Source of the DNA: an uncultured Veillonellaceae bacterium
GTDB lineage: Bacteria > Bacillota > Negativicutes > JARBTT01
Length of the DNA: 64,000 nucleotides
Assembly: GCA_963805085.1 (NCBI GenBank)
Contig: CAWDTA010000005.1
Coordinates: 288,001 to 352,000, forward strand
Direction of reading: 5' to 3'
This document shows positions 1 through 64,000 of this stretch, one piece after another. Each line of letters begins with the position of its first letter. Positions within the stretch are counted from its first letter, which is position 1. Under the pieces are notes generated by a model that did no database searches, was not told the DNA's origin, and saw nothing but the letters and a program-made list of their open reading frames with translations. A program made the position numbers and the translations under genes.

Positions 1-879
1 AAAGCTTCTGATGGAGTACTCTTTGGTGCTGTGGGCGGCGATAAATGGGATAGTGTTGAACCAGCGCTTCGTCCAGAAAAAGCGATTTTGGGTTTAAGAA
101 AAGAGCTTGGTCTATATGCAAACCTACGCCCCATAAAAGTGCCAGAGTCTATGGCTGAATATTCACCGCTAAAAAAAGAATTGGTGAGTGGGATTGATAT
201 CATGATCGTTCGTGAATTGATCGGTGGTATTTACTTTGGGGAAAAATGCGAATCAGAAATCATTGACGGCGTGGAGCGTGCTTGGGATCTGGAAAATTAT
301 AGTACGCCAGAGGTGGATCGTATCGTTCGTCTTGCTTGTGAAACAGCACAAAAACGTAGTGGTAAAGTGGTTTCTGTTGATAAAGCGAATGTATTAGCAA
401 CTTCAAGATTATGGCGGAGAACTGCGGGAGCTGTGGCGAAAGACTATGAAGATGTAACACTTTCTAATATGTATGTAGATAACTGTGCAATGCAACTTGC
501 GATCAATCCGAAAAACTTTGATGTGATCGTGACAGGAAATCTGTTTGGTGATATCCTTAGTGATGAGGCGGCTGTACTTGGCGGTTCTATCGGTATGATG
601 CCATCGGCTAGTATTGGTGAAAGCACAAGTCTTTATGAGCCAATCCATGGATCAGCGCCAGATATCACTGGTCTTGGTATTGCAAATCCGATTGGTACGA
701 TTTTGTCAGCGGCAATGCTCCTTCGCTATTCTTTAAATGAAGAAGCGGCAGCGCAGAGCATTGAAATAGCAGTAGAAAAAGCCTTGCAAGATGGCTATCG
801 CACGGCTGATTTATATCGGGATGGCTTTAAGAAAGTAACGACAACGCAAATGGCAGATATCATTGCCGAACGTATCTAA
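1..879 (+). CDS. leuB: 3-isopropylmalate dehydrogenase (5' end outside window)
   Basis: Open frame from base 1. Motifs NLRP, VDKANV, YVDNCAMQL, NLFGDILSDEAA and EPIHGSAPDI. Confidence 0.96.
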   Translation, partial: KASDGVLFGAVGGDKWDSVEPALRPEKAILGLRKELGLYANLRPIKVPESMAEYSPLKKELVSGIDIMIVRELIGGIYFGEKCESEIIDGVERAWDLENYSTPEVDRIVRLACETAQKRSGKVVSVDKANVLATSRLWRRTAGAVAKDYEDVTLSNMYVDNCAMQLAINPKNFDVIVTGNLFGDILSDEAAVLGGSIGMMPSASIGESTSLYEPIHGSAPDITGLGIANPIGTILSAAMLLRYSLNEEAAAQSIEIAVEKALQDGYRTADLYRDGFKKVTTTQMADIIAERI

Positions 880-908
880 GAAAAATTTATTTAATGGAGG
901 TAAGTATC

Positions 909-2579
909 ATGAAAATAACAGGTGCAAAGGCAGTTGTAGAATGTTTATTGGAACAAGGTGTTGATACCGTCTTTGGCTATCCTGGCGGAATGATATTACC
1001 TCTTTATAATGCTTTATATGATGAAACGAACATCCAACAGGTGCTTACTTTCCACGAACAAGGTGCCGCGCATGCCGCAGATGGCTATGCGCGGGCCAGT
1101 GGAAAAGTGGGGGTGTGTATTGCAACTTCCGGCCCAGGTGCTACCAACCTAGTAACAGGACTGGCTACAGCTTTTATGGATTCGGTGCCAGTGGTAGCGA
1201 TTACCGGGCAAGTAGAAACGGCACTTTTAGGGCGCGATGCCTTTCAAGAAATTGATATTATGGGTGTAACAATGCCGATCACCAAACATAATTTTCAAGT
1301 CAAAGACATCAGTAAATTATGCCAAACTATGCGACTTGCGTTTAAAGTGGCGAGTTCAGGACGGCAGGGTCCAGTACTTGTTGATATACCGCGCGACATA
1401 TTTAATGAAATGGTTAACTTTGAAGGTGTACCAACCATGATAAATCCTGAATGGAAGGTTACGAGCGATGAGCTTGATAGTTTAATTCAAGAAGCAGCAG
1501 AGGTAATTAGCCATGCTGAGAAGCCAGTGATTGTCGCTGGTGGAGGGGTTATTTCAGCCAGTGCGAGTGAAGAATTAATTGCTTTTGCCGAGAAATGTCA
1601 TTTGCCGGTTGTGAATACCTTGATGGGGCTTGGTGGTTTCCCCAGAACGCATGAACAATCATTAGGAATGACAGGGATGCATGGACTGAAAATGGCGAAT
1701 AACGCCGTTTTTGAAGCGGATGTTGTCATTGCCGTAGGGAGTCGTTTTGGCGACCGGTTAACAGGAAATCGTGATAAATATTCGAAAGATAAAAGAGTCA
1801 TACATATAGATATCGACCCAGCGGAGATTGATAAAAATGTCATTAGCAGTATTGGCCTCGCTGGAGAGATGAAAACAATTTTAACGATGTTGATGAGTGC
1901 TACTACAACGGGAGATCTTACCAAGTGGTGGAATATGATAGATGATTGGAAAGAGACCTATAAACTGAACTATGATGATAGTTATTTAAATATGCCTTGG
2001 GCGATGAACTATGTCGCTGAGGTCACAAAGGAAAAAGATGTTGCTGTTGTTACTGACGTTGGTCAGCATCAAATGTGGGCGGCACAAAATTTAAGAATGA
2101 CAAAACCACGTACTTGGATCACTTCGGGTGGTTTAGGTACAATGGGGTTTGGGCTTCCAGCGGCAATGGGCGCACAAATTGCTGCTGGCGATAGTGGCAG
2201 AAGGATGATCCACATCGCTGGTGATGGTGGTATTAAAATGACTGGAAATGAGTATTATACCATTGCAACACTTGGGTTGCCGATCATTTCAATTATTGTC
2301 GATAATAGCAGTCTAGGCATGATTAGACAGCTGCAAAAAGTATTTTATAAAGAACGTTATATTGCTTGTGAGTTCAATGGTGGTATGGATTTTGCCATGT
2401 ATGCAAAAAGTTTTGGCATTCATGGCGTAGCGGTTGATACGCCAGAGGAGTTTAAAAGAGCGTTTGATGCAGCATTGGCAAGTGAAAAGCCCCAAGTTAT
2501 CGTGATGAATATTGCTAGAGAATTTGTAAAACCAATGGCAAAAGCCGGGGCGGAAATTAACGAATTTGTTGACTTATAG
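909..2579 (+). CDS. ilvB: acetolactate synthase large (catalytic) subunit
   Basis: FGYPGG, HEQGAAHAADGYAR, TSGPGATN, GQHQMWAAQ, SGGLGTMG and TPP motif GDGG. ATG 909 follows GGAGG (ORF track starts at 894). Confidence 0.93.
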   Translation: MKITGAKAVVECLLEQGVDTVFGYPGGMILPLYNALYDETNIQQVLTFHEQGAAHAADGYARASGKVGVCIATSGPGATNLVTGLATAFMDSVPVVAITGQVETALLGRDAFQEIDIMGVTMPITKHNFQVKDISKLCQTMRLAFKVASSGRQGPVLVDIPRDIFNEMVNFEGVPTMINPEWKVTSDELDSLIQEAAEVISHAEKPVIVAGGGVISASASEELIAFAEKCHLPVVNTLMGLGGFPRTHEQSLGMTGMHGLKMANNAVFEADVVIAVGSRFGDRLTGNRDKYSKDKRVIHIDIDPAEIDKNVISSIGLAGEMKTILTMLMSATTTGDLTKWWNMIDDWKETYKLNYDDSYLNMPWAMNYVAEVTKEKDVAVVTDVGQHQMWAAQNLRMTKPRTWITSGGLGTMGFGLPAAMGAQIAAGDSGRRMIHIAGDGGIKMTGNEYYTIATLGLPIISIIVDNSSLGMIRQLQKVFYKERYIACEFNGGMDFAMYAKSFGIHGVAVDTPEEFKRAFDAALASEKPQVIVMNIAREFVKPMAKAGAEINEFVDL

Positions 2580-2665
2580 ACGATAATGAAGTACAGTAGT
2601 GGATATTATTGTAGCAAATCGTATGGTTGCTATAAAGTTCTTTTCATTATATGGAGGTATAAACT

Positions 2666-3499
2666 ATGCAATTATGGTGCACAGAAAATCAAACTGAAAA
2701 TTTGGGCTTAACAACTCGTGTAAAAGAAACTTTATTTGCTGGTAAATCTGAGTTTCAAGATGTCGCAGTTGTAGATTCTTATCAATTCGGCAGAATGTTA
2801 GTATTAGACGGAGTTTTTCAAACAAGCATTGCCGAGGAGTTCGTTTATCATGAGATGATTTCTCATGTACCACTTTATATTCATCCAAACCCTAAACGTG
2901 TACTTGTTATCGGTGGCGGTGATGGTGGCGTTGTTCGTGAAGTTGTTCGTCATGATAGTGTTGAAAAAGTAGAAATGGTTGAAATTGATGGTATGGTAGT
3001 AGAAGTGTCAAAAAAATATTTACCGGAAATCAGTGTAGCAATGCGTGAAAATAATCCAAAACTTGAACTTAAAATTGGCGATGGCATTGGCCATATGGCA
3101 GCAGCAGAAAATAAATACGATGTCATCATCGTCGACTGCTCAGATCCAATTGGTCCTGGTGAAGGCTTGTTTACTCGTGAATTTTATAAAAATGTACATA
3201 AAGCATTAAAAGAGGATGGTTTGTTTGTACAACAAACAGAATCACCATTTTATCATCAAAAATTAATCAAAAAAATTACGAAAGATGTCAAATCTATCTT
3301 CCCAATCCATGATCTGTATTTGGCACATATTCCAATTTATCCAGGTGGGATGCATTGTTTTACAATTGGTTCTAAAAAATATAAGCCAACGGATGCTGAT
3401 TTAACAAAGCGTCAAAAACTAGAAACTCGTTATTATAATGAAGGCTTGCAAACAGCATGTTTTGCCTTGCCTAATTTTGTAAAAGAATTAATTAAATAG
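2666..3499 (+). CDS. speE: spermidine synthase (polyamine aminopropyltransferase)
   Basis: LVLDG, EFVYHEMISH, VLVIGGGDGG, VEID and DVIIVDCSDP motifs. Confidence 0.95.
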   Translation: MQLWCTENQTENLGLTTRVKETLFAGKSEFQDVAVVDSYQFGRMLVLDGVFQTSIAEEFVYHEMISHVPLYIHPNPKRVLVIGGGDGGVVREVVRHDSVEKVEMVEIDGMVVEVSKKYLPEISVAMRENNPKLELKIGDGIGHMAAAENKYDVIIVDCSDPIGPGEGLFTREFYKNVHKALKEDGLFVQQTESPFYHQKLIKKITKDVKSIFPIHDLYLAHIPIYPGGMHCFTIGSKKYKPTDADLTKRQKLETRYYNEGLQTACFALPNFVKELIK

Positions 3500-3512
3500 G
3501 CTAATATAGGAT

Positions 3513-3558
3513 AAAAGCCATGAAGTACAGTTTTGTAAACCGTATTTCATGGCTTTTT
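3513..3558. terminator. bidirectional intrinsic terminator between convergent genes
   Basis: aaaagccatgaagtac...gtatttcatggcttttt inverted repeat with A/T tails. Confidence 0.75.
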
Positions 3559-3564
3559 GCTTGC

Positions 3565-4677
3565 TTATTTTAAGTTTTCTGGATTTAATCCTTGGAGTGC
3601 ATCGATTACGAAACGACCGTCTTTTCTGATCAAAACGTCATCGAAGTAGATTTCACCGCCACCATATTCTGGGGTTTGGATGCAGACCAAATCCCAATGA
3701 ATTGCCGAGGTGTTGCCATTGTTTGCTTCTTTATACGCCATGCCTGGAGTGAAGTGGAAGCTACCTTGGATTTTTTCATCAAATAATGTATCTTTCATTG
3801 GGGTAGTGATGAAAGGGTTAACTCCAAGTGCGAATTCACCAACGTAGCGGGCACCGGCATCGGTATCGAAGACTTCATTGATTTTTTCCGTGTGATTTGC
3901 TGTTGCAGTAATAATTTTTCCTGCTTCAAAAGTTAAACTAATGTTTTCATACGTAACGCCTTGATATACGGCGGGGGTATTGTAGGATAATGTACCGTAA
4001 ATACTATCTTTTACTGGTGCGGTATAAACTTCTCCATCCGGAATATTGCGCAGACCGGAACATTTGACTGCCGGAATATCTTTGATAGAAAAGCTAAGAT
4101 CCGTGCCAGGTCCAATGATATGCACTTTATCTGTTCGATTCATTAGTTCAACTAGCGGCGTCATTGCAGTATCCATTTTTGCGTAATCTAGATTACAAAC
4201 ATTAAAGTAGAAATCTTCAAACGCTTCGGTGCTCATATTCGCTAGCTGCGCCATGGAGCCGTTGGGATAGCGCATAACGCACCATTTTGTGTCAGGGACA
4301 CGGATGTCGCTATGTACAGGTTTTTGCCAATATTGCTGATAAAGTTTCATTTTTTCACTCGGCACATCAGATAATTCACTGACATTTGCACTCGCGCGAA
4401 TACCCAAATAGGCATCCATTTGTTTCATGCGATTTGCTTCGTAATTAGCAATGATATTTAACTGAGCTTTGCTTGCTCCGCTGATTAAGGCACGTTGTAA
4501 TTCGTTATTTTTTATTGTTAAAAAAGGTAGAGCACCAACGTTATATACTTCTTTTACTAAGGCTTTAGCAAGTGGCTGTGCATCATCGAATACTTCAATC
4601 AGTATTTTCTCGCCTTTTTGCAAATCTGTAGAATAATGAATTAAATTTCTTGCAAGGGTTGTTATTCTTGAATCCAT
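3565..4677 (-). CDS. M29-family aminopeptidase (AmpS/PepS/AmpT-like)
   Basis: NIPDGEVYTAP, GEFALG, LFDEKI, SFHFTPG and SAIHWD motifs. Confidence 0.9.
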   Translation of the reverse strand: MDSRITTLARNLIHYSTDLQKGEKILIEVFDDAQPLAKALVKEVYNVGALPFLTIKNNELQRALISGASKAQLNIIANYEANRMKQMDAYLGIRASANVSELSDVPSEKMKLYQQYWQKPVHSDIRVPDTKWCVMRYPNGSMAQLANMSTEAFEDFYFNVCNLDYAKMDTAMTPLVELMNRTDKVHIIGPGTDLSFSIKDIPAVKCSGLRNIPDGEVYTAPVKDSIYGTLSYNTPAVYQGVTYENISLTFEAGKIITATANHTEKINEVFDTDAGARYVGEFALGVNPFITTPMKDTLFDEKIQGSFHFTPGMAYKEANNGNTSAIHWDLVCIQTPEYGGGEIYFDDVLIRKDGRFVIDALQGLNPENLK

Positions 4678-4788
4678 GAACGAAGACTCCTTTATTTTTA
4701 TATTTTTAGCTTATAATGCTATTATTAGGTAAAGTTCGGAAAAAAAATCATAAAACCTGCAGAAAAAGATAAATAAATAAAAAAACGC

Positions 4789-4817
4789 TTGCTTTTTTAT
4801 TTTACATACCATATAAT
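4789..4817 (+). promoter_or_regulatory. sigma-A promoter of the tRNA cluster
   Basis: TTGCTT-N17-TATAAT 13 bp upstream of tRNA-Asn. Confidence 0.7.
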
Positions 4818-4830
4818 AATAAATGTTCCT

Positions 4831-4906
4831 TCCTTGATAGCTCAGTTGGTAGAGCAATCGGCTGTTAACCGATCGGTCGTAGGTTCGAGTCCTACTCAAG
4901 GAGCCA
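4831..4906 (+). tRNA. tRNA-Asn(GTT)
   Basis: Cloverleaf with anticodon loop ctGTTaa, GTTCGA T-loop and CCA end; 76 nt. Confidence 0.97.
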
Positions 4907-4909
4907 AGT

Positions 4910-4984
4910 GGCCCGTTGGTCAAGCGGTTAAGACACCGCCCTTTCACGGCGGCTTCACGGGTTCGAATCTCGTACGGGTCACCA
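4910..4984 (+). tRNA. tRNA-Glu(TTC)
   Basis: ggcccgttggtcaagcgg...ctTTCac...gttcgaa...cca; 75 nt. Confidence 0.96.
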
Positions 4985-5081
4985 AATAAGCAGAGAACCA
5001 AAATCAAAATTGATTTTGTGTGAATCGCTTTGTTCTAAGCTACAGCGAGGAACTTCATTTTCCCATTTGGTGTTTTTAAGT

Positions 5082-5157
<76 letters not shown>

Positions 5158-5180
5158 TTAAAACTTGATAATTTAAAAAG

Positions 5181-5217
5181 AAGCGAGTATTTGGCAAGAC
5201 CAAGTGCTCGCTTTATT
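5181..5217 (+). terminator. intrinsic terminator after tRNA cluster
   Basis: aagcgagtatttgg/ccaagtgctcgcttt hairpin with T-rich tail. Confidence 0.7.
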
Positions 5218-5349
5218 GTTTTGTAAAAATAGTTGTTGTATATTTTATACTTGCTTCTTTTTTTGCAAATTGATTTTGCTTTTATTATAATAAAAAGTAA
5301 TTGAGAACTTTATAGAAGAATCGTTAACATTTTGTTAGGATGTGGGTAT

Positions 5350-6936
5350 ATGCATATCTCTAGGTCGAAGTATCTTTTAGTAAGAGGTATCATAGTATGT
5401 AGTGTCCTCTTATTGGTACTAGGAATCATAAAAATATTATTTGATATGACTTTTCAGCAATTTATGGCAAATCGATATGCTGAAATACATAGTGCAGCTA
5501 ATCTAGTGAATACCTATTTTAATGATAATTTAGCAGAATTAAAATTGTTAGCTAGGGGCATAGATTTAACAGACACGGAACCAACTGAAGTGGAGCTTAA
5601 ACTGCACGAAATATTTAAATTGGGTTTTTTTTATGCCAGTGTTTTTGATGATAAAGAAAATTTGGTTGCCAACGTACTTTCAAGTGATGCCCGTACAGAA
5701 AAAATAGAAGATCGCATCGGTTTCGAACAGGCTTTGCGTGGGCATGAGCATATATCGGATGTATTTTTTGATGCTACGATGGATCGCTCTTATATGATTA
5801 TTAATGTTCCTGTATTAGACATGCGGGGGTATGTTACCGGTGTTTTAGTGGCAAAAATGGATATTAAAAAATTCAACGCCCTATTGTCTGGCTTGTATGA
5901 TGGAAGCAGTGGATATTCTTTTGTTTTAGATAATGAAAATAGTTGTTTACATAATCCAAAGGAAAGAACTGTACAATTGCAAGTGGAAAGTAGTCAGGAC
6001 CTTGAAAAAACTTTATTTTTACGGGCAGATTTTATAAGATTACATCAGAGATTAGAACATTCTTCTTGGTGTATTGATGCTGTTATCCCAACGAAGGTTT
6101 TTTATAAAAGCATTGCTTGCGCGTTACTTATGCCTTTGAGCCTATTGATTTTGTGTGCGATTATCATTATTTTAACGATTTGGTTTATCTATAAAGAGAG
6201 AGGACATCAAAAAGCATATGCGATGATGCGGATTGAGTCATTAACTACGGCAACGCAAGTTGCAGCGGGGATTGCCCATGAAATCAAAAATCCTCTAACT
6301 TCATTAAAAGGGTTTATTCAATTGATGAGCAAGCAAGATCACGAACGCTCACAAACCAATTATTTAACGATTATGCAAGATGAAATTGATCGTATTGATT
6401 GCTTGACGAATCAGTTTTGTATGTTATCAAAGCCGCTGGATAAAGTTGAGTATAAAACATTTAATTTACATGAGCTTATGTGCAAAGCTATTTTTTTGTT
6501 TGAACAACAGGCCCTACAAAAGTCAATCGACTTAACGATGTTACCAGTAGAGGCTAACTATGAACAGTTTTTGATACAGGGAAATACCAATCAATTAAAG
6601 CAGGTATTGATTAATTTAATCCGTAATGCAATTGAGGCAACTGGAGAACATGGTAAAGTAACGATGCTTTGTCGTAAACATAAAAGAAATATCGTGGTTA
6701 CGATCCAGGATAATGGTAGCGGAATTAGTTCAAGTGATCTGGAAAATTTAGGAACTCCGTTTTATACGACAAAAGAAAATGGTACTGGGCTTGGATTATT
6801 AGTTAGTTTTGAAATTATTAGAAAACATGGTGGTAAAATAAATATTGATAGTTGTTTGGGTGTAGGCACGACTTTACAAATAATATTACCAGAGGCAAAA
6901 AATAATCGGAATAGTGAAGGAGCTATACAAAAATGA
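5350..6936 (+). CDS. membrane sensor histidine kinase (Cache-like sensor, HisKA, HATPase)
   Basis: Two TM segments, H-box AAGIAHEIKNPL, N-box NLIRNA, DNGSG and GTGLGL. Start is 5350 (ATG) or 5332. Confidence 0.9.
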   Translation: MHISRSKYLLVRGIIVCSVLLLVLGIIKILFDMTFQQFMANRYAEIHSAANLVNTYFNDNLAELKLLARGIDLTDTEPTEVELKLHEIFKLGFFYASVFDDKENLVANVLSSDARTEKIEDRIGFEQALRGHEHISDVFFDATMDRSYMIINVPVLDMRGYVTGVLVAKMDIKKFNALLSGLYDGSSGYSFVLDNENSCLHNPKERTVQLQVESSQDLEKTLFLRADFIRLHQRLEHSSWCIDAVIPTKVFYKSIACALLMPLSLLILCAIIIILTIWFIYKERGHQKAYAMMRIESLTTATQVAAGIAHEIKNPLTSLKGFIQLMSKQDHERSQTNYLTIMQDEIDRIDCLTNQFCMLSKPLDKVEYKTFNLHELMCKAIFLFEQQALQKSIDLTMLPVEANYEQFLIQGNTNQLKQVLINLIRNAIEATGEHGKVTMLCRKHKRNIVVTIQDNGSGISSSDLENLGTPFYTTKENGTGLGLLVSFEIIRKHGGKINIDSCLGVGTTLQIILPEAKNNRNSEGAIQK

Positions 6937-7451
6937 ATACGAATGAGCGTCGTGAATTTTTACGAAAGAAACTTGCAGAAAGTACAAAACCGATCACGGG
7001 GACGGCTCTAGCAAGTGAATTAGGCGTAAGTCGACAAGTGATTGTTGGTGACATTGGCATTTTAAGAGCTATGGGTACAGAGGTATATGCTACGCCACAA
7101 GGGTATGTAATTCCCGGAGAAATCGCAGTAAATGGTGAGGTTCTGATTGCGACGATTGCCTGCATTCATGATAAGCGAGGTGTAGCGAAAGAATTGGAAA
7201 TTATCGTAGACAATGGTGGCAAAGTACGTGATGTCATCGTAGAACATCCTTTATATGGTGAGATTCGCGCCGATTTGATGATTTCATCGAGACGAGAAGT
7301 AAAAAATTTTTTAGCTGGATTGGAACGGTGTGGTGCAGGGCCATTGTCAGCGGTTACGGGCGGCTTACATCTACATACGATTGAAGTGCCCAGTGAAGAA
7401 ATTTTACATGGAATCGAAAAAGAATTAAAAGAAAATGGTATATTAAGATAA
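6933..7451 (+). CDS. niaR: niacin-responsive transcriptional repressor (HTH_11 + 3H domain)
   Basis: LASELGVSRQVIVGDI HTH; ATPQGY, VEHPLYG and GLHLHTI 3H motifs; adjacent to a niaP-like MFS. Confidence 0.85.
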   Translation: MNTNERREFLRKKLAESTKPITGTALASELGVSRQVIVGDIGILRAMGTEVYATPQGYVIPGEIAVNGEVLIATIACIHDKRGVAKELEIIVDNGGKVRDVIVEHPLYGEIRADLMISSRREVKNFLAGLERCGAGPLSAVTGGLHLHTIEVPSEEILHGIEKELKENGILR

Positions 7452-7550
7452 CATAGCAGTGAAAAATAAAGTTGGTACAGAAAATGTATCAGCTTTATTT
7501 TTTTTACTTGTCAACATAATGTAAAATATGTATAATAAAAACTGTGACAA

Positions 7551-7572
7551 AACTAATGTAAAGACAGGTGTA
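7551..7572 (+). promoter_or_regulatory. putative NiaR operator overlapping the niaP RBS
   Basis: aactaaTGTAAAGACAggtgta resembles the Firmicutes NiaR box core TGTCwwGACA, recalled from memory. Confidence 0.5.
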
Positions 7573-7575
7573 AAT

Positions 7576-8931
7576 GTGGATATTGTAAATCGTTTGGAAA
7601 AGATACCAGTGTGTTCTTTTCATTATCGTTTATTATTTATCACTGGGCTAGGTTGGATGTTTGATGCTATGGATACTGGTATCATTGCCTTTGTATTACC
7701 AACCTTAGCAAAAGTATGGGGACTTACCACTGCGCAAATGGGGTATATCGGAAGTATTGGTCTAGTTGGGATGGCTATTGGTGCAGTCATGGCAGGTGAA
7801 TTTGCCGATCGTTTTGGCCGCAAGAAAATGTTTGCAGCAACGCTCGTGATTTATAGCTTAGCAACAGGCCTTTGTAGTATTGCTTGGAGTTATGAAGCGT
7901 TGCTAGCATTTCGCTTTTTAGTTGGTTTTGGTTTGGGCGGACAATTGCCGGTGGCGGTTACCTTGGTTACGGAGTTTTCACCACCGAATGTTCGTGGTAA
8001 GTTTATCGTTTTATTAGAAAGTTTTTGGGGTGTAGGTTGGTTGGTTGCAGCACTTATTTCTTATTTAGTAATTCCAAAATTCGGCTGGCATGTTGCCTTT
8101 ATCATTGGTGCATTACCAGCATTATATGTCTTTTATATTTGGAAAACCGTTCCTGAATCAGTCCGTTATTTATTAAACAAAGGAGAAGATCAGGAAGCAG
8201 AAAAAATAGTCTTAGCAATGGAAGCTGCGGCAGGTATTGAAGCTGCTCCGTTCGTTCGTGAAACAAAAGCAGAAAAACCAGCTCAAGTGAAGGTGGCGTT
8301 TAGTGAAATATTAACTTCTGCATATCTGAAACGAACCATTATGTTGTGGTGTTTATGGTTTGGAATCGTATATTCTTATTACGGAATCTTTACCTGGTTG
8401 CCATCACTGATGGTGACACAAGGTTTTACGGAAATTAAAACGTTTGAGTATGTCATTATCATGACACTGGCGCAGCTACCTGGGTATTTTGCCGCTGCAT
8501 ACTTAGTGGATCGCATTGGGAGAAAAGCAACGTTGGTTAGCTTTTTAACTGGTTGTGCTATTTGTGCTTATTTTTTTGGTCAGGGTGGATCAACGACTGT
8601 AGTATTAACGTGGGGAAGTTTGATGTCCTTCTTTAATTTGGGCGCTTGGGGTGTAGTGTACACTTATACACCAGAAATGTATCCTACTCGTGTACGGGCT
8701 TTAGGTTCTGGATGGGCAGCGGCAATTGGTCGCATCGGTGGGATTTTAGCACCGACCATCGTAGGCGTCATGCTTGGCTCGAAGCAAGGGTTCCAAGATA
8801 TTTTCTTGATGTTTACAGGGGTTATGCTAGGCGTAGCGGTGATTGTTGCCGCTTTAGGCCCAGAGACAAAGGGGAAAACGCTCGATGAAATCAGTGTTGG
8901 AAACGATAAGCTAGAGTTTTCTAATCGTTAA
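7576..8931 (+). CDS. niaP: MFS transporter, NiaP/YceI (nicotinate) type
   Basis: GLGWMFDAMD, DRFGRK, GLGGQLPV, LLESFW and YTPEMYPT motifs; downstream of niaR. Probable GTG start at 7576 after AGGTG (track: 7528). Confidence 0.75.
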   Translation: MDIVNRLEKIPVCSFHYRLLFITGLGWMFDAMDTGIIAFVLPTLAKVWGLTTAQMGYIGSIGLVGMAIGAVMAGEFADRFGRKKMFAATLVIYSLATGLCSIAWSYEALLAFRFLVGFGLGGQLPVAVTLVTEFSPPNVRGKFIVLLESFWGVGWLVAALISYLVIPKFGWHVAFIIGALPALYVFYIWKTVPESVRYLLNKGEDQEAEKIVLAMEAAAGIEAAPFVRETKAEKPAQVKVAFSEILTSAYLKRTIMLWCLWFGIVYSYYGIFTWLPSLMVTQGFTEIKTFEYVIIMTLAQLPGYFAAAYLVDRIGRKATLVSFLTGCAICAYFFGQGGSTTVVLTWGSLMSFFNLGAWGVVYTYTPEMYPTRVRALGSGWAAAIGRIGGILAPTIVGVMLGSKQGFQDIFLMFTGVMLGVAVIVAALGPETKGKTLDEISVGNDKLEFSNR

Positions 8932-8986
8932 ATTTATGCTATACTTGATGAAAGTATAGCTAAGGTTTTACCTTTAGGAGGTTTTT

Positions 8987-9379
8987 ATGGGGTCAATTCT
9001 TCATATCATTGGTGCTTTGGTTGCAATTTGGGTATATAATGACGCAAAGAAATTTGGTCATAGTATGACAGTAGCTTTGTTATGGGCAGCTGGCAGTATT
9101 ATTATGGTGCCAATATTTTTCCCAGCATATCTGATACTTGCTCGTAAACAAGTGATGAAATCAAATCGTAATCTAGAGGAAGTTACCATTGAAATAGATG
9201 CCGAGTTTGTCGAGAACACCGTGAATTGTCCGATGTGTGGACGTAAGGTAAAAGAAGATTATAAACTTTGTCCTTATTGTGGTTTTACATTAAAACCAAC
9301 TTGCGGTAAATGTGGGATGGAATTGGAACGCGACTGGAAAGTTTGCCCGACCTGCCAAACATCTGTAACAGGAAAATAA
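8987..9379 (+). CDS. membrane protein with double zinc-ribbon domain
   Basis: N-terminal TM segments and four CxxC pairs. Confidence 0.8.
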   Translation: MGSILHIIGALVAIWVYNDAKKFGHSMTVALLWAAGSIIMVPIFFPAYLILARKQVMKSNRNLEEVTIEIDAEFVENTVNCPMCGRKVKEDYKLCPYCGFTLKPTCGKCGMELERDWKVCPTCQTSVTGK

Positions 9380-9503
9380 AGTATCTCATAAGCCTCTTTA
9401 GATGATCTTTTTATCTAAAGAGGCTTTATTATAGCTAGGTGAACAGGTCTTTGCTGGACATGACAGCCCGGTTGTGATATAATATCTTTCGTAGCTGTTT
9501 TAA

Positions 9504-9578
9504 GCGCCTGTAGCCCAGTGGATAGAGCACTGGCCTCCGGAGCCAGGGGCGTAGGTTCGATTCCTACCAGGCGCACCA
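9504..9578 (+). tRNA. tRNA-Arg(CCG), integration target
   Basis: Cloverleaf with anticodon ctCCGga and CCA end. Promoter TGGACA-N17-TATAAT at 9455-9483. Confidence 0.96.
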
Positions 9579-9648
9579 CTTAAGAATATAGTAAAATTAA
9601 GCCCTCTAAGGTTTTATCCTTAGAGGGCATTTTGTTTTTTATAGGATA

Positions 9649-9669
9649 GGGGGGCAAAAAGGGGGGCAA
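9649..9669 (+). repeat. paired GGGGGGCAA repeats (putative integrase arm sites, left end)
   Basis: Copies at 9649 and 9661 (12-bp period); the same pair recurs at 28537/28549. Confidence 0.7.
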
Positions 9670-10484
9670 TACATAAAAAATGCATTGATATCATTCATAT
9701 TAGCGAGCAAATAAAGGAATAGATGGACAATTAAATTTTATTTAGTTTTTCATTCTAATTCGCAAATTCGCAAAAATAAATAAGACTAAAGATTATTAAA
9801 CAATCATTCTTTGTATGGTATCCTTACGATTAATAGCCTTAGTTAGGAATTATTTTTTTCTAACTAAGGCTAAATATTTTATTTGTAAATATAACCTGTT
9901 CATTACGAATTTTATGAATAGACTATTAATCTTATCAAAATAAACTAGACGAGTACTGCAAATGCCACTACGATAAGCAATCATACTTTTCGTATCAACT
10001 CGTCTAATTCTACTTTCCAAGTAGCCTATGACTGAAACTGCCTGAAAATATTATAATGGGGCAGTATAATAAAGTTATAATTTCGACTCCCAAAAACATG
10101 CATAATGATGTAGTTATGACCTCTTCGATGTTAAGGACAACTACATACTATTTACTTACCAAGAAAAAGTCTACGACCCCTAATCTATCTATATTTTACA
10201 CAATCAACCACCTATATGTAACTGGCTAAGATTTTCTTTTTCAGTCGAAATGTTTAGCCAGTGACTGAAATAAAGACTGAAAAATTTTTAATCAATATCA
10301 TCGCTCATTTCATCGTCATCAATATCAAAATTTAAAATAAATCGATATTTTTTTATATTTCATAAAGGATTTCTCAAAAATATATCGAAATTTAGTTATA
10401 TCTGATTATTCGCTAAAAAAATCCTTTTAATCATCTTAAGCTACTTCAGTCTACAATCAGATAATTTTGATTAGGAGGGATATT

Positions 10485-10649
10485 ATGACTGCGTTAGACA
10501 TGTTCGAAATGTTTGATGAGTATCGCTACATAGTACTTGCTTTTCTGCTACCTTCCCCATTTTTATTCCCATTCACGAGTTTTTGGGCAGTAGCATTGTT
10601 CTGGGTGGCATTGTACGTCGTGGCAAAAGAATTTTATGACAGATTGTAA
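10485..10649 (+). CDS. small hydrophobic membrane protein (54 aa)
   Basis: AGGAGG RBS before ATG 10485, hydrophobic core, terminator hairpin at 10655-10686. Confidence 0.55.
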   Translation: MTALDMFEMFDEYRYIVLAFLLPSPFLFPFTSFWAVALFWVALYVVAKEFYDRL

Positions 10650-10768
10650 CAAACAAAACGGTAGGCTTAACAGCTTACCGTTTTTACTTTTTATAACCCC
10701 TATAAATTTTTCCGACGATATAGAACCTACTTTTAGTATCAAAAAATATACTTAGTTAAAGAAAAAGA

Positions 10769-10830
10769 TGCTGACTTGAAATCAATTGTACCGTAAGGTA
10801 CCGAGGATTCGAATCCCTCCCACTCTGCCA
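10769..10830 (+). pseudogene. degenerate 3' fragment of tRNA-Ser(TGA) (old att site)
   Basis: ctgacTTGAAatca anticodon arm, long variable arm gtaccgtaaggtac, T-arm gaggattcgaatccctc and ..gcca; the 5' half is absent. Confidence 0.75.
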
Positions 10831-11020
10831 TTAGTAAATTCAAGGCTTCGCGTGGTTTGACGTAGAGTCTTTTTTGTTGCGCACAAATAGCTCAAAATTG
10901 ACCGCATCCAATAAATGGATGTGATCAAAAGTGTGTTTATAATTATGAGATATTGCTTTATTTAAAATATATTTGCGAAATAGATTTTAGTGGAACAAGT
11001 GGAACACTTGGAACAGTCTT

Positions 11021-11212
11021 TTAACCAATCGTTAATTTAGATTTTTTCATTATATAGTCGGTTACTGCTTCACGAGGTATTTTCCAAACTCGGTTGTGAC
11101 GAAAACATTTTATTTCGCCGGATGATAATAATTTGTATGCTGAATTTTTGCCAATGGCTAACATGTCGCATAAATCTTCAACACTCACTAAATCGTTATA
11201 TTGCTCAAACAT
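11021..11212 (-). CDS. excisionase-like HTH_17 DNA-binding protein
   Basis: LVSVEDLCDMLAIGKNSAYKLLSSGEI...WKIPREAV pattern; GGAGG RBS. Confidence 0.8.
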   Translation of the reverse strand: MFEQYNDLVSVEDLCDMLAIGKNSAYKLLSSGEIKCFRHNRVWKIPREAVTDYIMKKSKLTIG

Positions 11213-11342
11213 GATTATATTACCTCCAATACAGTTTTTTTATATGATGTAAGACTTTAATTAAGAGTTAATACTGTAGTTAAATTAAAGATAAAATAAG
11301 TGTTTTAAAATCAGAATTAATCTAAGGAAGGCGTAAATAAAC

Positions 11343-11522
11343 TTAACCATTCAAGTTAGCGCTGGTATAATCTTTAATGGATTGAGCAGATATTTTCCAT
11401 GCCTTACCTGTTTTAAATGCTTTGAATTCACCAGTATTAATTAGCTTATAAATTGTTTGACTACTACAGCCTAATATACTACCTGCATCGGATACATGCA
11501 TTAAAATTAGTTGATTATACAT
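11343..11522 (-). CDS. second excisionase-like HTH_17 protein (59 aa, below ORF-track cutoff)
   Basis: Manual translation: MYNQLILMHVSDAGSILGCSSQTIYKLINTGEFKAFKTGKAWKISAQSIKDYTSANLNG. Confidence 0.65.
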   Translation of the reverse strand: MYNQLILMHVSDAGSILGCSSQTIYKLINTGEFKAFKTGKAWKISAQSIKDYTSANLNG

Positions 11523-11760
11523 GAGTAATTATCTTCTAATATATTTATTTACTTTTATGTTAAATTAAAATTGAACCTTAATTATTCACATAAAACAGGC
11601 AAAAGAAGAAATAATAAAATAATGTCTAAAAATAGAAGAATGGATAGATGAAATTATAATTATTTTGTTCTTTAATAAGCTTTAAAATACGAAAAATGCA
11701 AAGCTGCTTGACAAAAGTATATTTTTATGTAAAAATATAATACATAAATAAGAATGTGGG

Positions 11761-12525
11761 GTGATTGTATTGGACAAAACCAAAAATATGAAACTTATTA
11801 TACAGGAAGATTTTCTTAGAAAAGTAGTTTATGCTGTTGAGAAAGCTATCAGAGATGATATTCCTCATTATTTGAGAGAGAATCATTATGAAACTAATAA
11901 TGCCCTTCCACACCTTAGAGGAGACTATATCAATGAAAATTTGAGAAGGCATGTTGTTGGTAATGGTATAGAATTAGTTCCTTTTAAGAGATATAGTTGG
12001 GCTGGAAGAATTATCATAGATCGTGTGAATCATTTGACATATACAATCACTACCTTTAATACATTGGTAAATATACCTAAAAAGAAAGGTCGAATAAAAC
12101 CGCACTTTTTACAATCGATTCTTTATGCTGAAAATGCTAGTTGTGAAGCTAAAATTAAGCAAACAAAATTTGATTTTGGGATAACTCAGTTTGAGTCAGA
12201 TGAATTAGAACAAGATTATGCTAATATTAGCCAAGGTTTGATTAACATAAATGAAAATTATCGTCATTATGTAATTGCTTATCAATCAGAAGGCAATGAA
12301 ATTAATGAAATAATCTTACGGTTATTGGATAAAGATTTTGATACTGTTGATGAAGCTTCTTTAATGGAATATATCAAACCAGACTTCGCAAGGCTTACTG
12401 ATATGGAATTTGTTGAAGAAGAAGTAGAAATGAGTAAAGAACCCGATAGTGAAAATTTGGTTAATATTAAAGCTGAGGTTTTTGTGCCGAATTTGCGAAA
12501 AATAGACAAGCCGGCCGATGAATAA
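11761..12525 (+). CDS. uncharacterised protein (DUF5986-like), putative toxin/partner of the XRE-ImmA protein
   Basis: 254-aa ORF ending 18 bp upstream of the HTH-Zn peptidase gene. Family name is from recall. Confidence 0.55.
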   Translation: MIVLDKTKNMKLIIQEDFLRKVVYAVEKAIRDDIPHYLRENHYETNNALPHLRGDYINENLRRHVVGNGIELVPFKRYSWAGRIIIDRVNHLTYTITTFNTLVNIPKKKGRIKPHFLQSILYAENASCEAKIKQTKFDFGITQFESDELEQDYANISQGLININENYRHYVIAYQSEGNEINEIILRLLDKDFDTVDEASLMEYIKPDFARLTDMEFVEEEVEMSKEPDSENLVNIKAEVFVPNLRKIDKPADE

Positions 12526-12543
12526 AGGTCAGGAGAGAGAAAC

Positions 12544-13749
12544 ATGATTAAGAATTTTCAAGGTAGCCGTTTAAAGAATGCCAGAACTTTTAGAGCATTG
12601 ACATTAACCGAATTAGCTGAGAAAACGGATATAAGTAAACAATCAATATCACTTTATGAAAATAATAGAAATACACCAGATCATGAACGGGTTCGATTAA
12701 TGGCAGCCGCATTGGATTTTCCATATAATTTTTTCTTCCAAGAAGATAATTATATGACAAAAACGGAGACAACATATTTTCGTTCTTTAGCAAGTGCAAC
12801 GAAAAAAAATAGAACAGCACAAAGTTTGAAACTGGAATATGTTGCTAAAATATATGAGATATTATTAGAGTATGTTGATTTTCCCATACTTAATATTCCT
12901 GAAATAGATTTTATTGGTAATGATAATGTGTTTGAATGTGATAGCGATAAATCAATAAAGGAATTTGAAGATATTGCAGATAATGTTCGAAAACATTGGG
13001 GAATTGCTAATGAACCAATTAAAAACTTGCAATATCTTTTAGAAAAAAACGGTGTTGTCATTACAGGATTTGATACGGAAGAAGATAAAATTGATGCATT
13101 TAGTCAACGTACTATTGTTGATAATCATCCCATTTTTTTTATTGCAGTAGCTTTAGGTACCCGTCCAGAAGGTCGTATTAGATTTGATATGGCCCATGAA
13201 CTAGGACATATTCTTTTACATCCGTGGAGTGAAGATTTAGAGTCCATAACAAAAGATGAATTTAAAATGAGAGAACGTCAGGCTAATATGTTTGCCAGTG
13301 CATTTCTTCTTCCTAAAAGTAGTTTTGGAAAAGATGTACAAACATATCCAACTGATTTGAATTTTTATCAATTCTTGAAAAAAAAATGGAAGGTATCTAT
13401 CCAAGCAATGATTTATCGGACGCATCAACTGAAAATTATTACTGATAATCAATACCAGTATTTAATGCGACAGATTTCAAAAAATGGCTGGAGGACGAAG
13501 GAACCGGGTGATACTCCAATTAAATTGAATGAAAGTATTTTTCAAGGTGCAATTGATTTGTTGCTAAATAAACGAATATTAACGGCTCGAAGTCTTATTC
13601 GTAAATTTGAGCAATATGGTGTTGCTTTATATCCTCATGAGATCGAAAAATTACTTCATTTGCGTAAAGGGACTTTAAAGATGGAAGATGTAGTAACTCC
13701 GATAATACAGCTACGAAAAACAAGAGAATCCATTGATACAGATAAATAA
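12544..13749 (+). CDS. XRE-HTH + ImmA/IrrE-family Zn metallopeptidase fusion
   Basis: N-terminal LTLTELAEKTDISKQSISLYE HTH; RFDMAHELGH (HExxH); ERQANMFASAFLLP. Confidence 0.9.
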   Translation: MIKNFQGSRLKNARTFRALTLTELAEKTDISKQSISLYENNRNTPDHERVRLMAAALDFPYNFFFQEDNYMTKTETTYFRSLASATKKNRTAQSLKLEYVAKIYEILLEYVDFPILNIPEIDFIGNDNVFECDSDKSIKEFEDIADNVRKHWGIANEPIKNLQYLLEKNGVVITGFDTEEDKIDAFSQRTIVDNHPIFFIAVALGTRPEGRIRFDMAHELGHILLHPWSEDLESITKDEFKMRERQANMFASAFLLPKSSFGKDVQTYPTDLNFYQFLKKKWKVSIQAMIYRTHQLKIITDNQYQYLMRQISKNGWRTKEPGDTPIKLNESIFQGAIDLLLNKRILTARSLIRKFEQYGVALYPHEIEKLLHLRKGTLKMEDVVTPIIQLRKTRESIDTDK

Positions 13750-13934
13750 TGTTCATAATTTGATAGGCTAATAAATTATAGTTATATATTATAACTATGA
13801 ATGCGCTTGCAGATCTTATGAATATATCATAAAACCCTTGCAAAGGATCATAGTAACATAGTAAAGCGCCAGTTGGTTCATCCAACTGGCTTATTTTTAT
13901 GCCTAAAATTAAAAATGAAAAGGGGAATTTTATC

Positions 13935-15050
13935 ATGAAACAAGGTAGAAGCATTATGGAATTAGCAAAGGAACTAGAACGCCAACGTATGGCAAGAAAA
14001 GATTTTATCGCAGATACCCGCAATCTTGAAGTATACACAAAAGATGGTATGACTCAATTAGCACTAGGTATTAATGATACTACAGAAACTTTTATTCTCA
14101 ATGAATTAGCCCATAACCAAATTGCAGCTAGGCTTCAGATCCCACAACGGTATTACAGTAAAATGCGTGAAGAATATCCAAGCCTTTTAGACGATAATAT
14201 CAACAGTTGGTTTGGCAAGAATGGTGAACGCAGAATGCTTCGTGTGCTTGATGGTAATATTAGAGCATTTCTATCTGACCGCTACCGTAGATTAGATAAT
14301 TTAGAACTTGCCGATGCGGTATTACCAATCATCAAAGAGATGAAAGGTGCAGAGATTGTATCAAGCCAAGTTACAGATACCCATATGTTTATCAAGGTAA
14401 TTAATAAACGTCTAAAAGCAGAGGTCGCAACAGGTGATGTAGTACAAGCTGGTATTGTAATTAGTAATAGTGAAGTTGGTTTAGGAAGTCTTAAAGTAGA
14501 ACCACTCATTTATCGTTTGGTTTGTAAAAATGGTCTTATTGTAAAAGACTATGCACAAAAGCGCTACCATGTAGGTAAGCAAGTTGAAAATGATGATTCT
14601 GCTTATGAAATCTACTCTGATGAAACACTCCAAGCCGATGATAAAGCCTTCTTTATGAAAGTACAAGATACCGTAAGAACTGCCGTGGATGAAGCTAAGT
14701 TTCAATTATCCATAGAAAAGTTGAAAAATAGTAAATATGAAACAACAGGCAATGATCCAGTAAAAACCGTAGAAGTTTTAGCAGATAAATACGTACTTAA
14801 CCAAAATGAAAGAGGCAGTGTTTTGCGCCACTTCATCATGGCAGGAGATAACAGCAAATACGGCTTAATTAATGCCGTAACTAGAGCAAGTCAAGATATA
14901 GAGGACTATGGTAGAGCAACGGAATTAGAACGCTTAGGCGGTGAGTTGCTTGCAGTACCGCCAATCAATAAAAACTTACTAACACATACACCTGTAGAAG
15001 GAATAAACCACATGAAAAACATTACAAATGTCGTTGCACTGGCAAGATAA
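13935..15050 (+). CDS. DUF932/DUF945-like mobile-element protein
   Basis: RAFLSDRYRRLDN, NSEVG.GSL, RLVCKNG and YGLINAVT motifs; ATG 13935 after AGGGG. Confidence 0.7.
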   Translation: MKQGRSIMELAKELERQRMARKDFIADTRNLEVYTKDGMTQLALGINDTTETFILNELAHNQIAARLQIPQRYYSKMREEYPSLLDDNINSWFGKNGERRMLRVLDGNIRAFLSDRYRRLDNLELADAVLPIIKEMKGAEIVSSQVTDTHMFIKVINKRLKAEVATGDVVQAGIVISNSEVGLGSLKVEPLIYRLVCKNGLIVKDYAQKRYHVGKQVENDDSAYEIYSDETLQADDKAFFMKVQDTVRTAVDEAKFQLSIEKLKNSKYETTGNDPVKTVEVLADKYVLNQNERGSVLRHFIMAGDNSKYGLINAVTRASQDIEDYGRATELERLGGELLAVPPINKNLLTHTPVEGINHMKNITNVVALAR

Positions 15051-15130
15051 TCACAATAAAACGTAGATAATAACAAAGAGTTGTGGAAAAGTAACACCAA
15101 TTAAAAAAGATCACTAAGGAGAAATGTAAA

Positions 15131-15460
15131 ATGATGATGAATGGATGCTTTTGTTACGAAGATATCAAAGCAGAACTCAAACAATGGAAAGATGTCTTTG
15201 CGATTACATTAAGAATGGAATCTAATATTGATATCAGCATGACGTTAAATTACACACAAATTAAAGTATTAGCAGAAGGACTATTATCTTTAGCTAGTCA
15301 AACGGATAGTAAAAATTTTATAAACGCAGAAGCAAAGCAGATAAATGGAGCAATACAAATCGAATTCACTCAATCTGAAAATGAAGCAGTTGAAGAATCC
15401 TGCCAGAAAAATATTTCAGCTGCCCTAGCGGTAGTAAAATCACTATCGAAGGCTGGTTAA
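15131..15460 (+). CDS. hypothetical protein
   Basis: 109-aa ORF with AAGGAG RBS, co-oriented with neighbours. Confidence 0.6.
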   Translation: MMMNGCFCYEDIKAELKQWKDVFAITLRMESNIDISMTLNYTQIKVLAEGLLSLASQTDSKNFINAEAKQINGAIQIEFTQSENEAVEESCQKNISAALAVVKSLSKAG

Positions 15461-15540
15461 AAATGAAATGAATACAAAGACAAAGACAAAGCCCGACTGG
15501 AAAAGACCAGTCGGGCTTCTATTGTTATAGGAGGAAAAAT

Positions 15541-16128
15541 ATGCAAAAGATAGCGGCGAAATTAATAAATGTTATGCAAGAATGCAGCTATGTCTCAAAG
15601 AAAGGAATCAATGATTTTCACCATTATAAATATGCAACTTCCGCTGATGTCTTAGAAAAAATCAATACAGCACTAGTAAAACAAAAGGTTTGTTCTGTCG
15701 TATTGCCAGAGATACTTCAGCAAGCTGATGTAACAACCGCCAAAGGAAATATAGAACATTTTGCCACCGTTAAAATAAACATCCTGCTCCTAGATGCAGA
15801 AAGTGGTGAGTCCGTAACTATTTCTGGTATTGGCAGTGGGCAAGATAGCGGTGACAAAGCTGTGATGAAAGCGCAAACTGCCGCAATTAAATATGCCTAC
15901 TTGCTCAGTATGGCGATTAGTACAGGGGATGATCCTGAAGCAGATGTACGAACTGATGAACTGGGAGCGCATACAACTGACACCATAAAAACCTTTGAAT
16001 CAAATGAAAAACTTATATGCAGTGACTGTAGAGCCACGATTACTTCCGGGGTAATGAATGTATCTCGTAATAAATTTGGACGCCCTTTATGTATGAGATG
16101 CCAGAAAAAGTTTCAAGCAATCGCTTAA
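15541..16128 (+). CDS. ERF-family single-strand annealing protein with C-terminal Zn ribbon
   Basis: KKGINDFHHYKYAT, GSGQDSGDKAVMKAQTAAIKY and DDPE motifs; CSDC...CMRC. Confidence 0.85.
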   Translation: MQKIAAKLINVMQECSYVSKKGINDFHHYKYATSADVLEKINTALVKQKVCSVVLPEILQQADVTTAKGNIEHFATVKINILLLDAESGESVTISGIGSGQDSGDKAVMKAQTAAIKYAYLLSMAISTGDDPEADVRTDELGAHTTDTIKTFESNEKLICSDCRATITSGVMNVSRNKFGRPLCMRCQKKFQAIA

Positions 16129-16254
16129 TATTTAATGAAAAAAGCTAGAAAAAGCTTCAGCAAAAGGAGCAGATTCATTATCTATGAACGTAATAGCATT
16201 ATCTAGGAATCTAGCGATAGCCATGTTTATGAGATAATTTTCTAGAGGGCTTTA

Positions 16255-16584
16255 ATGGTGGAGGTGAGGACAATCTTTGAATTTAGATACAAACAAATCG
16301 GTAGAAAAATTGCATATTACAGAAAACTACGCAATTTTACCCAAGACGAATTAGCACAAAAAATTAATATCAGCAAAAGCTCTTTAGGAAAAATCGAATG
16401 TGGTCATTACAACCATAGTATTTCTTTGTCCATCTTAATGGCAATTGCAGATGGGCTTAAAATTGATTTGGATTTATTACTGAAAGTAGATAAAAGAGAA
16501 GAAAGCATGGAATTGGAATGGGAGCACCACAAAATAAAACCAAGTAAAGCTGAAGAAAAGAAGGTGCAAATTTGCCGAAAATAG
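16255..16584 (+). CDS. XRE-family transcriptional regulator
   Basis: IGRKIAYYRKLRNFTQDELAQKINISKSSLGKIE HTH. Confidence 0.85.
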   Translation: MVEVRTIFEFRYKQIGRKIAYYRKLRNFTQDELAQKINISKSSLGKIECGHYNHSISLSILMAIADGLKIDLDLLLKVDKREESMELEWEHHKIKPSKAEEKKVQICRK

Positions 16585-18197
16585 CATCTGCGACCTCTAT
16601 CGGGTTATTAAATCAGGTTGGGTTTAATAAGAAAAAACAAGACAAGTTCATGCAAAACGTTGCAAGCGGTATGAAAATTAATGGAGCGTCGGATGATGCT
16701 TCTGGTTATCAGATCTCAGAACGTATGCGTGCGCAATTACGTAGTCTAAAACAAGCGAAGCAAAATACACAAAATGGAAGTTCCTTATTGAATGTAGCCG
16801 CAGGTGGCATTCAAACGATAGTAGAGAACTTAAAAACAATGAAAGAACTGGCTTTGCGATCAGCCAATGGTATCTATAACGACAATGATCGATTGGCTAT
16901 GGAAGAAGAATTTAAAAGCTGCCAAGATGCAATTGATAGCAGTGCGGATACGACAACCTATAATTCAAAAATTTTGCTCGATGGAACATATCGAAATCAA
17001 GATTTGCGATCCGTTGATAGTGTTGATGAACCCCAGAGTATCAAGGGGAGTATAAGCGCAGCAGATGCTGGTGAATATACCATTTCACAAGAGGGTATTT
17101 ATCAAGTAGATGCTGGTTTTACTGGAACTATAAAAATTGATGCCACAAATGTTCAACTAATAGAAACTGGCTCTAACATGACCAATGTAAATATAGAATG
17201 CGAAAGAGAAGGCATGAATTTATCACTCAGCAATGTTTTTATTACCAATGACAGCAGTTATAAAAACAGCATTTTGAAGTTTACTGGTATCGGTAATTCC
17301 TTAACTCTTTCAGGAACCTGTGGCTTTCAATATAATGCCTTAAGTAGTAATGCAGTACTGAATATTGGACAGGAACTTGAAATCACCAATCATGATAGTT
17401 TAACCGTAAACAATTCGGGACTTGGTTTTGGTGCGGCTATTGGAACAAACAGCAATGAGACAGCAAAACGTCTTACCATTGCAGGTGGTACCTTGAATGT
17501 AGGATCTTATTCAAGTGGAGCTGCAATTGGAGCAGGCAGTGGTGGGGGAATTGATACAATCAACTTAATCAATGTGAAACTAGATCAAGTCGCTACCAAT
17601 GGAGCCAGCGCTGCCATTGGTTGTGGTGTCGGTACGTCAAAAGTCGGTAATATTACCCTTAGTGGATGCAGTGGTAAAGTCAATACGCTCGCGTTTCAAG
17701 GAGAGTTTGGACAAAATGAAGCTGGTACAGGCTCTGTAGGAAGAACATTAGTTTTTGATAGTTCCATCCTCTTTAACAGTAAATTGCTGGACAATACAAA
17801 CTTGCAGCCATTGCAGCTTCAAACTGGAGTACGTGCAGATGGAAAAATGAATATATACCTAAATAAATTAGATTGTGATTCCTTAGGTATTGATGTTTTA
17901 AGCGTAACGACCGAGCAAAAAGCTAAGATTGCCATGAAACGGCTGAATAGTTCATTGGATTATGCCTTGCATGAAAGTACGCGCATTGGTGCTTATATCA
18001 ATCGGTTAGACTACACCGAAGCCAATAATACGACTGAATATGAAAATGTAACCTGTGCTGAAAGTGCTATCCGTGATGCAGACATGGCAAAAGAAATGGT
18101 ATCTTATACCAAATATCAAGTTCTATGGCAGGCATCACAAGCAATGCTTGCACAAGCGAATCAACAAAGGAGCAATATATTAAACTTGCTTCAATAA
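16572..18197 (+). CDS. flagellin-family protein
   Basis: N-terminal SGMKINGASDDASG..ISERMRAQLRSL and C-terminal IGAYINRL...AESAIRDADMAKEM...AMLAQAN...LNLLQ. TTG start overlaps the XRE gene. Confidence 0.9.
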   Translation: MPKIASATSIGLLNQVGFNKKKQDKFMQNVASGMKINGASDDASGYQISERMRAQLRSLKQAKQNTQNGSSLLNVAAGGIQTIVENLKTMKELALRSANGIYNDNDRLAMEEEFKSCQDAIDSSADTTTYNSKILLDGTYRNQDLRSVDSVDEPQSIKGSISAADAGEYTISQEGIYQVDAGFTGTIKIDATNVQLIETGSNMTNVNIECEREGMNLSLSNVFITNDSSYKNSILKFTGIGNSLTLSGTCGFQYNALSSNAVLNIGQELEITNHDSLTVNNSGLGFGAAIGTNSNETAKRLTIAGGTLNVGSYSSGAAIGAGSGGGIDTINLINVKLDQVATNGASAAIGCGVGTSKVGNITLSGCSGKVNTLAFQGEFGQNEAGTGSVGRTLVFDSSILFNSKLLDNTNLQPLQLQTGVRADGKMNIYLNKLDCDSLGIDVLSVTTEQKAKIAMKRLNSSLDYALHESTRIGAYINRLDYTEANNTTEYENVTCAESAIRDADMAKEMVSYTKYQVLWQASQAMLAQANQQRSNILNLLQ

Positions 18198-18303
18198 AAT
18201 AGACACAAAAAGAGCCCTAAACATTTGAACTTTAAAAATCTGCTTGATACTTAAAAGCGTATGAGCAAAAAATAAATAGTTTATACAAGGAGATGTTTTT
18301 TAT

Positions 18304-18813
18304 ATGAACAATGTAAAATTTATGAGTGAAAACACAGATGTAACAGCACAGAAAGTAAATGCACCTAAAACCTATGAATTTATAAAACAAAAAAGAGCTT
18401 TAGGTATTGGAGGTTCTATTGGAACCAAAAGGACAGAAATTACAATTGAAGGAAATACCATGAATGTATTTAAATATACGAAATTTCCGCTTCTGCCTAA
18501 GTGTGGAAAAGAAAATATGTCATTTAATATTTGTGATATTCAAAGTGTATCTATGAAGAAAGTAATTGATAAAGGTATGATGTGGATGCTGATTCTTTCT
18601 TTACTTGTAGTTCCGATAAGCGGAGGGACATCTCTTTTATTTACAGCGATTGCCCTCTTTGGTCTGCGTGACAAAGTAATTATGATTCATCTAAAAAACG
18701 GTACATTTAAAATCCAAGATGCTTATACATATACAGAAAAAATAGAAAACCTTGTCTCTGATTTGCAAATAATTAATCCTACGATTAAAAATGAAATTGT
18801 TTCAGCTAAGTGA
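18304..18813 (+). CDS. hypothetical membrane protein
   Basis: AAGGAG RBS and hydrophobic hairpin MMWMLILSLLVVPISGGTSLLFTAIALFG. Confidence 0.7.
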   Translation: MNNVKFMSENTDVTAQKVNAPKTYEFIKQKRALGIGGSIGTKRTEITIEGNTMNVFKYTKFPLLPKCGKENMSFNICDIQSVSMKKVIDKGMMWMLILSLLVVPISGGTSLLFTAIALFGLRDKVIMIHLKNGTFKIQDAYTYTEKIENLVSDLQIINPTIKNEIVSAK

Positions 18814-18914
18814 CAAAAAGAGCTGAATAATAGAATTTTGGCAGTTTAAATGATAATTTTAATTGTAGCTTGTGACGAGGATGTAATACATAAAAAAGTT
18901 TTGGAGGTTTTGAA

Positions 18915-19319
18915 ATGATGAAAGTAAAAAGCTTTGTTATTGGTTTATTATTAGCAGTAATGTCAATGGTTGTGGTGCCAATCAATATGATTCCCCAAGC
19001 ATATGCTGATATGTCTTTTGATAACGGACCAAGTGTGCTTAAAAGTACATGGCGGGTCAATTACCCAAATGATCCTAGTGCACAATGGTATGCAACCATA
19101 ACGGATGATGATTTTCTTGGAATGGGGAATTACACTATAGATGAAACTGCACTTCCAGGGCGCTTCCAATATAGGGTTACGTTGCATCTTGATAGCGATA
19201 CTAATGTGTATTATTGGGTTCGGATAAACGAAGGAATACATGGATATGGTATGGAAATAACGAAAGCTGATAAAAGTTGGCATCACGTGCTTGATGGATG
19301 GAGGGCTATAAACCAGTAA
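18915..19319 (+). CDS. hypothetical secreted protein
   Basis: GGAGG RBS and signal peptide ending AYA. Confidence 0.7.
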   Translation: MMKVKSFVIGLLLAVMSMVVVPINMIPQAYADMSFDNGPSVLKSTWRVNYPNDPSAQWYATITDDDFLGMGNYTIDETALPGRFQYRVTLHLDSDTNVYYWVRINEGIHGYGMEITKADKSWHHVLDGWRAINQ

Positions 19320-19415
19320 GCTAGATAGGCGTATGTATTGGGATGAATGATTTATGGGTTATTAATAATGATTTTATAAAATAACGGTAAGTTACATTAA
19401 AAAACGTTATTTTTC

Positions 19416-19535
19416 GTTATATCGTTTTAAAAACGATATAACATAATAATAAAAGAGATAAGAGTAGGGCGAAGCCCTACTCTTGTTTCGTTTTCGCTCG
19501 ATTCGCTTTCGCTTCATCGAGCGAAAACGAAACAA
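19416..19535. repeat. cluster of three inverted repeats (candidate oriT/origin)
   Basis: 13-bp IR at 19416-19442, 11-bp IR with gaa loop at 19460-19484, 20-bp IR at 19483-19535. Confidence 0.6.
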
Positions 19536-19942
19536 ATGGAACATAATTTATAAAAGGGAGATGGCTAGAATTTTGCAATATTTAATGAATGATTCATAGT
19601 ACTATTTGATGATAATCAGACGCAATGAATATGCTTTTTAATCAAGGGAAAGTCATATTTAAAAGTAGCTGAGTAGCAATCTTTAAAACAATAAAGTCGA
19701 ATAAAATTTATAGAATGTTTATGACACCAACTTTAATCGGTTGAAGTTTATTTTTATGCATAAGAAAATTTAATTGTTAATAATAGTATTACTTGTACCA
19801 GGATACCGGTTGGTAATACGGGCATGTCGGAAGATAAATTGATTATTTTTATATATTTTAGAGTTTACGTAGAATATTTTTAATAGAATAAAAACAACGG
19901 AACAAAAGGAACAAACGGAACAAGGTTTAATGTGAATTGATT

Positions 19943-21403
19943 TTAAGATGTTATTTTAATCAATTCACCTATTAATTTCAAATTTTTTGTAGGATATTTT
20001 GGATTGCTGATTTTTTGCTTAAGGCAGCCAATGATTTCTAAAATGGCAAGACTTTGTTCTTGCTTATATAGGTTTTGATTACAATCTTTATTTTTATTGA
20101 TTTGCAACTCAAAATAGGATAGAAGTTTTTCGGTGGTAGCAACTCGTTGAATAGAACCTTCTAAGTAACTAGTGTATTTTTTCTCATCATCGGTTTGTTG
20201 TAGATCATCAATATTAGGAAATATTTTTCCATAGGAAGGTATAGTAGTTTTTTCTTGCCAAAAATCAACAGAAGAGTTAAAAATACGGGCTAGTTCCCAT
20301 AAACGTGTAGGATGTATTTTTAGAGGTCCCTTTTGCTTTTGTTGTGACACTGCTGCTGGTGTAATTCCCAGTACTTTTGCTATATTTCCTTGGGTTATAT
20401 CAAAAGTTGACATGAGAAAATCTAAATTTGTACGATCAGATGCTTGTATATTCAATAGATCTGTATCTTTGGATATCTTCATAATGGTCCTTAAATGAAG
20501 GTTTAATTTTGGTAGGGCGAGTGAGGGCGCTTGATTAGGCTCTTTATCTAATAAAGGATTAAACCAGGATTGGTAGTTGTTTATAATTAAACGCAATTTA
20601 TTGTATAAGAAATCACGATCATCTATTCGATAAGTTCCGGGAAAAGGAACGCTGAATTTTTTAATATCTGGTTGTAAGACTGGCGGAAGAGCCGAGTACA
20701 TATTGTTGTAAAGTAGAGTACGTTTTTTTATGATTTCATGAATTTTTGGAGCGTAATCATGAAGAGCTTTTTCATCTGCATAGGAAAGACAAAATAAAAT
20801 TTCCTCATTAAATGAAGGAGACAATGCATATTCGAAGGTGAGCAGTTCATTTTCTATTATTGACAAGATGGATTGTTTGGAATCTTCAAGACTGCAAATT
20901 TTATAATATGTTTCAGATGTAGATTCTGTATCTATTTGGATGGAGTCATCGTTTTCTATAGTTTTTTTTATATCCAAAATGTTGCAGATTTTAACGGCAG
21001 TTTCATATTGAGCTGGTTGAATATCAGATAATTTTTTCAGAATTTTTCTAATATCATAGAGCGTAGCACTTGAGTAATTAAGTTCATCTTGGCGGAGCTT
21101 TTCCTTTAATATAGAAAACAGTGTTTCTGTTGTAGTCGTATCGGGGAAGACAGCCAATTCCTCTAGTTGCTTAATGGCATTAAAAATGTTTTCTAGTGAA
21201 GCATCTCTATCATGGTAAAAATTTTTAAGATCGTTGGATTCAAATTCTCGTCCTAATAAAAATAATAAATTGTATTTCTTTTTAACAAGATTTTGGGTTA
21301 ACTTTTTATCGGGAACTGTAAATAAAACAAATTTTTGTCGCAAGCTTAAAGAGGTAGTTTCAGATTCTATCTTTTTTAAAACATCGGATAATATTTCGTC
21401 CAT
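19943..21403 (-). CDS. large hypothetical protein with C-terminal XRE-like HTH (possible element regulator)
   Basis: ITQGNIAKVLGITPAAVSQQK...LWELARIFNSSVDF. Divergent from the helicase-mob-int operon. ATG 21403 follows AAGGAG (track: 21475). Confidence 0.6.
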   Translation of the reverse strand: MDEILSDVLKKIESETTSLSLRQKFVLFTVPDKKLTQNLVKKKYNLLFLLGREFESNDLKNFYHDRDASLENIFNAIKQLEELAVFPDTTTTETLFSILKEKLRQDELNYSSATLYDIRKILKKLSDIQPAQYETAVKICNILDIKKTIENDDSIQIDTESTSETYYKICSLEDSKQSILSIIENELLTFEYALSPSFNEEILFCLSYADEKALHDYAPKIHEIIKKRTLLYNNMYSALPPVLQPDIKKFSVPFPGTYRIDDRDFLYNKLRLIINNYQSWFNPLLDKEPNQAPSLALPKLNLHLRTIMKISKDTDLLNIQASDRTNLDFLMSTFDITQGNIAKVLGITPAAVSQQKQKGPLKIHPTRLWELARIFNSSVDFWQEKTTIPSYGKIFPNIDDLQQTDDEKKYTSYLEGSIQRVATTEKLLSYFELQINKNKDCNQNLYKQEQSLAILEIIGCLKQKISNPKYPTKNLKLIGELIKITS

Positions 21404-21628
21404 TATGATAATTGCTCCTTCGTTAAGTAAAATTAAATTTAGTTTATCATCTATGCCAATTAAAAAGCAACCCATTAAAAACAGTAGAGTAGCAGTATGT
21501 TAAGCGAAATTAAGGTAATAATTAGGCTTAAAAATAAGGCGAAAAAGCTTTTGGATTTCTAAGAATTGCCGTATATTGTGCTTGTTAACAAAAAACAACT
21601 CCCGGGAGCTTTAATGGAGTGATGATCT

Positions 21629-23008
21629 TTGAAAAATTATGAAGAAATACAGAATATCGTACGCAGAACATGTTGGGACGAGGATTCATTTAAACTAGAG
21701 CAGTTTGTTGAGGTTCTTGTAGGTAGTGGAGACTTTATTACCAACAGACAGCAGCTTTATTGGTACGACTCTGAAAAAGGATATTTCAGAAATGTAACAA
21801 GGGAATTACCGCATCGCAGTTTGAGGCAGTATATTCCAGATGATTTGCAGTCCAAAGTATTAGTCCGTAACATGAAAGCAGTTACGGATAACCTGATGGA
21901 TCAGCCATCTATTTATAAAGAGCTAAAATCAAATCCAATGCATGTCAATTTTTTAAACGGTACATTGGATTTGAAAGAAGGAATCTTGATGAAACATACT
22001 GCTGATTATATGTTTGATTATGTTTTGAACTGTGAATATCAAGAAAATTCCAGTCTGGCACAGGCACCAGAATTTTCGAAATACTTGTTGAAGTCATTCA
22101 ACGTGCGGAATGTGGAAGCAGCTGAAGTTAAGTTACTAATGGAAATTATAGGATATGTGATTTCAGATTGCACCAAGGCCAAGAAATTTTTCCTGTGCTA
22201 TGGACCTAGTAACTGCGGTAAATCAACTTTTTTACATTTGGTTGAAGATATGGTTGGGGAAGAAAACGTATCTTCGATTGGCTTAGAAGATATGAATGAT
22301 AAATTTCGTTGTCGGGATATAGTAAAGGCTAGGCTTAATCTACTTCATGAGACAACGACGAAGTCGATCACCAAAGTAGATGTACTGAAACGAGTAGTTG
22401 GTCATGAAAAGTTAGAGGTAGAAGCCAAAGGGATTCAGCCATGGTCTGCAAAGGCTAAAGCAAAAATTTTAATGGCTGTTAATTCCCTGCCACAATTTGT
22501 TGCTGGGGCGGCTAACAATTCACTGATTAATCGAATGGTCATTTTAAAATGGCATGATAAAGAGCTAGATCCAGTAGAGATGAATCGCGATTTGTTAGAT
22601 ATTCTGATTGGTGAGAAAAACATTATTGCATCGGTTGCAATGAAGGAACTCTCACGTCTGATAATCAATCAGTTTAGCTTTACCATACCGGAAAAAAGTA
22701 CCAAGCTTTTAGATGTTTATAGGGACAATCTTAACAGTATAGGCAAATTCATTAATGATTCTTGTATTATCAAAGCAGACGGGAAGATATTTTTGCGAGA
22801 TATCTATAAAGAATATCAGTGCTTTTCTGAAGATAATGGTTTGCATACTATGGAAAAACCGGCTTTTAAGATGACAATATCAACATTGGAGCAGGTTGGC
22901 TTTAAAAAATTGCGAATTGGCAATAAGACTGGTGCTGGATTTGTCGGTATTAGCCTTAAAACTCTTGAGGAACGTGAGAATCAAGAGCAGAGGGAGAGCG
23001 TCAAATGA
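21629..23008 (+). CDS. P4/D5-family SF3 helicase (D5_N + ATPase), no primase domain seen
   Basis: VNFLNGTLDL, Walker A YGPSNCGKST, MAVNSLP and C-terminal winged-helix-like region. Confidence 0.8.
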   Translation: MKNYEEIQNIVRRTCWDEDSFKLEQFVEVLVGSGDFITNRQQLYWYDSEKGYFRNVTRELPHRSLRQYIPDDLQSKVLVRNMKAVTDNLMDQPSIYKELKSNPMHVNFLNGTLDLKEGILMKHTADYMFDYVLNCEYQENSSLAQAPEFSKYLLKSFNVRNVEAAEVKLLMEIIGYVISDCTKAKKFFLCYGPSNCGKSTFLHLVEDMVGEENVSSIGLEDMNDKFRCRDIVKARLNLLHETTTKSITKVDVLKRVVGHEKLEVEAKGIQPWSAKAKAKILMAVNSLPQFVAGAANNSLINRMVILKWHDKELDPVEMNRDLLDILIGEKNIIASVAMKELSRLIINQFSFTIPEKSTKLLDVYRDNLNSIGKFINDSCIIKADGKIFLRDIYKEYQCFSEDNGLHTMEKPAFKMTISTLEQVGFKKLRIGNKTGAGFVGISLKTLEERENQEQRESVK

Positions 23009-23292
23009 GTTTAGTAGTAATTCCTTTTAAAGGAACTGATGACCTGCGTTCAAAAATTGATGCATTTGTAGCAATAAATTTTAATGGTAATCGATCAGAA
23101 TTTTTGCGTGTTGCTACTGAACAGTATATTGATTCGGCTGCGGGGAAAAAAGCAAGTATGCCTGCCCCTTTTATAGAGGCACTCGATTTTGTGTTAGAAC
23201 TGTTAAAGACGGACACGGCATCCGAACAGTCTTGGATATTATTGCGGCAGGAGGTAACAAGAATATGGAATATGATAAACCATTCAGTGTAA
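23005..23292 (+). CDS. ribbon-helix-helix protein (MobC/CopG-like relaxosome accessory)
   Basis: VVIPFK..DLRSKID..NRSEFLRVA RHH pattern directly upstream of the relaxase. Confidence 0.6.
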   Translation: MSLVVIPFKGTDDLRSKIDAFVAINFNGNRSEFLRVATEQYIDSAAGKKASMPAPFIEALDFVLELLKTDTASEQSWILLRQEVTRIWNMINHSV

Positions 23293-23966
23293 TGCGTTGG
23301 ATTAATTACAAAACAGCAGATCTCAAAGCATTTGAGAAGTCGGCACAATATATTCTGAACCCTAAAAGTGCACCAGAAGCTTATCAACGGGGTTATAAAA
23401 TATCAACTTCCGATCCAAGGCGGAGTATGGAAATAATAGAGAAACGTTGGAAGCCACGGGGCGATAGAAATTTTAAGCATGGCGTATTTTCCTTCGGAAT
23501 GCCAGATCTTGATGCAAAACATGCATTAGCAGTCACAGATGAGATAATGAAAATTTATTATCCAGAGTACCCAATTCTTTATGCAGTTCATACTAACATT
23601 CCAAGGAGAATTCATGCTCACTTTGTTATGGGAATGACGAACGTTTACACAGGAAAAAAATTTGAGCAAGATATGGCTGAGTTCAATCGGTTTCGTGATC
23701 ATTACAACAAGACGCTCGTGCGAAATGGAATGATGCCACTAAAGGGGCATCATTCTACTAATCAAGATTGTTCTGATACAAAATGTGCAATTAAATCACA
23801 TATGGATGAATTTGACTCTTTTGATTATCGGCAAGATTACAGCGGATTTGTGCCGTCAGTTTATCGACCAATAGTAGCGCAACAAGATTTTAATTTGCAT
23901 AGATTTTTTGATCAACAAATGGAGCATTTTATGAAATTTTACAATTTAGGAAGAGGTGGCTTTTAG
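23265..23966 (+). CDS. short MOBP-type relaxase
   Basis: QYILNPK (putative catalytic Tyr), HGVFSF and AVHTNIPRRIHAHFV (3H motif); ATG 23265 after AGGAGG. Confidence 0.8.
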   Translation: MEYDKPFSVMRWINYKTADLKAFEKSAQYILNPKSAPEAYQRGYKISTSDPRRSMEIIEKRWKPRGDRNFKHGVFSFGMPDLDAKHALAVTDEIMKIYYPEYPILYAVHTNIPRRIHAHFVMGMTNVYTGKKFEQDMAEFNRFRDHYNKTLVRNGMMPLKGHHSTNQDCSDTKCAIKSHMDEFDSFDYRQDYSGFVPSVYRPIVAQQDFNLHRFFDQQMEHFMKFYNLGRGGF

Positions 23967-24457
23967 TGGATTATGAAAATAATTATTTTATGCCTAATGG
24001 ATGGGAAAATCAATCAGGAAATTGGTTGTTACCAAATTCTAACGTAAAATATAATGTTGTAGTTAATCTTGAAGGTATCATGCAACAACATACACAAGCA
24101 ATGCTAGTAGCTTTTCAGATGGGAAGAGAAGCAAGGATATTGGCTGAACGGCAAGTGCAAACTGAAATCAGTGAACAGCAATATATGCCAAAGGTATCAG
24201 GGGTACAGCAAGTGGAAAGCCCTTGTGAGTGTTATGTCGGAGTCTATGATCGTTGGGCATATGGGATTTATTCGGATCAACTGGCACTTGATAGATCACA
24301 ACAATATTGGGATCTATCTACCCAGCAAACGCAAAATTTTAAAACATATGAACAAGCATTGGATTATGCACGTAATGGTACAGCAAGACTAAGACAATTA
24401 GATGCAAGTATGCTACCAGATATGCAATATTCAGTAAATTGGCGGCAAAAAATATAA
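23966..24457 (+). CDS. hypothetical protein
   Basis: 163-aa ORF translationally coupled within the mob-xis-int operon. Confidence 0.6.
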   Translation: MDYENNYFMPNGWENQSGNWLLPNSNVKYNVVVNLEGIMQQHTQAMLVAFQMGREARILAERQVQTEISEQQYMPKVSGVQQVESPCECYVGVYDRWAYGIYSDQLALDRSQQYWDLSTQQTQNFKTYEQALDYARNGTARLRQLDASMLPDMQYSVNWRQKI

Positions 24458-24480
24458 TCGTTTTATGGGGGCGAGACAAT

Positions 24481-24654
24481 ATGGTACAAGAAAAGCTATA
24501 TACAGTTGCTGAGGTGTTGAATATCATCCCAGTTTCACGTAGTGGTTTATATGCTGCATTAAAACGTGGCGAGATAGCATCTGTTGGAGTTGGGCGAAGA
24601 GTGCTTATTCCTTCATGGGCTATAGAAAAATTAACTAAAGCACCAAGCATGTAA
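24481..24654 (+). CDS. excisionase (HTH_17)
   Basis: LYTVAEVLNIIPVSRSGLYAALKRGEI..VGRRVLIP directly upstream of the integrase. Confidence 0.85.
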   Translation: MVQEKLYTVAEVLNIIPVSRSGLYAALKRGEIASVGVGRRVLIPSWAIEKLTKAPSM

Positions 24655-24729
24655 TAGAGTAATTTGTAGAGGCAGGGATTATAAAATCCCTGCCTCGTTA
24701 TATTAAAAGCTAAGAATGGAGGAAATAAG

Positions 24730-25932
24730 ATGGCAAAACGTAGTAATGGTGAAGGTACTGCTTATTATGATAAAAATCGTCAGCGATGGGAAGCTCAAGC
24801 AACATATAAAGATGCTGACGGTAATGTTAAACGTAAAAAATTTACGGCTAAAACTCAACGTGAAGTTAACAAGAAAAAATCAGAATGGCAAAAAAATTTA
24901 AATGATGGCTTACTACCGGAAGCGGATAAGTTAACTGTTGGTATGTGGGTTGAAAGATGGTTAGAGGATTTCGTAAAACCATCTGTTAGAATTAAAACAT
25001 ATGAAAAATATTATGCTTGTATGAAATATATTAGAGCTAAATTTGAAGATGTATTAATTACTAAGATATCTGTACCTGATGTACAACGTTTATTTAATGA
25101 GTTGATTATTTCAGGCGGTGAGAATAATCAAGGGCTCTCTTCATCTACAGTACGTGGTATAAGACGGTATTTTATTGCTTGTTTAGAAAAAGCAGTTAAA
25201 CTTGGCTTTTTAGTAAAAAATCCTGCAAAGTTAACAGATCCACCGAGATTAACTAAAAATGAGATTCATCCCTTAAATAAAGAACAAGCAAAATTTTTAT
25301 TAGATACTGCTAGAAATGCTGCAAAAATAGGTCTGGAAAATAGACGGAAAAATGCTGAAATGTCCGAGTGTGATGTGTACATTGGTGTATACATTGCTTT
25401 ATCAACAGGTATGCGGTTAGGAGAAGTTTTGGGCTTAAAGTGGGATGATATTTATTTTGACCGTAATATAATTACAGTAAGGCGTTCGAGAGTAGCTACT
25501 AGTCATGGAGTCAGCATCGAAGAACCCAAAACAGGTGTTGCCCGCAAAATTCCTATCCATGACGACTTAACTAAAGCATTAAAGAAGCACCAGAAGTATC
25601 AAGCGTGGCATAAAGCTATTCTGGGCGACAAATATGAAGAAAGTGGTTGGGTGATTGCCGGTTCTTTTGGTAGAAATTATTATCCGAAGCATTTTTCATA
25701 TAGAAAATATAAAAAGTTATTAGAAGCGGCTGGAATAGATAAAACTTTTACATTTCATGACTTACGTCATACTCACGCTAGCTTGCTTTTACTTGATGGG
25801 ATTAATCCTAAAATTGTACAAGAGCGATTGGGGCATTCAAGTATAGAAATGACACTTGATACATATTCGCATTTATTACCGGATACTCAAGATGTAGCAG
25901 TTAAAGCTGTATCGACATTTTTAGTAGGATAA
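24730..25932 (+). CDS. tyrosine integrase (ICEBs1/phage-like)
   Basis: N-terminal arm-binding KRSNGEG; catalytic TGMRLGE, FHDLRHTHAS and LGHSSIEMTLDTYSH. Confidence 0.95.
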   Translation: MAKRSNGEGTAYYDKNRQRWEAQATYKDADGNVKRKKFTAKTQREVNKKKSEWQKNLNDGLLPEADKLTVGMWVERWLEDFVKPSVRIKTYEKYYACMKYIRAKFEDVLITKISVPDVQRLFNELIISGGENNQGLSSSTVRGIRRYFIACLEKAVKLGFLVKNPAKLTDPPRLTKNEIHPLNKEQAKFLLDTARNAAKIGLENRRKNAEMSECDVYIGVYIALSTGMRLGEVLGLKWDDIYFDRNIITVRRSRVATSHGVSIEEPKTGVARKIPIHDDLTKALKKHQKYQAWHKAILGDKYEESGWVIAGSFGRNYYPKHFSYRKYKKLLEAAGIDKTFTFHDLRHTHASLLLLDGINPKIVQERLGHSSIEMTLDTYSHLLPDTQDVAVKAVSTFLVG

Positions 25933-26607
25933 TGTTAATAGTTAGTGGGGACTCATCCGTTTTAAACGTGAATGAGTCTTATTTTTTCTAAAAATGAAAT
26001 TTACTGTTGATTGTCGAATTTGGGATTAGTGTTTCAGTATAGATATAATTAAGCATGGTGTGTTTAATTATATCTATATTAGATGAGATTTTTTGTTCCT
26101 AAGCTATAGCTGGATTATGTTATATTTAAGAGAGAACGTTGGTTAATTACATTAAATGATAAATTAGCATTTAATTCGACAAAACTTGCAAATAATACAT
26201 GATATTATAAAAAAATATGGCATTATTTATATTGTATATGATGGATATGAAGAAGATGGGGTCAATTGAAAAGGTGTTTGACAACTATTCTTATGGTGTA
26301 TTTGTCTTGGTATTTGCGGTGTCAACTCTTTGTATACTAAAGGCTTAGGCGTACGCCCAATATCTCAATGGGGATACCAATTATGTGTTTTTATATAGTT
26401 TGGTGTTACAAAGTATTGGGACAAGAGTTCGGTAGTTGTTAAGGAAAACAATAAAATGATCATGAGTTTACAGAAAAGTTGTGAATCTTGTCATTCTATT
26501 TGTAATTTTGAAAGGACTTTTTCTTTATTATGATAAACATCTAATACTACAGACGAAAAAATGAATGATTATTTTACTTTATGATAAGCGATTGGAGTGG
26601 GTGGTTC

Positions 26608-28395
26608 ATGAGTATTCAGCTTAAAGACCTCGTTAATGATCAAGAATTCATAGATAGGATGAATCAAGCATTTGCTGATTTGAGAGCTGACTATGAGTTA
26701 AGTCTAGATACTAGTAAGAAAAAGATTACAGAGCTTCAACAAGTTCATGTGGATTATAAAAGTAATTTATCTGATTTAATTTCATACTCAATAAAGTCTA
26801 GTGGTGTAGTTACTGGGTTAAGAGGCACTGGTAAAACGCACTTGTTCTTACTTGCGAGGGAAGCGATAAACCAAGATATTCAAAAAAATGGAGCAATAGC
26901 ATTATATTTAAACGTTAAAAGGCTTCACATTCCACAAGGATATGATCAAGAAATATTTAACAGAGTTTTTAGCATATTCTTATATGATGAGTTTTCTAAA
27001 CAATTGATTGGCTTATTGGAAGAACTAAGTAGCGGAACAATTTTAGACAAAATATTACAATTGTTTAACAACGATAAGCGTGACTTGATAAAAGCGATAG
27101 GTGAAGCTATTGCTCGGCTTGCTGTATTTTCTAGTGTTGTTCATGAGGGGAGCCAAAAAATAACAAACTTAGATAAGGGAACGCAGTCTGAGGAAGAGAC
27201 AACGAAGGCGTTGATAAAGCTTCATAATGATTTAGTCGCTAAAATAGGGCTGAAGACTACTGAAGTTACTAATAATATCTCTGTAGAATATCTAGATGAA
27301 CTAACTAGCAAAGTATCGACCAATAACACATATGTTAGTTATCTGAATATCCAAGACGTAAGAAATCAGCTGATTAACGTGTTGAAAATATTAAAGCTAT
27401 CTTCAATAACTTTCTATGTAGATGAGTGGGAAAAGTTGTATTATGATCCTAAACTTCAGCAATATTTAGCTTTTTATATTGATCGAATCATAGACACACC
27501 ATTTTACTTTTGGATAGGCGTAGTTCCTCAACGTGGGAAATTGTATAACCTTGAAAATGGATCTGATTTACAACATTACATAAATTTAGACGAAGGTTTA
27601 GTGTATGAGAATTCTAAGCAAGAAAAGTCAAATTGCATAGTGTATTTTAAGAATTTTGTTAATAAAAGGCTACTGTATTATTTTAATGATTCTGAATATG
27701 AATTGTCGATTTTATTCAATAACGATAAAAACTTTGAGTTATTAGTTTTAGCTAGCATGGGTAATTCCAGAGATTTTGGTACGATGTTACTGCATTGTTG
27801 GTCTGAGTATAAGTCGTATAGAACTAATAATCTTATGCCCGGTCGTCCTTATCAGTACATCAGTCATCCTATGATCATAGATGCAATAAAAAATAATGGG
27901 GATAAGAAGTTTAGTAATATAAAAGATGACGCTATATTATTAAAGATATGGAAGGATGTTGAAAATTATTGTATTTCTAAAAAATCTAGTCATTTTGCCA
28001 TTGAAGAGACGAAAGAAAATCTAGAAATTTTATCTTCAAAAGGCTTTTCTGAATTGAGTTATCACCGACTTTTGCATTTTAGAAAAGGACATGTTCCTGC
28101 TAAAGATGCTGATATGCTTAATAAGCTTTCAATTTATGCGCTTAACTATGCTGGTATTTATGATTTACACGCAAAGAATAGGAAGCTGAAGTTTGTTGTT
28201 GAATATGATACTATTCATGATAAGGTTAGAAGGTATATATATAACCCAAAAGCAATCATAGAAAGTATTAAGATTAAGGCGGGGGAAATATTTCCTTGCA
28301 AGAGCTGTGATGAGAATATATATCCTGAAAAAATGATATCTGCTTGGGAGAAGAATTCCTGCCCTTTTTGTGGCGGAAACATTTACAACAAGTAA
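26608..28395 (+). CDS. P-loop ATPase (STAND/ORC-CDC6-like) with C-terminal Zn ribbon; candidate defence gene
   Basis: Walker A GLRGTGKT, Walker B FYVDEW, GNSRD motif and CKSC...CPFC. Start is 26608 or 26581. Confidence 0.7.
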   Translation: MSIQLKDLVNDQEFIDRMNQAFADLRADYELSLDTSKKKITELQQVHVDYKSNLSDLISYSIKSSGVVTGLRGTGKTHLFLLAREAINQDIQKNGAIALYLNVKRLHIPQGYDQEIFNRVFSIFLYDEFSKQLIGLLEELSSGTILDKILQLFNNDKRDLIKAIGEAIARLAVFSSVVHEGSQKITNLDKGTQSEEETTKALIKLHNDLVAKIGLKTTEVTNNISVEYLDELTSKVSTNNTYVSYLNIQDVRNQLINVLKILKLSSITFYVDEWEKLYYDPKLQQYLAFYIDRIIDTPFYFWIGVVPQRGKLYNLENGSDLQHYINLDEGLVYENSKQEKSNCIVYFKNFVNKRLLYYFNDSEYELSILFNNDKNFELLVLASMGNSRDFGTMLLHCWSEYKSYRTNNLMPGRPYQYISHPMIIDAIKNNGDKKFSNIKDDAILLKIWKDVENYCISKKSSHFAIEETKENLEILSSKGFSELSYHRLLHFRKGHVPAKDADMLNKLSIYALNYAGIYDLHAKNRKLKFVVEYDTIHDKVRRYIYNPKAIIESIKIKAGEIFPCKSCDENIYPEKMISAWEKNSCPFCGGNIYNK

Positions 28396-28536
28396 AGTAA
28401 TATTCAAACATTGGGAAAATATCAAGCGATTATATGAATTTATGAATTTTTTTAATGACTTATATAAAATAAAGAAAGAACAGAACGTTACCAATATTGA
28501 AGTATTGAGCTGCTGGTAAGAGTTTAACAAAAACAG

Positions 28537-28557
28537 GGGGGGCAACAAGGGGGGCAA
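28537..28557 (+). repeat. paired GGGGGGCAA repeats (putative integrase arm sites, right end)
   Basis: Same motif and 12-bp spacing as 9649-9669. Confidence 0.7.
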
Positions 28558-28692
28558 TGGACTCAGATGAGTGAGAGAATATGTTGTAAAACTGAATGAA
28601 AATAGTGGACGAATAGGAAGAAAAGGTTCTAGAAGTACTGTAGTTATTGGACGTAAATTATCTTAAAAACAGCAAAAAAAGCCATTTGATGT

Positions 28693-28737
28693 CCTCCGAA
28701 GCCAGGGGCGTAGGTTCGATTCCTACCAGGCGCACCA
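28693..28737 (+). repeat. att site: duplicated 3' 45 bp of tRNA-Arg(CCG)
   Basis: cctccgAagccaggggcgtaggttcgattcctaccaggcgcacca, followed by a terminator at 28749-28781. Confidence 0.93.
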
Positions 28738-29390
28738 TAAGAAATTCAAGCCTTCTAGCGATTTTGCTAGAAGGCTTTTTTGATGGATTGTAAATCTTAT
28801 CTTGGGCTAAATGGTTATCAAATTCGAAGTAAGGGAAGTATTCATAGGTATCTTAGAATCATGATCATCAATTATACGTATTGTGCAAATTATATTCAAA
28901 TGGATCTTATCACTTTAATGCCTGATTTAAAAAAGAAAAAATCATTTTGATTTACGGGGCTGTCCCAAATGGTCAACCGATTGAGAAAATTTTTGAGTAC
29001 TTGAAAATAGTGTAATAAAATCCCCCACTATTTAACTGTAAAATTATTGAAGTAATAATACATTATTATAGTATATTATATTTTATGGAGAAATTAGGTA
29101 TGTATATTGAAGTTTATTCAGAGGATACAGAAAATTTGATTGGAATTAGTCGTATTGAATCTGCTATTTCGTATATGATCATGGTAATAAAAGATTGTTA
29201 GGAGTTGGTTGATAATTATGATTCTAATTACAGTTATAGAAACTATTTACATATAAATAGTTGATTATGTTGTGAAAGAAATGAAGTTGGATAAAAGTTT
29301 AATTCATATTGTGGATTGAATCATGTGAAGAATGGGGTTAGGTTTGATAGGAGGTCTTAATTTTATTTGGAATAATATATTTAGATTTTT

Positions 29391-29619
29391 TACGACAATG
29401 CCGTAATCGAATCATTTTATCGCACATTAAAAAGCGGGCTTGTTCAGGATGATTCTTATGATAATCCGGAGCAAGCTCGCATGGAAATATTTAAATATAT
29501 TGAGACTTATTATAATACTAAACGCATACATTCGCATTGGAGTGGCTCAGTTTAGAGTAGTTTAAATTACAAAATTGTCAAAATTCTTAATTTTATGTCT
29601 ATTTTTCTTGAACTTTCCA
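29391..29619 (+). mobile_element. IS3-family remnant (OrfB C-terminus and right end)
   Basis: Translates YDNAVIESFYRTLK...IFKYIETYYNTKRIHS; ends ...ttcttgaactttcca. Confidence 0.75.
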
Positions 29620-29624
29620 GTTTA

Positions 29625-30035
29625 TTACGAGAGATTCTTAATCATAGCAGAGATCACGCGTGAAAATAATTTCTGGTCATTTGGGGCAACTTGGTTAAAG
29701 AGTTGTTGTGTAAGGTGTTCGATGGATTCTTCAATCTGTTGATGTAAAGCTAAACTTTTTTTTGTAAGTAGGATTTTTTTATAACGGTGATCCGCGTCAA
29801 AAGGGGCGGTGGTAATGAGATTTTTTCGTTTCAGGCGATTAAGGATGCTGCTGATGGTTGGATGTGTAAGACCGAGAGTATGTTCGACATCTTTTTGGCA
29901 AATATCCTTTTTTTGGTTTCGAGCGAGATAACCGATAACACTTGCCTGTGCATAGGTCAAATCGAGTGGCTCCATATTGCGATTGAGAGCACGTTCGATT
30001 GCGGTATTGAGTATTTTGATATCCATTAAATTCAT
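29625..30035 (-). CDS. MarR-family regulator
   Basis: LTYAQ, QKDVEHTLGLTHPTISSILNRL and DHRYK; promoter TTGACA-N17-TACAAT at 30094-30066. Confidence 0.9.
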   Translation of the reverse strand: MNLMDIKILNTAIERALNRNMEPLDLTYAQASVIGYLARNQKKDICQKDVEHTLGLTHPTISSILNRLKRKNLITTAPFDADHRYKKILLTKKSLALHQQIEESIEHLTQQLFNQVAPNDQKLFSRVISAMIKNLS

Positions 30036-30087
30036 GATAATCTCCTTATACGTTGTTTGCGACTTATTGTATCGAAGATCAAGTTAT

Positions 30088-31220
30088 TTGTCAACGAAAT
30101 TTAGAGTATTATAGTATTTCTTGTTATATGAAGTTTAACTGAGGTGTGCTAGGGATAAAACAGTAGAACTGAAAGAATTCTATTCAAATAAGTCGCAAAC
30201 GACTTATTTGCTGGGCTTACCTATTAAAAAATTTGTCTAATACATAAGAAGTGAGGAGCTAAAAAAGGACTTAAAACGAAAATCAGTGTCGATGGAAATG
30301 ATTTTTTAGATTTATTTGTCGGTAGTCTTATTGACAAATAAAACCTAAAGTATTATAGTAATTCTTGTTATATGAAGTTTTACTGGCGTGTGCTAGGGTT
30401 AAAACAGTAGAGCTGAAGGAATAATATATATCGTAGGTTACTTAGATTAGCGATCGTAAATGTAAGAATGTAGCATGAATAGTACTAAGTGGATCCGATG
30501 TTGAGGCCTATTCAAATAAGTCGCAAACGACTTATTTGTTGAGTATATCTATTAAAAAAATTGTCTAATACATAAGGAGGAAGGAGCTAAAAATGAACTT
30601 AAAGCGAGAATCAGTGCCGATGGAAATGATTTTTAGGTGTTGTATTTGTCGGTAGTCTTATTGACAAATAAAATCTAGAATATTATAGTAACGCTCATTA
30701 CTTAATTAATGGTTGTAAATATGAAAATGTAGCAAGGATAGTACAGCAACTGTTATTTAAGTAGATCTTTCGTTAAAACCTATTCAAGTAAGTCGCAAAC
30801 GACTTATTTGCTGGGTATACCTATTAAAAAAATTGCTTAATACATAAGGAGTAAGAAGCTAAAAATGAACTTAAAGCGAGAATCAGTGTCGATGAAAATG
30901 ATTTTTAGGTGTTGTATTTGTCGGTAGTCTTATTGACAAATAAAATCTAGAATATTATAGTAACGCTTATTACTTAATTAATGGTTGTAAATATGAAAAT
31001 GTAGCATGGATAGTACGGACAATGTGTGTGTGGTTTAATTGGCTCTTTTGTTGAAGTCTGTTCAAACAAGTCGCAAGCGACGTATTTAATGAGCGCATTT
31101 ATTTTTAAAAATTTACCTAATACGTAAGGAGTTAATTATTAATGAACTTAAAACGAAAATCGATGTCTATGGGAATAATTTTTTTAGGTGTTCTATTTGC
31201 AGGTGGTCTATTATTAACAT
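30088..31220 (+). repeat. four tandem degenerate ~270-330 bp units (promoter + palindromic operator + RBS + 5' end of the HlyD gene)
   Basis: Palindrome caaataagtcg-caaa-cgacttatttg at 30185, 30513, 30785 and 31063 (last two diverged); TTGACA-N17-TATAGT at 30331, 30661 and 30933. Confidence 0.9.
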
Positions 31221-32254
31221 ACAAAGGAAATGATGCTATAGTGCTTGCCGTAGAAAAAAAAGATGGCATTCTGACAGCAGAACAGGTTAAGGTCGCTTTT
31301 GATTCGGTAGGTGGACGGCTAGTGAATGAGGCGGTTAAGGAATCACAAGAAGTCAAAAAAGGTGACATATTGATGGAACTCGATAGTACTGATATTGATC
31401 TTTCGATTGAAAAAATGAAGACACAGATTGCTCAGATTGATGCACAGATTAAGGCGAAAGGTGGTTCAATTGATATCGGTTATACGAAAGCTGATACAGA
31501 TGAAAAGCAGACACATCGCCAAATTGACCAACAGAAGGCTGCGGTTAGTGCTGCTTTGGCAACGTATCAGAACAAACTACTTGATTATAATCGAAAAGCT
31601 GCTTTAGCAGATTCTGGGGCTGTGGCACAGTCTGAACTTGATTCCGCACAAATGAATCTTGATGTTTCAGCAGCTGATGTCTCACAGCAGCAACACCTGC
31701 TGGAAAAATTATTAGCAGGTGCTAATGATAAGACGAATACGGATAGTATCGCTTTACCAACGATTGCTTTGCAACGTGAGGAGCTTAATAATGAGCAAAA
31801 CAATGTAGAGAATCTTATACAGCAGAAGAAAATGCTTGAGGTCCAACTAAAGGAGCTTTTGGTCAAAAAGGATCGCTTGACGCTACGGGCTCCAGAAGAT
31901 GGGAAGATTCTCAAGGTCATCGCGAAAAAAGGTGAAATGATTTCGGCGAATACGCCGGTGATTCTCATAGAAAGCAAGCGCTATTATTATGATATTTATT
32001 TAAGTGAGCAACAAGCAGCAAATTTGAGTGAAAAGGATACGATTATTGGACATTCAATTGCAGGAAACTTAACTACTACTGGAACGGTACGTTTTATTAC
32101 AGCAGCACCGGGATTTGCGGATCTTAAGATGAGTAGGGAAAAAAGTCAGGCAGATTTGAGTGCTTTTCAAGTGCGTATTTATGTTGAAGCGCAAGATAAA
32201 CTTTTGCCGGGAATGACCATTGAGGTGAAAAAAGATGAATTCACTAAAAGATGA
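31142..32254 (+). CDS. HlyD/EmrA-family periplasmic adaptor
   Basis: N-terminal TM, VKKGDILMELD, coiled coil, LRAPEDG and LLPGMT. Confidence 0.9.
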   Translation: MNLKRKSMSMGIIFLGVLFAGGLLLTYKGNDAIVLAVEKKDGILTAEQVKVAFDSVGGRLVNEAVKESQEVKKGDILMELDSTDIDLSIEKMKTQIAQIDAQIKAKGGSIDIGYTKADTDEKQTHRQIDQQKAAVSAALATYQNKLLDYNRKAALADSGAVAQSELDSAQMNLDVSAADVSQQQHLLEKLLAGANDKTNTDSIALPTIALQREELNNEQNNVENLIQQKKMLEVQLKELLVKKDRLTLRAPEDGKILKVIAKKGEMISANTPVILIESKRYYYDIYLSEQQAANLSEKDTIIGHSIAGNLTTTGTVRFITAAPGFADLKMSREKSQADLSAFQVRIYVEAQDKLLPGMTIEVKKDEFTKR

Positions 32255-33410
32255 GCTACGATATTTCTTCTCGGGTGAGGGAATGCCTTATGGAAAGGTC
32301 TCTCTGATAGTGGTTATAGTCGTCACTTCAATTTTTATGGCGTGTTTTTCTAATAATAATTATATCGAAGAAGGCAATATCGTTGTTGTTGACATTGATA
32401 ATTCTAAGTATAGCCATGAATTTATTGATGAACTGAATGCATCGCAATACATCCATGTGGATAAGGTACTCAACATGCCAGTTAATCCACAGACACTTTT
32501 TTATCAGACGCGTCATCTGGCAGTGGTGTACTTACCGAAGGGGTTTGAGAAGAATCGTTATAATATGTCGGTGAATAATATAGGAGTATTATATGACAAT
32601 ACGAATTTGTCACAATCCAGTAGTATAAAAGAGGCGCTAAATGCAATAGTAGCCACAGAAAATGCAAAAATTGGTTCTGGTCAGATTCAGGCACTGGGGT
32701 TGAGTAGTGAACAGGCAAGTGGTGTGATGAATAATATTTCGCTTAATAAGAGGGATTTATTCAACCCAGTCAGTTCCTATGTTGATACAGTTGTTATAGG
32801 ATTCATGTTCTTCTTTTCTAGTGTGTTTTTCACCTTAGCTGTTATTGGCATCATCCCACGGTTGAGGTTAGAGCATAAATGGGAGATAGAAGTTCTGATG
32901 GGAAGCCCGCTTGCAACAATGCTGCGGCTGGTGCCTTATGTACTCTGTTTTGTGGGGGCGAATGTGGTAGGCATGGTAATGCTTCGTTTGATAGGTGATC
33001 TTAAATTTCAAGGTAGTTTCCTACTTTTTTTACCAGCAGTGTTTATTTTGGCTACATCCCTTGGCATCTTGGCGATGTTCGTAGGTTGGAATGCACCAAA
33101 TCCAGGCATGGCCGGCAGTCGCATGATTTTTTTTGTACCGCCAGGATTTATTCTTAGCGGGATGACGATACCAGTAGATTATTTTCCAAAGTGGGTGCAG
33201 ATTGGATCACATTTTTTCCCATTAGTTTGGTTATATAAATTCACTAAGGATATTATCATGCGAGGAACTTCCTTTTGGGATTGTGCATCGGAATATGGTG
33301 GGTTTTTGATTTATTTAGGTATTTTTGCAGTTGTTTTTAGTCTACGCTTTTTTCGTCAACGACAGAAAATGTTGTTAGTTTTGGATGCAGCAGATAACAA
33401 GAACATATAA
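32235..33410 (+). CDS. ABC-2 type (YbhR/YhhJ-like) permease
   Basis: VVDIDNSKYS, LFNP and FILSGMTIP..FPKW..FFPL motifs; multiple TM segments. Confidence 0.85.
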   Translation: MNSLKDELRYFFSGEGMPYGKVSLIVVIVVTSIFMACFSNNNYIEEGNIVVVDIDNSKYSHEFIDELNASQYIHVDKVLNMPVNPQTLFYQTRHLAVVYLPKGFEKNRYNMSVNNIGVLYDNTNLSQSSSIKEALNAIVATENAKIGSGQIQALGLSSEQASGVMNNISLNKRDLFNPVSSYVDTVVIGFMFFFSSVFFTLAVIGIIPRLRLEHKWEIEVLMGSPLATMLRLVPYVLCFVGANVVGMVMLRLIGDLKFQGSFLLFLPAVFILATSLGILAMFVGWNAPNPGMAGSRMIFFVPPGFILSGMTIPVDYFPKWVQIGSHFFPLVWLYKFTKDIIMRGTSFWDCASEYGGFLIYLGIFAVVFSLRFFRQRQKMLLVLDAADNKNI

Positions 33411-33427
33411 TAGGGGAGAGATGATGG

Positions 33428-33856
33428 ATGAAACTTGACACAATATTGGTTCCAGTGGATGGCTCCGAACAAAGTTGGCGGGCATTGGAACAGGCCGTCT
33501 ATTTTGCGAGTATTTGCAATGCACATATCGATATCCTTTATGTTTTGGACCTCAGCGTCAATATTACAGATCTGGATCGTGTGAGTACATGTGGATATAT
33601 TCCTGTGGAAATAAAAGAAGAAGCTTATTCATTGCTAAAAAAAGCAGCGGCGAAGGTGGTGCCAGGGGTGGAAGTTTGTACGTTTTTGAATATTGGTTCT
33701 CCGGCCTCGACGATTATCGACTTTTGTGCGGCTAGATCATATGATCTCATCATCATGGGAAATCGTGGGCTAGGAAAAATTCAGCAAATCCTCATCGGCA
33801 GTGTAAGCCGTTATGTGCTTTATCATGCGGACTGTCCTGTGCTTGTTGTGAGGTAG
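33428..33856 (+). CDS. universal stress protein (USP)
   Basis: ILVPVDGSE..RAL, DLIIMGNRG...GSVS and CPVLVV. Confidence 0.92.
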   Translation: MKLDTILVPVDGSEQSWRALEQAVYFASICNAHIDILYVLDLSVNITDLDRVSTCGYIPVEIKEEAYSLLKKAAAKVVPGVEVCTFLNIGSPASTIIDFCAARSYDLIIMGNRGLGKIQQILIGSVSRYVLYHADCPVLVVR

Positions 33857-33877
33857 AAAAAGAACAGGAGCTATTTT

Positions 33878-35185
33878 ATGTTAACGAAAAAATTAGTTGT
33901 GAGTATATTATTGAACGGGATATTAGTGGGAATGCTTTTGCCACCGAAATTTGTTGAAGCGGAAAAACTTACTCTGGAGGAAAGCATTACTTTAGCTTTT
34001 GCAAACAACGAACAGATTAAGGCTACAGCAAGCAGTGAAAAGGCTGCAATCTGGGATTGGAAGAAAGCGAAAGGAGAACAGGGGCTCAATATAGGATTTT
34101 CTCATACATCGGCTAAAATTGGTGGAGAATACTGGAAGATTTATAATGTTAAGGATGATCCATCTGATTATTTTATCAATGAATTTTCGGCTTCATTGCC
34201 ATTGTATACAGGGGGGGGGCTGGAAAATAAAGTTAAAAAAACGGGGGTTGAAGTAGAAATTAGTGACCTCCAATTGGAAGCGGTTAAGCAGGATATTAAA
34301 TATCAAACAATCAAGGCCTATTATGATATTCTGGACTGTAAAAATATCCAGAAAGTCAGGGAAGAAGCCGTTAGTGAACTGGAAGAACATCTAAAAAATG
34401 TTCAGGATCAATTTTACGTCGGAGCGGTTGCACGTGTTGACGTATTGCGTTCTGAGGTAGAGTTGGCCAATGCAAAACAAAATCTTGTAACGGCACAGAA
34501 TAACTTACGCATTGCGCAGTCAATATTCAATAAGGTGGTTGGGTTGGACATAATGCAGAAAACCGAAACTGCCGATGAGCTAGGATATGAGCCAAAACAT
34601 TATGATTTGGCTCAATGTGTAGAGTACGCCTTGCAGCATCAGCCGAATGCTCTTATTGCTGAAAAAAGTGTTTCTTTGGCTACCACGGAGCAAAAGATTG
34701 CAGCTGCAAGTTACAAGCCAGAAATTGCAGCTATAGCGACTTATGCGACATATGATACCAAAATAAGTGAATTCAATACCAAAGAATGGTTAGTTGGGGT
34801 CAATGCAAAGTTCAATATATTCGATAACCAGGTTACGCATGACAAGGTTAAAGCTGCCGACGCAAATATTGAGGTAGCGAAGCATCAGAAAAATGATACA
34901 AATTCGGGAGTCGAACTTGCTGTTCAGCAGGCCTATCTTAACATGACACGTGCTGAGAGTAATATAGAGACGAATCGAGTCGCAGTGGAAAAGGCAAAAG
35001 AAGATTTCAAGTTGGCGAGTTTGCGTTATAAAGTCGACCTTGCTAACAACGTGGAGGTCATGGATGCGCAGGTAGCGCTTACGACTGCGAAAACGGCTTA
35101 TGAGCAATCATTATATGATTATAATCTCAGTAAGGCCGAATTAGAAAAAGCTATGGGAGTGAAAGATGAACGTGTAACTGGATAA
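33878..35185 (+). CDS. TolC-family outer membrane channel
   Basis: Signal peptide, LTLEESI, LPLYTGG and duplicated OEP repeats. Confidence 0.9.
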   Translation: MLTKKLVVSILLNGILVGMLLPPKFVEAEKLTLEESITLAFANNEQIKATASSEKAAIWDWKKAKGEQGLNIGFSHTSAKIGGEYWKIYNVKDDPSDYFINEFSASLPLYTGGGLENKVKKTGVEVEISDLQLEAVKQDIKYQTIKAYYDILDCKNIQKVREEAVSELEEHLKNVQDQFYVGAVARVDVLRSEVELANAKQNLVTAQNNLRIAQSIFNKVVGLDIMQKTETADELGYEPKHYDLAQCVEYALQHQPNALIAEKSVSLATTEQKIAAASYKPEIAAIATYATYDTKISEFNTKEWLVGVNAKFNIFDNQVTHDKVKAADANIEVAKHQKNDTNSGVELAVQQAYLNMTRAESNIETNRVAVEKAKEDFKLASLRYKVDLANNVEVMDAQVALTTAKTAYEQSLYDYNLSKAELEKAMGVKDERVTG

Positions 35186-35199
35186 GTTAAGTAAGATAA

Positions 35200-35370
35200 A
35201 TGAATATGATGAGTATGTTGAAAGTGCATTTCCTAGTCATGGAAATGCACTTTTTAATTCTACATATGGAATAAAAAAACTACAAGGACAAGTAGATGAA
35301 CTAAATATGGAGAATGAACTATTAAAAAAATTCTAGGTCTTCTTGAAGCAAAAGAAAGTGTAAGATTTGC
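35200..35370 (+). mobile_element. IS3-family OrfA remnant
   Basis: Translates NEYDEY.ESAFP.HGNA...ELNMENELLKKF, with an in-frame stop. Confidence 0.55.
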
Positions 35371-35444
35371 CGACATCTTACATTTTACAAACTGGAAATT
35401 AAAGTTAAAATTGAATGCCATTGACAAAAAAGACATCCATATAT

Positions 35445-35470
35445 TATAATTTGATTGTGGTCAAATTATA
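35445..35470. promoter_or_regulatory. TetR operator overlapping the tetR -10
   Basis: tataatttga-ttgtgg-tcaaattata palindrome; related to 36173-36198. Confidence 0.65.
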
Positions 35471-35490
35471 ATATATGGATGTGACTTAGT

Positions 35491-36108
35491 ATGGCAAGAA
35501 CACCACAAGCCCCTGAAATTCGAATCAATGAAATTTTAGATGTTGCACAAAAATGCTTTATTAATAAGGGCTATCGTAAAACTACAATAAGTGGTATTGC
35601 TAAAGAAATGGGTGTAGCAAAAGGTATGCTTTATTATTATTTTAAATCGAAGGAGGAATTGTTAGAAGTATTGCTGAATCGTCATTCAGATTTGTTTTTA
35701 AGCGAAATAAAACAGATGGCTGATTCAGAGAGTATTATGCCGTCTGAGAAAATTGGACGAATGTTTGAGCAAGTAATTCATGGTGTTTTTTATAAAGATG
35801 GTGAACTTTTAAGTATCCTTTATGATGAGAAAAACTTATATATTAAGGAAAAAGTAGCTTCTTATTGTGGAGATTCATTTATGAATATAGGGAAAAAAGT
35901 TATTGTGGAGGGAAAGGAAAAAAAAGAGTTCTTTGTTGAACAGGAAGAAGCTGTACTTGAGTTTCTTATATTGATTTTAAGCTTTCTTATTGAAATATTT
36001 TATAAACAATTACCTAGTGACATTTTGCAAGTACGAGTGAAAATGGCAGAAAATATGATTGAAAAGTTATTGAATAGCAAGACAGGATCAATTCATTTGA
36101 ATCTATAA
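35491..36108 (+). CDS. TetR/AcrR-family regulator
   Basis: GYRKTTISGIAKEMGVAKGMLYYYFKSKEEL. Confidence 0.92.
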   Translation: MARTPQAPEIRINEILDVAQKCFINKGYRKTTISGIAKEMGVAKGMLYYYFKSKEELLEVLLNRHSDLFLSEIKQMADSESIMPSEKIGRMFEQVIHGVFYKDGELLSILYDEKNLYIKEKVASYCGDSFMNIGKKVIVEGKEKKEFFVEQEEAVLEFLILILSFLIEIFYKQLPSDILQVRVKMAENMIEKLLNSKTGSIHLNL

Positions 36109-36172
36109 AATAAAAATATACGAGAGAAGCCGTAATTCTAAAAAGTTATTTAGATTTGCGGTTTTTTAGGCA

Positions 36173-36198
36173 AATTAATTGACCGTGGTCAATTAATT
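36173..36198. promoter_or_regulatory. TetR operator upstream of the RND operon
   Basis: Perfect palindrome aattaattgacc-gt-ggtcaattaatt. Confidence 0.7.
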
Positions 36199-36272
36199 TA
36201 TTAGGGCCATTTATAAAAAATTTATTGAAATATTGTGTCAAAATATATAACTATAGGAAGTGGTAAACGAAG

Positions 36273-37376
36273 ATGTTGAATACTTTAAAAAAGAGTAGAA
36301 AAACAGCTGTTTTGTTAGGTATTGTAATTATAGTCTTTGTGGTAATATTTTTGTTGCGTGGAAAAGATGAAGTACCTGTAGCCAAGGAAGAAATTACTAT
36401 GGTACATACGATGAAAATTGCCGCAAATGCCATCGCACAAAATTACACATATTCTGGGGAAGTGAGAGGCCGTTATGAGAGCAAGCTGGCATTTCAGGTA
36501 AAGGGAAAAATTGTTTGTAGAAATGTACAGCTAGGAAGTTCGGTCACTACAGGTGATGTGCTTATGCAGATTGATGCTAAGGATATCGTGCAAACAGTAA
36601 ATACTAATTCTGCATCAGTTGATTCGGCAAAATCGGAGTTGGAACTTGCGCAGAGTGATTTAAGCCGTTATCAGGAATTAGTTAATGGAGGGGTTATCAG
36701 TCAGGCAACATATGATAAATATGTCAATGCCTATAATGTAAGTGCGGCAAGAGTACGACAGACACAGGCGCAATACACGCAGAGTGTTAATGAGATGGAC
36801 TATAGCTTGCTGAAATCTGATAAATCAGGTGTCATATCGAGTATTTCCGCCGAAATCGGACAAGTGGTAAGTCCGGGACAGGTTGTTGTCACTTTAGTAC
36901 AAGATGGTGAACGTGAAATAGAAATTAATGTGCCGGAAAATCGTATTGAAGATTTAAGGCAGGCACAGGATATTAAAGTGAATTTTTGGGCTTTAGGCAA
37001 TGAAAGCGTAAGTGGTTTTGTCAGAGAAATTGCACCGATGGCAGATCCAAGCACACGGACCTTTAAAGTGCGTATTAGTATTCCAAATCCACCAACTGAT
37101 ATGAAACTTGGTATGACAGCAACCGTAAGTATACCGCGAAGCAGTGGTAATTTGATGAAAATTCCTATTGATGCAATTTATCAAAATAGCGAAACTCCGG
37201 CAGTTTGGAAGATTAAAGATGATGAACTTTCCTTGTGCCCGATTCAGGTTGGCAATTATGGATCTGATACAGTTGAAGTTTTATCTGGTTTGCAAGAAGG
37301 TGACTGTATTGTAACAAAAGGCGTTCATATGTTAACAGAAGGGCAAAAAGTAAAATCCGGTGGTGACTCGTTATGA
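36273..37376 (+). CDS. RND efflux periplasmic adaptor (AcrA-like)
   Basis: LAFQVKGKI, AEIGQVVSPGQ, ADPSTRTF and GLQEGD. Confidence 0.92.
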   Translation: MLNTLKKSRKTAVLLGIVIIVFVVIFLLRGKDEVPVAKEEITMVHTMKIAANAIAQNYTYSGEVRGRYESKLAFQVKGKIVCRNVQLGSSVTTGDVLMQIDAKDIVQTVNTNSASVDSAKSELELAQSDLSRYQELVNGGVISQATYDKYVNAYNVSAARVRQTQAQYTQSVNEMDYSLLKSDKSGVISSISAEIGQVVSPGQVVVTLVQDGEREIEINVPENRIEDLRQAQDIKVNFWALGNESVSGFVREIAPMADPSTRTFKVRISIPNPPTDMKLGMTATVSIPRSSGNLMKIPIDAIYQNSETPAVWKIKDDELSLCPIQVGNYGSDTVEVLSGLQEGDCIVTKGVHMLTEGQKVKSGGDSL

Positions 37377-40300
37377 AAAAAAGTTTCAATTTAACGGAGT
37401 GGGCTCTAAACCATAAACAATATATTTACTTCTTTGTAGTGCTGCTATTTGCCGTGGGGATATTTTCGTATAAAAGTCTTGGCCGGTTGGAAGATCCTGA
37501 TTTTACAATCAAACAGATGGTCATCAGTGTACCATGGCCAGGTGCAACTGCTGGTGAAGTACAAGAACAGGTAACAGATAAAATTGAAAAGAAATTACAG
37601 GATCTTCCTGGATTGGATTATTTGAAAAGTTATTCTATGCCAGGGCAGACTGTAATTTATGTAAATGTAAAAGATACCATTCAAAAAGAACAAATACGTA
37701 ATCGGTGGCTGGAAGCTCGTAATATGGTTAATGATATGAAGGGAACTTTGCCGGAAGGAACGCTGGAACCAATATTCAATGATCGTTTTGATGAAGTTTA
37801 CGGTGTTATTTATACATTGACTGGTAATGATTATAGTTATGAAGAAAAACGTGAAAAAGCAGAAAAAATTCGGCGCATGCTGCTGGATACGCCCAGTGTT
37901 CGTAAAGTTAAGCTTATCGGTGTTCAGACTGAAAAAATTTATATTGAAATTGAAAACAGCAAACTTGCCCAACTCGCAATTGATCCGAATCTGATTACGC
38001 AGACATTGCAAGCGCAGAATTCAATGATTCCAGCAGGCATGCTAGAAACACATTCGGATGATTTATACCTTAGAGTTACAGGGATGTTCGAGGATACAGA
38101 AGACATTAGTAATACGCCTATTTCAGCGAATGGTAGAACTTTTCGTTTGAGTGATATTGCAAAAATAACACGCAGTTATGCAGAACCACAGGATCCGAAA
38201 ATGTTTTATAATGGTGAGCCGACAATTGGTATTGCTCTTGCGATGGAGTCTGGTGGAAACATTTTGACACTGGGGGATAATTTAGATAAAACTGTTGCCC
38301 AGATAAAAAAGAAACTACCGTCTGGCTTAATGCTAAATCAGACGGTTAATCAACCCAAGGTTGTAGACGTGTCTATTAATGAATTTATTCATTCGTTGGC
38401 TGAAGCCGTTATTATTGTTTTAATTGTTAGTTTTGCGAGCTTGGGAGTACGTTCGGGAATCATCGTTGCACTGTGCATTCCCTTGGTTATTGCCGCGGTA
38501 TTTGGGTTTATGTATTTAGACGGAATATCTCTGCAGAATATTTCGCTGGGGTCTCTAATTATTGCACTGGGGCTGCTCGTAGATGATGCGATTATTACAA
38601 TTGAGATGATATCAGTAAAACTTGAGCAAGGTTGGACACGGTTTAATGCAACGTGTTTTGCTTATACGTCCACGGCTTATCCAAGATTGTGTGGCGCGAT
38701 GGTTACTTGTGCAGGGTTTATTCCAGTTGGTTTTTCGCCTGGCAGTGCAGCAGAAGCCGTAGGATCAATTTTTCAGGTTATAACGGCATCATTAGTTATT
38801 TCATGGATTGTCGCCGGTACAGTAACACCACTATTGGGATATCAATTTATTAAGGTAAAGCCCATTGAAAGTAAAGATGGTGAAACTGAAAAATCGATAT
38901 ATGATAGCAAGTTTTATCATAAATTCAAACAAATATTAATTTTCTTTTTAACGCATCGAAAAAAGGTACTTATTGTAACACTCATTTGTTTTTTAGGCTC
39001 ATGCGCGCTTATGGGAAATATAAAAAAAGAATTCTTTGGTGCAACAAAGCGGCCGGAACTTATCGTGCAGCTGCAACTACAAGAAGGCGCTTCTTTAAAA
39101 AATATCGAAGCGGGAGCAAATCAATTTGCTCAGATGATCGATGGGGATGAGGATATTGCTTATTACACGTATCATGTTGGTGAAGGTGCGCCGCGTTTTG
39201 TATTGGCTTATGAGCCGATATTTAATAAAACAAATTTTTCCGAATTTGTTATTGTTGCTAAAGACAGGGAAGCCCGAGATAGACTGGATACAAAAATAAA
39301 AGAGAATGCAGAGAATCATCTACCAGGGGTACGGATTCATACAAAACTTCTCAGCAATGGACCGCCGGCTGAGTATCCGGTTATGCTCCGGGTCAGAGGT
39401 TATGATGTTGAGGAGGTACGGGAAATTGCTAAAAATGTACAGAGCGTCATGATGAAAAATCAAGGAATATCTAAGACAGCACTTAACTGGGATGAAAAAT
39501 CAAAGGTGATTCATCTGTCGATTGATCAGGATAAAGCTAGGGCTTTGGGGATTACAAGTCAGGCTATAAAAGGTGCTTTACAGACGAATGTTTCGGGTAC
39601 ATCTATTGCTGAATTCAGAGAAACAGATAAGACGGTCAAGATGCTTCTGCGTTGTGAAAATCCGGAACGAAACGATCCATCAAACCTTAAAAATTTGAAT
39701 ATCCGTACAGCAAATGGTATGTATGTTCCGCTCGATCAGATTGCTAAAATAAGTTATGAAGCGGAAGAGGGACTTATCTATCGCTATGATCTCAAACCGA
39801 TGATTATAGTACAGGGAGAAGTGAAACCAGGGGTAACGGGAAATGATGTCACACAAGCTGTATATGATGAGTTAAAAGATGCTCGCGATAATCTGCCGTT
39901 TGGGTACAGTATTGAATTTGATGGTGCAATGGAAAATAGTATTAAGGCATCTAAATATCTTGCTGAACCTATACCAGCTATGATTATTATAATTATGCTT
40001 ATTTTAATGACGCAATTGCAAAGTATTCCCAAGATGATATTAACGCTTTTGACTGCACCATTAGGGCTTATTGGGGTATCGATAGGATTATTTTTTACAG
40101 GAAGACCAATGGGGTTTGTCGTTCAATTGGGAATTTTAGCTTTAGCAGGAATTATCATGCGCAATTCGGTAATTCTTATTGACCAGATTGATCAATTGCT
40201 TAATGAAGGACAAACACTCTGGGATTCGATTATTAATGCTACAATTATGCGATTCAGACCAATCTTACTTACAGCAACAGCAGCCATTTTGGCTATGATT

Positions 40301-40465
40301 CCATTGGTTTCAAGCGTTATGTGGGGAGCGATGGCTGTTGCTATTGCATTCGGCTTGGCCGGAGCTACTATATTGACCTTATTGGTACTGCCGGTTATGT
40401 ATGCAGCATGGTATAAAGCGGAACCAAGTAAAGAAGGTCAGCAAACTAAAGCAAGTTGGAGATGA
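37373..40465 (+). CDS. RND efflux permease (AcrB/AcrD/AcrF family)
   Basis: 1030 aa; GRLEDP, WPGA, GLLVDDAI and RFRPILLT. Confidence 0.95.
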   Translation: MKKSFNLTEWALNHKQYIYFFVVLLFAVGIFSYKSLGRLEDPDFTIKQMVISVPWPGATAGEVQEQVTDKIEKKLQDLPGLDYLKSYSMPGQTVIYVNVKDTIQKEQIRNRWLEARNMVNDMKGTLPEGTLEPIFNDRFDEVYGVIYTLTGNDYSYEEKREKAEKIRRMLLDTPSVRKVKLIGVQTEKIYIEIENSKLAQLAIDPNLITQTLQAQNSMIPAGMLETHSDDLYLRVTGMFEDTEDISNTPISANGRTFRLSDIAKITRSYAEPQDPKMFYNGEPTIGIALAMESGGNILTLGDNLDKTVAQIKKKLPSGLMLNQTVNQPKVVDVSINEFIHSLAEAVIIVLIVSFASLGVRSGIIVALCIPLVIAAVFGFMYLDGISLQNISLGSLIIALGLLVDDAIITIEMISVKLEQGWTRFNATCFAYTSTAYPRLCGAMVTCAGFIPVGFSPGSAAEAVGSIFQVITASLVISWIVAGTVTPLLGYQFIKVKPIESKDGETEKSIYDSKFYHKFKQILIFFLTHRKKVLIVTLICFLGSCALMGNIKKEFFGATKRPELIVQLQLQEGASLKNIEAGANQFAQMIDGDEDIAYYTYHVGEGAPRFVLAYEPIFNKTNFSEFVIVAKDREARDRLDTKIKENAENHLPGVRIHTKLLSNGPPAEYPVMLRVRGYDVEEVREIAKNVQSVMMKNQGISKTALNWDEKSKVIHLSIDQDKARALGITSQAIKGALQTNVSGTSIAEFRETDKTVKMLLRCENPERNDPSNLKNLNIRTANGMYVPLDQIAKISYEAEEGLIYRYDLKPMIIVQGEVKPGVTGNDVTQAVYDELKDARDNLPFGYSIEFDGAMENSIKASKYLAEPIPAMIIIIMLILMTQLQSIPKMILTLLTAPLGLIGVSIGLFFTGRPMGFVVQLGILALAGIIMRNSVILIDQIDQLLNEGQTLWDSIINATIMRFRPILLTATAAILAMIPLVSSVMWGAMAVAIAFGLAGATILTLLVLPVMYAAWYKAEPSKEGQQTKASWR

Positions 40466-40915
40466 TAAATATGGACCAACCGGCTACAAATTCTTGCAGA
40501 CAGTATAAACAAATATTAGTTCCGATAGACGGTTCAGAAAATTCCTGTCGGGCTATAGCCGCTGCTGTTGATATAGGCAGAATTATCTCAGGCGACAATC
40601 AGTATTTTATATATCCTGACCTTTTCACAGCAAACTTCGTTGCAAAAATAAATTTATGGAGATAAAGTACCGAATGAAGTGTTTTCTAATCCGGTGGCAT
40701 ATGCATAAAAGATGCAGAAAAATTAATTCCTAAGCATATTCGTAGACGTACGTATTATGAGATTGGTGAACGCTATTACAGATTTTGTCCAGCGTAATCA
40801 ATATGATGTTATTCTCATTGGGAGTAGAGAATTAAATTTTCTTTCTGGAATATGGCAGGAAAGTGTAAGTAAATATATTACAGCGAATGCACAGTGTTCG
40901 GTTTTAATTATAAAA
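40462..40915 (+). pseudogene. frameshifted universal stress protein
   Basis: YKQILVPIDGSENSCRA; later frames give YDVILIGSRE...SVSKYI...CSVLIIK, interrupted by stops. Confidence 0.7.
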
Positions 40916-40935
40916 TAGAAGGGGTATTAAAAGAA

Positions 40936-42237
40936 ATGAGGTTTCGATTTTTAAAAAAACAATCATTTTTTCTGTTGATAGCATTATCTTTTTGTCAAAA
41001 TGCGTCGGCAGAATTTAATTTGTCATTAGATAATAGTGTTATACTTGCACTGAAAAATGATCCATTTTTACAGGCCGTAGAGGCACAAAAGGAACAGGCT
41101 GTTTGGGGTGTAAAAGAGGCAAAGAGCAACAAGGGAATATCTCTTGATTATCAGCATACTGACATGCGATCGACAGCACCGCACACCTGGCAAGCAACAC
41201 TGGAAGCAGTTTCGCCGTATAATTACTATAGCAATGAATTATCCGCGAATATTCCTCTGTATACTGGTGGACGGATTGAAAGCACAATCGATCAGGCGAA
41301 ACTATCACTTAATGCATCTGAACTTGAAATTGATGCAACAAAACAAAAGCTTAAACTTGAAACTGACTTGAAATATTATGAGGCATTAAAAGCGAAAACC
41401 GTTTTGGATATAGCTCATCAAATGGTAGATAATTTTAACCAGCATCTAAATAATGTACAGCAAATGTATAAGGTCGGAGTAGTGCCATGGCATGATGTAG
41501 TACAGACGAAAGTACGTATGGCGAATGCGGAAAATAATCTGGTCAAGGCACAGAGTGACTATGATTTATCCATTCGCAGCCTGAATAAAACAATGGGATT
41601 GCCGCTTGATACGGATATTAAGTTGCTTGATGTGCTTGGATATCAAAAATATGATTTAAATTTAGAAGAAATGACAGCAGAAGGATTAGAAAATCGCCCC
41701 GAAATGGCACAACAGGAAATTGCAGTCAAAATTCAGGAAAAGCAGATGAATATTGCTAGAAGTGCACAACGTCCGGATGTGCGCATAAGGGGAACTATGG
41801 CTTGGGATGATGATGATTTTGCTGGAACAGATAACCGAGATTGGACTGCCATGCTGACACTAAAACAGAATATTTTTGATTCTGGCAATACAGATGCAAA
41901 AATCAAGGCAGCAAAATCAGGTATTGTTTCTGCACAAAATATACAGCAACAAACAAGAGACAATATTGCTTTAGAAATTAGTGAAGCCTGTTTAAATATG
42001 AGGAAAGCCGAAAAGCGAATTACAACGAATAAGGTTGCAATTGAAGAAGCAAATGTAAATTTAGATATTTCTCAGAAAAGCTATAGCGCAGGGATTGATA
42101 CTAATTTAGATGTCATGGATGCCGAGCTCGCACTTGATCAGGCGAAGACAAATTATATAGATTCGCTATATGATTATAATGCAAATAAAGCAAAACTTGA
42201 TAGAGCTGTTGGCAAAAAGGTGGAAATAGAAGACTAA
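40936..42237 (+). CDS. TolC-family outer membrane channel
   Basis: Signal peptide ending ASA, IPLYTGG and IFDSG; OEP repeats. Confidence 0.9.
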   Translation: MRFRFLKKQSFFLLIALSFCQNASAEFNLSLDNSVILALKNDPFLQAVEAQKEQAVWGVKEAKSNKGISLDYQHTDMRSTAPHTWQATLEAVSPYNYYSNELSANIPLYTGGRIESTIDQAKLSLNASELEIDATKQKLKLETDLKYYEALKAKTVLDIAHQMVDNFNQHLNNVQQMYKVGVVPWHDVVQTKVRMANAENNLVKAQSDYDLSIRSLNKTMGLPLDTDIKLLDVLGYQKYDLNLEEMTAEGLENRPEMAQQEIAVKIQEKQMNIARSAQRPDVRIRGTMAWDDDDFAGTDNRDWTAMLTLKQNIFDSGNTDAKIKAAKSGIVSAQNIQQQTRDNIALEISEACLNMRKAEKRITTNKVAIEEANVNLDISQKSYSAGIDTNLDVMDAELALDQAKTNYIDSLYDYNANKAKLDRAVGKKVEIED

Positions 42238-42339
42238 GAAAAATACGATGGTATGACGAAGAATGATTTTGTTTTGTTCAAACGAAATAGGTAATAAAAA
42301 TAGTCATGAAAAGATGAAAGACATTGATTCCGTGTGCGC

Positions 42340-42560
42340 CGGTGCCCCGAAGTCGACAGTGCTAAAGCATGTCATAGACGGCATGTTCCAATGCTCTCCA
42401 ACTTCCGCAATTGAGCTAAGTTCCCGTATGATTGCGATGAGCAATGCAACGGATAACACCGAAGAACTCATTCAGAAATTAGACTTGCATTATAATAAAG
42501 TGCGTCAGGCAAACATTATCCGCGAGATCAATCGTAGGTGGTGTGGAAGCCTTGAAGTAA
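42340..42560 (+). pseudogene. atpG: ATP synthase gamma subunit C-terminal remnant
   Basis: [38 protein letters not shown]. Confidence 0.85.
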
Positions 42561-42575
42561 GGTGGTTCTCTTATA

Positions 42576-43145
<570 letters not shown>

Positions 43146-43288
43146 GAACTCTCTATCTTTTAATTCTCTATTAAAAAAGTCATTAAGCTTCATTTTGTAT
43201 CCCCCTTTCACAATCTAATCTATAAGACTGCGCCTCTCAATTTATTGATTCCCAAAATTAACTTTCGGGAAAGAAGGTCACTATTTTT

Positions 43289-43723
43289 ATGGAATATATT
43301 GATCGCAAAGAACTTTCCACTAAACTTATTAATTATCTTGTTTCCATTCAGCTTAATTTTTTTTTGAGAATAGACGTTCCGTTAGTAGCGAATCAGTGGA
43401 TAACGTTAAATATTTTATATTTTGATGGACCATTAACATCCACAGAATTAGGCAGTCGTTTATCTATTTCCAAGCAGCAAGTATTTCAAATTATTAATAA
43501 ATTATATAAAGATGGTTATGTTAATCGTCAAACAACTCTTGAGGATCGACGCTGCAAAAATATTATGCTAACCGAAAAAGGCAACAAAATACTTATGAAT
43601 GGAAAAAACGCATTAAATTTCATGATCGAGAAAAACACTGATATTTTAACAGATTTGGAAATTGTTGATTTTAGCAAAGCAATCGAAGTGTTAGTACCTT
43701 TGTTTGAGAAAATATATGATTGA
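43289..43723 (+). CDS. MarR-family regulator
   Basis: LTSTELGSRLSISKQ..INKL..GYV.R...DRR...LTEKG. Confidence 0.85.
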   Translation: MEYIDRKELSTKLINYLVSIQLNFFLRIDVPLVANQWITLNILYFDGPLTSTELGSRLSISKQQVFQIINKLYKDGYVNRQTTLEDRRCKNIMLTEKGNKILMNGKNALNFMIEKNTDILTDLEIVDFSKAIEVLVPLFEKIYD

Positions 43724-43965
43724 TAGGCGAATTATTAAATATATAAATTGAATTTTTAATCAGGCCAACAAGCTGAATACAAAATTCTTATAAAAATTCG
43801 ATTTTTTAGCATCTTTGCACGCCTTCGTTTGTCCATTTCTAATAAAAGTTCTTTTACAGGTCTGCCCATTATCTTGTTCATAGAATTCAACTTCCCACAT
43901 ATTAGCTTGACCTTTGTAAGCGATTAATTGTATATTACGGAGGAAAATGGCCCTGTCAGCATTTT

Positions 43966-44260
43966 TGAACTGACCCAGAAGCAACGTACAGAAAATAACC
44001 CCCTCAGAAGTAGAATAACTTGAAATTACGCAAACTGGCATCGTTTTTTATACGGTGTCAGTTTTATTTTTAATTCAATACGTTCAAAATTATAAAAGTA
44101 GATATATTCATCGATAAGGTTTTTGGATTCATCGATCGTTTTTGGGAGTACTCTTGAAATGCATTCTGTCTTTAAAATACTAAAAAAATTTTCGACTAAT
44201 GCATTATTGTAACAGTTTCCCTGTCTTGACATCGATGGTGTAATACTATATTCTTTAGTC
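43966..44260 (-). mobile_element. IS3/IS150-family remnant (OrfB C-terminus and right end)
   Basis: MSRQGNCYNNALVENFFSILKTE...YIYFYNFERI; terminal TGAACTGACCC. Confidence 0.8.
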
Positions 44261-44572
44261 GATTATACCAGCCCTATATTTCAGAAATTGGTTAAAAAAG
44301 TTGGATTGGGTCAGTCTATGTCAAGGAGAGGAATTTGATGGGATAATGCACCACAGAAATTTTTCTTTGGTCATTTTAAAGATGAAGCTTATATAAAAAA
44401 ATGTGATACGTTAGAACAGTTAAAAAATGAAATAAAGCAATACATGATTTACTACAATGATTATAGATACCAATGGAATTTAAAAAAGATGACTCCTGTT
44501 CAGTACAGGAATCATCTTCTTAATATTGCATAGGCTCTTTTTCAAATTGTCCTTGAAAGGGGGACCACTTTA
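44261..44572 (+). mobile_element. second IS3-family remnant (OrfB C-terminus and right end)
   Basis: YTSPIFQKLVKK.GLGQSMSRRG..WDNAPQ..FFGHFKDE...YYN.YRYQWNLKKMTPVQYR, frameshifted. Confidence 0.8.
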
Positions 44573-44961
44573 TTTAACCTTAGAGGGTATTTTGCTTTTT
44601 ATAGGATGGGGGCAACTCTTGATAATGCGATGAACAGTCAAGGTAAATTGGTAAAATAAGTAAAAATATAAGACGAAAAAAGCTTCTGAAAACTTCGGAA
44701 GCCTTGAATTATCTATATTGATGTGATGCTTGCAAACTTTTTTTAGAATGAGTTAAAATCAGGTCTAACAACGTCGTTAGACCTGATTTTCATATAGTGC
44801 ATTATTAAAATTCCCGTTAAGAGAAAGATAATCATTAATATTGCTAGATGATTGCATAATTCACCTGTATTACAACCAACCGTATGCCATTTGCTGAAAT
44901 CATAACTAAGCTGCAGCCTAGCGATATGTTGAATATAACTTCGCAAGGATTCTTTGTTTAT

Positions 44962-46710
44962 TTATTTTATCCATAAGCTTTCGTTATGAAAATGCTGATC
45001 AAATTCTTTACTGAACCATCGGCCGTTCAGCATGTTTTTGATGAGTATAGTTTTCTCTTCTGGCAAAAGGGTTTGATCGGCCTCGATTTCCCGGAGAATT
45101 TCATCATAGGAGGTGCGATCATAAGACATGGCAATTTCTGCTTTGTCTTTATTGGCATCGAAAATCAGTTGGCTGGGGCCTTTTTTCGCGGACTTCCAAG
45201 CGTTCCAATTTGTGAGTCCTTTGCCGTTTGGATTTCCTGTCCAGAGAAAATTTGCGATATAAGATTGGAAGTTTTTTGTGAGTTCGTGGGCGCCGTTGTT
45301 CTCGAAGGCTTGTGGATAAGCTGAACGGGGACCGATTGGTTCATCTGTCAGAAACGGCAGGAAAATTCCATGTGTTGCACCGACGAGTTCGGCCATTTCA
45401 TCACCGACGATGGATTCATTATTTCCCCATTTAATCATACAGGTATAGATGGGGGCATGATAATTTTCGATCATCTTGACGGCCGATTCTTCAGCATTGA
45501 AGAGCCCGTAGAATTTGCTGCCGTATTTGATGGAAAACGCAAGTTCTTTATGCGTCTGCGAATCAGAAAGTAAGGTGTGATTTTTCTGGGCAAGATTAAA
45601 ATAGGGGTCGCTGACAGAAAAGGCAGAAAATTCATTTGATCCGGTAAGCATAATGACTGGAACATCGTTATAGGAAGCTCCGTCAAAACCTTGTTTTGGC
45701 AAAACAGTTCCGTCTTTATAGAGATGGGGGAACCCGCTCATGCGTATGCGGGCGTTACCGAAGGTGGCAGCCAGGCGGTCTGCGGAAAGTCCGTAGAGGT
45801 AATTACGGACATCTGCATTATCCTGCAAAAGCCAGTGATAACCTTCTTCTTCTGATGGGGCGATGCCGTCTTCTACAACTAAGCAAGATAGGGCTTTGGC
45901 GATGATTTTGCTGCTGTCCTGCGGGTCAGACATAGTCATGCCGCCGCTGAAGGAAATGGCTTTTTGATATTTTCCTTTGAAGATTGGAGAGGCCAGCATT
46001 GCCATGACATCACGCCCGCCAGCGGAAAATCCAGAAATGGTTATATTCTGAGGATTACCGCCGAAGGATGCGGCATTTTCTTTGATCCAGTCCAGTGCCT
46101 GGGAAAAGTCAAGTAAGGTGTAATTGCCTGAGTCCTCTAACGGATTTCCGGTTTTTAATGCAGGAAGGCTGTTGAAACCCATAAGACCTAATCGATAATT
46201 CAGTGTAATGACAATGCTGTTTGTGTTGATCGCTAGTTTCTGAGGCGCAAGTTCTTCACTTGTACCGGTTTGATTGTTTCCACCGTGAATATAGACGAGA
46301 ACTGGCAGATTGATTACAGTTGAATCAGGACGGAAAATACTTAGGTTCAGGCAATCTTCACTGCCTTTGATTGCGTCTTTTGTTCCTTGTATGCCGATAT
46401 TTCCGGTTTTTATTGCAGAGAAGACACCTGACCAGGCATCAGGCTTTTGCGGAGCTTTCCAGCGTAGTTCTCCAACGGGTGGCTTGGCATAAGGAAGTCC
46501 TTGCCAGCTGAGGATGCCTTCGGAACGAAGACCGCTGACCATACCATAGGTGGTGTGCTGAAGTACACCTTGATGATAGGCGGGGGAAGCAGCCGTTTCT
46601 TGTTGAATTTGTGCTGCAACTGCCTGCGGTGGCATGACAAACGGCAAGAATAGAGCAAACGCCAAAATTGCTGAAAGTAACACGCGGGATAATTTTTGGT
46701 ATATTTGCAT
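44962..46710 (-). CDS. secreted carboxylesterase type B (para-nitrobenzyl esterase-like)
   Basis: Signal peptide; GLPYAKPPVGELRWKAP, SEDCLNL, HGG and GFSAGG nucleophile motif. Confidence 0.92.
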   Translation of the reverse strand: MQIYQKLSRVLLSAILAFALFLPFVMPPQAVAAQIQQETAASPAYHQGVLQHTTYGMVSGLRSEGILSWQGLPYAKPPVGELRWKAPQKPDAWSGVFSAIKTGNIGIQGTKDAIKGSEDCLNLSIFRPDSTVINLPVLVYIHGGNNQTGTSEELAPQKLAINTNSIVITLNYRLGLMGFNSLPALKTGNPLEDSGNYTLLDFSQALDWIKENAASFGGNPQNITISGFSAGGRDVMAMLASPIFKGKYQKAISFSGGMTMSDPQDSSKIIAKALSCLVVEDGIAPSEEEGYHWLLQDNADVRNYLYGLSADRLAATFGNARIRMSGFPHLYKDGTVLPKQGFDGASYNDVPVIMLTGSNEFSAFSVSDPYFNLAQKNHTLLSDSQTHKELAFSIKYGSKFYGLFNAEESAVKMIENYHAPIYTCMIKWGNNESIVGDEMAELVGATHGIFLPFLTDEPIGPRSAYPQAFENNGAHELTKNFQSYIANFLWTGNPNGKGLTNWNAWKSAKKGPSQLIFDANKDKAEIAMSYDRTSYDEILREIEADQTLLPEEKTILIKNMLNGRWFSKEFDQHFHNESLWIK

Positions 46711-47002
46711 AAGAAAACACCTCGCTTTTCATTTTACCTGGCAATATCCATATATTATGAATAATCATAATATTTCGCATACCGTGTGAATTTATGATAT
46801 ACTATAAAAGATAAATTATAAAGGAATTGGTAATTGATGCGGATTGGGCTATTTGGTATTGATATTGCTAGCAGGTTACCTATAGTATAGCATGGCGACA
46901 GGGAGTCGTATTTTGCTATTTGAGCGGAAAAATCGACTTTTTTTAAGTTTTTTTATTGAGGTGAAAATATTGGAAGGCAGATGCAATCAGGAAGATTCTC
47001 TT

Positions 47003-48034
47003 ATGGAGTATACAGAGAGGGAATTTCTTTATCGTGAGTACCATCGCTTAGCACAGCAAAATGATAAATACAAAATAAGGCAGCTGTTGAGCGCATTACC
47101 TCCGCAGTATATTGAACGGAACCGTATAATCTTGCCGGAAATTTCTTCGCCGCGCTTTCGGATAGAAGGCGGCACGATCATTCAAAATGAATTGTTGCAA
47201 TGGGCAGGTTCTCAGCCGGATATCCTTATGGAAAAGCATCCGCGCTATCTGCCGGAGTTCATCCATGGACATGCTTATGTTGAACTCATGTATCTTTATC
47301 GAGGGCAGTGTAGGAACAGGTTTTCTCATACGGTAATGTCGATGCAGGAGGGAGATGTTTGTATCATCGCACCACGGGTAAAGCATGGGGTAAGCATTTT
47401 TGATGATAGTATTCTAATCAATGTACAAATTAAACCGCAGGCAATTGCTAGGCTTTTCACCGATATTTCTGAGGAACAAAATCCATTGCTGTTATTTTTC
47501 CAGCGAATTTTGCAGGGCGAAAAACAATTCCCATATTTGTTCGTACGCACAGGAACATCTCCCAACTTGCGGGGAAAAATTAGCGATGCATTCGGTGAAT
47601 ACTGTAGTGAAAAGCCTTATGGGCGAAAGATAGCGGTGATGTATCTGCAGTTGTTTTTTGCGTTGATGATACGAGAGTATAGCAGCATAATGGTGGTTGG
47701 GGCGGAAGAAAAGAGTAATGCGCATAAAATCGGGTTGATTCTCGACTATATCCAAAAGCATTCTCGTGAAATTGATCTACAGAGTTTAGCAGGAAATTTC
47801 CATTATACACCGCAGTATATGAGCAAAATTATCCGCGAGTATACGGGGGTGCCGTTTAGCTGCCTGGTTAGGCGCCTTCGCTTGGAGCAGGCAGCATATC
47901 TTCTGCGCTGTAGCGAAAAAGCAATTCCAGTGATTGCCCGAGAGGTTGGATACAGAGATACGGATCATTTTATTCGCTTATTTAAGGCGCAATATCAGTA
48001 TACACCGCTGAAATACCGGCAGAGTCATCAATAA
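47003..48034 (+). CDS. AraC-family regulator with cupin sensor domain
   Basis: HGHAYVELMY cupin and C-terminal IAREVGYRDTDHFIRLFK..TPLKYR; divergent from the esterase. Confidence 0.88.
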   Translation: MEYTEREFLYREYHRLAQQNDKYKIRQLLSALPPQYIERNRIILPEISSPRFRIEGGTIIQNELLQWAGSQPDILMEKHPRYLPEFIHGHAYVELMYLYRGQCRNRFSHTVMSMQEGDVCIIAPRVKHGVSIFDDSILINVQIKPQAIARLFTDISEEQNPLLLFFQRILQGEKQFPYLFVRTGTSPNLRGKISDAFGEYCSEKPYGRKIAVMYLQLFFALMIREYSSIMVVGAEEKSNAHKIGLILDYIQKHSREIDLQSLAGNFHYTPQYMSKIIREYTGVPFSCLVRRLRLEQAAYLLRCSEKAIPVIAREVGYRDTDHFIRLFKAQYQYTPLKYRQSHQ

Positions 48035-48039
48035 AGTTC

Positions 48040-48250
48040 AGGCAAGGTTTATCTCATGAATATGTATACAAAACCTGAGTATAGAAGAAGAGATATTGCT
48101 AGTAAGACATTAGATTTATTGATTTAAGAAGCAATAGGTCGGGTTATCAAGAAAATATCGCTAGAGCCACAGAAATAGGGAGACTAGTATATGAAAAATA
48201 CCGATTTGTTAGTATGAAAGATGAAATAGAATATCCGTTATTTGCTTAAT
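48040..48250 (+). pseudogene. GNAT acetyltransferase remnant
   Basis: YLMNMYTKPEYRRRDIA..LDLL*...YEKY.F with stops. Confidence 0.6.
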
Positions 48251-48556
48251 CAATCCTTTGTCTAACACTTTTTAGAAATGTAGCATTCCATGGTATTATG
48301 GAGACAGTAGCATCCGTTAAAGTAGACAGTTTTGATTATACCTATGAATACGTAGAAAAAGATGTTAATGAAGTGCTTGATTTACTTGGTCTTTTATATA
48401 AGTTTATAAATCCCGGCGACAGAGTATTATTAAAACTGTATAAAAGCATCCACCAACATTGAATAAGTCAAGGAAAAGATGAAGGTAATATCAGATAAAA
48501 AACTGCTTTGCCTATTGTAATATTTTATACGATTGATGAAAAATCTTAAATTACGC

Positions 48557-48605
48557 CCTCCAGAGCCAGCCAGGGGCGTAGGTTCGATTCCTACCAGGCA
48601 CACCA
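48557..48605 (+). repeat. third, degenerate copy of the tRNA-Arg 3' end (att remnant)
   Basis: cctccagagccagccaggggcgtaggttcgattcctaccaggcacacca (4-bp duplication, 2 substitutions), followed by ~140 bp homologous to 9580-9740. Confidence 0.85.
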
Positions 48606-49339
48606 TAAGAAATTGAATAAAATTAAGCCCTCTAAGGTTAATACCTTAGAGGGCTTAATTTTATAGGATAGTGGGAAATACATAAAAAACGCATTGATAT
48701 TATTAATATTAGCGGGGCTTTAAAGGAATAGATAGAAAAATTCATTTGTTTTTTCTAGAGGGCCCAATGCTTTATTTGTAAATATAGTTTGCTCATTACG
48801 AATAGTACGTATAAGTGTTTTGATGCTTTTAAAAGCGCTCAAACCTTTTGATTTTAAAGGGATTGTGCACCTTGAGGTTTTGCTTAGAGTGATAAAAACA
48901 CTTGCTCCGTCCAGCCCGGTACGGAAAATAAAAGTACGGCTGCAAAGGCAAATGGAGTACAAAGCCGCAGCAACCAAGAACGGGCTTTGCCGTATTTTGA
49001 CTTGTGGCCCCATAGCCAGATCTGAAATACCGTATAAAAGGCGGTATACCAGCATGATGGTACCGACGGCGGCAGCACTTACGCCGATATAGTCAGTATA
49101 TTGCCATAGGAGGTGGAGCTATTGGGTGTTTGTTAACGGGGTTCGTGCACACTCACTGTCAAATGGATTTTTACTGTCTTGCTAGTCTTGTTTGGAACCT
49201 TTTTCTAGGACCATGGCTAACGAATTGATGTAGCTATCAATAACTATGATGCATTGGGCTAGAGACTAATGCATACTAGTTATTGATAGCTGGCAATAAC
49301 TATGATGTTTTTTAATTAATTGATTAATTTGGAGGTGTT

Positions 49340-49580
49340 AGTGTAGAGAAGGATGATCAGACCAGGCTGATGGAAATTACGGCGCGTTGTTTGCACAAAA
49401 ACGCCTTGCGACCGTATCTATAAGAGAATTGGCGCAGTCTGTATTTGCTGCGGACCAAGTGGCGGCAGAGAAAGCCAAGTGGCAGCTTACGGATTTGGAG
49501 AAGGGGCTACGATAACAGGAACGCAGCAGGCCGAAGCTTTGCTGGCGGTGGATCTATATGTATGTGAGCATTGAGTGAGG
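49340..49580 (+). pseudogene. TetR N-terminal remnant joined to other fragments
   Basis: RLMEIT..LFAQK..ATVSIRELAQ across a frameshift. Confidence 0.4.
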
Positions 49581-49593
49581 AGGAAAGGCAGAA

Positions 49594-51006
49594 ATGGGAA
49601 GAAGAATAAAAGAGGCAATGCCTGATTTTTTGGAACTCGGTGAGGCTATGAAATTAACTCGGGAACAAAATCGAGAGAATCACCGTCAATTTATAAATCC
49701 GGAATTAGTAAATATGATGGCGTTTCTAAATTTTGATAAGTGTTTTGTTAGAGCGGAGGGTACCTCCGTATGGGACAACGAAGGGAATGAATACTTGGAT
49801 TTTTTGGGAGGTTATGGGGCTCTGAACTTGGGTCATAATCATCCCGAGATCATTGCCGCAGTAGAGTCGGTAAAATCGCCGAATCTGCTACAAGCCGCCC
49901 TCAATCCGTTAGCAGGGGCTTTAGCCAGAGATCTGGCACTATTCACGCCAGGCAAATTGCAATATTCATTTTTGGGCAATAGTGGAGCGGAAGCGGTGGA
50001 AGGGGCCTTGAAACTGGCACGAGCTTCTAGTGGAAAAATGAAAATTGTTTCTTGTGAGGGTGCTTTTCATGGTAAGTCTTTTGGAGCCTTGTCAGTTACA
50101 GGGCGGGAGAAATATCGAAAGCCTTTTGCTCCTCTGCTGTCAGTAGTAGAATTCGTTCCGTATGGAGATAGTGCGGCTCTTGAAAAATCTTTAGCCAAGG
50201 AAGATGTGTCAGCTTTCATTGTGGAACCTATCCAGGGAGAGGGCGGTGTCATTGTGCCGCCGGAAGGATATTTGAAAAAAGTCAGGGATATTTGTACAGA
50301 ACATAATGCGCTGCTTATTGTTGATGAAATTCAGACAGGTTTTGGACGTACTGGTAAAATGTTTGCTTGTGAACACGAAGGGGTTGTTCCCGATATTATG
50401 TGCATATCCAAATCTTTTGGAGGTGGGGTAATGCCGCTGGCAGCCTATATAGCTATCGAAAAGGTTTGGAAACGCGCTTATGGCAGCATGGAAAAGGCGA
50501 CTCTACATACGTCTACTTTTGGCGGAAATTCTCGGGCGGCAGCGGCTGGAATTGCTACTTTAGAGATCATTTACCGAGAGGATCTATCACATCAAGCGGC
50601 AGAGAAGGGCGAATATCTCTTGGAAAGATTACGGCAGTTGCAGGAAAAATATCCGTTTTTGCAAGAAGTCCGCGGGCGAGGGCTTATGATTGGCCTTGAG
50701 TTTAGCCAGCCGAAACAGGAGGGGTTTTTTAACAAGCTGACTGGAGGCGTTGTGGGAAAATTAGCTGACGAATATCTGGGAGCAATGGTATCAGGAGAGC
50801 TTTTGAATAAACATCAGATTATTACTGCATATACTTTAAATAATCCTAATGTTATTCGCCTAGAACCGCCGCTTATCGTATCTTATGAGGAACTTGACAA
50901 ATTGCTTGTGGCTTTGGATGAAATTTTTGCTAAGAACAAGGGGTTTGGCGATATGGTGATATCCAGCAGTAAAACTATATTGGCCTCTTTGGCTAAAAAA
51001 ATATAA
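49594..51006 (+). CDS. class-III PLP aminotransferase (putrescine/ornithine aminotransferase-like)
   Basis: YLDFLGGYG, NSGAEAVEGALKLAR, FHGKS, EPIQGEGG, DEIQTGFGRTG and SKSFGGG. Confidence 0.9.
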   Translation: MGRRIKEAMPDFLELGEAMKLTREQNRENHRQFINPELVNMMAFLNFDKCFVRAEGTSVWDNEGNEYLDFLGGYGALNLGHNHPEIIAAVESVKSPNLLQAALNPLAGALARDLALFTPGKLQYSFLGNSGAEAVEGALKLARASSGKMKIVSCEGAFHGKSFGALSVTGREKYRKPFAPLLSVVEFVPYGDSAALEKSLAKEDVSAFIVEPIQGEGGVIVPPEGYLKKVRDICTEHNALLIVDEIQTGFGRTGKMFACEHEGVVPDIMCISKSFGGGVMPLAAYIAIEKVWKRAYGSMEKATLHTSTFGGNSRAAAAGIATLEIIYREDLSHQAAEKGEYLLERLRQLQEKYPFLQEVRGRGLMIGLEFSQPKQEGFFNKLTGGVVGKLADEYLGAMVSGELLNKHQIITAYTLNNPNVIRLEPPLIVSYEELDKLLVALDEIFAKNKGFGDMVISSSKTILASLAKKI

Positions 51007-51551
51007 TAGAGTTAATCCCCAATATAGTGTAAATCAGAACAAAAATAGACGTACAAAATTAGAGTAAGATTTCCTCGAAATTTTGTATGCCCTTGTGGTC
51101 TTTTATGCCGTTTTCAGTGAATGCCGATAAGACCCACCTCTTCCACATTGTATTTTATTATGTAGTTTATTCACATTGACCTAGGCCAGCTCATCAAGAA
51201 GCTTTATGATTACCAAAAGGCGGCAGGTAATATTGATGGAAAATTTCGGACTTATTTTGCCAATATCCTTGGTGTATCAGAAACATTCATGCAGCGAAAA
51301 GAGGCAATGTTCGATTCTTACCGAGAAACATAAGAAAATATAAGCCTTCTAGCGATTTTACTAGAAAGTTTTTTGGTATAAAACTTGGCTGGTGAACAGA
51401 TGCCCCATCATGATGGATTAGCTTCTATCATCATCGTTACGGCGGTTATTATCATTCATAAGGACAATAATTGTAAAGCGGTATAGTAAAAAAAGCAAAT
51501 TACAGCTAATAACTGTAATTTGCTTTTTTAGATTAATGTAATAGAATCTTG

Positions 51552-52400
51552 TCATTTTAATTCACCAAACCGCTCCATAAAAGCATCAGGTGGCATGCTT
51601 TTGTATTCAGTAATATATTTTTTAAATAACGCCATATTATCTTTACTCATTATTACACCCATATAAATGCGTGGAATCGTATACTTCGCATCATAATCCA
51701 TTAAACCTAAATCAGATACAGAAAATGCAGCTTCGTATCCTGCTTCTTTAACTGCTTGCAATACATTGCCATTATAATGACCGTATGGATATGCTATAAC
51801 ACGACACTGCTTTCCAGTGAATTCTTCTATGAATTTTTTTGAGTCTTCAAGCTCTTGCTGAATTTCCAATTTTGAATTTTTGTTGAGGTCAGGATGGGTT
51901 ATAGTATGAGATTGAATGGAGAAAAGTGGATTGGCAGCTAATTCTCTTAATTGCTTATCAGTTACATAGGGATATCCTGGTAAAGTTAAATTAATACCTT
52001 CTTTGAAAATAAAGAAGGTAGCATGCATATTATGTTTAACAAGCTCTGGAGCCGCATATTTATAGATGCCTTCATAACCGTCATCAAAAGAAATTAATAT
52101 AGAGTTTGCGGGAAACGGTAGATTGTTGTTAATATAATATAAAAATTCGTCCATTGATAAACTGTAATAGCCCTGTTTAGTCAACCAATCAAGTTGCTTC
52201 GCAAAATCTTTCAATGAAACGTCAAACCCATTTATCGGTGTCGGTTTAATATCATGATACATGAGGATCGGAGGAAAGTAACTTCTGTCTTGTTTAGACT
52301 CCATTTTTGCAACTGAACTTGCTTGAAACATAGTCAATAATATTAATAAAAATACTATTTTAAAATATTTTCTAATCAATACTCCCACTATCCTTTCCAT
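51552..52400 (-). CDS. polysaccharide deacetylase (CE4/IcaB-like)
   Basis: ILMYH, ISFDDGY, QSHTITHP and AYPYG. Confidence 0.9.
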   Translation of the reverse strand: MERIVGVLIRKYFKIVFLLILLTMFQASSVAKMESKQDRSYFPPILMYHDIKPTPINGFDVSLKDFAKQLDWLTKQGYYSLSMDEFLYYINNNLPFPANSILISFDDGYEGIYKYAAPELVKHNMHATFFIFKEGINLTLPGYPYVTDKQLRELAANPLFSIQSHTITHPDLNKNSKLEIQQELEDSKKFIEEFTGKQCRVIAYPYGHYNGNVLQAVKEAGYEAAFSVSDLGLMDYDAKYTIPRIYMGVIMSKDNMALFKKYITEYKSMPPDAFMERFGELK

Positions 52401-52582
52401 TACATTGAATTATACTATATCTTGTAAATCTTATAATCTAAAGTAGTGTAACCCAAAAGCGAAGTTTATGTCAATATATAAATGCTTCTTAGCGATTTCC
52501 CATTTTCTTGCCGCTTTTATAAGGTGATTACGGAAGTCCGTCTATTGCTATTCAAACGCAGCACTCAATGCATAATCCTATG

Positions 52583-52612
52583 TTGACAAACTAACGTCGT
52601 TAGTTTTATAAT
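52583..52612 (+). promoter_or_regulatory. sigma-A promoter with embedded palindromic operator
   Basis: TTGACA...TATAAT (18-bp spacer) with aaactaac-gtc-gttagttt between the hexamers. Confidence 0.7.
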
Positions 52613-52727
52613 TAATTTAATTAGTTTTATATTGCTTTGACAATAACGTTTTAGAAACTATTTGTGAAAGAACGATTTAATTTAGTACTATGGACATCCA
52701 GAATAAATTAGATAACAATGAAAGTCG

Positions 52728-53303
52728 GTGATATTTTTGTGTACACGCGTTAGATTGGACAGTCAGACCATCGTAGCCGCGGCTGCGGGAATTGCTGATT
52801 TGAATGGCCTAGATAATGTTACGCTTACTGCCGTAGCAAATCAATTGGGAGTTCGCAAGCCTTCGCTGTATAATCATATTAACGGATTACCTGAATTAAA
52901 AGGACAATTGGCGATTTGGGGTACAGATCAACTCCGAGTCAAAATAAGTGATGCAGCTATTGGTAAAGCAAGGCATGATGCCATTGAGGCCATAGCTGGC
53001 GCCTACCGATTATTTGCCAAAGAGCGACCAGGTTTGTACAGGGCTATCGTATCATCACCAGACCGTGATAATCTAGATCTCAAGGCTGCCATTCAGAAAA
53101 TGATGGCAGTAATTTCTATGGTGCTAGAACCATATAATTTAAGTGACGGTGATAGAACCCATGCGATTCGAGGTCTACGTAGCTTGATGCATGGGTTTGC
53201 ATCCTTGGAAGAGGCCGGATGGTTTGCTGCCCCCGTAGACCGAGAGGAGAGCTATCAAAGGCTAATCAACATTTTCATTCGTGGTATAGAGTCTTCTTGC
53301 TAA
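52728..53303 (+). CDS. TetR-family regulator (WHG-type C-terminus)
   Basis: VTLTAVANQLGVRKPSLYNH and LRSLMHGFASLE. Confidence 0.88.
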   Translation: MIFLCTRVRLDSQTIVAAAAGIADLNGLDNVTLTAVANQLGVRKPSLYNHINGLPELKGQLAIWGTDQLRVKISDAAIGKARHDAIEAIAGAYRLFAKERPGLYRAIVSSPDRDNLDLKAAIQKMMAVISMVLEPYNLSDGDRTHAIRGLRSLMHGFASLEEAGWFAAPVDREESYQRLINIFIRGIESSC

Positions 53304-53395
53304 ACAATTTCTGCTATCTATCACTATTAGTGGTAGATAGCAGAAATTGTTTCTAATCTGAACTAATTAGAATTTTAGAATACGAGGATATTATT

Positions 53396-54589
53396 ATGGA
53401 ATTTTGGAAAAAAAATCTATTTGTATGCTGGTTTGGCTGTTTTGCCACTGCTGCAGGTCTAAGCCAGATAGCTCCGGTTTTACCTCTATATATTGAACAT
53501 TTGGGAGTACAAAATATTGAAGAAATCGAACAATGGTCTGGGATTGCATTTGGTGTTACCTTTATCGTTATGGCAATTGCTTCGCCAATTTGGGGGCAAG
53601 CTGCAGACAGATATGGGCGAAAACCCATGTTACTTCGTGCCAGCTTGGGAATGGCTATTGTTATAACTTGCATGGGATTTGTACAGAACGTTTATCAATT
53701 GGTTGGGTTGCGGCTAATACAAGGCGCCGTCTCAGGCTTTGTTTCCGCTGCCATAACTTTAATTGCAACCCAAGTGCCAAAAGAGCGTGCTGGATGGGCA
53801 TTAGGTACGCTTTCCACCGGAGCTGTTGGGGGCATGCTGTTAGGGCCGTTAATCGGTGGCTATCTCGCTGAAACATGGGGATTCCGCAGTGTCTTCTATG
53901 CTACCGGTACATTGCTAATGATCGCGTTTATGGCATCTTTTTTATTTGTACAAGAAGATTTCAAGCCCCCCACGAAAAATGTACTTTCTTTTCGTGAAGT
54001 TTGGAGTCTGATACCTAACCCTAGAATAATGATAACTATGTTTGTGACTACGTTTATCTTGCAACTGGCATTATTATCTATCGAACCGATTATCACAGTG
54101 TTTATCACTCAGTTGCATGTCACAAACCATGTTGCACTCATTTCCGGTATGGTTTTTGCTGCTTCCGGACTTGCCAATATGTTGGCAGCCCCGCAACTTG
54201 GGAAAGTATCTGATAAAATTGGTCCTCATAAGGTAATACTAGTGGCTCTTATTGCTGCGGGATTGCTATTTATTCCTCAAGCTTTTGTAACAAATCCTTG
54301 GCAATTGATGGGACTTCGTTTTTTGCTAGGAATAGCCGCAGCAGGCTTGTTGCCTTCTATTAATACTTTGATCATGAGTAATACACCGAAGTCTATTACT
54401 GGCCGATCTTTTGGCTACAACCAATCGGCCCAATTTTTAGGTTCCTTTGGTGGCTCGTTGCTAGGTGGTCAGACGGCGGCAACTTTTGGAATCCACTATG
54501 TATTCTTTGTCACTGGTTTCTTATTATTGCTCAACGCATTATGGGTTTATACAACACTATACAAGCAAGTATCACTGCAACATAAGTAG
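53396..54589 (+). CDS. MFS multidrug efflux transporter (MdtG/PmrA-like)
   Basis: WKKNL, SPIWG.AADRYGRKPMLLRASLG and GPLIGG. Confidence 0.9.
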   Translation: MEFWKKNLFVCWFGCFATAAGLSQIAPVLPLYIEHLGVQNIEEIEQWSGIAFGVTFIVMAIASPIWGQAADRYGRKPMLLRASLGMAIVITCMGFVQNVYQLVGLRLIQGAVSGFVSAAITLIATQVPKERAGWALGTLSTGAVGGMLLGPLIGGYLAETWGFRSVFYATGTLLMIAFMASFLFVQEDFKPPTKNVLSFREVWSLIPNPRIMITMFVTTFILQLALLSIEPIITVFITQLHVTNHVALISGMVFAASGLANMLAAPQLGKVSDKIGPHKVILVALIAAGLLFIPQAFVTNPWQLMGLRFLLGIAAAGLLPSINTLIMSNTPKSITGRSFGYNQSAQFLGSFGGSLLGGQTAATFGIHYVFFVTGFLLLLNALWVYTTLYKQVSLQHK

Positions 54590-54706
54590 TGGCTATTTTT
54601 ACTTAATCTATTTTTTTAACTCAAAAGAATTTCAAAAATTTATTTAGTAGAATCTAACACGTAAGGTAAATATTGATTATTAAAAAGAGAAAAGGTGGAA
54701 TATCTT

Positions 54707-54955
54707 ATGAAAGATTTAACTAAAAAAATTATGATATTAGCAATGGTTGGTATGGTGCAAATCGGATTTAGTGCAGCTGTATCAGAGGCTTCATCATTGC
54801 AAAACTTTAATCAACACAAGGTTATACGTTTCGATGATCGGCATGATGGTCTACAAGACCCAAATGATCCTCAATTGAAACCACAGCCTCAACCTCGTCC
54901 AGAACAACCTCAGCTGCAACCGCAACCAGAGCAACCGCAGCCACAACCAGAGTAA
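54707..54955 (+). CDS. small secreted protein with Pro/Gln-rich tail
   Basis: Signal peptide MKDLTKKIMILAMVGMVQIG..EAS and PQPQPE repeats. Confidence 0.65.
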   Translation: MKDLTKKIMILAMVGMVQIGFSAAVSEASSLQNFNQHKVIRFDDRHDGLQDPNDPQLKPQPQPRPEQPQLQPQPEQPQPQPE

Positions 54956-55067
54956 CCATGGAATCAAAACTAATTTAGTCAGTTTTTAGTTAAGTATTGG
55001 AGATTTCAGATACGAAGGTACCTTTGGAATTAATTGGACAAAAATTGGTTGGTTATAGATAAATGTA

Positions 55068-55200
55068 TTGCAATGCATAATCTCTTGATGTATAATCAAA
55101 ATAAGTTAAGTTATTAACTTGTTTGTCAACTTTAGTGTAGAGTACAATGAAGTGCCGACTGGATACGCGTGTGCGTTCTGGTTGGCACTTATTTTTTTTG
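55068..55200 (+). promoter_or_regulatory. sigma-A promoter and attenuator leader (ANTAR-like hairpin overlapping a terminator)
   Basis: TTGCAA-N17-TATAAT at 55068-55096; gtac-AATGAA-gtgc hairpin overlaps terminator aagtgccgactgga...tctggttggcactt+T7. Confidence 0.6.
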
Positions 55201-55429
55201 TATGTGAGGTGAGTATAGTGTCGATTGATAGCGCCTTGATTATATCAGCATCAATGACAAGAAGTTTGACAGGAGTGCAGGTAGTGATATTGGGTGATGT
55301 TAAAGTAGATGCATCTTGGTCATATGGATAGATGAGAATTGAAGTTTCTAGTAAAAATTTTGTAATTGAGTAGTACCTATCTGTTTAGAGTATCAGTCGA
55401 CATTTTATAATCGGAAATAGTCATAACAT

Positions 55430-55734
55430 GATTCATGAGTATTCGTGGTACCCATGGATTAAAATAAAAACCTTCATGAGTATTCGTGGTACTCATAAAG
55501 GTTGTGAAGATCATAATTCCAGTGGTGCTAGGTTTATTTGTTGTACCCATTTTTTGTCTGCTACGATAGCTTCATCAGCATTTTAAGGGGGTGATTTTAT
55601 ACGCATAGAAAAACAAAAGGCTTCATGAGTATTCGTGGTACTCATGAAGCTAGGCAAATTATCTATTCCCAGTGGCACTAGGTTTATTCAATTTACCCAT
55701 TGAACATTATAACACTTTGCTTTTCCTTTTTCAA
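55430..55734 (-). ncRNA. duplicated ~90-nt transcript units antisense to the anf leader
   Basis: Minus-strand TTGAAA-N17-TATAAT promoter with TG extension (55734-55706). Units 55700-55609 and 55550-55461 each end in a ttcatgagtaccacgaatactcatgaa-type terminator; a third hairpin copy lies at 55431-55459. Confidence 0.5.
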
Positions 55735-55786
55735 CAAAATAATAACAAAATTAAATGCTGGATAGGCTTGGTAAATAAGGCAATAG

Positions 55787-56671
<885 letters not shown>

Positions 56672-56705
56672 TTAAAAACAAGGAATAAGGGGGGAACGTG
56701 AAATT

Positions 56706-57032
56706 ATGATTATGGTTAGAGCAATTATTAGACCAGATAAAAAAGACGCGATTCTTTGCGAACTTTCCAGTGCTGGATTTAATGCTGCTACTGTTTATGA
56801 TGTTGTAGGTCGCGGTAAGCAAAGGGGGATTAAGTTTGGTGACGTTATATATGATGAAATTCCTAAAAGTCTGATTATGTTAGTGGTTAATGATGAAGAT
56901 AAAGATGATGTGCTAGATGTTATTCTTCAGCATGCGAAGGTCGGCGAAAACGGATCGTTTGGCGATGGAAAAATATTTGTAAGTTCTATTGATGAAGTCT
57001 ATACCGTTTCCAGTGGCACTGCTGGTCTATAA
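56706..57032 (+). CDS. nifI1: PII-like nitrogenase regulatory protein NifI1
   Basis: AIIRP, VVGRGKQRG, YDEIPK and GDGKIFV. Confidence 0.88.
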   Translation: MIMVRAIIRPDKKDAILCELSSAGFNAATVYDVVGRGKQRGIKFGDVIYDEIPKSLIMLVVNDEDKDDVLDVILQHAKVGENGSFGDGKIFVSSIDEVYTVSSGTAGL

Positions 57033-57044
57033 GGAGGTGGCGTT

Positions 57045-57452
57045 ATGAAAGAAATTATAGCTGTAGTAAGGATGAATAAGGTCAGTGATACAAAAAGGGC
57101 ACTGATAGGAGTAGGTGCTGCTGGTTTAACTGCATTGAAGGTTATGGGACGCGGTAGATTGGTAGAAGACAAAACGGTAATTGCTGAACGTAGAAAAACT
57201 TTATTGGCACTCAGTCGTAACGATGAGCAAAATACAGAAAAAATTGTAACCGAATTTTTAGATGGTACGCGTTTATTTCCACGCAGAATGTTTACAGTTT
57301 TAGCGCATGATCAAGATGTGCCGAAAATTATCAAGGCCATAGTTGACGCCAATAAGACAGAGTATAAAGTTGGTGACGGAAAAATCTTTGTAGTACCTGT
57401 GATGGATGCTGTTCGAGTTAGAACTAAAGAATCTGGAGATACAGCCATATAG
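57045..57452 (+). CDS. nifI2: PII-like nitrogenase regulatory protein NifI2
   Basis: MKEIIAVVRMNK, VMGRG and GDGKIFV..VRVRT; long T-loop. Confidence 0.85.
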   Translation: MKEIIAVVRMNKVSDTKRALIGVGAAGLTALKVMGRGRLVEDKTVIAERRKTLLALSRNDEQNTEKIVTEFLDGTRLFPRRMFTVLAHDQDVPKIIKAIVDANKTEYKVGDGKIFVVPVMDAVRVRTKESGDTAI

Positions 57453-57474
57453 TGGGATTTAAAATAATCATTAA

Positions 57475-59070
<1,596 letters not shown>

Positions 59071-59086
59071 GAGGGATGATATAGTT

Positions 59087-59449
59087 ATGGGAAAAGTTAC
59101 AGAAGACACTATGGAAAATAAAGTAGAGCAACTAGTTGATTATATTATGAAATGGTGCCTGTGGCAGTTTCACTCCCGGGCATGGGATAGAGAAAAACAA
59201 AATGAGGGAATCCTTACAAAAACCAGCCAGCTACTCTGTGATGAACCTGTAGAACTACAAACTCCAGCGGACAAATGTTATTGGGTAGATGCTGTGGTAT
59301 TAGCTAAGGAATTCAAAGCTGGGTATCCGTGGCTTTGTGCGATGGATAAAGCGGACATAAAATTACTCATGCAGGCACTCAAAGACCGTTTGGACTATTT
59401 GACGATTACAGGGTCCCTTAATGAAGAACTGACTGACCCTAAGTATTAG
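59087..59449 (+). CDS. anfG: Fe-only nitrogenase delta chain
   Basis: [28 protein letters not shown] and GSLNEEL. Confidence 0.95.
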
Positions 59450-59510
59450 AGATAAGAACTGTGCCGTCACGGCCGACGTTTAAAAAATAAATAGTAAAGG
59501 GAGTCATGCT

Positions 59511-60899
59511 ATGTCTTGTGAGATAAAAGAAAAGGAACGTGCCGGCATTATTAACCCGATATTTACATGCCAACCTGCGGGGGCGCAGTATGCCAGCATA
59601 GGAATCAAGGATTGTATTGCGATAGTTCATGGCGGACAGGGATGCGTTATGTTTGTCCGTCTACTCATCGCACAGCATTTGAAGGAAAATTTTGATATCG
59701 CATCTTCGTCCTTACATGAGGATGCTGCGGTGTTCGGTGCTGTCCATCGCGTTGAAGAAGCCGTAGATGTGCTTCTGATGCGGTATCCACATGTGAAAGT
59801 AATACCAGTCATTACAACATGCTCGACAGAAGTTATCGGTGATGATGTCGATGGTGTTATTCGGAAACTTAATAATGGACTATTGAAAGAAAAATATGCC
59901 GATCGTGAAGTGCATCTGATTCCCATTCACTGTCCTAGCTTTAAGGGAAGTCAAGTGACGGGATACGATGTCGCTCTAGAGGCTTTTGTACAGACTTTGG
60001 CGAAAAAAGATAAGCCAAACGGAAAGATTAACTTAATTACTGGCTGGGCCAATCCAGGGGACGTAACGGCACTCAAACACCTTCTGTCCGTAATGGAGGT
60101 AGAGACAACTGTACTTTTTGAAATTGAAAGTTTTGACTCTCCCCTCATGCCAGACGCCAGTGCCGTCTCTCATGGCAGCACGACGGTTGAGGATTTGATT
60201 GGAACAGCTGATGCCATCGGAACCATTGCACTAAATAAATATGAAGGTGGAAAAGCCGCTGAGTATCTTGAAAGCGAATTTGGCGTTCCAGCTATTATAG
60301 GACCAAGCCCTATCGGTATTCGCAATACGGATACCTTTTTGCAGAACCTGAAAAAAATGACAGGCAACCCAATTCCTCAGTCTTTAGTTCGTGAACGGGG
60401 AATTGCCATTGATGCGTTAACTGATCTTGTCCACATGTTTCTGGCAGATAAGAAAGTTGCTATCTATGGACATCCTGATCTGGTTGTCGGGCTGGCAGAA
60501 TTTTGTCTCGATTTGGAGATGAAACCAGTATTGTTGCTACTTGGTGATGACAACAAGACATACGTTGAAGATTCACGTATCAAGGATCTTCAAGAAAAAG
60601 TTGATTTTGACATGGAGATTATTACAAATGCTGATTTATGGGAACTAGAGGATCGGATAAAAAATAAGGGGTTGGAACTTGATCTGATTCTTGGTCATTC
60701 AAAGGGGCGATTCATTTCTATTGACAATAATATTCCTATGGTACGTGTTGGTTTCCCAACCTATGATCGTGCGGGATTATTCCGTCATCCTGTAGTCGGC
60801 TACGCAGGCGCGACATGGCTTGCTGAAACAATAGCAAATACGCTGTTCACCGACATGGAATACAAGAAAAATAAGGAATGGATTCTTAATGTTTGGTAA
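59511..60899 (+). CDS. anfK: Fe-only nitrogenase beta chain
   Basis: NPIFTCQPAGAQ, HGGQGCVMFVRL, TTCSTEVIGDD and C-terminal EWILNVW. Confidence 0.95.
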   Translation: MSCEIKEKERAGIINPIFTCQPAGAQYASIGIKDCIAIVHGGQGCVMFVRLLIAQHLKENFDIASSSLHEDAAVFGAVHRVEEAVDVLLMRYPHVKVIPVITTCSTEVIGDDVDGVIRKLNNGLLKEKYADREVHLIPIHCPSFKGSQVTGYDVALEAFVQTLAKKDKPNGKINLITGWANPGDVTALKHLLSVMEVETTVLFEIESFDSPLMPDASAVSHGSTTVEDLIGTADAIGTIALNKYEGGKAAEYLESEFGVPAIIGPSPIGIRNTDTFLQNLKKMTGNPIPQSLVRERGIAIDALTDLVHMFLADKKVAIYGHPDLVVGLAEFCLDLEMKPVLLLLGDDNKTYVEDSRIKDLQEKVDFDMEIITNADLWELEDRIKNKGLELDLILGHSKGRFISIDNNIPMVRVGFPTYDRAGLFRHPVVGYAGATWLAETIANTLFTDMEYKKNKEWILNVW

Positions 60900-60980
60900 T
60901 CGTTACTAGAAACATTTATTAGATTCTGCCAGTCCTCTTATCTGGTTCTGGCAGAATCATTTAAGAAGAGGGTATAAATA

Positions 60981-61361
60981 ATGATAGTAAATAAAACAAA
61001 TGAAGAATTTGAAGAAAATTATCGGTATGCAGAGGGGTTTCATCATAGAGCAGAACAGTTCTTACGTGAAGGGCAAAGCGCTAGTGTAGTGTTCAATGTG
61101 GCTGCAGTTGCGCTCGAACGATATCTTGTCGCGTTATGTGATTTGCATGGTGCAGAGCCGAGAAATCATAATTATGTCTGTCTTATGGAAACTATAGAAA
61201 AAATCATTGATTTTCCGCCGGTATTAAATGAGGAAATAAGGTCTTTGGATTTAATATTTGGTATCTGCTCTCTTGAAAATTATTATCATGGTACGCCTGC
61301 CTCAAACGATGCGGATCGAGTACTTTCAATGTGTAATGAAGTTCAAAAGTTTTTTGCTTAA
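60981..61361 (+). CDS. HEPN-like domain protein
   Basis: VFNVAAVALERYLVAL...G..PRNHNY..L resembles the HEPN helix/His pattern. Confidence 0.55.
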   Translation: MIVNKTNEEFEENYRYAEGFHHRAEQFLREGQSASVVFNVAAVALERYLVALCDLHGAEPRNHNYVCLMETIEKIIDFPPVLNEEIRSLDLIFGICSLENYYHGTPASNDADRVLSMCNEVQKFFA

Positions 61362-61506
61362 ATAAGAGTTTTATTCCTTAGAATTGCTTGGGAAATAATA
61401 GAGATAATTTGTAGATTCAGTGTGTAAATATGGTGCAAAAATTTATAGAAAAATCAAGGTGAATAGGATGTTCAGTCATAACTGAACAAAAGGAGTTGAA
61501 TCAAAT

Positions 61507-62436
61507 ATGAAAAATGAATACTCTAAGAATATGGCACCAGTTTTTTCGAAAGAATTAGCAGAAACAACGGCTAAACACCCTTGCTATTCTTTTGATGCTC
61601 ATCATAAATTTGCTCGAATGCATTTGCCTGTGGCACCAAAATGTAATGCTAGCTGTAACTATTGTAATAGAAAGTATGACTGTGTAAATGAAAGTCGTCC
61701 TGGTGTAACCAGTGAAGTATTGACTCCCGAAATGAGCTTGGCAAAATTTATTAGGGTAAAAGAAGAAATACCTCACTTGAGTGTTGTCGGAATCGCTGGT
61801 CCGGGTGATGCTTTGGCAAATTGGCAATCTGTAAAAAGGAGTATTGAGTTCATAAAAAGAGAAGCACCAGATATGATATTTTGTTTATCGACGAATGGTT
61901 TGATGCTACCGCATTATAGTCAGAAAATTATTGACTTGGGAATTAAGCATGTAACGGTCACTGTAAATTGTTTGGAACCTACCATAGGGGCAAAAATCTA
62001 TCATCATATTAATTATCAAGATAAGTATTATGTGGGAAAAGTTGCAGCTGAAATTTTAATTAGAAATCAGTTGGAAGGAATCAAACTTTTGGCTGATGAA
62101 GGCGCCTTGGTAAAAGTTAATATTGTTATGATTAAGGGTGTCAATGATGGACATATAACGGATGTAGTAAAAAAAGTTAAGAGTTTGGGGGCTCTAATGA
62201 CAAATATCATGCCATTAATTCCAGCGCCAGGTAGCGTTTTTCATGATTTCCCGCAGACTAGCATGAAAGACGTAAATGCCATGCGGGATTTGTGTCAAAT
62301 TGATATTTCACAGATGCGCCACTGCCAGCAATGCAGGGCGGATGCTATCGGACTTTTGACAGAAGATCAATCTTATAAATATAGAAACACCACCAAGCCG
62401 GAAGTGAAAAAATGTAAATTGCGGGCTAGTGTGTAA
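61507..62436 (+). CDS. nifB: NifB radical-SAM protein, no C-terminal NifX domain
   Basis: HPC, CNASCNYC, ESRPG, GIAGPGD, STNG and HCQQCRADA. Confidence 0.93.
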   Translation: MKNEYSKNMAPVFSKELAETTAKHPCYSFDAHHKFARMHLPVAPKCNASCNYCNRKYDCVNESRPGVTSEVLTPEMSLAKFIRVKEEIPHLSVVGIAGPGDALANWQSVKRSIEFIKREAPDMIFCLSTNGLMLPHYSQKIIDLGIKHVTVTVNCLEPTIGAKIYHHINYQDKYYVGKVAAEILIRNQLEGIKLLADEGALVKVNIVMIKGVNDGHITDVVKKVKSLGALMTNIMPLIPAPGSVFHDFPQTSMKDVNAMRDLCQIDISQMRHCQQCRADAIGLLTEDQSYKYRNTTKPEVKKCKLRASV

Positions 62437-62484
62437 AAGGTTTACCTCATGTCTTTTATAAATTGCACGATGAAGAAGATCGCT

Positions 62485-62600
62485 CTGGACATAATAGCTT
62501 TGGTTATATATATTGTAACAATAATAAAATAGACAGCATAATGAAGTGCCAACTAGGTGATGCGCAAGTTCGCATTCATTTGGGTTGGTTTTTTTATTTT
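62485..62600 (+). promoter_or_regulatory. promoter and second ANTAR-like attenuator
   Basis: TGGACA-N17-TATATT; gcat-AATGAA-gtgc abuts terminator ccaactaggtga...tcatttgggttgg+T7. Confidence 0.55.
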
Positions 62601-62648
62601 AAGAAGATAAGCAACCTAAGAACAGTGATGAAAGGATGGAAAAAAGAA

Positions 62649-63362
62649 ATGATACTTCACTATTTACAACATGTCCCCTTTGAAAATCCTGGAAGTATTC
62701 TAATGTGGGCAAAGGAAAATGGTCATAGCATAACAAATACGCAATTATATAAAAATGAAGCTTTCCCAACGCAGGATAAATTTGATTGGCTTGTGGTTAT
62801 GGGGGGGCCGATGAATATCTATGACGAAGAAAATTATCCGTGGCTTGTCGCTGAAAAGGTGTTCATAAAAGAAAGTATTGCAGCGGGGAAAGTGATTATC
62901 GGATTATGTCTCGGTGGGCAATTGATTGCTGATGTAATAGGTGGTAAGGTGACTCAAAATCCTCATAAGGAAATTGGTTGGTTTCCAATTCGTTTGAGTG
63001 ACGAAGCCAGAAAGTCACCATTGTTTTGCTTTTTCCCCGATCATCCAATTGTATTCCAGTGGCATGGTGATACATTTAGTGCCTTACCCGCAGACGCTAA
63101 ATGCATAGCAACAAGTGATGCTTGTAAGTATCAGGCCTTCATTTATAAAAATAGAGTATTTGGTTTTCAATATCACTTGGAAAATACATTATCGATTATC
63201 AATGGCCTCGTGGAGAATTGTAGGGATGAAATGGTTGCTGATATTTATGTGCAGACGCCAGAAGAGTTACTTGCGCATCCAGAGTATATTGAACAAGATA
63301 ATCAGTTGATGAATCGGTTCCTTACACAATTGGAAAAAATGTACAGAGAGGGTGGACTTTGA
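62649..63362 (+). CDS. type 1 glutamine amidotransferase
   Basis: LQHVPFENPG, MGGPM, GLCLGGQL, QWHGD and FQYHLE. Confidence 0.9.
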   Translation: MILHYLQHVPFENPGSILMWAKENGHSITNTQLYKNEAFPTQDKFDWLVVMGGPMNIYDEENYPWLVAEKVFIKESIAAGKVIIGLCLGGQLIADVIGGKVTQNPHKEIGWFPIRLSDEARKSPLFCFFPDHPIVFQWHGDTFSALPADAKCIATSDACKYQAFIYKNRVFGFQYHLENTLSIINGLVENCRDEMVADIYVQTPEELLAHPEYIEQDNQLMNRFLTQLEKMYREGGL

Positions 63363-63895
63363 TGCAGAAGATTAGCTATACAAAGCGAAACTGTACAGAT
63401 CAGCAAAAAATAGAAGCGTTTATTTTGAAAGAAAGAAATGGCGTACTGGGAATGGTAGATGATATACTCCCGTACGCCGTTCCGATGAATTATGTATGGT
63501 ATAATGGTTCAATTTATTTTCATGGTATGGGATCTGGTAAAAAGGAAAATATTCTTTCTAAAAACCAGTCTGTTTGTTTTACTATATATAGAGAATATGG
63601 TACTGTGATTGACCCTGTACCATGTCATGCCGATACGTCATATATGAGTGTAATACTTTTTGGCAAGGCTGAAAAGGTGACTGACTATGAGGAGGCTGCT
63701 ATAGCTCTTCAGAAGTTGCTTGATAAATATATGCCAAAGTATTACAGCAATCCTTTAACCAGTACTTTGATTGAAAAGTATCGATCTTCACTTGATGGAA
63801 ATGCTGTCTCAGTTTATCGGTTAACACCTCAGGAAATGACGACTAAAGAGAACTCGGTGGAAGCTGGAGAACTGTTGAATTTGGAAACGCGGTAA
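63359..63895 (+). CDS. pyridoxamine-5'-phosphate oxidase-like flavin-binding protein
   Basis: PYAVPMNY, IYFHG..GKK and YMSVILFG. Confidence 0.85.
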   Translation: MMQKISYTKRNCTDQQKIEAFILKERNGVLGMVDDILPYAVPMNYVWYNGSIYFHGMGSGKKENILSKNQSVCFTIYREYGTVIDPVPCHADTSYMSVILFGKAEKVTDYEEAAIALQKLLDKYMPKYYSNPLTSTLIEKYRSSLDGNAVSVYRLTPQEMTTKENSVEAGELLNLETR

Positions 63896-63945
63896 GCATA
63901 TAGATGCCTACCTCAATATTTGAGTAGATATTTTTTATAACAAGT

Positions 63946-63986
63946 AATGGCTGTCTCAAATTTTTTGATTTGAGACAGCCATTTTT
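63946..63986 (+). terminator. intrinsic terminator
   Basis: aatggctgtctcaaat...atttgagacagccatt followed by a T tract. Confidence 0.75.
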
Positions 63987-64000
63987 AATACAAAATTTTA

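Follow-up and report, generated by a model that had tools for sequence, protein, structure and literature searches.

To our knowledge, strictly anaerobic Firmicutes lack the NifA/NtrC circuitry of Proteobacteria, and how their nitrogenase is switched on and off is poorly understood. The window analyzed here, a stretch of 64,000 nucleotides from an uncultured Veillonellaceae bacterium, raises this question at an anf operon (anfH-nifI1-nifI2-anfD-anfG-anfK(-nifB)) whose first gene, anfH, lies at 55844..56671 on the plus strand. Operon membership was called from the Pfam families Fer4_NifH and P-II, from NCBIfam ANFD (1079 bits) and from the anfG and anfK equivalogs, which scored above their cut-offs. 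Upstream of anfH a minus-strand promoter points away from the operon, and an initial annotation of the sequence had proposed that tandem small RNAs or leaderless micro-peptides are made there, antisense to the nitrogenase leader. What is made from this promoter, and what it might do to the nitrogenase message, is the question addressed here. Of that proposal, a small RNA (sRNA) with its own promoter and terminator has stood; the tandem arrangement and the peptide have not.

Predicted small-RNA gene upstream of anfH

The sRNA promoter (55706..55734, minus strand) consists of a −35 box TTGAAA (55734-55729), a 17-nt spacer and a TG-extended −10 box TATAAT (55711-55706), and it scored 11/12 with TG in the promoter scan. 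Promoter-like sites in this AT-rich stretch are by themselves not above chance (5 versus 6.5 ± 3.0 in shuffles), and the promoter was judged to be real because it is conserved across genomes, not because of its scan score. TTGAAA-N17-TATAAT is retained in 42/42 promoter-proximal units of other genomes, with drift in the spacer and flanks. The near-consensus promoter described by the initial annotation was thereby upheld, and its assignment as a putative strong promoter of the sigma-A type is strongly supported. An ATG (55700-55698) follows 6-8 nt 3' of the −10 box.

Unit A, the predicted sRNA of ~92 nt, extends from about 55702 to 55609 on the minus strand and was identified by its fold, a covariance model, covariation and strand-specific G·U pairs. 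It comprises an 11-bp helix P1 (55699-55689 with 55661-55651), a 6-bp helix P2 formed by CCUAGU and ACUGGG (55682-55677 with 55673-55668), a 12-bp terminator hairpin (55650-55639 with 55631-55620) and a U-run (55619-55609), exactly as first drawn, and a conserved single-stranded AAUAAA lies alongside P1 and P2. The minus strand folds with a minimum free energy of −34 kcal/mol (z = −6.3); the plus strand of the same region reaches −26.6 kcal/mol (z = −4.1), and the 5' domain does not form on it. The covariance-model score of unit A is 102.9 bits. Two terminators were found on the minus strand (55650-55620 and 55503-55469), terminator-like sites in the region numbering 3 versus 0.6 ± 0.9 in shuffles, and a hairpin followed by a T-run marks the sRNA 3' end in the window and in the related loci scanned. 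No open reading frame of at least 60 aa follows the sRNA on the minus strand before 52400, in agreement with the earlier statement that no recognisable gene lies downstream.

The second of these terminators (14 bp) belongs to unit B (about 55461..55552, minus strand), which had been described as a diverged copy of unit A with the same terminator. The copy relationship is borne out by the repeat families of the units (D1, 90% identity; D2, 79% identity) and by covariance scores of 86.6 bits (model R1) and 67.6 bits (model R2). Unit B retains the conserved 5' 25 nt and a weakened P2; only its terminator folds (z = −3.1), P1 is absent, and no promoter-like site was found upstream of it by promoter scan or direct reading. 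With promoter and P1 confined to unit A, the two units are not tandem sRNAs. The sequence at 55431..55459 (minus strand), reported as a third terminator copy, is the relic of a hairpin and no strong terminator. This 73% copy within D1 forms 8 bp (55456-55449 with 55441-55434) without a T-run, at −8 kcal/mol (z = −1.4), and 22/200 shuffles fold equally well; a comparable lone hairpin occurs in a Propionispora locus (L060, 1120-1160). Unit B and the lone hairpin may be decaying duplicates that would serve at most as extra stops for antisense read-through. This reading fits poorly because distal units lacking promoter and P1 persist in several species.

Distribution and linkage to nitrogenase operons

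A covariance model detected the sRNA element in 48 of the 151 genomes of the class Negativicutes and in none of the 150 genomes sampled elsewhere in the phylum. NifH scores highly (best E ≤ 1e-120) in 64 genomes of the class, and by reading of the tables all 48 element-bearing genomes fall among them. The element is thus found in 0/87 class genomes below this cut-off and is absent from 16/64 of those with nifH. Carrier genera are Pelosinus, Sporomusa, Propionispora, Propionispira and relatives, and both Mo- and alternative-nitrogenase operons are represented. Ruminiclostridium hungatei was also found, in a separate scan, to carry the element. A pattern scan of genome contigs gave 51 loci; 16/51 (Bacteroidota, Gammaproteobacteria and others) were unconfirmed by the covariance model and were dropped as chance matches.

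Copies of the element number 93 when 15 weak matches of 30-34 bits, which reflect the palindromic hairpin on the opposite strand or in part, are left out. Ninety of them adjoin, and diverge from, an operon of the nifH/anfH type, and the remaining three sit before an operon for an MFS transporter and formate-THF ligase, not nif. The genome of the window holds only two units, both in the window. A REP/MITE-like repeat scattered without regard to nitrogen genes, the alternative raised at the outset, is not what these counts describe. At alternative-nitrogenase loci the units form arrays of 2-4, accompanied by lone hairpins, and the genes past the sRNA terminator vary by locus (MCP, FtsY, ABC-2, LysE, a binding protein, CodY).

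Comparison with Rfam 15 matched no known family. Across positions 54600-56000 of the window at E ≤ 10 only chance-level matches were obtained (best 20.9 bits versus a gathering score of 60), and twelve related loci at E ≤ 0.1 gave a single match, to a miRNA model (28 bits versus 70). The openly accessible literature searched yielded no account of an sRNA that diverges from nifH or lies in a nif leader in Firmicutes or Negativicutes. The sRNA appears to be a member of an undescribed family that is predicted to lie antisense inside long 5' nitrogenase leaders of Negativicutes.

Conservation of the RNA structure

Covariation was assessed on 82 distinct sequences, with P1 and alternative pairings in single sequences read by eye from alignment rows. 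Changes on both sides were seen for 8/9 pairs of P1, 4/6 of P2 and 10/12 of the terminator hairpin. None of 500 shuffles reached any of the five covariation measures, and 87.5% of cells were paired versus 37-47% with the partners slid. Covariation in P1 includes G·U pairs and bulges. On its 5' side the internal loop is invariant, on its 3' side it is free, and the 5' 25 nt (AAAUGGGUA...AAAUAAACC) are strictly conserved.

The terminator hairpin distinguishes the two strands. On the element strand 504/504 cells are paired, including 20 G·U; on the opposite strand 96.0% are paired, and the 20 non-standard cells include no wobble. Conservation of the element's own promoter, of the P1/AAAUAAAC/P2 fold and of the intrinsic terminator, and with it selection on the RNA predicted from this strand, is strongly supported. 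Promoter and terminator of the element both lie on the strand opposite to its presumed target, which is the layout of a cis-antisense sRNA.

Sense leader of the nitrogenase operon

The candidate sense promoter of the anf leader lies at 55068..55096 on the plus strand (TTGCAA-N17-TATAAT, 10/12). Its region is conserved in three relatives (query 60-334), and one related locus, L086, has TTGCAT-N17-TGcTATACT at the equivalent position. Downstream, a terminator-like hairpin with U-run occupies 55142..55199 (plus strand; 55150-55189 followed by U8; z = −5.1). The 5' arm of this terminator can pair alternatively as a mini-hairpin, GUAC[AAUGAA]GUGC (55142-55155), with a hexaloop resembling that of ANTAR targets. 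The module, AAGC[AAWGRR]GCUU with hairpin and T-run, is present in 23/23 aligned loci, with A1 in 20/23 and G4 in 23/23 by our own count on the aligned rows. The initial annotation had hinted at ANTAR control, and the hint gains some substance from the sense leader, where the ANTAR-like hexaloop hairpins lie upstream of the element; the sRNA itself has none.

According to the parts of PMC3369931 consulted, ANTAR-controlled leaders often govern nitrogen genes, with predicted sites also before nitrogenase subunits, and the target is an A1/G4 hexaloop on a short stem overlapping a terminator, with two such hairpins joined by a short linker (5-12 nt in eut). The sense leader at 55142-55199 and its homologues show such a hexaloop, and its short stem coincides with the 5' arm of the terminator. 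Unlike ANTAR targets, they have no second hexaloop hairpin 5-12 nt away: by eye, none that is conserved stands directly upstream in the aligned rows, and the two modules of L086, each with its own terminator, are ~70 nt apart. The genome has two ANTAR genes, for REC-ANTAR proteins, neither near the locus.

Two boxes resembling a Shine-Dalgarno (SD) sequence were read directly from the plus strand or from the alignment. The first, AAGGGGGTGA (55585..55594), lies between units A and B; read as its reverse complement on the sRNA strand, it resembles an anti-SD. Its equivalent, AAGGAGGTG, is nearly invariant just past the sRNA terminator in 23/23 aligned loci. The second, GTGAGGTGAG (55204..55213, plus strand), comes right after the sense terminator and aligns with AAGGAGGTG of other loci. 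In 23/23 loci the element is preceded by a conserved module made up of a promoter, one or more hairpins with T-run and a AAGGAGGTG box.

Between the sRNA 5' end and the nifH ATG there are 55-145 nt in most loci, filled by the sRNA promoter and the ribosome-binding site, and promoter scans of the window and related loci listed no sense promoter between the sRNA promoter and the nifH/anfH ATG. Since a sense promoter has neither room nor a signal between the element and the ATG, and the upstream promoter and leader are conserved, we infer that the sense transcript overlaps the element. Two other candidate promoters were discarded. The plus-strand promoter-like site at 55384-55411 is likely due to chance, its −35 falling outside the stretch conserved in Pelosinus relatives. 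The genome encodes sigma-54, and a sigma-54 promoter was considered from TGGCAC in the P2 complement; the −12 GC is never present (TTTATT or TTCATT in all copies seen), and TGGCAC is missing from nifH-type copies.

Proposed function of the small RNA

On balance, the ~92-nt structured sRNA is somewhat likely to gate the nitrogenase leader as a cis-antisense countertranscript, judging from sequence comparison. Transcription of the operon would start at the upstream promoter, which lies at 55068 in the window, and cross one or two terminators that act conditionally and may fold, at the 5' arm, into the ANTAR-like hexaloop hairpins. It would then pass the perfect SD-like box and next cross the sRNA gene. 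Because of this crossing the sRNA would be fully complementary to the leader, and its promoter would fire head-on at the nitrogenase promoter. When nitrogenase is unwanted, the sRNA would pair with leaders that leak through the terminators; the resulting ~90-bp duplex would be a likely substrate of RNase III, and cleavage would remove the SD-like stabiliser box from the message. The sRNA promoter would also hinder oncoming polymerases, and strong sense transcription would occlude the sRNA promoter, giving a sharp switch.

Pure cis-antisense RNAs do not require a conserved internal loop. The strictly conserved 5' 25 nt hint at an extra partner, perhaps a protein, a ligand or a role at the DNA level, which the countertranscript model leaves unexplained. 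The three copies before MFS/formate-THF ligase operons and the 16/64 nifH genomes without the element also count against the model.

A clearly less probable reading accepts the sRNA as real and gives it a job other than antisense: P1/AAAUAAAC/P2 and the hairpin would bind a protein, or the RNA would act in trans on other mRNAs. As a protein binder it could titrate the antiterminator of the leader or another nif regulator, in the manner of EutX/Rli55, an sRNA that forms a second layer on an ANTAR leader by sequestering the ANTAR protein EutV. Such a role would suit the conservation of unpaired primary sequence and of the stem GCUUCAUGRRUA to a degree that neither a terminator nor a cis-antisense RNA requires, as well as the unit arrays with lone hairpins at alternative-nitrogenase loci and the service of one RNA to nif, anf-like and MFS/formate-THF ligase operons. 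Additionally, AAUGGG at the sRNA 5' end is the commonest ANTAR-like loop of the leader. Unlike EutX/Rli55, however, the nitrogenase sRNA carries no ANTAR-type A1/G4 hexaloop hairpin; its P2 loops have 3-6 nt (GCC, UGUCCA, CGCAA etc.) and its terminator loops 7 nt (CCACGAA, UUCGUGG, CCGCAAA). The complement of the single-stranded motif has 37 matches in the window versus 43.9 expected, none of them in the anf operon, and on reading by eye complementarity with the hairpins of the leader shows no covariation from genus to genus. Pairing of the leader terminators with the sRNA, at its 5' end or through a hairpin arm (AAUGGG/CCCAUU, GCUUCAU/AUGAAGC), was rejected as a conserved mechanism; by eye it is available in Pelosinus and not retained in other genera.

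More speculatively, and with rather low confidence, the sRNA could be more than a countertranscript and serve as sensor or titrating partner in a two-RNA switch specific to nitrogen fixation in anaerobic Firmicutes, a cassette that would travel with nitrogenase clusters from Negativicutes to Ruminiclostridium. What the invariant P1/AAAUAAAC/P2 domain binds would be either a signal of nitrogen, energy or metal status or the antiterminator protein acting on the ANTAR-like leader, and this binding would set the passage of nitrogenase mRNA past the leader terminators and the SD-like stabiliser.

It is improbable that the 5' domain is a riboswitch-like sensor with a conditional terminator, through which a ligand reporting nitrogen or metal status would set antisense run-on into the nif leader and promoter. 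Riboswitch-controlled antisense RNAs do occur in Listeria and Clostridium acetobutylicum, and the element offers a covarying stem/internal-loop/stem with invariant loop sequence, a terminator directly 3' of it, and promoterless distal units that could be reached by read-through only. The switch suggested earlier, in which the 5' AUGGGUA pairs with the 3' arm of the terminator, can indeed be drawn in close relatives on the alignment, but only 4-5 of 7 positions pair in divergent members and no alternative, antiterminator pairing is conserved as a riboswitch expression platform would need. Moreover, conservation does not extend to the 3' side of the internal loop, the perfect 12-bp hairpin, 100% paired, looks constitutive, and the genes beyond the terminator differ between loci.

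There is a similarly small chance that the conserved sequence does its work chiefly at the DNA level. The palindrome, together with the 25 bp that follow the start site, would then be operators of a nif regulator in a bidirectional promoter region, and the RNA a by-product. The hairpin loop occurs in either orientation by lineage (CCACGAA/TTCGTGG and CCGCAAA/TTTGCGG), conservation is strongest at +1 to +25, where operators classically lie, and the −10 box comes close to symmetry. Strand bias would not be expected of a DNA site, so the distribution of the 20/20 non-Watson-Crick palindrome cells, which are G·U on one strand and never on the other, counts against this explanation, as do the G·U pairs and bulges with which P1 covaries. 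Loop sequences vary between families and thus offer no conserved contact. A −10 box shared with a sense promoter was rejected, since the sense side has no usable −35 or TG motif in the alignment.

Translation of units A and B as leaderless micro-peptides (MGKLNKPSATGNR etc.) is highly improbable: the window has an ATG at the predicted start site and similar short frames in both units, but among the 93 copies the start positions are A in 73, T in 74 and G in 68, so that ATG is present in at most 68 and missing in at least 25 (variants ACG, AUA, AAG and UUG, as in AACGGG, AAAGGG and AACAGG), frame length runs from 13 codons up to read-through into the hairpin, P2 indels are not multiples of three, and the substitutions in the 5' part, once taken to be synonymous, are instead compensatory for a helix.

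Comparison with known systems

Under the preferred countertranscript reading, the closest likeness is to countertranscript and convergent-promoter control regions of Gram-positive plasmids, such as pCF10 prgQ-prgX with Anti-Q, pIP501 RNAIII and pT181 RNAI. Shared features are a small, stable antisense RNA with strong promoter and terminator, set inside a leader and facing the operon promoter, and the presence of terminators within the leader. Unlike the plasmid RNAs, the nitrogenase sRNA is chromosomal, tied to nitrogenase operons, equipped with a conserved internal-loop domain and unrelated in sequence. Its sense terminators lie upstream, not downstream, of the complementary stretch, and classical plasmid countertranscript attenuation would for this reason not apply as such.

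STAB-SD, the 5' stabiliser of Bacillus thuringiensis cryIIIA mRNA, resembles the perfect SD-like AAGGAGGTG, which likewise stands far upstream of start codons in a long Firmicute leader. Unlike STAB-SD, AAGGAGGTG is flanked by two convergent terminators, and any antisense RNA reading through would carry its complement as an anti-SD; its stabiliser role is putative.

Small RNAs that tune nitrogenase expression after transcription start are established elsewhere. NsiR1 of Nostoc is encoded by tandem repeats, each with a terminator. Other nitrogen-fixation sRNAs, as far as the consulted parts of PMC6606865 and PMC9170634 describe them, are NfiS and NfiR of Pseudomonas stutzeri, ArrF of Azotobacter and sRNA154 of Methanosarcina mazei. 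All of these sRNAs are trans-encoded, come from Proteobacteria, Archaea or Cyanobacteria and are unrelated in sequence, and none is known to be encoded in antisense within a nifH leader. The review PMC9170634 never names Firmicutes, and it mentions Clostridium only for synthetic sRNAs.

Significance

A conserved control region with exact coordinates is now defined before Mo- and alternative-nitrogenase operons. It has two convergent parts: one strand bears a promoter/terminator leader that includes an SD-like box and ANTAR-like hairpins, the other a structured sRNA with a strong promoter. The putative new RNA family comes with a covariance model usable for genome annotation, and the element may serve as a marker for horizontal movement of alternative-nitrogenase clusters. 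The question of how nitrogenase is controlled in these organisms could be put directly by a few point mutations in cultivable strains.

A small RNA gene divergent from anfH

On the minus strand of the window, a gene for a small RNA of ~92 nt is preceded by its own promoter and diverges from anfH (55844-56671, plus strand). The promoter consists of TTGAAA at 55734-55729, a 17-nt spacer and a TG-extended TATAAT at 55711-55706 (score 11/12), and an A-U-G lies on the small-RNA strand 6-8 nt past the -10 box. The 92-nt RNA (unit A, 55701-55609) folds as the initial annotation described, with a first stem (P1) of 11 bp, a second stem (P2, CCUAGU/ACUGGG) of 6 bp and a terminator hairpin of 12 bp followed by a U-run. 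Its minimum free energy is -34 kcal/mol (z = -6.3); the plus strand yields -26.6 kcal/mol (z = -4.1), and the 5' domain is not formed. Unit B (55552-55461, minus strand) is indeed a genuine diverged copy of unit A; it lacks a promoter, and only its terminator folds. The supposed third terminator copy (55459-55431, minus strand) is a hairpin of 8 bp that lacks a T-run; its fold is no better than those of shuffled sequences. Promoter-like sites in this AT-rich region occur at chance level (5 vs 6.5 expected), and terminator-like sites are enriched (3 vs 0.6 expected). The region was correctly labelled an Fe-nitrogenase leader, since anfH, two P-II genes, anfD, anfG, anfK and nifB lie to the right of the element. 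An 86-aa ORF at 54695-54955 (plus strand) matches nothing in Pfam or NCBIfam, and 21-nt tandem repeats (54911-54952), which encode a Pro/Gln-rich tail, make up its 3' end.

Distribution and linkage to nitrogenase genes

No copy beyond the window's units was detected in its own genome by BLAST or by covariance model, and the reading as a REP/MITE-like repeat, raised in the initial annotation, is therefore ruled out. Rfam release 15 contains no family matching the window or 12 related loci. A DNA search of 60 relatives showed that several Negativicutes families possess the core (window 55643-55714). A first covariance model, built from 25 copies, identified the element in 48 of the 151 class genomes searched, among them 35 of the 125 of high quality, and a second found it in none of 150 other genomes sampled from the phylum. 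NifH-bearing genomes, defined by a best Fer4_NifH E <= 1e-120 and counted by reading of the table, number 64 of the 151. All 48 element-bearing genomes fall within these 64, leaving 16 nifH-bearing genomes without the element, which is also absent from the remaining 87.

Re-searching all fetched loci returned 108 matches, reduced to 93 copies by removing 15 weak ones (opposite-strand or partial echoes). Ninety of the 93 adjoin a NifH homologue in divergent orientation, the 5' end of the nearest unit usually lying 55-145 nt from the nifH ATG; in one genus nifI1-nifI2 come first and anfH follows them. Where the NifH is 81-100% identical to the window AnfH, a locus carries 2-4 units, with a single-unit exception (L093); loci with 60-66% identity, taken to be Mo-type nif, carry one. 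The three copies not beside nifH (L108 2501-2601, L116 415-510 and L118 2501-2601) all belong to one family. The L118 copy points away from an operon in which an MFS transporter gene precedes formate-tetrahydrofolate ligase, and a LuxR-type two-component pair flanks the copy on its other side; at L108 and L116 the gene starts resemble that of the L118 transporter.

Scanning the genomes of 185,579 species for the pattern yielded 51 loci, 35 of which were confirmed by covariance model. These belong to Pelosinus, Sporomusa, Propionispora, Propionispira, Negativicutes/Bacillota MAGs and Ruminiclostridium hungatei, the sole carrier from the Clostridia. The R. hungatei copy (L151 979-1077, 95.6 bits) faces away from an AnfH-like gene. 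Such a high-scoring copy outside the class suggests joint movement of the regulatory cassette and alternative-nitrogenase clusters.

Window 55844-56671 was compared with L054 (genome G092) and G000:C2:1898030. The window AnfH is 99.6% identical to that of L054, from a genome of another family, and the element scores 102.9 bits in both genomes, as does a unit on a Pelosinus MAG contig (L130). The element was absent from the one same-genus genome searched. On another contig, the Mo-nif nifH of the window's genome has a promoter and hairpin leader and no small RNA. The genome carries 6% estimated contamination, and either the anf region was acquired recently by horizontal transfer or its contig was mis-binned.

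Promoter conservation and covariation

When 42 promoter-proximal units of different genomes are compared, TTGAAA (-35) and TATAAT (-10) show little or no variation and stand at a fixed distance from each other; the distance from promoter to RNA start is kept as well, while the spacer and upstream DNA drift. Conserved hexamers with a free spacer are the sequence signature of a working sigma-A promoter. In the same 42 sequences the terminator hairpin is paired on the element strand in 504/504 cells, with 8 of 12 pairs changed on both sides and 20 G·U pairs. Read on the nifH-sense strand it is 96.0% paired, with the same 20 cells mismatched and zero wobble. Since 20 G·U pairs on one strand are 20 mismatches on the other, all single-sided departures from Watson-Crick pairs are tolerated only as element-strand RNA, which argues against both a DNA palindrome and a sense-strand structure for the hairpin.

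A structure-aware alignment of 87 copies (82 distinct), which is fitted to the structure and hence favourable to pairing, had 87.5% of cells paired vs 37-47% with partners slid. Changes on both sides affected 8/9 pairs of P1 (for example G-C to A-U, and U-A/U·G to C-G), 4/6 of P2 and 10/12 of the hairpin. None of 500 shuffles reached any of the five measures, and a MAFFT alignment gave the same picture. The hairpin loop varies between families and its orientation has flipped at least twice: the 7-nt terminator loop (window 55632-55638; alignment A3 of the copies) reads CCACGAA or its reverse complement UUCGUGG by lineage, and CCGCAAA and UUUGCGG alternate in the same manner. The flips are apparently small inversions between perfect inverted arms.

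The proposal of leaderless micro-peptides was rejected. Across the 93 copies the putative start codon has A in 73, T in 74 and G in 68, with variants such as ACG, AACGGG, AAAGGG and AACAGG at the start site. The frame, 13 codons up to read-through into the hairpin, varies in length, and P2 length differences are non-multiples of three.

The nif leader on the sense strand

In the nifH direction the same succession of elements recurs in all 23 aligned loci. A sigma-A-type promoter, its -10 box extended, is followed by one or two long hairpins that end in T-runs and then by a AAGGAGGTG box that is nearly invariant; after these come the small-RNA gene and its promoter, both in complement, and lastly the nifH RBS. 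The first three of these elements form a sense-strand module (window 55068-55235, plus strand; equivalent to L086 2286-2490) in which the perfect SD-like AAGGAGGTG is followed by no start codon; the module has no Rfam match. Its hairpins fold with z = -5.1 in the window (55100-55215) and z = -9.8 in L086, and U·G pairs can be seen in them by eye on the sense strand. Each hairpin opens with AAGC[AAWGRR]GCUU, a possible 4-bp mini-hairpin with a hexaloop having A at position 1 in 20/23 and G at position 4 in 23/23. According to the accessible text of a study of ANTAR regulation, an A1/G4 hexaloop is the target signature of ANTAR proteins, its hairpin competes with a terminator, and other phyla have predicted sites of this type ahead of nitrogenase genes (PMC3369931). 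Two REC-ANTAR-sized proteins are encoded in the genome, away from the locus. The leader was not filed as an ANTAR target because the canonical second hexaloop hairpin at 5-12 nt is missing. The module appears to be a conditional attenuator for nitrogenase operons of the class.

No signal for a sense promoter was detected between the small-RNA promoter and the ATG, and loci spaced at 55-80 nt have no room for one. Transcription of the operon thus most probably starts at the upstream promoter and runs through the small-RNA gene.

A GTG-started 36-codon frame (55221-55331, plus strand) follows a GAGGTGAG box within a stretch conserved in three Pelosinus-type relatives, and is a putative small protein or leader RNA. 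In Propionispora (L060) the sense-side hairpins (1052-1104 and 1266-1325) differ, having long stems with an SD-like AAGGGGGUAUC paired with GAUACCCCCUU; a lone small-RNA hairpin copy (1120-1160) lies between them.

Proposed mechanism and novelty

Comparative analysis demonstrates a conserved, strongly promoted, terminated and structured small RNA opposite the nif leader. A stretch of ~90 nt in the leader, directly downstream of its SD-like box, would be fully complementary to this RNA, whose promoter would face the nif promoter at 300-700 bp. These features favour a role as a countertranscript gate, which may act by forming a duplex with leaders that escape the terminators and by interference between the head-on promoters. 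When sense transcription is strong it would occlude the promoter of the small RNA, giving a sharp switch, and if RNase III cuts the duplex the SD-like box would be severed from the message. The box resembles the STAB-SD, reportedly a 5' stabiliser of Bacillus mRNAs. A countertranscript gate does not explain the invariant 5' 25 nt of the small RNA or the retention of promoterless distal units, and both observations keep alive a role in binding a protein or ligand.

No Firmicute nif-associated small RNA was found in the open literature, preprint supplements aside, and none appears in the accessible text of a 2022 review of nitrogen-related ncRNAs (PMC9170634). The small RNA is rated a new family. 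Its closest kinds are plasmid countertranscripts or convergent-promoter switches and ANTAR leader plus sRNA layers (EutX/Rli55), with which it shares design but not sequence. The family bears on how nitrogen fixation is regulated in anaerobic Firmicutes.
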